A DNA stretch of 63,270 bases, counting the filler, from Choristocarpus tenellus KU-1152 (lineage: Eukaryota > Protista > Phaeophyceae): NCBI GenBank assembly GCA_964200185.2. It is 9 parts of 9 records of this genome, joined end to end, with 100 filler letters (N's around TTAATTAATTAA, not from the genome) between each part and the next. Parts side by side here need not be neighbours in the genome. Positions count along the whole stretch, not along the records: positions 18,281 to 29,658 come from CAXNAD020002358.1; 8 more parts are not named here. One strand, written 5' to 3'. The translations under genes were made by a program, and so were the position numbers. The number at the start of each line of letters is the position of its first letter. Position 1 is the stretch's first letter. Under the pieces are notes generated by a model. It was not told the DNA's origin and did not search any database. It saw nothing but the letters and a program-made list of their open reading frames with translations. This document shows, piece after piece, positions 1 to 63,270 of the stretch.

Positions 1-1326
1 CATTCGCACTGGTTGGTCATCAAAAGGGGAATAGAGGATAGAGGAATAAGAAAATAGGAATGTGCAAAATAATATTAATAATCCAGAATTCGTGAGCAAA
101 ACAAATAGTTATTTTTTAAAAAACATGGGAAGTCAAGCCCCAAATGGACTACAAACAGGGCAAAACTCGTACCCTCTAAGATAGATTCACTCTGAAGGAC
201 AAGATCTATCAAGTAGTAGCCACATCGCTACAGCAGTATCAGGAGGAAAGGAACAAGTGGGGGCTATTTTATGCATGATCATATAGATATGAGTCTAACG
301 TATTACCCACTAATACAAAGAATGAAAAAGGCATTTATGAATAAATAGCCCGTTACCCTCAACCATAAACCACCACTACCTCCTCCCTGTTACATGACCT
401 ACGAACAAAGTAGGTGTTTACTAATCATGTGTATCAATATCAAAACATTCATTGCAGCCAAGGTAAAATGAAGGTGTGAACAAGAGATTACACCCATGAA
501 CCGCTGCATGGCCAAGCAAAGATAATATTGTATTCAACGGGGGAATGAGACTCGGATGGTAAAGTACGAAATACAAACGATCCTGGAAGAATGTTCCTAA
601 TTTCGTCATCGGATTTAAATATGATTGAACACAGGGCTGCACAAAACGGGGGGGGTTATTCAAAGCAAGTGCAGGTGAAGAAAAAAATATTACATCGAAC
701 TAATGCAGCACATCAGAAACATAGCATATCTAAATATAAAGAAGGCCTGTAGCAAACAAAACTGATCAAACCCAACTACAATGGCAAAGTTACGTCTGAG
801 TAAGGAAGCTTCCTCTACTGCACCCAAATAGGATGTCAAGACTACAAGTACTACGATTGTGCATGTTTGGAAAGCATCAACCCAGCACCCCCCAAAAATG
901 AGATGGATACCCTATTTTGAGCTTCTACCACAGCGCAACTTGCGACCCATTCCACATCTCTGCCACCCATCTCTACCTACTCCTGCATCCCACACAACAG
1001 ATCTGGTCCGACAAACAGTCAGTCGGCCATTTACTGCCTTCTAGGTGCGGGAGGGGAGGGGGGCATGAACGATGTCCTTGGTGAACCTGACCAAGAGAAA
1101 ATATCTACACGAAGTTATTGGTAGGTATTTCGAAGTATGACATGTTCGTTGTACAATCAAAGATAAATCAATACGTCATCCATCAGGGCCTTAAAATAAT
1201 GGAAACATAGAAACAGACCAGGTCAATCAGATCGCAAAACTGCTGCCGTAAAAGACATCACAGCTGCCGGGGTGAGGGTGGCATCAATCTCCTCTTTCTT
1301 CGTACCCTCAACCTCCTCCTCTGCTG

Positions 1327-2321
1327 TTAAGAAGCCTTTTGAAATGACTCCTTCTCTTCCTTCATTTCACCACCGAGTGATTTGGTCATTCTTGTCTCTA
1401 CTGAACCTATTCGATCGTCTCTGCTGCAAAACTTTCGAGTTGTACCACCTTTGGGTTCAGCCCTAGCTCCCTGGGAAAGCAGGTTCATCTTCTGTCCCTC
1501 TCCACTACCGTTGGTTAGGAGGGTCGAGAGGAATTAAGGCAAGGGCGGTGGGAATTCACCTTTTCAATTTGGCTGCTTCAAATCATTGCAAAGTACAAAC
1601 GATGGCAATAAAAGCCCACCATTTTGCCCACATACACACACTATTATGCAAGCGAAATTGTGACTATAGGAGCTGTACAGTGACAGAGAACCAATCAATT
1701 AATCCCTGAAAGTAAAGGTCCAGAAATATATATATATTAATTGCAAGACATGAGGGGGAAAAACTCCGTGTACCTCACAGAATGTAAGAGTTTGGGTTGA
1801 TGGGTTGGCAATGTAGTGGAAGCCATCACAACGTTGTCATAAATTGTACTCACTTCTGCAGAAAAGTAAAGGCAGAGTAAGAAAGTAAACATTATACTTC
1901 GAATTGTTGTTGGATCACATCCCGCCAATGATCGATATATTTATTATTGACACAAAAGTCCTGATCTTTCCTTCAAACATGTGCATCTGTAGGCAACCCT
2001 TCAGTGCAGTATATACGTGCATAGTTTGCTCTACTGATTACCGTGTTTGGGACCATCTTCTTACCTTCGACTTTTTGTAAAAACCTTCCCGATGCCTGAG
2101 CGATCCATGACATCAATTCCCAGCATTGCATCCTGGAAGTGGTCACTGCTAAACATGAACCTGAGGGTTACCCACGCCTGCCAACATATGGAGAGTAGCA
2201 ACAAGCTGTTCACAAGGATGAGAAGGACAGAGTAAACCATGCTGCTCTCGGAGTCCGCATTGGCCACCTCTGCCTTGATCATAAGCGCCAGGAAATTGGT
2301 GAAGAAGATTATCAGGCAACC
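1327..2321 (-). CDS. 3' exons of a multi-pass membrane protein, paralog of the 34.2-37.6 kb gene; 5' part not recovered
   Basis: Exon 2065-2321 (aag|GGT...AG|gtaaga) reads GCLIIFFTNFLALMIKAEV...VYSVLLILVNSLLLLSICW, matching GCVIIFFSNFLGLLIKVNV...IFGVLLIIVNIGLL at 34773 with the same phase-0 intron before GC. A phase-compatible terminal exon 1327-1504 has CTAAC before its AG. A possible diverged upstream exon lies near 2960-3065. Confidence 0.6.
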
Positions 2322-3927
2322 CTTCATGTTGTTGACATTATTGTTGCAGTTTTGGTGTTTGAAGAGATAAATGGGGAGGCGGGGCAGTAAAAATTGCTTA
2401 GTTTTCTTGATTGTTCTGTACTTGGTAGAGGATGGATGCGATCTGCTTGTGTCCAAACTGAATGAGTTCCTAGCTCACGGTAGGCCCACCAAGAACCTAA
2501 ACCAATTCCAGAAGTTAAACTCATCAGGACAAAGCTTCAAAATTTTTTGCAGTAGAAAATAAAGGCTGATGCAAGGATGAGTTTTGCAGAGGAGATATAG
2601 AAAACGTAGACTCAGAAAGGCGGATGCAATCACAAAGTAGAAGACAAAGGCATCCTCCAAGATCGACCGATATTTTTTCGAAGCATTTCTAGCATTTTTG
2701 GACAATGAACAATTCAGATAAAAAGTATTACCACTCACTGACTATTTCAGTGTTTCCGGATTATCACGTGATCACGAAACAATGCGGTTGTACCGGTAGT
2801 CTTACATGGAATAATCCTAGTTTTAACACAAATATGTTCATTTGGTGCCAGAACAACTAAAATGCATTTAAACTCTCTCCCCCTTCTCTTTCTTGACGGT
2901 ACAGTAAATGAATAAGGAACATAATAAACAGAACAGTGGGAGCAGAGTGAAAGGATTAGCAAGCTGTATAGCAGACTCGAAGGCACGCAACATCTGAAGG
3001 AACATAAAGTGCATTATTTCGAGGAAGAATGCTACCTCCACACTCTCCCTGAGTTCTACCTCCACCTACAGGACCTGCAGCAGGGAAACCCTCTTGCGAG
3101 TAAGTAACCTCTCCCACATGTACTTTCTCTGACCCTCCAAGAAAGACATCAAGTGAGTAGCAAATCGTTCCTTGCCTTGCATGAGTGGCTATTCCACCTT
3201 TCCCATGTGACTGCGTTTTCCTTCATTCCTTCTCAAGGATATGTAGAAAACAGCTCAACTAGTTTGACAAGGGTATATATCGTTGATCTTTTCTGTCAAG
3301 TTTACAAACCTTGCTTTCTCATGTTCACAATGGGGGAAAACTTCAGCAAGTAGCCCCCACCAAGCTACAACCAGGGTATCAATAGTGCTTCACGACAAGC
3401 TTCTCCACATTGGCGATTGAATGATCAGCGTGGATTCTCCTTGTTGCCTGATAACGGCCTCAGCCCAAACAGCAAGCTAACGTCCAAAAAACACATGGCC
3501 CTGCCTGGCGAAGTCTGTGTTCATGTCTTAAACTACCCTGAAGTAGTAAAAGTAGTGCAATGTGTGGTGCCTCTGACCTCGACTCAGGGCTAGGAAGGGT
3601 TCAGCTAGGTTCCAAGTCCCCGACTAAGGTGCAGATTATAAAATAATAATAATGATACATTCCCACACTAAATTGATCCCACAACAGCGTGCTATTCTTG
3701 TCGCCAAAATCAGACTTAAATCAGGCTTTATCAAGTTCTTGCTCGTAGATTGATAGATGCAAGCGACAAAAGCCATCCAGGAACTCCCAAGTAAAGAAGA
3801 TATCTCCAGCGCAATTCTGTGTCAGATTGGCCTCATTTACATTGGGCTGATCGGCAGAAGAGTTAATAGACAAGAAGAGAAATCATCGAATCATCTCAGA
3901 AGGTGCCCCAGAATCTATTCCCCCCCC

Positions 3928-4027
3928 NNNNNNNNNNNNNNNNNNNNNNNNNNNNNNNNNNNNNNNNNNNNTTAATTAATTAANNNNNNNNNNNNNNNNN
4001 NNNNNNNNNNNNNNNNNNNNNNNNNNN
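3928..4027. other. Artificial contig spacer (44 N + TTAATTAATTAA + 44 N). Identical spacers at 7132-7231, 13531-13630, 18181-18280, 29659-29758, 32528-32627, 39020-39119, 51936-52035
   Basis: Same 100-nt pattern with a six-frame stop linker eight times. Several genes and TEs are cut off at these points. Confidence 0.97.
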
Positions 4028-4451
4028 GTTGGCTTCGTGTGTGAAGAATCCAAGTTGGTCTGATTGGTTGAATGCTAGGAGAGTGATTGGGTAACTATTG
4101 GTTACTAAAGAAGATACTACAAGAAATGGTACTATCCCCCCAGGGATTGTCATGTGCGTCATGTATTCCTTGGTGATTCCTTGCCACGCCTAAATTATAC
4201 AAAAGAGAGTTACTCTGATAGAGTATTTTGCTTTATATGGTATGGAATTGTTTTATTAGCGGAGTGAGCACTATCCTCAAGGTGGGGGGTGGTACTCTCT
4301 CTCGTTATCTAATTCATTCGTCATCAAACACGTCAGAAATATGTTTAAATATATTTGTGACAGTTGCACTACGTCAGTCACTTATAAGTTCAAGTTACAT
4401 TACTTCATTCACTTTTATACTATAAACCATATAGACTACAAGTCTATAGTG

Positions 4452-6780
4452 CACACTCCCCCATGAGCGTGCATCAAAGTTGCTGACAAAGCTCACACTA
4501 GATGTGAAAGTACAGAATGCACAAAATCAGAAGTAAGACTTTTACGCAAAGACTTAGTCAAAATGTCAACTAATTGTCTTGACGTTGGAACATATTCTAC
4601 ATGAAATATTCCTTGATCTACCTACTCTCTTGTACACTTTAACTATATGTCCACATGCTTGGTCCTTCCATTGAATCCTGTGATGCTCCTCGCTTGAATA
4701 GCACCACGATTATTACGGAACCAGGGAATCTGTTCCCGTAATATGCCAATCTCCTCCAGAATGCCTTGGATGAAAATGCAGTGGGGCATGCCATATGCCA
4801 TTGAGACCCATAAGGTAGTACACTTCTTTGTTGTTCTGCTGCATAAGGGTTGATACGAAGTGGTTCATTTCCATTTCCTCACCCTCTTCCTTGGCACACA
4901 TTTGACATGTGTGGGCCATCCGCCGGCGCTGCTCCATCCTGGCAGATTTCCGCCTTTCAGAGTGTGGGGCCAAGCGTTTGGTTGCCATCTGCGCAGCCCT
5001 ATCCATGCGTTGGCGTTGTCCCATCCTGTGAATTTCTTGACTGTGGGGGAAAGCTGGGCGCTTTGCATTTTGAGCCCCACGCCCAATATTTGGACTCTCA
5101 CCCCCAGTCATGTCTGCCTCGCTCCCTGTTGTGGAAGCCTCTTCTTCGTTTTGTATGTCCAAATTTATGTCTTCATCAAATTCTGATTCTCCAAGTATCT
5201 CTAGCTCTGGCTCCCCCATTAGCTTCAGCAGTTTGGCTTCAGGCTGAAAAATCCCCCGCCTTGATGTAGTGTCATTGCCCCCAGTCTGAGTCTCCATACC
5301 TGACCAGGCGCCAATTGTCCATTGTTTCTTTTGTTGAAGTAGCACTCACTCCCCCAGGCTTGAAGCCTATCATAATTGAATGTCTTGTACATCCTCTTGT
5401 TGAGTGAAGTCCTGTGCCACCAACCTGGTCTTGAACTGTTCAGTGGTCCCCTCAGCTGTTGGCTTTGCCTTAAATTAAGATTTAGTCTTAACAGGATTTC
5501 TTCCCCGTGTCAAAACCTCTCCCTCTATGAATATTCATTTCATCCATTGTTGCTCCAGGATGTGCTCTGGGTACCTGGTCTAGTTAATTCCTCTGCCTCT
5601 TTAGACGGTGTCGCTCTCCTCTGGCGGTAAATGTTCTGAAGGTCTTCTTTACCTCCATTGTAGCATATTCCTTCGAAAGAACCAAGGACCAAATATGCTT
5701 AATCAGTTCACAGTTTAAACTCCTTCTGTTGGTCCTGATCTTGTCTCTGGCAGGGGATCCTGTTGTGATATGGTCCGTACGTTGACTAGTTGTACCTTGT
5801 CCGCCTCCTCCGCTGACCTTCTGTTTTCTCTTCCACGAGTTTATGGTCCCAGCGGCTAGAGTGCTCCCAGGCTCCCCGAAGTTAACTCCTTTCTTTCTGG
5901 TGGAGGCTTAGTTACTTATTGTACCATATCCCATGTCTACTTAGTCTCCAACTTCCCATTTGTGTCGAAGGTGCAGGTCCACTTTGTTGGGACGACAATG
6001 ATGATACTATTGCCCGTTTTAGCTTCCTGTAGCTTATATCGGGTCTTGCAATGAACTGCACGGGGATCTTGTCCTCCGCACGTCCTCTGTTGAGCTGCAT
6101 TGAGGATCTCGTCCTCCGCGCAGACACATCTGCGCAAATACCTGCGGCATGCTGTCCCTGATGTCTATGACCAGAACTCCTTTGTTGAGCTGCATGAGGA
6201 TCTCTCGTCCTCCTCGCGGACACATCTGCGTAAATACCTACAGCATGCTGTCCCTGATGCCAATGATCAGAGCTCCTTTCTTGGCATGATCTTGACTGCC
6301 TCCAGCTGCTCGTACTCTTGTCCAGATATGATCGAGACCAATGACGAAATCTGCAGTGTCCTCTACTGATGAGCAGTACATCGCACAATTTCATCTGTGG
6401 AGGTATGAGCTGCATGGGCCGCTGACTCACAGCGCGCCCCCCATAGATCTGCTCTAATTCGAGACAGGCTGCCCTCTTGTTGGGGCTGCCTCCTCTCGTA
6501 CGTGTTGACCATACAAGCTGACCACCATAGCTGCAGCACCCCTCGTGGCCTGTTCCAGCAGGAACCACAAGGCTTCGCGATGCCTGACGTATTCATCATA
6601 CGCGCAGCGTTCCTCAAATGATGTATCAGCTGGTTGTAGGATGCAGTACAGTCTCTTGCCGCCCGCATAGCTCACCAGCGCCATCCACCATTCTGCCTAC
6701 TCTCCCTTGTATGCCCCCGCGCTCCACTCCATAGTGGCAGCATACGGTGGTCCGCTTACATACCAATGAGGCTCATAACC
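4452..6780 (-). mobile_element. Degenerate, internally deleted Ty1/copia LTR retrotransposon (PBS, gag-like region, RNase H tail, PPT)
   Basis: Minus strand 4720-4540 translates NNRGAI...GFNGRTKHVDI*LKCTRE*VDQGIFHVEYVPTSRQLVDILTKSL, the copia RNase H C-terminal motif with two in-frame stops. A purine tract GGGGAGTG follows near 4455-4462. GGTTATGAGCC at 6780-6770 is a copia/Ty5-type PBS. Gag-like frames (LWFLLEQATRGAAA, LELEQIYGG, ALIIGIRD) lie at 5950-6700. No recognisable RT or integrase core. Confidence 0.8.
6085..6280. repeat. Tandem duplication of about 95 bp inside the copia gag-like region
   Basis: Two near-identical copies of tgttgagctgcat..gaggatctc..gtcctcc..gacacatctgcg.aaatacct..gcatgctgtccctgatg. 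Confidence 0.85.
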
Positions 6781-7868
6781 TATGGGTTAGATTTCCCTGG
6801 CGAAGGAGAATCCTGTGAGGCTCATAATGTTAAAACATAGGCTACTCATTTGTTCCTTGTTGATATGATACACATCTCCAAGCTTGTACTGACTGTTGAT
6901 TGGTGCACTGTAATGGTTGTTAGTGTTCATTTATTTATTGCCCATTCCAACTCATCATCACATTGATGACAGTAGATAGAAGCATAGCATCAGTTGATAT
7001 TCAGTTGATCCACATCACACACAGGAACATCATAGCACACGTCATCAAGGTTACTTCGGAACTTGCATCAAGTGCGTTCCACTGTTACCTTGTGTTCCCC
7101 TTTTCATTTTGTTGTTGTTGCCATCTCTGTTNNNNNNNNNNNNNNNNNNNNNNNNNNNNNNNNNNNNNNNNNNNNTTAATTAATTAANNNNNNNNNNNNN
7201 NNNNNNNNNNNNNNNNNNNNNNNNNNNNNNNCCCAGATACTTTGGCCCTAGGACACCCTTTGCATTGTCACTCATTGCCAGGTCCTAAAGGAAAAAGGAG
7301 AAGTGCTCGACAACTCATTGCATGCTTGTATGCACTCTTGTGTGGGCGGACAAGGGGAGAGACTTTTGAAGTGAATAACGTCTCAGGAACCCCTGATGAC
7401 CTTGCCATAGTTCTGCCTGTGTGCTCAGGTGTGAAGATCTGCATACCATACAAGAACATCGCTGAATTAAAGAAAAACAATGCTCGTGCAGAATGGCTTT
7501 TCGGTTTTGCAGCCCTGGGCAATGCAAACTCACACTTGTGACGGCACGAGAGGGACTGTTTTGACTGTTTTGCGCAGCTTAGGGTGACTACTCCTCTTTA
7601 TCTGTTTCTGTCTATTGCTCTCATGTGTGAGGTGGATTTCTGACGACCTGTGACCCCCTCCACTCGGCAGAGTGTGGTAGTGGTAGCGCTATTTTGGTCA
7701 TGAACCATGTATCCATGAATATGTTCATCAAACCACACCACACATGTATATACGCACGTAAGTATTTGCACATAAATATTTGTACGTATAGAATGGAAAC
7801 CGAGTATCTGCCCAGAAGTCAAACATTTGCACATAATTTATGTAATGTTTTGTTTCGTCGCGGAAATT

Positions 7869-8007
7869 GACCCAAAGTATCTGGGGGAGGGGGGGGGGGT
7901 CTGCACCAGGGTGTCCATTTGGGTCAAACAAATCACCCCAAAATCGCGACATGAAAAAATTCGCCCCGAATGGACAGCCACCTCCCCCCCCCCAGATACT
8001 TTGAGCC
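7869..8007. mobile_element. 139-bp MITE with terminal inverted repeats
   Basis: Left end GACCCAAAGTATCTGGGGG, right end CCCCCAGATACTTTGAGCC, flanked by ATT/ATT. Subterminal GTCCATT...AATGGAC inverted motif. The same terminus starts contigs at 7232, 18304-18329, 29759-29783 and 32628-32648. Confidence 0.85.
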
Positions 8008-8093
8008 ATTGCAAGTGATTGTGAACCTTGTGCACTGGTGTAAATCATGCGGAAGGATGGTCCAACGTCTGCACTGACCAGTCCTCTGCTCAC

Positions 8094-10515
8094 CGCAGGA
8101 TTAGCCCCCATAATGGCGAGGTTGGTTGGAGCGTTTCCGTAGCTGTTGCTGCTGTTCACCTGGGCGCCAGCCAAGATGAGGGACTCTGCCACATTAATGT
8201 GTCCCCGGAAACATGAAAGGTGCAAAGGACTGTTCTGACTTGTCAGCAGACGGTCATCGACTGCAGAGCTGGGGAGAAGGAGAATGCAGAGGGAGGGGAG
8301 ATGCGGAGATTACAATAATGCCATTTGATGTAGGAAGACAGGGATCAATAACATAATACATTATCCTCTTCTAGACAATCAAGCTTTTTACTATTAGTTG
8401 AGGGTAAGGTAATCAAATGTGTGGGCATGTATTTTTAAACAACCTTCTTGGTGGAAAGAGGCAGAACAGATGGGGTTATGAGCGGGTCGAGGTTAGAAGC
8501 AGTGGTCCACCCTAAATTTCTGCCCCTCTTATCCTACTACATACTACACCAGCCCTTCTTATCACATGTCATTGCTTATGCACAATACAAACATATCAGC
8601 AAAGAGAAGGTCAAAACAATCCCTAAGGTTCTATCCTTAACCTGCAATAATCACCACTCCAACCCTATCCTCATTGTTAAATACAGTATATACTACTCTG
8701 GACTACATAGTATCAGGAAACCATCGCAAAAATCTTCCCCCTGATCGACAACTTTCTTAACTCACACTAGAGACTACTCCTTCTTACCCATTTTTAAGGA
8801 GGACTTCAACACATTCCAGATGCCCATTGTCAGCTGCCTTATGTAGAGATGCTGCCCCCTCTTCAGGATTCTTATACCTGAAATGGGAATGGAGCCGGAT
8901 AAGCTGAGTGGACAAGAATCTGATGTAGATCCTGTGCAATTTGTTATGGCGTGTGTGTGTGGTACTGTAGGGTTTCTAGAGACGAGGGCAAGTAATCGGC
9001 CTGTTGTGTCATATCACGTTTGGGTACAGACCCTTTTGGTGCAAATTAGATTGATTTGCTGGTGTAAATCTGAGATCTAGGAAAATCATATCTGCCTTTA
9101 CTGTTATGCAGTATGTGATGAACACTATTGTTTCCATTATAGTGTGGTTGATAGTAGGTGCTGCAAGACAATAAAAACACACTGGAGAAAGTTATTTGGT
9201 GTATCCAGTCTTGTCACAAAAACTTCCTGATGGTACAAAGTAGCATATGTAGTCCATCATAAATATCACCCCATTCTTGTTTTCTGTTGAAATGTCTCTC
9301 ATGGGCATACAAGTGAATGCCTATGCACCTGTGTCATGGCATTGGAGGTAAGGCCTTTGTTTGGTCTCCCCCATCTCACTTCAGGTCTGTGTCAAGATAA
9401 GGATAGATGGCCAGGGTCCACAAACTTAGTCGAGCGTAGAGATCATATGCTGACACCAATTGCCACACTCACTCTAACGTCTAATTGAAAACTAATGATA
9501 CTACACTCTGGAGTATTCACCGAGGCAGTATACTCTTTCGGCATAACTACATCATAACTCGGAAACCACTGAACATATTCAGCAATATGCCAGAAGATAA
9601 TTTAGGTTATGGCTCTATCCTGTCCATCTTTGTTGGTAGTGTACACACTTGAATGTAGGCACAGTTTGGCAATGAATTATGGTAGGAAGCTATAGAAAAT
9701 GACTCAAGCAGACGATAATTACAAAACGAGGAAGATAATACAACGTATAAGCATGAACCAGCCTGACTGTGATCATATTATTTTACACTCCGAGTAGGGC
9801 TCTACAGCAGTGGGGTACTCACCAGTTGGGGTTCCCTCCAGCTGCCAGTGCAGATTTCAGAGCTGCAAGGTTCCCCCTGCAAGATGGAGTTATGGAATAC
9901 ACATAATGAACGCAACCAGAGAGGTCGTTTATGGTGTCCCTCTCTTGAAGGTAAACGTTTGTGGGCTGCATTCTATGCACGGTAAACATCATACCTACTT
10001 TCGAATTTCCTCATCTATAGCCAATCACTACAATAAACCCAGTAGACAATTTGCATTTCATTCATCATTCTCGAACATTTGGAGTGTTGGGTAAGCATGA
10101 CTTTCCCGTAGGGTAAAGAGGCGTGTATCAATTGTGACATTTTTTTCTTGGTCTAATTCAAGATGGATGCTTGACAGAGAGGAACACCATGTTTCGAGGT
10201 AACCGTTTCCTTCGACTTAGTAGTCTTGAACTGTAGTTGGGCGTGCATTCTGCTTTGCAGAGTCATAGCGAGTCATACGTTCGACAAAACGTAAAAGAAC
10301 GAACCTTCTCTGTGGTCTACGAGGAGACGTAGTTAGTGAATATCTTCTACGCGAGAATAGGTAGGCAATAGAGATGCATGAAGCGAAACTCACGTTGTCG
10401 CGGCCTGGTACAGGTCTTCATTTTCCTGCGATGGTTGTTGATTCTTGCCCAGTTTGTGGACAGGCAGGTTGTCAACATCGAAAGACTCGACCTTGAACTT
10501 GGAACCACGAGGCAT
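8094..10515 (-). CDS. Ankyrin-repeat protein (exons 10394-10515, 9823-9876, 8788-8877, 8094-8268; 3' end not found)
   Basis: Four phase-compatible GT-AG exons give MPRGSKFKVESFD...LYQAATTGNLAALKSALAAGGNPNWYKNPEEGAASLHKAADNGHLECVEVLLKNGSAVDDRLLTSQNSPLHLSCFRGHINVAESLILAGAQVNSSNSYGNAP. LHxAAxxGH and SPLHxxxxxGH are ankyrin motifs. Confidence 0.9.
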
Positions 10516-10884
10516 TGGTGGAGCCCCTTCGGCTGTGTCCCAAGACAGGGTCGCCTTCCTCAAATTGCAAAAACAAAACTAGGAATGGGCAGCTCGCAAA
10601 AGCAAGGGAAAAGCTAGAGATTGCGATGTTTTCTAATAGCAAGGGTCCAAAAAAGAAAAAATCGACATTATCTACTTCGACATAAGATCGCTTCGATCGA
10701 CGAGTAGTATACTTGAGTCGAACCGAAACAAATATGCGGTTTTACCCTACCTTGTTATGGAAGAATGTGTATGGAGGGAGGGGGCGAGGAAAGTTGAAAT
10801 TCTGTGATTGACAGCATAGGCCCCTTTCCCCTTCACCTTGTGTGTTTAAGAATGTCCATTTAACAAACAGTAATTGCGTGTATT

Positions 10885-13031
10885 ATGGTGGTTTCAGGTT
10901 CGGCGCTGGGACTCGCGAGCGCGAACCTAAATTCAAATATCAAACAATTCATATCAACTCATCCTCCTTCATACCAACAAATGCAAGGGTCATCGGACCA
11001 AGGGCGACCCCGAGGGGTGGGAGCCAAAAGATTTGTTATCCTCCACATCCTCGTTGCAGCCGCCCCAGCAATAGGGCTGGTCCCGCATCAACTTCATCTT
11101 GTGCATGCAATCACAAGGGTGCCTACAAGGTCAGGTCTTAGACAATCCAGCAAGAGCGTAACAGTTTCCCCCTCTTCCCCGTCCCCATTTGGGGGCTGCG
11201 AGCGTATTGACCATGATCTCGAGGATGCTTCCTTCCTAAGTGAATGTGGCGTTCCGAGTTGGAAAGCGGGCCCTGGCTTAGTGCCCTTCGATGTAGAACC
11301 GCCTAAAGTTCGAGTGGAGCACATCCCTCATGTGCCTGGGGCTTTTGTGCTCCATGGTGTCTTAACATCCACAGAATGTGAGTCACTACTTGACACTGCA
11401 GAGGCACTCGGATTCGGGCATTTCGACGCTGGGAAGAACAAGCACGGCGCCTTGCAGGTGATGGTGCACGGCAACACTGGGGACAGTATCTTTGCCAGAA
11501 TTAAGCCCTACCTCCCTGCAACAGACCTATCCTCGGCTGCGGCTGCGGCTGCGGCTGCGGTTGCTGTGAATGCGGTGGGAGGGTCCATTGGTACTGATAG
11601 TACCAGTCCAGGAAGTACTCTGTATGGTATAAACGCCCGGTGGCGTTTCTTCAAGTACTGCCAGGATGGAACAGAAACCTTTGCGCCTCACATTGACTGC
11701 GCTTGGACCGGCAGGTATCAGCATTAGCTGGAAAGATGTAGTGAAAATGATTCTGTTTCACTTCTCTGAAGTAATGCATACAATTCCAGGGACAATTTTT
11801 ACCTATCTCAACTGTGTAGTTTTTCTGTTTTGCACCTCGTTAGCCAAACCTTCATTTCAGCTTCACACTGAACCTTCGTATGGCAGGATTTAGAGGGTTC
11901 ATGGACACACAGTGCTGGAAGACATCATCTGCATCAATTACATATATATGTTGTGCTCTGGTGCATAGTCATAACGTCAAAATTCCCTTCCTATTTCGCT
12001 TGCAGCGGCCTGGATCCGAGAGGGGAGCGAATTCTCTGGGACGCATTTGGCGGTACGGTGCGGTCCAGATACACACTTTTGCTCTGTGAGTCAAGCAGGC
12101 ATGTAGGGTTAAATATCTAACCCCCAGATCGCTCATCAGAGCTCCCAAAGCGTCCAATAGGCACTTTAGGGGAAAGACTCTTAAATCAAGTGACCCAGAC
12201 TGGGCAAGGAGCTCGCCAAGATTTTCGCGAATCTCAGACTAATACAGTCAAATCAATGTCCAATGGTCCTGTATAATGAGAGGGATATTATTCCACCAAC
12301 ATCCTGCCGTTCTGAATCTATCTCTTAACGCATAGCTCATGATATTTGCATGCTCTTCCATTCAAAAAAAATAAATCTGCATCACGTGCCTTTTATCCGG
12401 TGCAAGATATCACATGGTGAAAAATGTGTAACACCCATATTATTATTTTGCTCAACCCCTCAGGTTTTTAAGAGGGGATTGATTGTGTGGGTCCTATGAG
12501 GTAAATGATAATGTTTAATGTTTGTTTGCCCTTCTCGAAATTTATTTCTCTGGTTTGTGCACGAAGCTCTCCAAACAATCCCGCTTCGGTGTTGAGCTCC
12601 AACTCAAAGCAAGGTCCCCCAAACCTCCTGTTTTGTTGTGCGAAGACCTAAATGGCGACTTCTCTGGAGGAGAGACAAAGTTCTACAGACCATATGCTCA
12701 CCGTGGGGACAGGGGCAAGGGCAAGGGCAAGGGCGAGGGCAAGGGCGATAGGAGAGAAACGGATGAGAAAGATCACGTGATAGCTACTGTGCGCCCAAGA
12801 CAGGGCTCTGTGTTAGTGTTCCCACAAGCAGTCGGCGAGACTGCTAGGGATCATGCCTGGGAACACTGGCCCACACATGAGGGCAGCCCACTTACATCCG
12901 GTCCCCGGGCCAAGTATGTTGTTCGATCAGATATCTTGTACAAGGATGACGATGATGACATACAGTCAGTTGATGGGATAAGTGTAAGTGGGAACGAGGG
13001 TCTCTTTGTGCGAGAGGGAAGGGCGGGTTGA
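10885..13031 (+). CDS. 2-oxoglutarate/Fe(II)-dependent dioxygenase, prolyl-4-hydroxylase-like (exons 10885-11714, 12006-12085, 12646-13031; start could be ATG 10981)
   Basis: VLTSTECESLL, RWRFFKY...FAPHID (HxD), TLLLYLNGDFSGGETKF, GSVLVFPQ...HEG...KYVVRSDILY give the HxD...H iron triad and basic 2OG-binding residues. Splice phases are consistent. Confidence 0.88.
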
Positions 13032-13185
13032 GGTATGTTAGGGGGGGGAGGGGGGGGGCTGCAAGACCTGTGTTGCTGATCCTGTGAAGGCTTCATCGGT
13101 TGCGCATGAAGTATTGAGCAGGCTGTGCTGGTGAGGACTCTTTCGTACCTGCCTGGTATTTTTACAAGGGAGTATCAAGTTACGT

Positions 13186-13221
<36 letters not shown>

Positions 13222-13675
13222 TTTATTGGTTTTTTTCGTGTGAAGAAAAAAAATAGAATAGTTCCAGTACCTCAGGATCCCTGTGGGATACATACATATA
13301 CGTAACTGCATTGGTTAATAGGCGGTAGGAATTGAAAGCATTTACAAGGGTATGAATAAGAGCCGCTTGATAGGACTTTTGATGTTCTTGATTTATTTTT
13401 GAAAATTTGTGAAAAAAACAAGTACGTTCAGTACACACACACAAATTGAGGCACACAAATCCGACACGTGCGACCAAATCACACCAAAAAAGTGAAAATC
13501 GAAAAAAGGGTGAAAAACGGACGCCGACACNNNNNNNNNNNNNNNNNNNNNNNNNNNNNNNNNNNNNNNNNNNNTTAATTAATTAANNNNNNNNNNNNNN
13601 NNNNNNNNNNNNNNNNNNNNNNNNNNNNNNCCCCCAAACCCCCCCCCCCCCCCCCCCCAAAACCTCCCCCCACCT

Positions 13676-13713
<38 letters not shown>

Positions 13714-14137
13714 CTTTGGAGGGTGTGACTGTAAAAGAGAAATTTAACGGTGAAGGCTCTTTTAGCCGAAAGTGTCCTCCACCACGGTGCTCAAAACCTG
13801 TGTTGCACAAAGTAGTCATAGAGGCCCTTCAAGCTCAATGACACCCCCCCTCTTGGATGGTATGGCATCGCTCATCAGTACATACCTTCACCGAAGTGTA
13901 CCGTAGTCACAGGAGCGCAGCTTATTCCACCCAAGGACTGTACTTTGTTCCAGTACCTCGTACTTAATACCAATTCCGTATACGCCACACAATTAGTGCA
14001 CTGTGCTATGTATGCATACGCGTCTTCCGTTTCAAGCGAGTTGAGACTAAGGGTTAGGGTTAGGGTTAGAAAAGAAAAAAAATCCTTCCGATACTTGTCA
14101 AGACTACTACAGTAGCCCCTCCCCCCCCCCCCCCCCC

Positions 14138-14171
<34 letters not shown>

Positions 14172-15016
14172 NNNNNNNNNNAGGGTAAGAGTAAAAAAAA
14201 AAAAAAAAACCCCCCAAAACTGAAAAAAACAAAAAAAATAACCCCCCCACACACCACACAAAAAAAAAAAAAAAAAAAAAAGGATGATAGATACATCACA
14301 TCCCCTTCGTTCATACTGAAATCGCAACAGTTGCCCAATTTCAGACAACGTATTGATGGCGGGTTGATTCCTCTACATGGCATGGCGGGGGGTACTCTAC
14401 CTCTCTAGTCGTGAGTGTTGTGAACCAAAAAGGAAATTTTCGATAAGCGTTAAGTGGTTTAGATTTTTTGTTTTGTTTTGTTTTGTTTGATTATTCTGAC
14501 TGAAATGCCAGCGCACGAAGCGATGCGTGTGAAACGCACGCTGATCGCCGAGTAGTGCGTCTTGCAGCGTAGTAAAAACTCCCTGGTTTGAATGAACCCT
14601 CTTCCACCAGAGGGGGGTGAAATGTTGTCGCTCTTTGCGCTTTTTTTGTCATCTCTGGAGGTGTGAACTTAGGGTTAGGGGTATATATATATATATATAT
14701 GTATATTATTTGAGACGGCATTGATTTTGTTCTCTAGACGAACTGATATTGCTCTCTCTTGGCTCGCTTTTGTTTTTAATTAAAAATATTTGGTGGCTTT
14801 TGCTGCGTGACCTTCTGGTCTGGTAGCGTAGCGTTGTGATTTTTTTGTTTTTTATAAAGAAAAAGAAAAAGAAGAAATAAAATAAACCTTTTTTTTTCCC
14901 CCACTTCGTTTGTTTCGGTTACTCAAAAAAAAAAATGGAAGTGAAGTCGGATGAGGACAGTCGCGATTCGCGACAGTTCTATTCACATCTAACGGACAGC
15001 TTATGTCCAACGCGTT

Positions 15017-15040
15017 GGGTTAGGGTTAGGGTTAGGGTTT
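15017..15040 (+). repeat. Interstitial telomeric repeat (TTAGGG)n. Other short runs at about 14047-14069, 15532-15566, 35384-35400, 35684-35706, 35903-35927, 36899-36929, 37021-37051, 38001-38024, 52197-52260, 55153-55180
   Basis: Runs of 2-5 TTAGGG/CCCTAA units seen directly. Confidence 0.9.
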
Positions 15041-15057
15041 ATGTCCGACGTACATGA

Positions 15058-15339
15058 GAGTGAAAGCATCTTGAGAGGGTACGAGTTTTGCCCTGTTTAT
15101 CCATTTGGGACTTGACTTCCCACAGTTTTTTTTTTTTTTTAATGACATTTTTACCTGCTCCGAAATTTCGGAGCAGGTAAGAATTGCATACGTCATGAAA
15201 AGGTATGTGTCCGGGAAACAAGTATATTGACACTTCCTAACAAAAATACGATAGCCGAAATCACATCGAAATCGCAACGTTGGGATTTTGAGCCCCAAAA
15301 CGGACGCGGCTCTACCCTAACCCTAAGACACTTCGGCTC
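15058..15339 (-). mobile_element. About 280-bp MITE, long subfamily; homologous to 31362-31618 and the partial copy at about 127-193
   Basis: Ends GAGTGAAAGCATCTT and AAGACACTTCGGCTC. The internal sequence is the reverse complement of the 31.4-31.6 kb copy. Confidence 0.8.
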
Positions 15340-18300
15340 TTAGTCCCGAACAACATGTCGTTCGGGACTGTTCTGTACACCTCATGTTCTCAGTCCTTAC
15401 TCCTACGACGAACACCTTGAGTAAACTGTGTACCTAGTAGGAGCGTAACGGTCCCAATATCACTCCGTTGTAGTACTCGAGCGCAAGCATCTCGACGAAG
15501 CACTGTGTGCCCGAGCCACCGTATCCTTATGTTTAGGGGGTTAGGGGTTAGGGATAGGGTTAGGGTAAACCTAAGTGAGTTTTTTTTCCATTTTATAGCG
15601 TATAGTGCCATATTCAGGGAGGAAAAAAAAAAAATCTCAGTCGGATGATTCTGAGTGTCGAATCAGCGGTTCCTGCCAACCTGATCTTGGGGGAATTGGA
15701 GGATCGGTACGATGTTACAAGGTATACCACCAATGAACAGATGTACCGATGACGGTATATCGATACTTGATAACCGGTATATCGGTTTCTTTCACAGTAG
15801 TTAAATTTCATGTCCCTAATAAAGTTCAGCTTAGTCTAGATCGTAACTTGATCGTGGTTTTTGTAACTGACCATCATCTCTATGCTTTGTATTCTATATA
15901 ACAATTTAGTTCTTCATACCGCTCTTGGCCTAAGCCTTAGGATACCAAGTGTAATATCGCTTGCCGTCCCCAAAACCTCTAGCAAATCAATGCCACTTAG
16001 AAAGGCATGTTTCTCGCTGGTTGGCCCTGCAATGAAAACACAATGTTTATGAGGTACCTTGAAGTGGATGAAACGGCTCGTGTAGTTACTTGACATTCCT
16101 GAACTTCTGGTATGGTAGGTCCTGCAGTGATAATGCAATTGACTGTCTGTAGTGTAAACTACTTGTGTGCTGGTTGTAGAAGGGTTAGGGTATACCTCTT
16201 GAATGATCTACTATCCCTGCTTGTGTGTGTCCAATCCAATGTGTGTGTGTGTGTCTGTGTTGTAGTGGATTTTGAGAGGATCGAACTGTTTTGTTTTGTT
16301 TTTTGTGAGATTTAGAATTAGAGGTAGGACTGAGGTTGGGGTGAAGTAGTCAACTCGAACTTTTAAAGTACTTAGCAAATAATAATAATAATGTAACACA
16401 TACATATCCTATTTGCACTGTAGATAGATTCACAGTACGTTTGTGTGGGTGCATGTATCCCAAGGAGGAAAGCGCCACATCAGTATTGGTGAAAGGTCCA
16501 CCAAAGTAGCTTTATTCCTGCCCCGAGTTTAGGTCAATGGCCTCTATAATCATACTACATTTTGCACCTCCTCTGCTCAGCATCAGGTCTAACGTTTTGT
16601 GGGATGCCAGGCTTACAAAGGCACAGAGATGGTATTACTGTACAATCGCCATTACCTTTTGTGGAGGTCTTCTGAGAACCCATTTACGAGGTACACCCTG
16701 AAATCTCAGGGTGTCCGATGTAGTGTACCTTTTTCTGCACCACCCTCTGAAAGAAACGCCTTCCTGATGTGGTATTAAAAAAAACTCCTCATAAAGTGTG
16801 ATGGAACTCTTGTGCTGAGCAGAGGAGGTGCGCTTGAATGTGTTGATAGATAAGAGGTATATATATACCTTTTTTTTGTTCAACCTCTGGTGATGCTTGG
16901 CGCCGTGAGGCAACTCCCCCCGCTTCTGAGAATTCATTACAGTTACATATTACAGTTACATACTACGAACATAAAATATATAATTGTCTTTGTTGTTGAT
17001 GTTGTTGTCATACCTCTCTGGCCCTTCTTTTAATGGACCCCTAACCCTAACAACTTTCACCCCTCTAACCGCTTTTGTAACTGTAATAATGCCAGTAACA
17101 GTGCATTAATAATAATAATAATAATATGTAATGGACTTTTGCTGTATGTCAGCCAATTGAGTTCTACGGAGAGACCAAGATCCGAAGGCGACAGCAGGTG
17201 GACACCCTCAACCACTGCATGCTAAGGGTGAGAGAGCCTGCTACGTTGCCCCTACTCTTACACCTGAAGTTCAGATTGATGCCAAGAAAGATGGGGGGGG
17301 GGGAGTTGGAGACCCCCCTTGTTGTACCTCCTAAGTGGATTTTTTTTTAACTTAATAGTTGGTAGTTCTCCCTGATTGGTGAAGGGTGAGTTGTGAAGAG
17401 TGCAGATTGGTCGGCATCTGTTGCGAAACTGTAGAACATTGATTTGTCATTCTCTAGGCGGGAAACGATTTTCTCTACAAACATTGAGAAATTCACTCTG
17501 CTGACACGTGATTGGTCGGAAGTGTTACCTTTGGGCTTTTTCCTGTACGTTTTTGTTTTGTTTTGGGTCCCCCCCTCCTACCTTTCGAGACACAGTCCGC
17601 TGCTTTTATTTTGTATTATTTATTGTTTATTATTTGTGATTATTTTTTTTTGTCAAGATTGCTGCAGGTATGATTCTTATTTTGTTGTTACTGATTGCTA
17701 TTACTATTCCAGTTATTATTATTATTATTATTTAGGCAGTTTTTCTTTCATTTGAGAAGGCATTCTGTTCCCTCTGGTGTGGTGATACATATATATATAT
17801 ATATGATGTCATGGACAGGGTAGAAGGTCATCAATGTGCTGAGGCAAGGACAAGTGTATAGGTGCCCTGTTCTTTTAGAGCTCTTTCCTTTTTCACACAT
17901 AAGTTTCTTGTAGGATTGTATTTTTGCCCACCTCTGCAGTTGGAGATCCAAGGTAGAATATACGCTCGTTCAGTCTTCTTTTTTTTACTGGAGGACTGCT
18001 GAAAAGCCGACCTGGATACTTAAGTAGGCGTTTTGCATTGCCGCCCATTTGAATCTTCTTATGTTTTGTGACTTTTTTCTATGTGTTACAAAAAAAAAAT
18101 CTAAAAGGAAAGTACTGAGCATGAATCGAATTGAATTGACTCATGGACTTTTGGATGCAAATGATGAGAATCATGGGGGGNNNNNNNNNNNNNNNNNNNN
18201 NNNNNNNNNNNNNNNNNNNNNNNNTTAATTAATTAANNNNNNNNNNNNNNNNNNNNNNNNNNNNNNNNNNNNNNNNNNNNGGGTGAAAAACGGACGCCGA

Positions 18301-19638
18301 CACCCCCACCCCCCCAGGTACTTTGACCCATTACAAGTACATGGAGTGGCAACATTTTTCACCAACAACTATCGCATGTCTTTCATTTGCCAAGGAGGCT
18401 TTGTAAGATAGGATCAAATTCAGTTGAAAACCATCCTGTCTTCTTGCTGGGGATACACATGACCATACTCTATGACTTAGGATCGTTACAACACACAGAA
18501 CATGTGCAGACCTGAACCTTCGAAGTGAGACGCACCAAGATGGAGCAGTAGGAGACATGGAACGAAAAGCAACATTATGTTTCTGAAGGTAGCTCATTCA
18601 CTCTCTCACTTACAATGCAGAGAATCTTGCTATTAGTCATACCAACCGATAGGTAGGAAGGGTTGCACTTTTTAAGACTCTCGAGGAAAGGCAAAAAAAA
18701 GATACAATTCTGTACAATTACCGAAGGAGCCTTTTTGCTTAATTGTGGTGTCACTTTGTGTGGAAAGGGGGAATATCAATTTGGCGTATACTCTTGTGCA
18801 ATGACACACATCACAACCCCCCCGCACCTAGTTCAACCATAATTTCAATCCGCCTAATCATGTAATCCACATCCTAAAATAATTATGTTCAATACAGAAG
18901 TCCAACTCGGAGGTGTGTTCTAAACAATCTGCATTTGCAAGTAGTTGTATGAACCTCATTGCCCATCATGAAAATATATCCTACCTCACCCCCTCACTCC
19001 ATACAGGTTGCTTCCATGACAAGGGAGGGCTAACCAACCTATTTGCTATGGTCAGACTCTCGTAAATTTCCAGAGGATCGAAGTGACCCTAGTAGGAGTA
19101 TTGTGTTCGCTTTCATGTTACCCTCGTAGAAATTCAATCACTCGCATTTGAGCGCTGCCCACCCATAGTTTCTAATTAAATCAAACAGCCCACATCTCAC
19201 ATTGAGCCAATAGTATGCTTTCAGCCTGCAACCTACTCTACCCTTACAACCCTAAATCCAAACGTTTTCAATCTTGGTAATACTAGATACTTGAGAGGGT
19301 GCCATCCCATGCAGCATGCATACAAGGCCCACCATACCTGAAGACCATATTCGAACCAACATGGTCTCTATCGGCATCATTTAACAAGGTGTTACATCAG
19401 TCATGATAACCACGACACATTGATGAGTACCAGCACTTCCGGTGCGGGCTTGGACTGCAACCAAATTTCTAGCCTGACCATAGGAATACCTACGTCTTAG
19501 TGGTCCCCCCAGGAATCCAACAAGTGGTACCCTATGGGGACGCCCGCATTGCCCCAAGTCAACACAGCAGACGATCTAAATGGGTGGACTGAAAAGGATG
19601 TATCAAACTGGAATGAATATGGTTCCCCCACATGGCGT

Positions 19639-22600
19639 TCAAAACGCCACTAAAGGTCTAGTGACTACAGTAGTCTGTCCATTACACTTATCTATGCTTG
19701 TTCCTTCCTCTGAAACAGAAAAATTAAGTTCCGCGATGAAGAGAGGTGTCACAAACAAGAAGGTTCTTGGGATACCCTGGTCGCACGGAGTGTGGACTGC
19801 CATACTCTATGACTGTACTACTGTACTATGCTACGTTTGTAGAGGAATCCCCTCCCCCAATAGCTCCAATGATATGGATGAGATGTGCTTATTATCGTGT
19901 GAGAATTGTTAGGGTGTTCTTTCTAGGTCCACCATCACCACTTTCACTTTCACTTCTTCTCTCATGTGGTTCAGGGTTAGGGGTGCAATACTCAGAGGTA
20001 TTAATATACAGGTTGAAGACTATATACAAATTAAGACAATCACAAAAATTCTTACTGTATTCTTACCTATGTAGAAGCCGTCGAGGAGGCTTGCCACGCG
20101 GAAATTTCCCCTGCCGTGGGCTTGTTCAAATGCCAATGTGGCATCACGTCCCCCCTTGTCTAGAAGGAGTTTGTATCCACCCGGATGCACAGTCAGGTAC
20201 TTAGTGATGTCGTAGACACCACCCCTAAACACTATCCAACAGGACTCAGACGTGTGATGAGAGGCAACCTATGGAAGCATATTGTTGTGGTGTCAAAAAG
20301 AAAAGTAGCATGAGGAGAGGTAGTTGTGGCCTTAATACTCTTTGTTATGTGTCAACATTGTTCCTTTGGAAACCTATATTATGGAAGTCGGTCAACCATT
20401 GACCTCAATCACATGATCTGGTAGGCGGGCAACCTCCTTTTCTAAAGACAAGACGAAAAGTAGAGGAGTTTAGGAGGTGTTTGACAAAAAGGCATGGAAT
20501 AAAAATAACCGCACTACTCTTGAAAATATACTACAAGCTCAACTTGAGGCAGGACAAATTGGACTCGGAGTGGTCAAATAGAAGGGAAGGTTCCTTTCAT
20601 TTCTGTCCCTGCACTCTTAAGCATGTACAGGCTTTGGAAATGGGAATGAAGGGGATGGATGGTGAGAGTTAAAATGGCATGAAGAAAACATGTGAGATAG
20701 AAATAGATGTTACAACAAAACATACACTATAGGTCACTAGCATTGCCAAAGAAAGAACATCAACCCTATGATAAACATCTGATGCACGGATATTCAGGAC
20801 TAGCTCGATATCTTGCATACTTCATGACAATATACAAAGAGCTTCTGATTATACCTCGGACCAACTGTACTCCATATCTGTCACAGGTGGATGGCCCGAG
20901 TTGAACAGATCTATGCACAGGCGATCCTGGGCGATGAGCCTGGCTGCATAACAGTCCCCAAGTTTCCTAAGGTTCTGTTGGAGGAAATACCAACTGATAT
21001 TGTATAGTGGTTGGGCACACAGCTGGTATGCCTCGCTGGTGATCTTGCGGGTCACTTCAGCCAAGATTGGCACACCACAAACATACCTACACGCAAAAAG
21101 AGGTTGGGTAGTGCAAGTGAGTTGGACCTCAAGCCAAAATCAGTCATGAACTTAGGAAAAAGAATTTCCAGCTAGTCCAAGTTAGGCGTGCCTTCGTGTT
21201 CCCAACTATGAGCAACCCAATCACTGAGGCACACATAAGTTGAGTGGGAGTTCTTACCCTCGGTGGGAGGATGTATCAGGCGAAAACGTTCCTGATATCT
21301 GCATCTCTGGCGCAAGAATGAGGTATGACAAGGCACTGGCAAAAAGGAATGTCTGGAAAAGGGGGTTTGATAGCAAAGGCACAAAATGCAGCTGCAAAGG
21401 AAGGAACAAATCAAAAACTCACAACACAACATTATATACATCTTCAAGGGTAATGTAAATATATGCCTTGCAGGTATCTACCCAATGAAGCAAGTCCTAG
21501 CAGTTCTGCTGAAATGGCAACGTGGGAGTTGAGATGTCGACTATGTACAAGGAAATGAATTAAAAAACAATTAGTGTGGTCACACAGTGGAACAGTTACA
21601 TGTTTTAGGTGGGTATTGAGATTTACTCAAATATTGGTACACATATGGTCTCTCTTTGTAATATCTATCCACTAGAAGCTCAACAAACACACCTGTGAAG
21701 CTGTATTACAATATAGCTTGAGGGTGTGCCAGACCCTCAAGACATTTTTGGCATGAGTCAAGCATGTACCCTCACACATTCTTAAAATGAGCAAAACCAT
21801 GATCATACAGGGAGAAGGATACTACATAGAAGAATTAATAACTGGAGCAAGAGATCCTTGAAGCAACTGCAGCCCTTTCACTACTTGCTCATTCTGTTGT
21901 GAACTCACATGTGCCCCCCCATTTCGAGCAAGTTCCACAGTCCGTGAAGGTTCTCCTGGCCTACCTTTGTGTTGCGATCAAATAGGTTGTTGATACGCTT
22001 GCGCTGCCCATCCACAAACCTTATTTTCCGCTCCCCAAGCCCAAATTCCTCCTCCCGACCACAATCCCCAGGCGTCCCCTCCAGGACCTTCATCTCTGTC
22101 TCAGACCCAGCACCCTCATCTACAACTAAGTCTACATCCTCTCTGGAGAAGGCTACCTTCAATGTCACAAGCCCACTCTTAACATGCGGCATCCATGCGT
22201 CTTGAAAATAGAGATTTTCCCGACTCTGGATTCCCCACACCAGCCACACCTGGAAAGTAAGCAACACACATGAGCAGTGGAGCAACACCCGAAAGTTGAC
22301 AAAAGGAGGTACAGTGGTATGAAAGCATGGGTTGTTTGGCCAGACGATCAGTACTTTCAGTCAACAGGAAGTGGGTGATAACACTTTGTGTATGCTCCTT
22401 ACAAGAACTACCCAAGCGATGTAGAAAGTAACACATCTTTGCCTTTGTGGGATTGCGAAGGTAGCACACCAACCCTAACCCTCTCATCACAAGAATTGTT
22501 GAAAAATGAAAGATAAGAATCCAAGATAATGACAATACATAGCTTGGCGTCATTGCTTCGCCTCACCTCTCTCCGTATGTTCAACCTCTCTGACTGTGCT

Positions 22601-25600
22601 GCAATCTCCTGCAGGAATCCCATGAATGGTGCTACCCCAGTCCCTAAGGACACCATCACAACTGGGACAGTTGGGTCTTCTGGCAGGCGGAAAGTTGGGG
22701 CTGGGGAGATAGCTGTTGGTAATCGCAGACCAGGAGCAGCACGGTCCAGCAAAAGATTTGATGCCGTCCCTGTCAGGTCCCCAATCCCCTTTGGTGCTCC
22801 CAAACATTTCCACGCCCGATGGGGAGGTCCTATCACTCCCTTCATAGCCTGGATCACTCTAGTCAGCTCTACCAGCCATCTTCTGGCCCTTGCAAACCTG
22901 CCCCCTCTTGAAGGCTTACGCATAAGAGCACAATACTTCTCAAGCACGGCCTTCTCAGAGTCATTCCAAGTCTCCTCGGGAGACAGCTCGTTGTCATTGA
23001 CTCTAAAACTGAAGTTGAGGTATATGGATGGGTCCACGTTCTGCATTGTACCCACGGACACAGCACGCTTGGCGGGTAGCACAGTAGAGTAATCCGTGGT
23101 TAGGTTGTCGGTCAACACCAACTGCGAACAGCATCTCTGTGGTTTTGGAAGTTTAAATTTTCGCATGCGAGATAGGGGTTTTTTAAATCCTTCATCTTTT
23201 TCGGCATGGAGAATGTTTTCTGCAGTCCCTTCAAGAAGATCACTGTCCAGATGAGATGCCGTTCGTGATACCAAGGAGACTCTACTACTTTTCACTTCCT
23301 CTACGTCCTGACTGCTGCTGCTGCTGATTGCATCAGGCTTGCTAATCCTTTCAGTATAGCTTGAGGAATCAAAGATCCATGCTGGTCCAGTGATCCCATA
23401 TCTCACCCGCCCCACCTGCTCAGACCAGGATCACCACCAAAACGTTGTCAAAAGAAAGGTCAAGCATTGGTTGAGGTGACTGTACTGCAGGGGGGCAGGT
23501 AGCATTCTTATATGAGTAGCACATCTAGTACACAAAACACACGAAGGCTGCTTAAGTCTAGCGTGCTTTGGGTCGTCAAAAACAGTTGCATGGGGACATC
23601 TGAAGGAGACTACTCTGCCTGCATTTGACGTAAGGCCTTATCAACAAAGGAATTTGCGTGATACCTCTGATTCATGGAAGCTGGTAATGGGAAGGCATCA
23701 TTGCACCTACCACAATGGAAAGCTCCTCAGGGGCAGTTGGTGGATTAGGTGCAGAGGCAATGGAGTACTCTCTTCGGCGCAATGGGGGCAGGGTGGATGC
23801 AAGCTGCTGCAGTAGTGCATGGCCTGGTGACACATGTGAGGTTGCAAGGACTAATGACACAAACGTGGCAAAATCCGTCTGGCGGAGCAGGGGAAGGGCA
23901 AACTTGCGTGTGACAAAAACAATACTCTGTAGTTGGACTGTTGCAGAGACCTTACAAACAATAAACTCCATGCACACCAGCAAGATGCACCTTCCAAGCT
24001 CCTGTGACAAGCACAATACACAATCCAATTCCAAGTTGACTACCAACTTGTTCCAACTAACTGCCAAAATAGAAACAAAACCAGGAACATGGATGTGATC
24101 TCCAATAAAAGCACCGCTGCTGGTATTATTGTGGTGATATTGCAGATTTGATTTCCTCAATTAGTTAAGCACAACTCATAGCACTTTGCACTATCAGGCA
24201 AGATCACATTGAAGTACCTGCTGAAGGCGGTGATAGTTCCGAGTGACAAATGTGCTTGTGCAGTACATGGCCTTCATTGTGGCCTCTGCAACATCTCGTG
24301 TCATGGGGTGTAGGGTTGCATGCTTCAGGAACTCATACAGTGGCAGGAATTCATTGCCACCACCGTTTTTGACAGAGACAACCTGCCTCTCCCTACACGC
24401 CTGTTCCCACTCATTAGTAAGGGGTATCAGGAGCGCTCCATCCTGGTCCATGCAGTAGAGTACAAATGAGTTTAGGTGGAGAGGAAGACAAGCATGGGGG
24501 CCATGGCTCAGGGAGGTTGATCCAGGATATAATAGCAGGATGGTAGGAGCCTTCAATGAGCACCAAAGAGTGCCTGAAATCCCAAATATGGGTACAACTA
24601 GTAGCACATACGATTTATGCTTGAAACTTAATGACTAGAAACTTCACAGCAAGTCTGAGGGAATTTGGGGGGAAGGAGTGGAGGTTAAGAGTCTACGGGA
24701 GAGAGATTAGTTGAAACAACTGCGACAAAAATATGACCTTCCACGCATTTTATCCCCCTCACCTCGCCAAGGGCATCCAGTGTCTCATCCACTAAGTCGT
24801 CACTGTTTGACGGCAACACAGATAGACGATCTCCAGGATGAAACAGGAGTCCAGTCCCCTTCATGTTGAATGTCAACATCTTGGCATCTGTTCCAGGCAA
24901 TGCTGCCACCCGTTTCACCTAAGGTGTGGGGTACAGATAAGACACCATACGGTATATACAGACTTCTTACACTTCGAAATACTCTGGAATGTATAATATT
25001 GATTTATTGATAGAAGGGATAATGTTTTACTTCACACCTCTGTTGCTTGCTCATCAGGTTCCTGGTTCTTGTACTCAAAAGCTGTTTTGACACCCTGCAA
25101 GAAAGTCTGGAAACTTTGTACCTTTTCAACACTTACCAATAGGAAACGAAACCAGTACAAATTTTCCTTTAGACACATTCTTTCACAATGCAGCCCGCCA
25201 ACCAGCTTGGAGTAAGGTCAGAACTTAGGCACTTGCTTCAAAGAACTGGGTCTTGAGTAAGTGTAACTTACCCATCACCCACCTTCCTTCAGGCCTTGAG
25301 GTAGTATTATATGGATGAAAGCAAAGAAATGAGGACTACTCCTCCTCCTATCTATCACACACCTGCACACTTGTGAATGTGCGGGACCCAACCACCATCC
25401 GCTGACGCTCAGCCATCGCATCAAGCATGAACCGGTTAACCATGAGCCACGGCCGGGACTGCCATCCAACATCGAGCTTTGTACCAGCAGCTGTCTTTGA
25501 CCGTCCAGTTTTGGTTGCAACTTCGATAAATCCAATTATCTTCAGACGATGAACCTTGGGTTCGTTGGGAGAAGAACATAAAGTGACCGGAAGGGAGAGT

Positions 25601-28600
25601 GCAGGTGTTGGGTGAGTCGGAATGCAAATCACTTGGATACAATATTGCACGGAGATTGCTCGAAGGGATTGAAAGTAGACATCCATACTGACCCATGGAC
25701 TTTAACAAGACAACATATGGTACGGTTGTCTGAGTGCGATTTCGGTGTAGCAATTCCGCGTTGTGTACTATTCAGCATCCCTCAAACTTGCTTCACCTCA
25801 AGGAATCCAAATGTGCCCTCCTTGCCCACGAACAGGCCATGCACCTCCCTGAACATGTTATGGAACTCGTGGCCGTCTGTGACCTTAATGTATGACAGTA
25901 GGGAGACAGCTCGCACCGCCTCAAAGAAGTCCCGATGGAGCCTGCCGAGCAGATTAAATACACATACATATATATATAATGCTCAGTAAAGTGCAAATTA
26001 GGAGTTAAGTAAGGCAGTCCTCTTTTGTGTGTATTGATCAATATTTGGCTCTAGTTCATGGGATGGACGTCACCAATGAGGTGGTATGTTCGGACTGGCC
26101 GATGATTGATTGGTATTGCAATTCAACAAAGGTCTTCTGCAGGATCGGAGTATTGACAAGACATTAATTGTACCATTCATCCCCATCTATATCAGCACAG
26201 TTTGTTGCAAGGGGTGTAAATCCTCATGGTATTATCTGCACATGGCAAGGAATGATTTGGCAAAGAACAATTTAAGCAAACATGAACAACAGTACGCCCT
26301 AGGCCACTCTTCTCACCAACAAACATGTGAATTTCATCCTCGAGCAAAGGGGGCCGTGTGAGGGTCCCATCTCCTTCTCTTCTCAACTCTATCTTAATAT
26401 GTCGTCACTACATACACAATTAGTAGTCTACAAAATAATTCTGCGCACGTACTACTCACTCCGAAGAATAATAATAATAATTTCTCCGGTAGTTCTATGT
26501 ACACACATTACATGTTGAAACAAGGTTGTCACATCCCAAGCCAAACCTGTAAGAAATATGCACTTACTGATCCCAGTTCATGTAAAAACTTAGGAAAACG
26601 AAAGTTTGTTGCACTTTTCCACAGCTGGAAGATCTTGCCATTACCCGAGGAGTGTTAACGCCTAGTTGCTTAGGTAAATGTGAACCACTACCCCACATTT
26701 TAGTGTAGAGGGCACATGGACGAGACAAGTAACGAGTTTAACGTCTTCTTTTTTTCAACCTAAGGAGAGCACACAAGTACTATCTTTACTCCAATGAGTC
26801 ATCGCATACAAAACCCCAAACCGTATCAACATTAAACATCATTTCGACCACAGTGTCCAATTACACAGGTATGCAATGTCCAACTTGATTTTGACGAGAT
26901 CCCTTCTCCATTTCAAGATTATGCTCTCTTGTTGTAATACTCTCCATAGACCCGTCACCGATGTCAGTATTCATGAATCTATTTCACACCCGAACCCTAA
27001 CACTAGTTGTAAGTAGCGTATGACAGTTGGGAGTGGATTTATGGTTGGTTTGTGACTCGAGCAACAGCACCGAAAGGTTTGAAACCTAGTACATCACACA
27101 CCAATCTATGGATAATTGCAATGGGTCCACAACATGCAGACTCAAACACTTGACATAATTGTGGGTACTACTCTAGACGAAACAAGGCTGTGTTGAACAA
27201 TTTTTACCCAACACATAACAAGGACTCTTTTGGCACCCATGGAATGTATCATCAAGAAACACTAACACACTCCATACAATGCTGCAATGAGCATTGAGAG
27301 ACAAGGCACAACAATCTCCACTTACAAAAATGGTCAATTTTATCACCACAGAACTCTTGATGTAACATATACAGATTAAATGCCGATTAGAATAAGCCAT
27401 TTGGGGTCATCATACATACTTGGGCAGCCACTTGAGGTCGGTAGAGGCCAGGACTCCCATGTCCGACTTGTAGTCATTGCCAGGGTCACGCCCCAGGAAG
27501 GCATCCAAGAGGTGGATACTCGGAAAAAGTAGGCCTGAAATTGTCTTTTCCTTAGCCACCACAGGAGATCCACATCGTCCAATCACTAGTTTGTGTGTAA
27601 CGAAAAATCCAGGTTATGAAATTGGGAGGATACAAATAGCATCACTGCTCAAATCCAAACGACTGCAATGAAAGGAATGCTATTAGCAACTGCAACAGAT
27701 GGTACTGTTCCCGGGCAATGTGTAACACATAGAATCTACAAAAAGTAATATTTTTGATGTTGGGAAGATGGATGTATGCCGTGGAAGAGCTTCATCAAAC
27801 CTGCCCAAACACAAAAAAATTACAAATTGTCGAGTAAATATATTTTCTAATACTAATTGTCGCTTTAGATCGGGGAACATCCCGGCCGTCGTCATAGACA
27901 CTTTACACTTTACACTGCACTATTTCTCATGTCATCCACAAGCTACTGAAAGTTTCAACTGATCGAGGGGTGCTTGAGGCCACATAAACGCCTACACCAG
28001 TAGTGATAACTTGAGACAGGCGTTGCACAACGGTATGTAAGGAGGGAGAATGCGCTTGCCTGGAAGAAGGGACTTCCAACAGACTGTACGTCAAAAATCA
28101 ACTCACCTTGACCCCATGTGACTTGGTCAACGTAATTGGAAGACATTGGAGACGGGGAGCTTCCAAGGAAAGCCTTCGTCATCCTCTCCACAATAGTGAG
28201 CAAGTTGAGTAGCTCTACACGGAGGGCGTCCGGGTTGTTGGAGAGGATTGCCTGCTGGGCACGAGCTACAACGCCCGGTAGTCGAGCGGCGCTTCTTTCA
28301 ATCATGTGGCAAGAGATAATGAAATTGTACTCACCCTGCAAACGGAGGACGGGAAAGGTACCCATGTTAAAGACAACTGATTCCTTGGGTGGATATTTTC
28401 TACATCGGGAGAAATATCCACAGAGCCGAACCACCTGTGGGTTGTTCCTGTTCCAGGGAATGACTCCATATATATAGGAAAAATCAGTAATCACAGTACT
28501 GGCGTAGTAACATCAAAGACGAGAGAACTTCAAACATTTACAATCAACAATACGACAAATACGCTTACCATACCACCGCAGGCCATCACAGCTGGTTTGA

Positions 28601-29129
28601 GCTGCGCCCAGCTATTGGTGATCTCCACCTGCCCTCCTTGCTCAGGACCTTCACAGCATCGCTCGGGTACATAATCGAAATTATAGACGAACCAGTCCAA
28701 AGAATTGAAGCTAGTGGTTGGTCTGTCCATCCGTTCACCAAGACGAGTCCACGGACGAAGCACGCACTGAGGGATGTCAGTGTCGCCTAGGGACATGTTC
28801 TTCAACGCGTGAGCCATCGCCCCCAGCAATGCGTTGGCTCGCAATACATGCTTATCTGGTAGGTCCTCAGCTTCGGCGCTTAGCTCTGGCATGGACATGA
28901 TGCTGGTGTAGTCCCTAGATAGACACATGGATGGCAAAGAAGCGCCTATGGTTTCCCAGAGTTGGTGAGAGTCTGGGAGTACGGAAAGAGGACAACGGGG
29001 CAAGAAACCTCCGTCCATGCTGAGGAAGGCCATCGTCTGTTCCTCATAACCTTGTTCCTGCAGTCTCTGAAGCATGAGCAGGCTAGGGGCTGTTGTCCTA
29101 GTCCTCGCGCCATAGGTACGAGGAGGCAT
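19639..29129 (-). CDS. About 1,200-aa fusion protein: IDO/PrnB-like heme dioxygenase + FNR-type FAD/NADPH reductase + cytochrome b5. Exons 28569-29129, 28107-28335, 27420-27585, 25797-25941, 25363-25554, 24763-24918, 24218-24442, 23711-23950, 22567-23415, 21909-22249, 20855-21086, 20067-20268; tentative last exon 19639-19709
   Basis: All junctions are GT-AG and phase-compatible with no stops. IDO-like motifs: [72 protein letters not shown] (putative proximal His). Reductase motifs: [74 protein letters not shown]. b5 motifs: [22 protein letters not shown]...[13 protein letters not shown]. Confidence 0.88.
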
Positions 29130-29429
29130 ATCGAAATTCGAGCACCCCTATTAACTTCGGGTTTGTAGAATGGTGTTGACTCCCAAAAGCATCCAAGTTA
29201 GTTTGTTGAAGTAACTTGCTCTCTTTCAAACACCAACCCTAAAATGCATTACTTTGTATAGATATTTGCCAATTGTAATTATCCATTTTCACATCACTCA
29301 GATATGTGACGAAGGAATTATAGTGACATTAACAGTAATTTTCAAATACAGTACCTACCCCGATTTTGTTCACTCAAGCCCGAAAAAAGCGGTACAGAAT
29401 TGATGTGGTACAATATCGTTTTTGTAGTA

Positions 29430-29584
29430 ATTAATCGTGGTTAGCTGGGAAATCAATCGTCGAAGCGACTGATTAATCGTGATGAGATGGGAAATCAATC
29501 GTCGAAGCGACCAATTAATCGGGGCGAGCTGAAAAATCAATTGTGAAATCGAGTGATTAATCGTAGTGAGCTGGGAAATCAATC
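29430..29584. repeat. 42-bp tandem repeat, about 3.7 copies (ATTAATCGTGnTnAGCTGGGAAATCAATCGTCGAAGCGACTG-like)
   Basis: ATTAATCG starts at 29430, 29472, 29514 and 29556, an exact 42-nt period. Confidence 0.9.
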
Positions 29585-29877
29585 ATAAGCTTCATGGATA
29601 GGATAGAAACGATTACGAGCACTTTTTCTTAATGATGTTTATGTGTTAATGCGCATCTNNNNNNNNNNNNNNNNNNNNNNNNNNNNNNNNNNNNNNNNNN
29701 NNTTAATTAATTAANNNNNNNNNNNNNNNNNNNNNNNNNNNNNNNNNNNNNNNNNNNNCCCCCCCCCCCAGATACTTTGGGTCTTATTACTCCCCATCTA
29801 CAATTTTATCATCCACAGAAAAAGTCTCCATGTCTACCTTCGGCGTGTTTCAAGGTCACCAGACAACAGCATCTTCC

Positions 29878-30489
29878 TTACCCATGTGTGCTCCACACTG
29901 AAATCATTCCCTCCTCTTTGCATCTAAGTACTTGATTGTACACCACAAAAAGGAGCTGCCAAGTCCTCTCTAGTGTGGTTTCATCATACTCCTCATACTG
30001 TTTCTTAATGACCTTCACCATCTCCTCGACGGACCCAAACTGCTCCCCCATCACCCAGCATTTCAAAGATCTGAGGAAGCACAGGTCCATGATATTGATG
30101 TCGGGGGGGTTAGATGGCTGTGTCACAAGCCTAATCGACCACCCCTCAGTCTTCCCAGCTCCTGACAAAACTTCTGAGTTGCCCTTGCCCGTGTGGGGGG
30201 TGGCACCATCTTGCTGAACGACAACGTGATTCCCCTGTAACCAAGGCATCTTGGTCTTGATTGCAGGCAGTAACTCTTCCATGTACCACTTCCTGCACCA
30301 TAAATGGTCTAAAGTACAGTCCTGCTCATACACGTCCCACCTTTTATGGTTATTGCTTGCCCTGTCTGCCGTTTTTGGCGCACACACACGCCAAACACCA
30401 AGCTTTCCATCAAAGCTGTGAGCCAAATCTGGGCGGGCGTTGGCTGCAATGATCATGGTTTTGGGGATAATGGGGAAAACCTGGGGCAA
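29878..30489 (-). mobile_element. 5'-truncated Tc1/mariner transposase, plant-mariner (DD39D)-like; 40 residues between the last two Asp here
   Basis: IPKTMIIAANARP, FDGKLGVW, LLPAIKTKMPW, VVVQQDGATPH...QPSNPPDINIMDL. The first catalytic Asp region and the HTH were not found. Confidence 0.85.
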
Positions 30490-31361
30490 AGGTTCCCCTC
30501 TGATCCAGGAGAGGGTAATTCCTGGCTGGGCCTTTCTGGGATGGCGTTGGCAGAACTGGAGGTGGGACCTCCTGATTCAGTTCCCACCACTTTAACCTCA
30601 GTCGCCGCTGGAGATTTGCCTTCGTCCCCCCCCCCCCCCCCCCCCCCCCGCCGATGGTACCCCCCTAATCCTTGGTCTCTCCTTTCTCTCCCCCCCCACA
30701 CCCCCTAGCTTCTTCTGGCAGTCCGTCTCCTGCGCCCCAGACCACAACTTTCCTTCGGGGACAAGACTCGGAAGCAAGAAAAGTGTTGGATGTGTGTATG
30801 TTAAGATGCTCCCCATTGAGCGTTGTGATTATGGATTTTAGGTGTGTAACCTACGAAAGCGAAGTGCAATACAGCAGGAGCTCAAGTAACATCAACCGTT
30901 GTACTCATGTCAGCCAAAGGGAGATGTACACGTTGGTGACAATCTTCTGCGCTTTAGTCTACCTGGACCATATCAAAGTGTTTGAACATAGGAATGCCTT
31001 CGGAATGGTCTTCTTCCCGGTTCCCAAGGTTGTCTGCATCAACACTTCCTTCGTAAGAGTCGGGGGGGGGTTAAGTCTGGGGCTTCCTCTCCTAACCACT
31101 TCAAGAATCCAGGGATCGCCACATCCATGTATGCTTGCGTTGCCAAGGCATGTCTCGAATTATGTGAAACTGTGCTTCCGCATTCCTTCATGGACCTTGC
31201 CACATAGGCGATGGGAACGACTTCAAATAAGCAGCGGTCATCTTTGAACAACACATTCTTCAATCTCCTGAGCACCCATGACACTACATAATTCAACTCG
31301 AAGCCTATACCCGTAACTGCATCCTCACAAGCCATGATTCAGTGTTCCAAGAATATTGTAT

Positions 31362-31618
31362 GAGCCAAAGTATCCTAGAGAGTAGGGCCGCGTCCATTTG
31401 GGGCCAAAATTCAATCTTGTGATTTTGATGTATTTTGCCTATCGTATTTGTTAGGAAATGTCGATATCCTTGTTCTGGACACATCTTTGCATAACATATA
31501 CATTTTACCTACTCTGAAACACTTTGGAGTAGGAAAATGTCATAATAAATTCCGTAGGAAGCCAAGCCCCAAATGGACAAACAGGACAAAACTTGTACCC
31601 TCTAAGATACTTTCACTC
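31362..31618 (+). mobile_element. 257-bp MITE with TIRs and a 4-bp GTAT target duplication
   Basis: Left end GAGCCAAAGTATCCTAGAGAGTAG..GTCCATTTGGGG. Right end (reverse complement) GAGTGAAAGTATCTTAGAGGGTAC..GTCCATTTGGGG. GTAT on both flanks (31358-31361, 31619-31622). Confidence 0.85.
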
Positions 31619-32199
31619 GTATCGGTATTGGCTCTCCGGTGTTAGACGTTATGGTGGAGTGGGGTGATGGTGATATTGAGAAGTCTGGTACACTATATGA
31701 AATCTGTAGTACAACTCGCAACCACAGTTGTGTTGTTCTATTTTTCCTGTTCAGATTTTCAGTGAAAAGCAAAACCAGACGACAAAAAAACTCATGTGTA
31801 AAGGAGATTTCCTGTAAGAGGGAGAAATACCAAGATTCTCGAACGTAAAAGCGGGAATGTTGAGTTAAAACTAAACAGCCCCAGAACAGTTTTAGACAAT
31901 TCTCGTATTTATCGCGCGATTTTGTTGTGCTCGTGTATGCATATATATGTGAGCATTATAAACAGAAGGTAAGATGGGTACATTTGAATTTCGGGTGCTT
32001 CGACCATTGATTTGACGCTATTCCGAAGAATAGTGACAATGTGTAAATTCGAGTGCATTAAAATGCACAACCAACTCTGCCAATGTGTGCAAAACCAAAA
32101 TGAAACTCTCCCACCTATGTCTGACAATACAACCTCACACCTGGGCCTCGAAGCAACCGCTGGAACCAGCATGCCAGATCCCCCCTCAGGAATTCCAGC

Positions 32200-32527
32200 T
32201 CACAATCAGCAGATCTCTAGGGAGAGAGGAGGCCCTATCAAACAGGTGCCCAGTGGCAGGGTGCAGGAGGCACAATGTTGATACCAGACATGCCCGTACC
32301 TGCCCCAGGGCAGGGGGACAGGTACGACAGCACACGCCAATGGTGAAACGCCTGCACCAACTATGCAAGGGGATGGGCATCCCTTGCACCACGGAGGACG
32401 GTAGCCCTTTCACTGTGGACCGTAATATTCGCATGGATCTGGTGTTTCATGCAGGGGCACTAGCAGATGCTGGAACTGCTCCCTACAGGGACAAAGGTCT
32501 CCTCCTGGACATCACCTTCGCAGAGGT
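32200..32527 (+). mobile_element. Fragment of a CRE/R2-type non-LTR retrotransposon (CCHC knuckle + restriction-like endonuclease), cut by spacer
   Basis: CPVAGCRRHNVDTRHARTC followed by RQH..V..L, an E, RMDLVF and LLLDITF, which is the RLE-domain layout. Confidence 0.72.
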
Positions 32528-34254
32528 NNNNNNNNNNNNNNNNNNNNNNNNNNNNNNNNNNNNNNNNNNNNTTAATTAATTAANNNNNNNNNNNNNNNNN
32601 NNNNNNNNNNNNNNNNNNNNNNNNNNNCCCCCCAGATACTTTGGGTCTGAGATTTGAAAAGTTGGACCTGTTTGTCAAGGTCTTCTTGTAAAGAGAATAT
32701 GAAAATCTGTTTATTACATAAAGTCTATTCATAATTTACCACCCAGTACAAGCAACCCATTATCGATCACAGTCAAGTAACCAATACTACTATCATACTG
32801 CACTACAGGGTATCGGTAGACCACAGCAGGAAGGAATACAATCAAATGCGTGATGCAACAAGGTTAACCAATGCTGTCAGTGTAAGAACACGTCATGCAT
32901 ATCTTACACATGCACACGGAGAACATTTGTGCTAAAAAAAGGTCACCAAACCAAAGAACAGGTGGGTGGGCGGACTACAAATAAATACTCAAAAATGCCA
33001 CTCAGTTACTCCTTCATCCTGAAGCAATGGCATATTAACAGTCATCGTCAAGTCAGGCAAGTGACACTCTGTTGCTTTAGCCTAGACAAAAAGGTCTAAC
33101 ACAAAAGGGAAGTAGAACACTAAATTATCTCCAATAAAAATATTTAATGCCTGACAAGGAACCATTGCCAGACCTCACCCGAACTGCAGTTTTGTACCAT
33201 CAAGAATATATTAGTAAAAACACCTAAGTATTGAAGAATGACTGTGACTGGTGACATGCTTTTGCCCTCCCACCACTCTCAATGTCAAAATATGTAACAC
33301 ATGTAGGCAAGCATATCATCGCATTGCACTCGGCCAATAAGCATGGAAAATACAAAGATAATCCTTCACAAACAATACTCCCCAGTAGTTTACAGACTGC
33401 ACAGCCAAACAAAAACGAAAGGCATGCGACTTCACCAACACAAAGGATGGAAACACCAGGCACACAAAACCATGCGCTTAGTGCTTCTCCTGAGACCAAC
33501 AGCTTCTCTGTAGGTACAGTCAACATGTACTCTGCTTTACAGCATCAACAACGACTTCTAACTTGGTGTATGTCACCTCCACATTTTGTTTGACATCAAA
33601 CCATAATTTCTTCGAAGGAAGTATATGCAGTCATGTGTATAATTTGTTGCACACGCACACGTCAGTATCCAAGCAATTGGAATAGGGAGGGGCACAAAAC
33701 AATTCAAAAATATTTAACAAGAGTCCCAAAGAACTAAACACAATCATCGACAGCAAAAACGTTGCCTCTCCAGATTACAACTGACCATAAGCAAAAGAGC
33801 AAGCACACAAAACACAACACTTCCTTCCCTATGTTCCCTCGTTTTCTCCCCAACTACAATAGATACCCACCCCAATTTCAACACAAACACAACTTGCCCA
33901 TGACAAAGAACTACAATCTCCCCCCCTTCCCCAACCCCCTTTGCCCTGACAATAGTGGTGTCCCATGAACCTATACTCAATCAACCTCAGTCCCTACCCC
34001 AGCTGACAATGCCACCACAAATTACTACGCAGAATATTTAAACACTTTGCACAGCACAACACTACATAGCTCCAAGGAATACAATACCATGCCATGCCAA
34101 TCTACTCCGACGAAATCCACTTTGCAACTGCATGACCTGGCAAACGTCCTGACAAACACTACAACCGCAAACATCTCCCAACGACCAACGGGTTGCTGGA
34201 GTTGTTTGAGAAAAAATTGTACACAGTAGCGCACAGGAACTTAACCGGTCCTCA

Positions 34255-37200
34255 CTACCAAGGATGTTCAGCTCTGTTGCCTCCATGATGCCCTTCTCCA
34301 TCCCTCTTGAACCTCGGGTAATCTTGCTTTTCATCATACTTGAAGGGGCTGTTCAACATGCCAGCGGCCCTCGCAATGTCTCCAAGCTGGCTTTGACTCC
34401 GTGGTGTATCATCCTCATCTATCTCAAACGCAGGAACAAGCATGCTACTCGATCTGTCAACATACGTCTCTCCCAAGGACTTCCTCTTAACGTCATGCAA
34501 CTTGATTGGATCCAATGCGTGGGAGGAGGGCGCAGCTGGGAGCTTTTTCAACCCCAGCATTACTGCCATGGTGTTGAAGTCTTCCTTGTCCTTGGCATCA
34601 TCCATCATCTGCTGTGCACCATAATATGTAGTTCCCCAGATGGCGAATAGCAATCCTATGTTGACAATGATAAGGAGGACACCAAAGATCTTCTGCGAAA
34701 TATTGTCCTCCTCTGATACATTAACCTTGATAAGCAAGCCCAGGAAGTTACTGAAGAATATGATAACGCACCCCTGAAACAACAAGACAATCATACCCCA
34801 CGAGGTCAGTGTTATAGGCACCCAAGTTTGAGCAGGATGTACAGAGCATACAAAAATTTTAAAAGTCTTGCAGAGGAGACCAACCCGACGCTTTCAACAA
34901 ACAGTAGCCCATCCCAGAAAAACCAATATATACAAACACATGTCATATTTGACTACAGTATGCACAGCTCTCGCACTCATTCTTGTACACAGCAATATTC
35001 TGCCATGTACTACCATAAAAAAAAAATTGATACTCCATATAAAATATATGAAAACATATATAAAATATCCCCGGTTTCAATAAAGGACAACTTCCTGTGC
35101 AAAAAGCAGTTGTACAACAAATACCTTCCCAATTCCAACCAAAGTCTGCTGTCTGCTGGAGGACAAAAGCAACAAACTCACCAAACGGTACAACCACGAG
35201 TCCCCCTCGTCCAGGTGTGGACGGAGCAACTCAAAGCCAAGCAGGCTCAGAAAAGCAAATATGCAGGCTGTGGCAGCCTGAGCAGCTGACTGTGGCTCAA
35301 TAAAGATCAGTGCTCCAGTGAGAAGAATCCTCCTTCCACACTCAACCACCTCATAGTAATAGAGGTTGGGACCTAGAGCGGATGGGGTTAGGGTTAGGGG
35401 GTGATGGAGTATTGGAGGGTAATGAATCAAACTAGTGTAAGTATAACAGCAGTAATGAAAGATGATATTCTATTTGCCCTTGCCCACTCCGACCTGCGCT
35501 ACCAGGACATTTATCTATACCTCGGCGTGGGGAACAAAATACCCCTCCACAATACCCTCAACTAAATGTCAGCGAAACAGCTTAAGAAGTGACAACAAAT
35601 CGTCCATACTGAGAGCAGGGAGACAAGGCATGCAAGAACTGCACCAACATGATCTCCTTTTTCTCAACAACCGCACATAGATACCTAACCCTAACCCTAA
35701 CCCTAAACCATGACAAAATGCTAATTCATACACAAAGGAGATACACATCCACCCTCAGGTGCTAGACGTCATGGAGATCCCCCCATGAACATTTGTTTCA
35801 AATCTGTATTGTGTCATGTCACACAAGCAATTCCTAAACAGGGCTACAAACTAGAGCTACAAGCTAGAGCTACAGTGAAACGAAAAAAGGACAAGTGTGG
35901 TTAACCCTAACCCTAACCCTAACCCTAAGCAAGAGTTTCCAACACACCTCGAGAAATCCCTTCCCATGTATCCACGCCACCTCTATTTCACTTCTCTACA
36001 ACATGCTCCCTGACTCTTGTGTACACATAAACCCTCTGACCATTAGTGGAGAAAAACCCCCCCGGCCAAACTCTAAGTACTAAACAACATTGCACTCATA
36101 CATAAAAACCCAAAAGTTCATCATCCACCTACCAAAGTCTTTCCACAGGAACAACGTGGGGGTCAATTCTGGGTCATATCCCCGCCTCCGCACCCTCTCC
36201 TTCAACTCCCATTCTGTCATCTGCTCTAGCTGTTTCCTTTGTTGCCACAGCTCCCTCTCATTCATATTCTTCCCCAGCGCTTCACGTCTCTCAGGAGCAG
36301 CGCTCTCAAGGATAGTGCTCTCCGCCTTGGGATCTAGCTTTGTCCGATGTCTCCATAGGATCACAAAGTACAGGAGTGGAATACCTATCGGGTATACCTG
36401 TAATTTGTCATGACAAAATGTGAAAATTTCCAAGGGAAAGAAGGGGGGGGCGGAAAGGGGTTCAAAACTAGTCAAAACTAGTCAAAATTTAGCTAAAACC
36501 ATAGGAGATAAAACCCTATTAAAACTTAATTATAGACGAATTCTTAACTGCCGAGAATTGCATTCAAAAAAAAAAAAGAAAAGAAAAAGAACGTGCACAA
36601 ACAACTGTAAACCTGTATGGTAGATGGTAGTTGTGATTACCACTAAAAAAAATAAAATAAAAAGAACAAAAAATGCTATCCACTTCACCACCCTAACCCT
36701 AGCCCAGATAGAACTGACAGCAAAAAAAAAAAATGAGCCCTGGGTGGAGACCAGCAGAGTCAGAAAACTCTTCTCTGAAATTTCAAAGTAATACTTGCAA
36801 CAGCATCAAATTTCAAAGTAAATCTTGCGTATTGACTATTATAGGGTTAGGGATAATCTATCCTTTCACTATTTCAGTCTCAAGTGTCAGCCTGGGGTTA
36901 ACCCTGACCCCTAACCCTAACCCTAACCTACAATGTGGCGCAGGGCACAAAAAAATTAAATCTGCTGCACACTATGCCTCCTAACATTCTCTCAGTTGCC
37001 ACAAACCTCATGCACGCAAAGGGTTAGGGTTAGGGTTAGGGTTAGGGTTAGAGGTATGATTGGGGTTGGAGTTTGGAAGAGTCAGTCAGACATGGGTACA
37101 TTCACAGAAAGGATAGGGGTCGATTTCCCTTACACACATCACCGCAACTCATTTAGACAAATCCCTACCTCTATTATATAACACCCACCACAGCACACTA

Positions 37201-37593
37201 TGCGGTAATGGTGTTGTACCATACCAGACCACATTACACCACATTGCTCAACACAATACTGTTCATTGCTTTACCCTGCAAGACAATCCTCCCCCCATAG
37301 GTGGATTCTCTGTACTCCATGGAATCTACTCAATGCTGATTGATAAGGCCTCTCAAAGAAAACAATGAAAGTTAGCAGGGATGGTGGTGGGGTAGGGTTA
37401 GGGCTGAGAAATCATGGTCGTCTGACAGCAGCAATCTCACCAGGATCATGATGCCAGCATAGGCCTTGTAGAAGCCATGCTCCTGAGTGTCACACATGAT
37501 GCTATAATCAGCCCTCAGGTACCTTGCATTGAACTCTTCAAAGTGCTCACAGGCAAAAGTCTGGAACACGGTGGTGGAGACGGAACTGAACAC
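34255..37593 (-). CDS. 3' four exons of a multi-pass membrane protein (37441-37593, 36133-36397, 35182-35372, 34255-34773), resembling the C-terminal membrane domain of stramenopile adhesin/polymorphic-membrane-protein-like families
   Basis: Phase-compatible exons: SVSTTVFQTFAC...YLRADYSIMC, VYPIGIPLLYFVILW, FLWKDFGPNLYYYEVVECGRRILLTG, several hydrophobic helices, stop at 34255. Confidence 0.85.
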
Positions 37594-37690
37594 CTGAAAA
37601 AAAAAGGAGCAAACCACCATGCCATCAGCACAAAAGAATGAATAAACAGCGATCTACTAAGACATGTGAGCTCTTGTTCATTGTTCATGG

Positions 37691-37921
37691 CCAATCGGTT
37701 CACGTGGATGAATATTGGACCAATCGGTTCACGTGGATGAATATTGGACCAATCGGTTCACATGGATGAATATTGATCCAATCGGTTCACGTGGATGAAT
37801 ATTGGACCAATCGGTTCGCGTGGATGAATATTGGACCAATCGGTTCACGTGGATGAATATTGGACCAATCGGTTCACATGGATGAATATCGATCCAATCA
37901 GTTCGCGTGGATAAATATTGG
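37691..37921. repeat. 29-bp minisatellite, 8 copies (CCAATCGGTTCACGTGGATGAATATTGGA), intronic
   Basis: Eight head-to-tail near-identical units with no spacers. Confidence 0.97.
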
Positions 37922-40900
37922 TACTGTGTTTTGTTGGAACATTACCAAATGTTTGTATGCCTGAAAGTGATTCCATGATGAAATTTCCGTCGACTTTCTT
38001 CTAACCCTAACCCTAACCCTAACCCAGAGAAACGAACAAGGACCTGTCTAGGTCCTGACTACTGTGAAGCAGGCACTTCAAAGAAGAAAAAAAAGTATCC
38101 TGCTATCTCAATGTAGTCAATGTAGTCGAGCTCACTATCAGCCGTTACCCACACAATCAACAGGAACACAAGAGACACTGGATGTCACACTGCTCACACC
38201 TTACACACTATTCAGTTGTCCAATCTACAACGCCACCTACTAGCAGTAGGGTCTTAAGCTTCAACTTCAACTTCAACTTCAACGAAATGGAGTCGTCCCA
38301 ATTGATTTCCATGTTGGGGATACTTGAGGGTGCTTGCTCCCCAACGTCTATCACAGAGATCAACTCTTCTATGCCTCTTGAAGCCTACATCTCAAGTCAT
38401 AATAATGTTTTCAGCTCACTACCCCCAAACAGCTCACTCGTTCATCCAAAGGCACAAATTAAAAAAATAAAAACTGACACTGCAAAAAGTGAATGCACTG
38501 CACACAGAAAATGTGCAATATAGGCTAGGTAGTCTATAGATTCTTGTGTGTTTAGTGAACAGTACTACACAACAGATGTATTGCCTGAATGAAGTAAGGG
38601 TCAAGGACTTGATTCGGTGTGCTTATACCTATAGCCCATATTAAAAAAAAAAAGAAAACACACACACCACCGCAACACTCTTGATAAAAGAAATGAACAG
38701 GAAAAGAAAATTCTCAGAAATGAAAAAAATAAAAAATAATAATTCCTCCTAATGATAAAACATCCACAAGAGGAGTGAGATATTCTACAGCACAACATTA
38801 AACTTTGAAAAAAAAGAAGACAATAGTGTAGTGGGAAACCAAAATGAGCTATAGTGCAAGCAACCATCAACACCTTCCTTTCGTCTGTTGAATTGTACAT
38901 TGGCATCACATTTTTTTTTTTGAAAACTTTAGTGCCGGGTTATTGTTCTAAATAAAACTCCTTGCTCCTTCAACTCTTAAAAAAAAAAAAAAAAAAAAGG
39001 GATCAAAATACCAAAACACNNNNNNNNNNNNNNNNNNNNNNNNNNNNNNNNNNNNNNNNNNNNTTAATTAATTAANNNNNNNNNNNNNNNNNNNNNNNNN
39101 NNNNNNNNNNNNNNNNNNNCACCATTTTGGGTCAAACTCATCCTCCATAGTATACTCCATCCTCAATTTTGGTGATCGACTGTTAAGTGCGTGTAGGATT
39201 CTAAATTCTGTCGAAGAGTCTCAACACGAGAGAAATCAAGACACTGAAGTCAAGGTTAGCTCCTCATACATAGAAATGTCGGTGAATTGCAAGAAAATGA
39301 AAAGCTGGTTTAAAATATAAAATGCCCAAAACCTGGGGTAGCTCCCTTTAATTTAGCTCAACATTAACAAAATGTGCGCCCAGGTCCCCCATCAATTTGA
39401 AGCCCTCTAGGGAGTGATTCCAGCATTTAGCGTTGTGATGTGTAACAACCACTTCTTCCCCAACCAATAGAGGCTAATTTCAGAGACTTCATAATTTAAT
39501 TGTTTTCACATTAGCATTATTATACTGTGTGAGCAGGGCGCGCAGTATGCACACCTACGCCTGCTTTCATTACTCCCACAAGTTCTGCCATGTTGCAAAG
39601 AGCAATGAAATGAAAGCACATAATGCTGGACGAAAAAGGCAATTACACTCCCCTGCCCCTCCCTCTGCACTGAGGGTAGTTGCCACTATTGTAGGGTGTG
39701 GATTGGGAGGCAAGCACATGGCAATAGTTCTCTGCTCAAAACTATCCTACCTCTGTCTGCATTTGAAGTCACCCACATGCTCACAACTAATAAAAACCCA
39801 CAAATGAGTACGAGATTCAAAACTAGGGGATTGAGTCAAGCACGGTGATACAATAATGCTAACAAAAAAGGAAAAATATGTGGTTGGAACCCCTCTATCC
39901 CAACAATAAATAAACGGAGGCTAACGTTCTTTGCTTCCTTGTGTTGCAAGCCCTTCCTCCGTCCCATCTCATCTCTTACAACCTCAGCATCCCACCCCCC
40001 AAACCCAGTCAAACAATCATAATCCACTCGTGAATGACACACGTAATCATTGTACAGTTGATATGCAACTCTCTGTTCAGCTGAGCGACAGCTAACCAAG
40101 ATAATCAGTACACATACTGCAACAAGGAGACAACAGTAGCACAACAACCAGAATCGATGTATCCAAAATTTAGGAATGATCTAATGTCAACGAATTGGCT
40201 TATCCATCCATCTGTGACTTTTCACCTTTCCTCGTTCCTTGAACCTCCTTTACTCACCCCCCACATTTAAGAACACTAAATAGAGTTGAAGCCTGACCAA
40301 CCAATAACAAACAAGCTTAACGAAATGAGCTCTTCTATGCAACTCAAACAGAAAAAAAACGAAACACAAAACAATCACAAGAAAATTATCTGCTTAGGGC
40401 AGTAGAGGTTTACAAGGCAGAAAATAACATAAACTCGGAAATTTCTACCTTCATCAACTCCAAGATTAGAATGCCAAAGGTAACATCAGATAAATGACGT
40501 TTTACAATAGAATAAATGTGCCAGCTATTGGTCGACACACACACAGAAATCAAATGTTTGGTGCATTCTCTCCATCCCCCTCTCCTTTCACACCCTCAGC
40601 CAGCTTTGAGAGATACCGAAACCCCCAAAATATCTGCTGTCACTCAGACCCCCTTGGTGCAAAGCACATAGGGAAAGACCACCGAAAGGTGGTTTCAAAG
40701 GCAACACGCTCCAATAGAAAGGCTGTTTTTCTCAAAGTAGCTGCCTAGCTGGTTGTACTTGTGTATGAATATATCCACTCTCAATGAGGCAACCAAACAC
40801 CCTCTTTCCCACAAAGTTCAACCCACGCATCAATATGGGATACTGTAACTGTTATTTCACCCTCCAAGGAGAACAAATAACGCCGGTCACTCTCCCCCTC

Positions 40901-41033
40901 CTCCAACATCTCTCATCCTCAGCAGATTTGTCAGCAGCCCGATATACAAAAAATACACCAGGCACCTCTTGAAAGAGGTATGTCCAAACATATCCCACCA
41001 GAGAAAGAACGAGTCAACACTCTCTCCTCTTAA

Positions 41034-44000
41034 TCATCGACCTTCCTCCCCCTCCCCTGCCCCTCCACCACCACCCTGTCCCCCGTACTGACGGGCTTCC
41101 TCACGATTTGCCAACCAGACATTGTGGAAGTCACCTCCATCCTCACTTACTGCAAAGTCCGAGAATGTACTCTGAGCGAAGGGACTCTGAGGACCTACAG
41201 TGGTACCTAACCCACTGCTACTCCCCCCAACGACACTGCTCACAAAGCTTCCACCTGGTGTTGTCACATAAGAATCTCCCCCATCTCCTGAACTACCAGA
41301 TTTGATGCGCCTGTGACTTCCATCACCCCAAGGCTGACTGCTTTCCCCACCCATACTACCATCCGCTACAGACATGGGAGTCACCAGGCGTGAGACCTCG
41401 GACGACATGTCGCTTTCAAAATGGTTTCTATTGCCTGCAGCACTTCTGGGGGGCCGACCAGAGCCCGACAAAGATAGAGGCCTCTTTGACTCTTCAGGTG
41501 AGTGTTTAAAAGCAGGTAAGGGTAGACCTGAAGCCGGAGTTGCAGCCTTAGCAGCAGACTCCTGAGTTAATGCTGGAGTATCAGTTTCTGGTGTGGAGTC
41601 AGGGGAGTGTGCAGCATCAGGCAGACCAGCTCGAGATAATGACGGATTGATGTGTTGCTGCCCAACAGACTCCGGGATTGCTCCATCTTCACTCACAGAC
41701 TCTCCCAAGTCTGATCTTGTGGATCCCCTCATAACTGACCCAGCTGCCGAATCCATCGTGCCACTATGCCTCTTTGTCACTGACTCTGCTGCAGAATCTA
41801 CTCCACTGCCATAGCTGTGTGAACTCCTTTCCAACTGCCCCTGCCCCTGACCCTCGGATGTGGTCTCCTGTCGCTGATTGTGAAGTCCATTCTGATTCGC
41901 CCTAAAGAGCGGTCCTTGTGGGACAAAAGAGTACTCACCATCGCCCTGCACAGTGCTGCCCGCTGCAGAGTCGTTATCACGGAAATTATCTCCTTTTTGG
42001 AGAGGGAAGGATTAGGGTTAGGATAGAGATGGGAAAAGAGGGTTAACTGAGGCCTCCAAGTGGGCAAAATGGGCAAGCAGAAAATGTAAACAGGGTGCAG
42101 CAAAGGAATTGGATGAGAAGTCAATACTTCAAAAAAGCCTCAAAACATACAGGTCCAATAGATACTTCAACTTTCACCATGACAAGGATTAAAAAAAGTT
42201 GAAGCAATGGTACAAAGAATGAAAGCTGCCTAAGATCTACAAACATATCGCGGAAGCACTGTTTAGAGGGGGAGGAGGCTGAGTGCTAGGATATCATTAA
42301 GCAAAAGACCCTTTGATGCATGGTGTTTGATAAACATACATGTAGACCTTGAAATAACTAACAAATGGGTGGCACCCCTAAGGAGAAATTAATACTGCAA
42401 CAAGCAAGCTCTCAAGGTACACTAATAATTCAAAAAACAGTAGAGGTAAGAACAAAGCATATCTCTTGCACAAATAGCCAAGGAAGCAAGCAAACATCAT
42501 GAGACCCTAAACAAAAAAAAGAATATTTCTCTGCAACGTACCATGTCTATACTGGCCACCAAACACCTCAGTGCTTCTCTCCGGTAATGTCTGTCGTGGC
42601 AACCCCCCAACCACTGTGGTAATAACCGCAGACTCTCCTGACTTACTTCGATGACTCAATCGACTTAGAGGAGATGAAGGCCTTCCCAACCATCGCAAGT
42701 GGACAAAAAAACAATGGGGAGGTGCAAGCGTGTGTAGGAAAAGAGGTAACGGGTGGGGATGAAGAAAAGTTAAGAGATCATTGCGTGGTAAACTCACTGC
42801 GATGAGTAGGTGTACACATCTGACTGGTTGAGCAAGGACTGTGCAGCAGAATTGGGCGATTTTATGGAGGATTCAGGCTCACATGTCATTTAAGGGTATG
42901 ACATGGAAAATTGACAAAATGAAACCAGAGTGCTATGTAAGATAGGGTCACAATGTAGCGAAGAAAGAATGGGCTAGTCTGCCTGGGATCACACTCAAGT
43001 TGAAGGGTAAGGATCAGTAAAGTTGTACCTCTAACAGTAGACTGAATAGCATTCAGAAAAATTCTGAGGGCACGATAGTAGCTTGCCCAATACCCTTCGG
43101 AGTACACAGAAGAGTAATTATACTGTTTTAGCTAAGTTACCATAGCAAGGTTCAGGAGTCTGCAAATCTGTGCAAATAGTGCATCACAAGTAACCCAGAC
43201 TAGTAACTTTCAATAGAAAGTACTCAAGGTCAAAGAAGAGCTTTCAAACGGCATTGCATGGACAACTTCCTCTCAAAGAGCAAAAACAAAATCAGATTAT
43301 CTACCCAAATCTTAACCCAAAAGCAAAAGCCTTTCCCTCTCACCTCTCTGAAGTTCTCCCTAATTCACTTGTAGAAATCACACTCGCAGCAGCACTGTCA
43401 GTTCCTTTCATATGTGCATAGGCGCGTGCATTTGCAACTGGGGAAGCATGACGCATATCCAACGGACTGTATCATCATACATCACCATCAGAAAACAGAC
43501 AACATGGCAACACATACGGAACAGCGGTGAGACAAATGAAGGTGCAAAGGGGATAATGTTCACACACAATTAGACACCATATTACTTGCTCATGCAGGTA
43601 TCCATAATTGGGAGTTATTGTTACACATATTTGGTACGAGTCACACCACCACTCTACAGCACAATGTAAAAAAAAGTAGTTGAAAACCAAAAAGGGTTAA
43701 CTCCCATCATATGATTCATCTCAGTTCTTGCACCTCATGGCATCTCGGTGATGGAATCCAGAAATCGTACTGCTCAGGTCGCTAAACTCCTGATCATTAG
43801 AATTGTAGAAGTGTTGGTTATGCACAGAGTAGAGACCCTGTGGAGACATCAGTGATGACTGACTCTGCAAGGTCAACATGAGGGAAAGAGTGTCAGACAC
43901 CTTGTATAGACACTGTGGTTTGAAAAAATATGCCCTCATGGAATAACAGGGAAGCAGCATAGTCAAAGTTAGTCTGGGGGGTAGGGGTGGGGGGGTGTGG

Positions 44001-47000
44001 GGGGGTATGGGGGGATAACTAAGGGTGAGTTGTCTAGGGATGAGTATCCTCACCGAAAACAGTATTTAAGACGTAACACAACCTAATGATCAAAAGACCC
44101 TTGCAGTCTCCTTTTATGCACTATACATTGACACAAATGCACTCACCACCACCGCAAGCTCTCACAAGGACGGCTCATCTACCTCTATCCACACTTGAGA
44201 TCTAAATCACCCAATCCACCCCTTCCAAGATTTCAAAACTTCACTATAAACATGACTTCGTATCACCTTTTAATTGTGCAATTCTTACCTGAGAAATGTT
44301 GTCGTCATCAAGGGGAGAATCATGAGTGGCTGCACTGAGAGCACTCCGAGGTGAAGGCCTGGAATGTATTGAGTGGGCTGCCATGATAACTTCATCATCA
44401 TCTTGAAGTGCCTGCGCACAATACATTATTGAAACCAATTACTGATGTCATACACCATTGTCTCTGGCTTTCTTGTGCTCAAAAGTCACCAAACTCAGGA
44501 CCAATTATTCTATGAAAAACGTTCTCTAATGCATGATATTTTTCATTTTATTATTTCCAATTGTTTTGTTTGTTCCCTTTTACAAGTTATCTTCTCTTGA
44601 GTGAGCCACTTCTAACTGATAGAGGTCCTAAAACATCCAACAAAAAGTATGCGCCCGAAAATCTAGTAACTAATAGACAGTCGGCATGAGGGTAATCCTA
44701 AAATATTATATGATTAGTACAGGCAGATGTTTACCTGTTGTGGAATACCCGTTGGCTCAAGGTCCAGGCACAGCACACGCATACGCTGCTCCTTCTTCTC
44801 CGCCAAAAACTTCTCAAGATCCTCAGGCTGCAGCCCATGCACCCAGTCTAGCGTAGTGCTGCACAAAAGGAAACAAATTGTTCACAGTAGCCAAGGGGGG
44901 TCATATCAATCTCCTTGGATTGTTTTATGTAATAGAAAACATACAGACCCAGTGAAGTGGCAGTAAAAGAATTGACCTACATACTCATAATTGCACTGAA
45001 ACCATACTCAAATGATCAGTTTGAAGTGCACTTAACCTAGCCACCAATGCAAACAATGGAACAGAACAAAATGAAACACAAACACAAACATCACACACCT
45101 TTGTCCATCTGTTCCCAATGTCTGCGAGTTGAGACCGTACTCAAGGAAGGTGATGGCGAGATATACACCCATAAGCTGTTAAATTGATCATAAGAACAGA
45201 CAGAAAGGGAGCAAAAAAGAAGTTGAACTTTCCAACAAAGAAAATATTTCTAGAGATTAGAGCGAGTGCATAAGCTCCAGAATCGCAACACACCCATGGT
45301 CAGTGGGACAGTACGAACATGAAAGAAACCATTTGAAAACATAGGGTACATACCTCCCAACATTAACGATTTCTATTCAGCCATGGTGAACATAAACTTC
45401 ATTCCAAAACAGAATTAGCGAATTTCACCATTTTTTGTGGTTCCCAAAACAACTTTCGAAACGCTCGTTGGTGCCCTGATCCAAAGAGGGCTCATTAAGG
45501 GGTATATGGTCTAGTGCAATCTCAATACCAGTACAGATAGGGTCATCCTCACCTGAACATTGCCCTCATGCCAGGTGGGGCACTTTGTTCGAATTATCTT
45601 GTACACCTCTTGGAACAAAGGCACCGCCTCCCTGATCGCTTGACTCTGACCGCTGCTTCCATCAAACATAAGCACTATGCGAGCCGTGACAATGATTTGA
45701 TCATACCGGGACAGTGCGTCTGTCGCATACTGATAGCAACGTAAGTCATTGATCGAGAAGGGATAGGAGGAAATGAGATTACACCTCTGACAATGAACAT
45801 ACAGCCTCACTATACAGAATGAAAACAAACAAATTCACAATGAAATATAAAACCATAAAATTTACACTACAATTACAGGCAAGTGTTAGCGCATGAATAA
45901 CACATCATATTTCACTCACCAAATAGTCTACATTCATGGGTCCAAAAATAATATAACAGGTCATCACCACAGTAATATCGAAACAAATAAGCAATAGAGG
46001 AAAGTGAAGGGCATGGTCAGGCAGGCACCACTATGGTCTCAACGATACACCCAGGTATATATGCCTGAATACCCTACACACTACTTCTGCAGCCAAGAAA
46101 CACACCTGTAGACCTTCCCAGAATTCAGCATCCTCATCCACCTCCGTGTACACCACAGCTGTCTCCAAGGCCCGCCTGAATATCAATAATGGGCAGAGGT
46201 TACTCTCCAAAAAAGAGAAAACTTCAAAGCAAAAAAGATACCCACTAGTCCTAGTAAAAACAATAGCCAAGACAGCACACAACAAAACAAGAAAGTCCAT
46301 ACAAACCCTGCCAAAATAAAAACTTCTTCTGAAGTCCAGGAGGTCAATATGAAAGAGGCCCGGTCTCCACAACCTTGGTCCAGCAACGCACACATAAAAC
46401 CCCATACAATGGATGCAAATCCCACCGACTAAGCCCGACAGTCCAAGTGTAAGTACTCTCAAAACCTCCATACAATCTTGAACAAACCTGGCCTCCTCAG
46501 AGTTGGTCCAATGTGGAGCCAACTGTGTAGCCAAGAGGGACTTCTCATCCGCAGAAAGGTTATCATCGTAACAGTGCCTCAGGATATCATAGATCTCTGG
46601 CATGACATCAATCGAATCCAAGATTGCATGGCGCTCCATGTTCTCCTGGGCTTGCTTAAAGTTGCTGTACAATCGCATGGCACAGTAATCCATGTCCGCT
46701 TTTGACATGTAGAATGTACCAAACAAGCCCAGGGTGCCGATCATCTCCGTGTAAATGGGGTCATTCTTGGGGGGTGTCGCATGCACCAAATTGGTGAAGT
46801 TCTCGAAGTCCTGCTTTTATGAAAGTAGTAGTCGATTTGGTTTGAGAAAAAGAAAGGGTTTGTGTTATGGAAGGAATCAACCTGGTCCAAGCATGTACAT
46901 AATGAGCATGAAGCAACCATGTACATCTGTCTATGAAGACAAAATGACGTCTAGGGAGCTTCCAAAAAATACATATTTGAAAAAAACTCAAACAACCTGC

Positions 47001-50000
47001 CAGTCAACCTCGATGTGAATTCCCCAACAAATATTCCCCATTCCCTCAGCATTGGCATCATCCGTCCAACTTATTGCTGTATCCACAAACAAGTGCAATA
47101 ACGCAGTTAACTTCTCCAATGATCTGTAATCCCTTACCAATCCCAGTCACGTGGATCAACAAGCACAAAGGATCCATTGCTACACAAGTCAAGTTCGCTA
47201 CGCCAACAGACCTTGGGAAAGAACCAATTTTAAATGCACACTAATTTGACACTTATGCAACCTGCATCTACTTTGACCCAGTTTTAGTTAAGGACAGGGG
47301 AAGGGGGGTAGGGTTGTGGAGGGGTCACCTCAGTCTGCGAAGGAGATGGTGACACCTTCTTCAAGTACGATGGTTTAACCCTCTTGCTGTATTGGTAGTT
47401 CCTTGTCAAGAAAAATACAAGTGCATGAACACATCAGGAAGGAAGGGAGGCAAAGCAGATGTGATATTCACCTAAGAAATACAATCAACAGATAAGATTT
47501 TGTAATTGCCAAAAGAAGTACAAAAATGCCTCCTTACAATCATTTGCATAATCATGACATAAAAAATAAATTTGAATAAATACTTCCTGACCTCAACGGG
47601 CATGCCCACATCAAGAATTCAGGAAGTAGAATTGAAACACCTCCGAAATATTATGTAATTCCTGATCAGGTCCCATCCGTAACCAAGCCAGACCACTCAC
47701 CCATGCCTCCGTGAAGAGCTCAGTGGGTTCATGGAGCTCTCCACCTCCTCGTCTCCAAGCAAGGACATTTCTTGCTGGAGGTCTTTCTCCGCTTTTGTAC
47801 TGACAAATTCGGGTTAGAGGTAGGATTAAGGTCCCAGTTACCACAGAAGTGTAATAAGAACTTCGAGGAGTGAAGAAAAAGGGAAGGTTGAGAAAAAAAT
47901 ATGAAAAGTTTGGCAGTGAAACATGAAATGATTCATCATTTGCTGTAGTTGATCTCACACAAAACCAGTTAGGAACATAATCAGAACAATTCTATTGGTG
48001 TCTTACTCCGTGTTACTCCTTTTGTTCTTATCACGGCCTGCTAGCCTAAGAATCTGCTCGGAGCACCCCGTAGCACTCTGCTCAACACATGCCTCGCCCA
48101 GAATAGCCCCGTATTAATTAATATTGCACACAGCGTTGATTCAACTCAACACATTAACATACTTGAGGGAATTTCATTTTATCAACAAGTCCGTACAGCT
48201 TACATCTCTGAACAAGCAGAATTTGATATAGAGATTAGATACATTTCATACTCCAATGCAACTTATCAGAGGACTAGCTAGAAGAGTAGAGGACATTTGT
48301 GGCACCATATGGGCATTTTCACATTTGCACATCAATCACAAGACCAATAATTCATTGTAATGTACCACTGCGGAGCTTTACCGTTAGTAAAGGGTCTCAG
48401 AACATAAACAACAATCAACATCACTCTGAGGAAGCCCAACTTGTGATCAAACAGAACACACAAGGACACGCAAGACAAAAAAAAGGAACACTGAACACCA
48501 AAGACTTTCAAGTCGAAACATCAAAATACATCCAACCCCACCAGACCTTCATCTCATATCTCTTCCAATATCACTCACATACCATGGTAAAACATCACAC
48601 TACATATAAATAGAAAAACTATTCTACAACTATACCTGTATTCCCCCCTTCCCAGTCTTCCCCCCCCAACAAACAGATCAACAACACTACAATGATCAAA
48701 AGAAAAATAGAAAGTTACGGGTAAAATGACAAAGGAAACTCACAGAGCAGGGCACCACAACAACACCTGGCCCCAACATAGGTGCCACCATGAATATCCT
48801 ACTCATATTATATCTTTACCTTGAACTTTCAAACCACAGTATAGAACACAGCCTTCAACCAGAAAGCAAACTTTAAACATACTATTTTCAGCAAATCTAG
48901 ACCACAGACCTTGCCTCCAACATTTATTCTGCGTATGAGACGATCTAAAGTAACTCCAAGGTAAGTCAAACCGCCCAAGCCACGTCAAGGTATCCTTACC
49001 TGGAGAAACGTTGACAGATCAAGCACAAGGAGCACAGTGAACCACAAACCAGAACCAGGAGAAAAACAAAGAACATGCCATAAGCAGTGCTCTCCACCTC
49101 CCCTTCCCGGAGGCCTGCAATTAGTGTGATATCTCCCCCATCTGATAGTGCTGTGATTGGTGAGGCCCCTGTTGCGCTAAAGCTAACCGGAGAAAACTCA
49201 AGCTGAAAAAAACAATCCACCGTTAGCAAAAGAGAAATCAACAGCATAAACACCACAAAAGCAGCACATTCAGATTGCACACCAACGAGTACATGCGTCA
49301 ATGGCAGGATAGTGGTCCTATTGTGTTATATAAGCAGCTTAACAGTGGGCTAATGGGACTGGCGATGACACCCAATCTTCATGTATCAAACTTGTCCTCC
49401 ACTTCAGTCCATCTCCTACAGCAGTGACATCTCAGCCACTACAGTGCCCCCAGGAATAAAAAAAATGCTTAGTACTCCGGTCTTAGAAAAAAAATGAAGT
49501 TCAAAGTACACACACCAGACATGGCAAGGGGCCCGACCTGGTTGAGCTACTCACATCAGTATTGTTCACACCCATGGTGGTGGCCACATCAGTGTAGTGG
49601 CTGGTGAAGTACCTCAACTTTTCAAATGTCAATGCAAAGTTTGGACCAGGGATCACAACAGTATATGGTACTGTATTCACAATGGCCGATTGCATTCGTC
49701 TCCTTCTAACATAACCCCTCCCTTCTCCCCCTCCCCACCACCTCTTCTCCGAAGAATCTGACAATGACCCCAGCCAAGCATGTGAGTCCTGCACAACAAA
49801 CCAAAGAGGAGGCAATTGATTGTTCTGTGTAAAACATCACTTAGTTCGTGCAGAGGGGGTATTGATTACTTTGGTAGAATACAGTATGTATTGTCCTATC
49901 AGCATATATGACACCAATCTGTATAGACCTACGGACAAAAGGTAACGTGACAAGAGAAAGAAAGATAAAGCACAACTCAAAACACAAACAAGTACAGAGA

Positions 50001-51935
50001 AAGAGTCGAAAGACAAAATGGAAAAGGTCCAAAAAATAATTTTTAGAAAAACTCCAGTATTATATTATCAACAACATACAGAAACATGAAAAAAAATCAT
50101 TTAGCCACTCAAAGGAAGAAGTACATGCTTTGAGCAGAAGCTTGCTGTACAGTACCAGCCTCCTCATTACTTCTTCCCTCAACCCATCCCCCTTCCTCTA
50201 CCCATCTTCAACAGTGTTCAAGCCACACCATGTACCTTCCAATTCCTCCTGCTGCTCACACCAACAGTAGGTTTGCCTCCATCATCCACCGCTAACCGAC
50301 GAGAATCCGGAAATTCCGGACATGTGCACACAACCTGTTCATAACAAAGTTTAACAGTGAAAACACACAAGGGGTACTGATTAGTCACAAAGGTACTAAC
50401 GGTGCGGTAGAATATGACATTCGAGAACAGTACAACAAAACAGTCAAATGAAGTTTGGAGTGGAGTTAGGTGGTGAGTTTTAGTGTAGGGACTATCCAGG
50501 ATAGAAATGAAACTCAAAGATCAGAGAGTACAGTCAGGATCATTTACAAGTTCTCATCATGTGTAGGTGCAGTCTAAAGTGAAAAACCTGGACCCACACC
50601 CATGGACCCACAAACATACTCAAAACAGATCCAGGTCAAGAAACATCATGCGACCTGTCTATATCTCAATCAGCCTATTGATTCTAAGAGGATCAGACAT
50701 GAATACAGGATCCAATCAACTCCTGGACAACGTAGACCCGGACAAAGATGATCATCTCAGTCCTAGACATAAACCGCTGTTTGGTCCTTTGGTTTCAAGA
50801 CGTAAGTTGGCATCAGATCACATGAAAACAAATTATATGTGAGCAACTCTGAACATTAATGAAGGATCGAATTAATTGCGACAAACTTTTCAAAAAGAAA
50901 TCAGTGTATCGGAAATTAGTCAACGCCAAAAAAGCAGGTCAGTAAATCGGCATAGTAACAAATCAAAAGAAACGATGCCAGTACCTTCAACTAGTAAATA
51001 TCTTAAGCTCGGAGGCAGGAGGAGCCCTGGAATGTTCTGTAACCACTACTATATATACATAATCTACACATAAATATCCTAAAATGTGATAAACATCAAA
51101 ATGGAAAAACAAGTCAAAAATGAAAAAATGTTACCCTTACATAATATAATAACTCTTTAGCACAGGACCAAGAGCAATGTAACACACACCATCCACAGAA
51201 CCCCACCTGAGATGATTCCACATCAAACGCTGACGCAATACCATCTTCACATGACGCCTCACATCTCACTAGTGCAGACACCGACATCCCAATATCCCCA
51301 TTCAACGTAGGGGCAAACTGAGAAGGAGCTGGAGTGGCCACCGGTCCCGGCGTTGGTACTGGAGCACGTGTGAAGCCCAGTGGGATTGGTGCCAATGTTG
51401 GTGACAGTGTGCTTGGCATAACCGTCGGTGACGCAGCTGGTGCCTTTGTCCGCTTAATAGGTGCTGGGGTTGGCTCTACTGTTGTCAGGGTCACCACAAC
51501 AGGTGACGGTGTCACTGCAACGGGCGCCAGGGTCACCACAGCAGGTGCCAACGTTGGCTCAAAAGGTGCCAGGGTCACTAATGGAGATAATGTTGCCACA
51601 GGAGCCAGAGTGACACCCACAGTAGACGGAGCAATGGTCGCCTCAGCCGGGGCGGCAGTTGCAGCAGGTGCCAATGTAGCCACCGGCGGCAATGTGGGGA
51701 TTCCAGGCGGCAAGGTAGCCACTGGTGGCAGGGTGGGAATAGGTGGTACAGTGGTTCCAGGCGCTGGAGTGGCCTGAACAGGGGAAAGTGTAATAATTTC
51801 CACAGGTGTGAGAGTGACAAGGACAGGTGAGGTCGTCTCAGCCATAGGGGCAGTGGTGGCGACTACGGCCGGAGCAATCGTTACCCCAATGGCAGGGGCA
51901 GTTGTTGGTACAGCAGAAGGTACACTGACTGGGGG
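41034..51935 (-). CDS. Mucin-like membrane protein of unknown function: Pro/Thr-rich ectodomain, TM helix, helical region and Ser/Gly-rich tail; about 15 exons; N-terminus cut by spacer
   Basis: Exons 51207-51935 (TLAP/TPAP repeats), 50236-50334, 49555-49788, 49000-49202 (TM: YGMFFVFLLVLVCGSLCSLCLIC), 48744-48798, 47641-47799, about 46107-46810 (internal splicing unresolved), about 45553-45729, 45100-45175, 44735-44859, 44290-44411, 43734-43865, 42542-42681, 41034-41962. Junction phases are mutually consistent. Confidence 0.68.
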
Positions 51936-52057
51936 NNNNNNNNNNNNNNNNNNNNNNNNNNNNNNNNNNNNNNNNNNNNTTAATTAATTAANNNNNNNNN
52001 NNNNNNNNNNNNNNNNNNNNNNNNNNNNNNNNNNNCCCCCCTGCCCCCCCCGTCTAG

Positions 52058-54773
52058 GACACTATGCTAGGATCAGCCCAGGGCCTGGGGACGATTGGAC
52101 AAAGCCTCTGCTTCAGGCCGGTGTGGACAAGAAGAAGGACCAGTCGTACTTCCTGTCTTCTGTGCCATCATCAGTCTTTTCCAAGGTCGTGTTTTAGTTA
52201 GGGTTAGGGTTAGAGGCGGGGTTAAGATGAGCTCTACCTCAGGGCTAGGGGTTAGGGTTGGGGTTGTGGTATGCGAACTCATCGCGGCCGATTTTGGTTG
52301 GTGGGACCGGGACTGAATGAGTGACTACGACGGAAGCTGTTGGTGGTACTGTAGGTGTACCTACCCACCTTGTACCTTGTAGTGTGTATCCTTGTGTACT
52401 TTGCTGTTGAGATGCTGTCATCTTCTGCCTCCATCACCCTGCAATTATTTTTTGTCCGGTGTCAATCTCCAATTAGTACCTTTTTTTGTCTGTTTTTCTG
52501 TTGCTTGCTGAAAAACTTGGATGTGATCCAGCGGGCGGTGGGGGTGGGGATCCTTGCAATTGTTGTTGATATTGATGACGAGACGTTTGAGAGTTTATAG
52601 GTTGGGGGGATTGGTAAGGCGCGTGAGTCTGTATTATCTGTGGTGGCTTATGGGATATAGTTGAAGTTTTTTGGGGTATAGATTGAAGGTTGGGTGTTTA
52701 AACCTTCTGTGGGGCATTCTGACTACTTGATTGGTCGATTACTATGTTTTGGACCGTTGTCCTGACTGTGAGCTGCCACCCCACCCCTGTTCTATTGGCC
52801 AAAATTGTCCTGATAAAATAGGTTATCTTTCCGTTGGGGGATATGTTGAAAACTGAGGTCAGAGATCTGGCGCTGTCAGCAGAACTCCCCGTGGCTGCTA
52901 AACGCGAGAGCATGGGTGTTTGCTTCATTGGCAAGCGCCGGAGGTGGTCCGATTTTCTGAAGGGTTATTTGGCACCCACAGAGGGTAAATATGGGTGCTC
53001 CGTCTCGCCCTCGCCCTCCTCCCCTGACCCATCTGCCCTGTGGCGTGCACGCTCTGCTCCGACAAGCAGTCCACTGTTGCGGCGGCTGAGTCCCTTGTTG
53101 TAGATCATCTGGAGTCCCAATTCACGTGGATGAATCGATCTCGTTCTGGCCCTTTGTCTCTGACCTTTTTTTTTTTGTGACCCTCCCAATCGCAGCGGGG
53201 GGCTGGGCTCTCTCTGCTACTGTCGATTAAAGGGCGTGTTCTGAGGTTTAATGGTACTAACTTTTTTTTTTTTTTCAGTATTTCTTGCCAGTTTCGGGTT
53301 TGTTGGTGGTACTGTGTGTTCAAGTTACTCTGATGGTGTTGGTGTTGTTACGTACTTTTATGTGCATTTCTTTCCAACACTGAGTCACGCCGTACTTAAG
53401 GTTAGGGTTTGATTGTATTGGGTGGTCTGTTTTTTGTTTTTGTCAAAACTGTGTGCATGTGAGGGAGTGATTTTTTTTATTATTGTGTGTGTGTGTGTGT
53501 GTGTGTTGATTTTACAATACTTTGAATTTGAATTTATTATTCTTTTTGGTTACTCGACTTTGCTGTTTACTTTACCCTCCCCCCCTCCTCCCCTGTGCAA
53601 CTCCTGCAGGTAACTTTATTTGTGTAGAGACTGGAAAGTGTATGGGTAAACACATGGGCTTTGAGCTCTACACTATTGGTGAGACACCCACCCTGGAGTT
53701 GAGTGCGTGTTTGTGTGGAAGATGATGTTAGATGTGGATAGGGAAAGTCTTTCACTTCAGGACAACTCTGCAGGTTTTCTCACTTAGCACTACCGAAACT
53801 GGCATCCTCTGTAGCCCCCCCCTCCCTCCCCTCCCCTCCCCCCCTCCATGTGCTGCAGTTGGTGTCCAGCAACACATTGACCCCTTGGACAAAATGGTCT
53901 ATCGTTGATGTTCAGAGAGTGTTTGTACAAAGTTTTTAACCCCCACTCCCCCTTGTGCTTTTATGGAACAATGGTAAGCAGAGGTGATACAGCAGAACTT
54001 CAACATCAAACCATGTCTGTGACTCTCAAAGATTGTTTGAAAGACGATTTTGACCCCTCCCCCCCTTGTCACTCTCCCTCCCCTTCCCCCATTGCTTGAT
54101 GCTATTTCAAATGGCTCTCTTATACGTGGGTGCAGGTCAGGGTGCAAGCATCTCTGGGACTTCAGAGAAGATGTTTGTGACTTTGGTACACCCTCCCACA
54201 TCATGCGTCCTAGTTGCCCCAGGAACAGGGCACCCATCTCTGTTCTCAGGTGGTCTAGCTGTACGGTTTGAGGATTTCCATTGGGTTGCAGGGTCACCAC
54301 CAGCTGAGCTGCAGGGGGATGGGGAGGAGGGAGAGCCGGAGGGGAAGGGACAGTTGCAGTGCATGTTTCGAATCAGGCATGGGGAAGAGCTTGCCAGCTG
54401 CAGTGTACAACTGTCACGGGACCATCGGATTTTTGAGGGAAATGGATACGATGATTTGGATTGGCTGCAGACCAGGCATAGTGAGGAAGGGGATGGTACT
54501 AGTTATGATGAGGGGGGGCTTGTCCTGCAAATGGAATTTGAGCCGGTCAGGGCGGTTGCACCTGGACAGGTGGTGGCCCTGTATGAAAGGGACGTTTGTC
54601 TGGGGAGTGGGGTGATATTGCGGGCAGAAGCTCCGCTCCAGCCTCTACTCTTTGCCCCCCATGAGAACTTTTGGCCTGACTGGCAGCCCACCAAAGAAAA
54701 TTTAGATAATGAGTCTCAGAACAAGAATCATGCACTGAGGAGGCAAAAATCTAGATACTGGAAGACAAAATAG
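52058..54773 (+). CDS. TRMU: tRNA-specific 2-thiouridylase MnmA/TRMU, organellar type, 3' part (exons 52058-52185, 52822-52984, 53610-53678, 54136-54773)
   Basis: GHYARI, GVDKKKDQSYFL, FPLGDMLKTEVR, KRESMGVCFIGKR, YTIGQGA, RAVAPGQVVALY...CLGSGVI. Splice phases are consistent. Confidence 0.95.
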
Positions 54774-57700
54774 GGGGAAATGGCTTGAAATTGTGTCATA
54801 CGTGTGTTGTGTGATCATTATCTTTAAGTTCTTGTCAGGTTGAATCAATTGTTCCCTTTCCCGTCATCACATGTTGGACTGTTTTCATTGGAGTGTACAC
54901 ATCAGTTCACACACCACCTGACCTCTATGCAGTTCTTGTCAGCACATTCTAGTAATAATGCACACTCAGGACAATGAAACGCTTGCACAGCACATTTTTT
55001 GCTTTGCTAGCACTCACGACAAAGGATAATTGGATCCATGGATGTTACAGATGAGATGGCGCTGAGTATTGTCCTTGACAACAAATGCTGCAGATCAAAT
55101 GATACTGAGCATTTGTTGCACAGCAGGCGTTTTGAGCTATAGTGTTCAGGACTTAGGGTTAGGGTTAGGGTTAGGGTTAGCTAACCTTAATGTTTTTTCT
55201 TTTTTTCATTATGTGTTTTTTCTTCTGCTGTACATCTTCTGATTATTGCTTACTCCGCTTCACAACCTCTGATGCAGAGAATAATAATAATCGAGCTAAT
55301 GACTGCAGGCATTGTTCTAAACAGCAGATGTTGTAGGGTAGATGAGTTCAAGCGTTTTCTGGACAGTAGATGTTACAGAGCATCTGGCACTGAACGTTGC
55401 CCAGACCACCAATGTTAGGCCCAAGTCTATTGTTAGACAACACAGGATGTAGAGGAAATGGACTCAGGTGTTACCTGGACAAAGGGTACCATAGGGCAGC
55501 TGACCCCAGAATGTTGTCCTGGTAGTGGATGTTTCAGATCAAACCGGGCCTAATGTTGTCTTGGATGGCAACTGTAAGGACTGAAATATGGCCAACCTTT
55601 CCGGGGTAACGCTATTCATGGATGGTGTTGAGGGTTACACTTTCCAGAGTGCACATTAATTGGCAAGAATACTGGTGAAGAAGTCCCTTCTTCTAGTGTG
55701 GTGCTGTGATCACATGGTGCGGTAAGATATCTTTCAACAGGGCATTCGATGGTCTGGTAAGGAGCGAGAATGTTTTGCTTGATACTTCACACCTTCCACA
55801 GCAACAACAGAATGCCTTTGCTGTTTGTTACACACAGTAGTGCAGGAGTAGTGCCAAGAACACGAGGGGGTACGGGAGAATGCAAGTTGAAAGGGTCTAC
55901 ATTGGTTCTATGTGATGTAAATGTCGTGTTTTCGTTCCATGGCCTTGAACTTTGTTCTTGGCATCAAAAATTATGTTGGATTGGCAAATAGATGCGATAA
56001 CCATTTTTCTTGCTGCCCCCTTGAACTTTTCCAGTCTATATTACGATTCTAATCTTTCGGCTCTGCTTGTCGGGAGGGACACTATCACTCCTCATGTCCT
56101 TTTTTTTGTATCTCCACGCAATTCCTTTGGTAAATGTATGGATTAGACGTGGTTCCAGCAGTAGACCTCTATTGATACTCTGTTGTAATATCATTTCAGT
56201 TCTGTCGATGGTAAGCCAGCAACATGCAAGAAAACATTTGTTCATGCTCTATTATTTTATTATTATGCCCTCTGACATTTTGTGTATGTGTTAGGGGAAA
56301 AATCAACAAATACTATTCACATGACAGAATAAACCCTAAAAATGTAACAGTTGTCATTAATGTGGAAAACCTTGATCTATTCGCTATTTTACTGCCAGTT
56401 ATGCAACACCGTTCCCTTCCTGTGCCTCTAACCTAGCTTCGTCCTGTATCCAAAGGTGAGCTCTATTAATGTTACTTCAAATTTGTTGATAAACATCGTG
56501 ATGCCATACCGCTCTGCCAAACTCCGATTTCTTGGTTGGGTTGGAATTGAGAGTTTTTTAGGGTTAGTTTTCCACCCTCAAAATGTCCTATTCGAAACTA
56601 TTCTGAACGACTAGATAGAAATCGACACATTCCTTGTGGAAAATAAACCGGGTAGGTAGGACCTTTCAATGGAAACATTCCGTCAAGCACTTCTTCATTG
56701 TGGTGTCAAACCAAACCATGACCACAACTATGTAACCCTGTTAACCAAGCAACTACCTAACTTACAAAACTTCTACATTCCTTCTACAAGTGGATGTATG
56801 CACGAAAAATATGTAGGGATGTAGATATTTCTCTTGTGTGGAAATTGACCTTCTGACATGGCTGATATTCATGCCTCTCAGAGCTTGGAAGCTATGGAGA
56901 TGTATTATCAGTCCATTCAAAATGAGCATCATAAATCGTATTGTATTTTAATGGTTATCAAATATCTTGCACTGGCCCAGTAATTTAAATTTGACCTTTT
57001 GTGTGTGGGCCGTTGACCAATCCAGGCAATACCCGACTTCTAAAGACTATGGTAAGAAATTGAAGTTCGACGGGAGCAGCTCCACATTTACTGATGATCA
57101 CATACACAGACCCAAGCACGGTACACAGTGCATCACATGGTCATACCACAACAACTAAACTGCAACCCTCTTTGTTCTGATGGTGACTGGACTGTTATGG
57201 TCCGACTCTAAACAAAGTGTAGTTTGCTCGAAAGTTCACAGGGTGTGTTATGGCTGAAAAGTGATAAATCGCCTTTAAGTTATGCCTCTTCTCTACATAC
57301 TTTCCTTTTTCAAACAATTTGAAGTGTCCTATCATTGTAAGTCTACTTGTCGATCGTTCTGTCGCTTTGGAGAGGTCCGTAACCACACACTCCTTTTCTC
57401 CAGTTCTCCTTACAACCAAACCAATTGAAAGGTAGGTAGGTTTCGATCGACCCTTTGTATTCCAAGTCGTATTTCTTACCCTGTGCAATACACTATTCTA
57501 TTGTTTTATGGGCACAATAGTGTACGCAAGGTTTTTATTCCCCCACTCCACACAAAAGGTTACACCACAATTTAGCAAAGGCTTTTCTGCAATGGTATAA
57601 AATGGCATCTTCTTGCCCTTCCTCAGGGTCCCTGAAATGCAAATCTGCCTACCTCTCAGTTGGCTTGACTCTTACACTGATGCATCGTGTTATGATTCAA

Positions 57701-58783
57701 TTCTGGTGACACCAAAAACTGGTCAAAAGACAGGTAGTTTGTGACAAGATACGAAATGTTTTTTTGTCATATTTCTGGAGGAGACAACCTATTGCTCCAA
57801 ACTTATCCTGCTCATTGGAATGTCACTCCCAATGTCCAAGAGCCAAGCAGCAAACTGAGAGTGGGAACAAATTGCCTTTTCATGGGAGACTTTCATAACT
57901 GTCCTCGTATTTGGAGGGCCTGATGACCCACAAGGTCAGCATGATCCACATGCAAATATTTTGGATCTTCCTCAATTCGTTATGTACTAGATTCAAAGGT
58001 GAAACACAATGACCACAAAATCTAGGTCAAGACAGTAAATAGATTCTGTCCTCCAGAAAATAATATTTGGAGGATTATTGTGGTATAGATCTACATAAGC
58101 AAAATATACTATCATAATAAATACATTGTTTTGCCGACCAAGGTGCCCAGCCCCCCAATCGCCATGGGAACTTCAAAATTCTAGTGTGGTGTGGTACTTC
58201 CGAGAGCTGGTACTCCAATCAGTGTCACCAATCCACACTTTCCCAAACATCACATTCAGGCTGAACGGGGGCAAAAAGGTCAGGGTTCACCTAATCGCAC
58301 TCACAGTATGGCAAGTGATGGCGTTTCAATGATTCAGCTACCAAAGACAGCGCTTAATGAGGCCCCATGCCCCAAATAGCTCTGAGCATCATTTCCCCGA
58401 ATCAGTCTCTGCTTCTATAAAGCCTTGATGGGACACAAGTGTCACACTGTGTCACATTTCCCATGTTGCAGTACCTCACTACCAAAACACCAAGCCTGGC
58501 ATAAGACCCTTCCCGTTCTTGCACTGAAGTAAACATCCAGTGACCAACATACACTTACCGATTGATGAAAATGCTGACTGGGCTCACCCCTGCCTATATT
58601 GGCACATTTAGGAACCAGACTAAATACAGAATACAGTACTATGAAGTACATAATATCTAATAAAATCCTAAAAAATCCCTCCATGATATTATCCAATACC
58701 GTCTCCAAGAGACGATTTGGCCCTTGCAAGTACCTGGGGAAGCAGGTGAGAGCAGGAAGGGATTTGCAAGGCGTAAGGGTATG

Positions 58784-61700
58784 CTAGTGTACAGATTGAG
58801 GTAAGGGGCTTGGTGTTTTGTAACATGTCCACTCCCATTGATTCCATGCACAACTTGTTGGAAGGGGGAGTCTCAGTTCAGAAGCTTGGGACGAAAAATA
58901 ATGAGAGGGCTGGGAAAGGTATTTTGAAAAATGTATCACATCTGCTGTGATGTCCTGAACGATTTTCACTCAATTTGTACACTAAATTGTTCACCTACAG
59001 TATCAGCAGGTGTGCTAAACAGGAGCAACAGGCGAATGAAACCTCTCCCATTGTTAAAGGATCACTGCAGACATGATTCTCTCCACCTTCCAAGGAGGAC
59101 AAAAAAGAACAAATGGGATCTATCCCATTTCAATACATCACCCAACCATTCAGGACATTCCTAACCTCCTTGCGATATTGAGACAATCTCATTTACATCC
59201 TCAGCATACACACATACACAAAGCAACAGCTTGACGTTGTGTAACACACAAACCTTTTGCAGTTCATTGATGTTGAAGGGCTTTCCCAGCACACCACTGA
59301 ACCCACAGCGTTGGTAGTTTAGTTTGTCAGCATTGCTGACATTCGCGGTCATGGCAATGATCAGCAATCTTGCCCCATCCTTCCGTAGATTCATGCATAC
59401 ATCCTGTCCGTTTGTACGCTATCACCAACAGAAGATACGGTTGGTTTACAGGGCGTGGGAATGGGGAGCGCCATGCCGTCAACACCACGGCATGGAAGGG
59501 GAAGTTACAGCTAAATGATCAATATTAGGTTAGAAAATTGGTTTGTTAAAAAAATGGACCCGAGGCGAGACTTGAACTCGCGACCTCCTCTACCCTAAAG
59601 AGGAATCATACCATCTAGACCACCCGGGCTTATACCTCCACTTTAGACATTACTATATAAATGGTGAACCGTGTCTTAGACCAAGGTTTTAATATTGGGC
59701 GGGTGCGAATGAGGTACGGCTAACGAGAAATCGGAAGGGAATATATATACATCATTACCCTCATTACTCTTCTCCTGATCAGAAATACGTCATTGGGAGG
59801 GTGACAATCGAAGCACAGGCTCTTCATTTCATCGCACACATATGATATTCAATAAACCTGGTATCCTCACTGACATTTTATGCCCAATGAAATTTGGTGG
59901 TCCTGGTGTAATGGTGGGAATGAGACACCAACATTTCACTGCGCACGGCATGGTCAAAATATGCAAAATTCACAAAATATGCAACAGGCTGGTAGGTTCT
60001 TTTGTGAATGCAAACTGAGTTCAACTACACTTGATAGGCCAGTGTGTCCACTTTAAGGCGAATCTGTCCAATATGACACAAAACATGCCTTACGCCACGA
60101 AATTCATTTATGACAATTCTACCAAGCCACAAAGGGTAGCCTTATTGGACGAATTGCCTTGAAACAGAACAATTAATTACTTTCGAATACTCTTATTGAA
60201 ACGAGTGGCTGTCATTGATGAGAGTTGGAAGAAGGGAAAAAAAGTTTGGTTGTGCGAAATAAAATATAGATCCGAGGCAAGAATTGAATTCGCGACCTCC
60301 TCTAACCTAGAGAAAAATCTCACCATCTACTACACACCCGGGCTTGTGTACATTGTACAGAGCACAATATTACTATATAAATAGTACACCCAGCCCTAGA
60401 ATGTGGTTTGGGTCTTTGAATTACTTGATGGACCCATGAGAAATCGGAAGGATTTTTTTTGTCCACAACTCTGGAACTTCTTTTTCTACTTCAGCTTTTG
60501 GTTAGGAATGGCGCGACATCGAAATCCGCAACCTCAGATCTAAGGAGATTCTATGAGAGCACTAAATGACCAACCAATTAGCAATGCTTCTTCTCCTGAA
60601 CATTCAAATCTCACCCCTCCACCACCTAGTCAAAATTGCCTTTACAAGAGTTGCTTCTCACCTCCATGATGATGTCCAGTAGAAGAATCTCAAACATTTC
60701 ATCCAACGACTCATCCTTGCATAGGCCATCCACCATATCCCCATCTTCAAGCTCATGAACCATGTACCCCAGCTTATTCAGCATCTTGGTGGTCATGAGA
60801 CGAACAAAAGGGTCATCATCCACCAACAAGACACGGAGCCTGTTCAGGAACCAGCACAAGAGAGCCCCAGGGGAAAGTGCCACCAGCGACATGCCATCAT
60901 CAGTGATTTGAGTGTGTGACACATTAGGATAGCACCAAGGGTGAGCAGAACGAGGTGGGTTGTTACAGGGCAAGAGAGTGTGGAAGGAGGGAGGACATAC
61001 ATTGGTAGAGCAGGTGGGTGCGCAATGGAAGGTAGGGGGTAGATGTGAGGCATTCCTTGGGGAAGCAAGAGATAGCAGCTGCCAGCAACACAAGGAAAGG
61101 CGCCCAGTGCATACTTACAGTTCACAACGGTGGATTACCACAAAAGGGGCAGGTGTTTTGGGCTTTTGCCGTCACCACTATACCTTGCACCATTAAAACT
61201 CACCACCTTCAACATATTCAGTTAGTGGCAATCCTTTAATTGCCTGGAAAACTGGTTGGTCTGTTGCATATTGGAGTCCTATTTTGCACTCAGGTCCGAT
61301 CAACCGCATGCGCTAAAAAAAATAAGTTTGAATGCAGTACTTTATATATATATATATTCCATATGATAACAAGCAAAGGGACCTGCCCCCTAACCCCTTA
61401 GTGGGTGCTAAGGGTTGGCGACAATGCCCTAGGTGAAAGTTTGATATCTGGAGACGTTCAAGACATGTCTCTCAGCTCTACACCGTTGCTTAGAAATGGC
61501 TTAGCGTACACGCCACCACAATAATGAAAGTACAAACTCTAATTTTATGTTGTTCTCAAGGACTACTTAGAGAGTCAATTTTGTTTTTCATTTTTTAGAG
61601 GAACGTGACTCTTCTACACTCAAAATATATATTTACTTTGAATATTAGTCGTATTGATAGAAATGCAACTTCCAATCAACTTCCACGAAAAAATATTGCA

Positions 61701-62393
61701 TTTTCTGCGTGTATCGATGCATCAAGCTTTCAAAAAATGGCAGCTTGTATTGATTCTTGAGCACTGTTCCTCCTCCACAACCAGATCAGATAGGAGTACA
61801 TCTTCATTGTGCACTGAAACACCAAACCAAACTGTGTGTACTCCCCCAAAACTTGAAAAACATAGTGTTTTTTAAACTAGAAGTACTCACAACACTAACT
61901 AAAAATGATACATATCAACACCAAAATATCAACAACTCCCTCAAGTAACTCGAATCAATTCAAGTCCACAATTGAAAACCCTCAGCCTACCTCCCTCCCC
62001 CCTCCAGTCCACACCCTATATGCTACATTTAAACACTCACCCTGATCCCACCCGTCCAACTCGAGGGTTGTCCTCATCAGAGGAATTACCCTCATCAGAA
62101 TAGCCATCCTCATCAGAGTTCCAGCTTTTATCAGCATCACTTCCATCATCGTCCTCACTACTGACTAATCCACCACTGGCATCACTTGTCTCTGGCGAGA
62201 GCAGAGGAGGCAAATGCAAGAAACCCAGATATTTCAACCCAGTGCCATCTGGTGTGCTGTTAGAGCCACCCCCCAAAGCCAACAGGTTAGATCCGTCAGG
62301 TTTGGTGGGAGCACCAGGGAGGTTAAGGACACCCCGGCGGGCTGCAGTAGCACTAGCGGCTGCCAAGGCAGCCATAAGAGTCCCCTCCTTGAT
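58784..62393 (-). CDS. 3' part of a two-component receiver (REC) domain protein, probably a hybrid histidine kinase (exons 62041-62393, 60662-60839, 59254-59418; tentative last exon 58784-58954)
   Basis: Spliced GLRVLLVDDDPFVRLMTTKMLNKLGY...ILLLDIIME|RTNGQDVCMNLRK...IIAMTAN...GFSGVLGKPF. The acidic pocket, phospho-Asp, Thr and Lys-Pro are all present. Confidence 0.85.
59557..59629 (-). tRNA. tRNA-Pro (anticodon AGG), intronic
   Basis: GCCCGGG TG GTCT AGATGGTA TGAT T CCTCT TTAGGGT AGAGG AGGTC GCGAG TTCAAGT CTCGC CTCGGGT C folds as a full cloverleaf with A and B boxes and C73. A T7 run follows. Confidence 0.95.
59651..59662 (-). promoter_or_regulatory. TATA-like element (TTTATATAGTA) about 22-33 nt upstream of tRNA-Pro
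   Basis: The motif is conserved at a similar distance upstream of the duplicate copy (about 60371-60382) while surrounding bases diverge. Confidence 0.5.
60269..60343 (-). pseudogene. Decayed duplicate of tRNA-Pro(AGG)
   Basis: GCCCGGGTG...AGATGGT...TAGG.TAGAGGAGGTCGCGAATTCAATTCTTGCCTCGGATC. D and anticodon stems are broken and the B box is mutated. Flank motifs (TACTATATAAAT, GAGAAATCGGAAGG) are also duplicated. Confidence 0.85.
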
Positions 62394-63160
62394 CTGTGAG
62401 GGAGAGGGGAAGGGGGATTGAGGGATTGACTTGGGGAGCTGGTGGGGCAATATGAAGAGCAACATTTCCACCAATGGGATGGGCCAAGTATCGTACTGAG
62501 TTAATAGTATGCATTTTACCTACCCCTAACCCTACACATGGTCTATCCCTTTACCTTGCCACTATCCCACTACTTTTCCACATATCAAATAGTGTCTACA
62601 CTAAGAACTATGTAGTCAGGCACAACAGTACACACAATGATTAAATTGATACCTGATTGGTGTTTTGCACCACCAGCTGGAGTGATCCATAGCCCCAGAG
62701 TTTGTTGGATATCAGCCCCAGAGCGATCGACAAGAGGACACCATTAACAGTGTAATTACAGCGATTACAGCAGGGGATGAATCCAGAGGTAAGGACACAG
62801 TGGTGTGGACAGGTTAGAGTAGTAGAGTAGTCAGATGGGTAAACAAGTATCATGTAGTAGTTCCTCAAGAAAACTGATATGGACAGACAAATGACAAAAA
62901 TATAGAATAACACGTTGGTTGTACACTATGTCACATTACGTCATGCTACAGTACATACAGTAGAGCCCTGTCACCAACCACTAAAATACAAACACAACCC
63001 ATTCATCTAACTCATAGCAGGAAATGTCATTGCTGTCATTATCCTAGCGACACATGCTCACACTTCCTTAAATCCCAAACACTAAAAAAGCATCCAAGCA
63101 AAAAAAAAACATTACAGCCCAGGACAATGATATGTTTGGAAAGGGGCTAACCTCCCTCCC

Positions 63161-63193
<33 letters not shown>

Positions 63194-63270
63194 AAAGAGG
63201 GAAGAAAAAAAAAAAAAAAAATTTTTTTTGGAGACTGGGGGGGGGTGGGGGAAAAAGGGGGGGTTTAAAA

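Follow-up and report, generated by a model that had tools for sequence, protein, structure and literature searches.

A brown-algal gene joins a predicted IDO-fold heme domain to a P450-reductase-type module and cytochrome b5 and belongs to a widespread, apparently uncharacterised family

Results

Gene structure and transcription

The window analysed is a stretch of 63,270 nucleotides, filler included, that joins nine parts of the assembly GCA_964200185.2 of the brown alga Choristocarpus tenellus; the piece considered here, positions 18281 to 29658, is the whole 11,378-bp contig CAXNAD020002358.1. Twelve exons lie on the minus strand from 29129 down to 20067, all with GT-AG boundaries, compatible phases and no stop codon, and amount to a coding length of 1155 codons plus 1 nt. 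The 11 introns between them have a mean length of 509 bp, and the GC content is 52% in exons and 42% in introns. The assembly is fragmented, the contig carries no other gene, and Rfam gave no match. The same exons, without exception, make up the public model P0156 (1170 aa), which then reads through into intron 12. Thus the 12 phase-compatible exons of the preliminary description agree exon for exon with P0156 and form one frame, as it had claimed, but its length of about 1,200 aa did not stand, as it lacks a conserved C-terminal domain of about 200 aa (see below).

The gene is found in three sequencing runs, two of DNA (X1 and X2) and one (X3) that, though not recorded as RNA, is RNA-like by its depth, mostly 200–800 on exons and below 70 on introns. 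Over the 6-kb stretch covered by the X3 comparison, which leaves introns 1 and 2 outside, spliced joints are present for seven introns (4, 5, 6, 7, 8, 9 and 11), and loose ends fit the joins of exons 3/4, where the end of exon 3 matches a loose end at 25941, and 10/11, so that 9 of the 11 introns are supported; these joints were read from assembled contigs, none of which spans the whole gene as a single molecule. Exon 5 is flanked by the joints 25552/25795 and 24915/25360, the latter corresponding to intron 5, the junction between the IDO-like and FAD-binding parts, which is spliced in frame. Both junctions that had been put forward as a test of the gene model, 25363/24918 and 20855/20268, are therefore spliced in X3, and the proposed single transcript across IDO and reductase is confirmed at the former. 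The same joint, together with relatives in which the protein is a single ORF, rules out separate IDO and reductase genes.

The 3' end is different from the one first proposed. Intron 12 (18281–20066, minus strand) is cut by the contig end, and at the X3 loose end at 20066 the frame goes on after exon 12 as Y-I-G-Q-L-K-Q-P, in agreement with the family pattern IGxL after cytochrome b5. This continuation is absent from 18281–20066, where the best match has 13 mismatches in 30. In 16 of 17 clade members 175–243 residues follow the b5 domain. Together with the RNA loose end, this rules out both a candidate exon 13 at 19709–19639 and the read-through of the public model into intron 12. The gene end at 19639, for which that candidate exon was the probable basis, is accordingly unsupported: the RNA contig uses another exon 13, which lies outside the piece, and the genomic contig breaks off before the gene is complete. 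The full protein is probably about 1,350–1,370 aa long, its C-terminal helical domain being encoded past the end of the contig. The RNA contig with the 3' continuation could stem from a paralog, but a copy with about 90% identity would still be detectable, so that a paralogous origin would not explain the missing sequence.

Such a second copy does exist. DNA contigs of X1 and X2 match the exons at 90–95% identity as far as the b5 exon, with different introns, and contig CAXNAD020016849.1 of the same assembly holds exons 1–3 of a paralog, intact from the same ATG. Over these exons dN/dS between the two copies is 0.08, by which measure the two have diverged under purifying selection. The absence of stops, the expression and this ratio together rule out a pseudogene; the gene is real.

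Fold and pocket of the IDO-like domain

Homology searches were performed exon by exon and whole-protein analyses on P0156. In the latter, Pfam calls IDO (residues 37–243), FAD_binding_1, NAD_binding_1 and Cyt-b5, all above cut-offs and in the order previously proposed. The IDO-like domain occupies the first five exons. Exon 1 (28569–29129) encodes aa 1–187, with the start codon and the first part of the domain, and inspection by eye gave no obvious signal peptide. Exon 2 (28107–28335) carries F192, C196, W261 and G266, at the positions of IDO1 F163, S167, F226 and R231, respectively. Exon 3 (27420–27585) carries the distal loop, exon 4 (25797–25941) a further part of the domain, and exon 5 (25363–25554) its end, with the predicted proximal heme ligand His369 (codon 25551–25549), the GRxxT loop (R385, T388) and an invariant R417.

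The family profile matches IDO2 and IDO1 with E-values of 1e-42 to 1e-40. An AlphaFold model of aa 26–428 has a pLDDT of 93.7, and Foldseek retrieves IDO1 at E 5e-12, with TM-scores of 0.72–0.78 to IDO1/IDO2, so that the check by AlphaFold and Foldseek suggested for the N-terminal domain returned the IDO fold. Against a wide structure library, Z-scores are 39.1 for IDO2, 37.6 for IDO1, 27.2 for PrnB, 25.3 for SO4414, 14.8 for TDO and 12.0 for MarE. Of the earlier label “IDO/PrnB-like”, the first half is upheld (Z 39 and 38), while PrnB is more distant (Z 27) and Pfam calls IDO on P0156 and not the PrnB family PF08933.

Pocket residues were mapped by profile alignment. His369 is present in 107 of 107 sequences and aligns to the proximal His of IDO2, in keeping with the heme His expected of such a domain. 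The distal side is remodelled. In TDO and IDO1 an equivalent Arg binds the substrate carboxylate; the position of this Arg (R231 in IDO1) is G266 here, and Arg is found there in 1 of 107 sequences, the remainder having mostly Ala or Gly. The distal loop G-G-S-A-G-Q of IDO1 reads T-I-S-G-L-L in the alga and G-P-S-G-T in bacteria, the Ser alone (S280) being kept, with A264 replaced by G and G265 by L in IDO1 numbering. Across the 107 sequences the G265 position is mostly T, A or L, that of S167 is Q or C and that of C129 is Trp or Leu. A basic residue (K/R) occupies the S228 position, one after F227, in about 96 of 107, and T388 is found in 97 of 107 inside GRxxTxGG, where it was matched to IDO1 T379 by motif resemblance, past the end of the profile alignment. 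The loss of R231 could be offset by the K/R at the S228 position, by R385 or by K382, and the JK-loop Thr seems to be kept, which would allow Trp binding. Taken together, an Arg kept in one sequence of 107 and a remodelled distal loop make a classical Trp dioxygenase less likely. The name “dioxygenase” is thus not retained, and the option of monooxygenase-type or other chemistry, also raised in the preliminary description, fits better. On these alignments we regard the protein as a putative IDO-fold heme protein and do not file it as a canonical IDO.

Reductase, cytochrome b5 and C-terminal domain

Of a P450-reductase-type protein, the reductase comprises the FAD/NADPH half; it has a Ser/Cys/Asp triad, and its best PDB sequence matches are CYP102, CysJ and CPR. 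The FAD-binding domain begins in exon 6 (24763–24918; FAD_binding_1 E 1e-5), followed by the connecting subdomain of CPR-type reductases in exon 7 (24218–24442) and by the RxYS FAD motif with the catalytic Ser597 (codon 23764–23762) in exon 8 (23711–23878). Exon 9 (22567–23415) encodes an insertion of about 200 aa (about aa 625–820), poorly conserved but expressed, RNA depth being about 370–600 throughout the exon, and then G830 of the FAD helix and the NADPH motif GTGVAPF. Exon 10 (21909–22249) holds the NADPH-binding domain with AFSR, whose S932 and R933 we take to be the 2'-phosphate site of CPR-type reductases, and exon 11 (20855–21086) the catalytic Cys1014 and Asp1070, the flavin-shielding Phe1072 and a linker. 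RxYS597, GTGVAPF, AFSR, C1014, D1070 and F1072 are conserved across 85 long members, with S597 and C1014 in 80 each, D/E1070 in 75 and an aromatic (F/Y) at 1072 in 77, so that the FAD/NADPH module, as first described, is intact in its triad and shielding aromatic. No flavodoxin (FMN) domain was found by Pfam in P0156 or its relatives, and in the relative P0034 a CysJ model matches only from position 249 on.

Exon 12 (20067–20268) encodes cytochrome b5 (Cyt-b5 E 1.1e-16) with HPGG and both axial His, H1116 (20187–20185) and H1139 (20118–20116), as had been noted; the two are invariant within the clade of the algal protein, and H1116 is found in 82 of 85 long members. A homologue model reaches Z 13.8 to b5. 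Nearly all relatives carry, beyond b5, a C-terminal domain of about 200 aa that is a helical bundle; in a complete relative the model of b5 plus this domain has a pLDDT of 94. For the C-terminal domain, Pfam, the ESM Atlas and fold comparison gave no clear match, the best non-b5 Z being 7.6.

Distribution of the family and bacterial gene neighbourhoods

A search with exon 1 returned 277 cluster representatives among the matches listed. The full order IDO-FAD-NAD-b5-CTD is found in about 83 of the proteins retrieved and a short form, IDO-b5-CTD, in 16. A genome scan gave 67 bacterial loci (of those scored, 47 long and 8 short) in Chloroflexota, Myxococcota, Actinomycetota, Bacteroidota, Poribacteria, Acidobacteriota and others, with intronless members in Chitinophaga solisilvae, Oligoflexus tunisiensis and Geodermatophilus (short forms). 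Among eukaryotes, named members come from the amoeba Endostelium, the red alga Eucheuma and the fungus Paramyrothecium. With Endostelium and Eucheuma the algal protein shares a branch of about 15–19 rows, separate from the named bacteria, in an unrooted tree that does not identify a donor. Among the named relatives in the matches listed by these clustered searches there is no other brown-algal member. The reductase-less short forms, which are spread over separate branches, retain b5 and the C-terminal domain, and this makes b5 the likely direct partner of the catalytic heme. The ESM Atlas contains small automatic clusters with these domain pairs. Database labels on individual members read “sulfite reductase flavoprotein” or “cytochrome b”.

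The preliminary description knew of no characterised enzyme with this architecture. No paper on the fusion was found, but the architecture is not a one-off and belongs to a widespread family. Full-text searches, largely of openly available papers, gave no description or assay of the fusion family; its single domains are all familiar and automatic annotation already shows the fusion, and it is the family itself that is apparently uncharacterised.

The bacterial neighbours point to no single pathway. A crude motif test on the ORFs of about 65 bacterial loci detected no kynB, kynU or TDO, and halogenase or prn-like genes are not among the recurring neighbours. In Chitinophaga solisilvae the gene precedes trpEGDCBA by 38 bp, the trp link being seen at 1 of 62 loci. 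Seven Chloroflexota loci have genes of a bacillithiol-type cluster, with bshA in six and bshB1 in four (both assigned above NCBIfam cut-offs), and all seven have a Mca-like amidase and a gene of 390–405 aa that may resemble BshC in a motif, BshC itself not being recovered in a PDB profile search. In Oligoflexus gstA is directly downstream, Myxococcota and Oligoflexus members have a gamma-glutamyl-cyclotransferase-like N-terminal fusion, and Anaerolineae members have an FHA domain. Directly upstream of the gene are CBS-pair genes in 12 loci and PAS hybrid kinases in 12 loci; these PAS domains were considered as LOV domains and rejected, as they have no NCRFLQ. Each of these links corresponds to one or two events on the tree, with GST and GGACT in the same clade, and they are leads only.

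Discussion

Electron transfer and the favoured reaction

Several known systems share parts of this architecture. The heme domain has the two-domain fold of IDO1/IDO2 (PF01231; Z 37.6–39.1, rmsd 2.2–2.5 Å) and keeps the proximal His and S263, with a candidate JK-loop Thr by motif resemblance, and IDO1 can be reduced in trans by b5 and P450 reductase. However, identity to IDO1/IDO2 is 15–20%, R231 is lost, G265 and A264 are changed, S167 is Q/C and C129 is W/L, the fusion family has a reductase, b5 and C-terminal helical domain in one chain, and a kynurenine-pathway context was not found for it. With the HDAO enzymes (MarE, PrnB, SfmD and TyrH) it shares a predicted His-ligated heme and the same helical core (PrnB Z 27, TDO Z 15, MarE Z 12); we know of none of these four with a reductase of its own, and they occur in natural-product clusters, whereas the fusion family is mostly outside them. 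P450 BM3 (CYP102), nitric-oxide synthase and CysJ have the same CPR-type FAD/NADPH module (RxYS, GTGxAPF, AFSR, Cys and Asp), but the fusion family is without the FMN domain, b5 standing in its place C-terminal to the NADPH domain, and its catalytic heme would be His-ligated on an IDO fold rather than Cys-ligated. In flavohemoglobin and in b5/b5-reductase fusions (NCB5OR), an FNR-family domain likewise keeps a heme domain or b5 reduced within one chain; the fusion family differs from the former in having an IDO fold and no globin domain, and from the latter in its CPR-type reductase with a connecting domain, not of the b5-reductase type, and in its two different predicted hemes.

IDO1 is supported in vitro by P450 reductase, with or without b5 (PMC13142367). 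From this support, the intact catalytic residues and the absent FMN domain we infer, with considerable confidence, a chain in cis from NADPH through FAD and b5 to the catalytic heme. NADPH would pass hydride to FAD, FAD would deliver single electrons to the fused b5, which would replace the FMN domain of P450 reductase, and the b5 heme would reduce the catalytic heme ligated by His369; the likely role of the helical C-terminal domain is to dock b5 onto the heme domain or to build an oligomer.

As for the reaction, our tentative preference, just short of what we would call probable, is a self-sufficient, electron-consuming heme oxygenase resembling MarE and acting on a non-canonically bound aromatic, possibly indolic substrate. 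The catalytic heme would bind O2 and insert one oxygen in a small aromatic, possibly indolic molecule held otherwise than L-Trp in IDO1, by MarE-like monooxygenation or a related oxidation, with electrons consumed at every turnover. MarE, a monooxygenase of the IDO/HDAO superfamily assayed with ascorbate (PMC11904535), is the precedent for reductant-dependent indole monooxygenation; it differs in retaining the Arg (R118) that holds the substrate carboxylate (PMC11904535). Beside the altered pocket, we count in favour of this oxygenase the aspartate route to NAD in brown algae (PMC4217691), the kynB, kynU and TDO motifs missing from about 65 bacterial loci in the crude test, and the trpEGDCBA genes next to the Chitinophaga solisilvae member. 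Against it, reductase-less members must draw electrons from outside. Also to be counted against it, the trp link is a single locus, and in further lineages the neighbouring genes point to thiol metabolism or signalling.

Alternative readings

The protein might instead be a Trp or indoleamine 2,3-dioxygenase in which the fused reductase and b5 merely re-reduce the heme after autoxidation, a reading that we hold to be rather unlikely. The nearest folds are IDO1/IDO2, far above PrnB, b5 is a proposed physiological IDO reductant (PMC4191572), S263 is retained, as a JK-like Thr seems to be, and one member heads a trp operon, but R231 is gone in 106 of 107 sequences, with G265 replaced and S167 changed, and kynurenine-pathway neighbours did not appear in the crude motif test on about 65 bacterial loci. 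Moreover, NAD in brown algae is made via the aspartate route (PMC4217691), so that the usual reason for an IDO is gone, and a whole reductase would be costly for occasional priming. We judge unlikely, too, a flavohemoglobin-like redox or gas enzyme on the IDO fold, in which NO removal or oxidation of sulfide or thiol adducts would be reset by NADPH and the oxy-ferrous heme would act in concert with stress signalling and with low-molecular-weight thiols. Three thiol links (BshA/BshB1/Mca-like, GstA and the gamma-glutamyl-cyclotransferase-like fusions) and the upstream CBS genes or PAS hybrid kinases, 12 loci each, speak for it, as do the IDO-like myoglobins, in which the fold was turned into an O2 binder without Trp activity, and the activation of IDO1 by polysulfides. 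Each link is nonetheless one or two tree events, with GST and GGACT from one clade, one IDO-like myoglobin reportedly performs poorly as an NO dioxygenase (PMC3820574), the PAS domains upstream lack LOV identity, and the conservation of many residues in the pocket suggests an organic substrate.

A ring rearrangement of the PrnB kind appears improbable, as do other non-oxygenative reactions, powered by the reductase, of an amine that ligates the heme. PrnB has the same fold (Z 27), its substrate amine ligates the iron, and its activity was not reconstituted by added redox partners (PMC11791213); on the other side, IDO is much nearer than PrnB, halogenase and prn-like genes are not among the recurring neighbours, and PrnB stayed inactive in vitro when given b5 and P450 reductase (PMC11791213). 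Of a different kind is the possibility that the gene, though real, comes from a eukaryote living in the algal culture, which we consider highly improbable. It would be in line with named relatives, among the matches listed, that include no other brown-algal sequence, and with a fragmented assembly whose contig holds this gene alone. Brown-algal genes are intron-rich, however, and eleven introns with a mean of 509 bp suit such a gene; a diverged second copy is present in the same assembly, and the gene is found in all three runs of the study, one with abundant spliced RNA.

Significance

On balance, we lean towards the algal protein being a founding member of a class of self-sufficient IDO-fold enzymes, with b5 in place of FMN, that spans at least six bacterial phyla as well as red and brown algae, amoebae and fungi and carries out a reaction new to the fold, such as monooxygenation of an aromatic other than Trp or an oxidation of thiol, sulfide or NO tied to signalling. 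IDO-fold enzymes are usually assayed with artificial reductants, and which reductant serves IDO1 physiologically remains a matter of debate; a natural single chain of NADPH and FAD sites, b5 and IDO-fold heme would make electron transfer from b5 to the heme directly testable, and the intronless bacterial members offer an easy test of the enzyme. The family may provide a self-sufficient biocatalyst comparable to BM3 but built on a new scaffold, and its remodelled pocket points toward chemistry undescribed for the IDO fold.

Sequence and transcript variants of the algal gene

In the Choristocarpus tenellus fusion gene, at window positions 25442 and 25450, the assembly disagrees at full depth with all three sequencing runs (X1 and X2, DNA; X3, which behaves as RNA), one difference replacing M405 with T on the coding strand and the other being synonymous at P402; the mismatch may stem from an error in the assembly or from a collapsed paralog. 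At 20945-20954, about 12% of the X3 depth belongs to a minor spliced form, which is probably a transcript of the second, diverged fusion copy of the same assembly. This paralog (L001 1668-3744; CAXNAD020016849.1) has exons 1-3 intact, and its public model begins at an internal Met, with a conserved ATG farther upstream. A tandem repeat of a 42-bp unit (3.7 copies, 78% matches) lies at window positions 29430-29584, 300-450 bp 5' of the start codon of the algal gene.

Joined and split gene models

The 2390-aa model P0189 of Paramyrothecium foliicola (L077 10001-20571) places the fusion in one protein with an enoyl-CoA hydratase and a fungal transcription factor, and probably represents three genes merged by annotation. 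Other members are broken into two or three ORFs (L003 8001-12628; L011 7512-11391; L075 8001-11398); the probable cause lies in sequencing frameshifts of the long-read assemblies.

Gene context of the bacterial relatives

The members at L012, L015, L017, L019, L020, L021, L026 and L047 carry, at the N terminus, about 280 aa of gamma-glutamyl-cyclotransferase (AIG2-like) sequence, and in Oligoflexus gstA is the next gene after a member with this region. At L030, L031, L036, L038, L039, L043, L046, L049, L051, L052 and L055, a PAS hybrid histidine kinase gene stands directly 5' of the fusion gene, frequently abutting its start codon; the PAS domain of these kinases has no LOV motif. In Chitinophaga solisilvae (L025 7914-17116), the fusion gene is directly followed by trpE, trpG, trpD, trpC, trpB and trpA, with trpF absent between trpC and trpB.

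In Chloroflexota (L008 5250-10826; also L006, L009, L010, L011, L032 and L035), the operon contains the fusion gene, an unknown 390-405 aa protein, bshB1, the gene of an Mca-like amidase of 1015 aa that also has NPCBM-associated and cNMP domains, and bshA. In its GQQ and FxWxDTD motifs the 390-405 aa protein resembles BshC, for which it is a tentative candidate. The operon possibly encodes a variant bacillithiol pathway.
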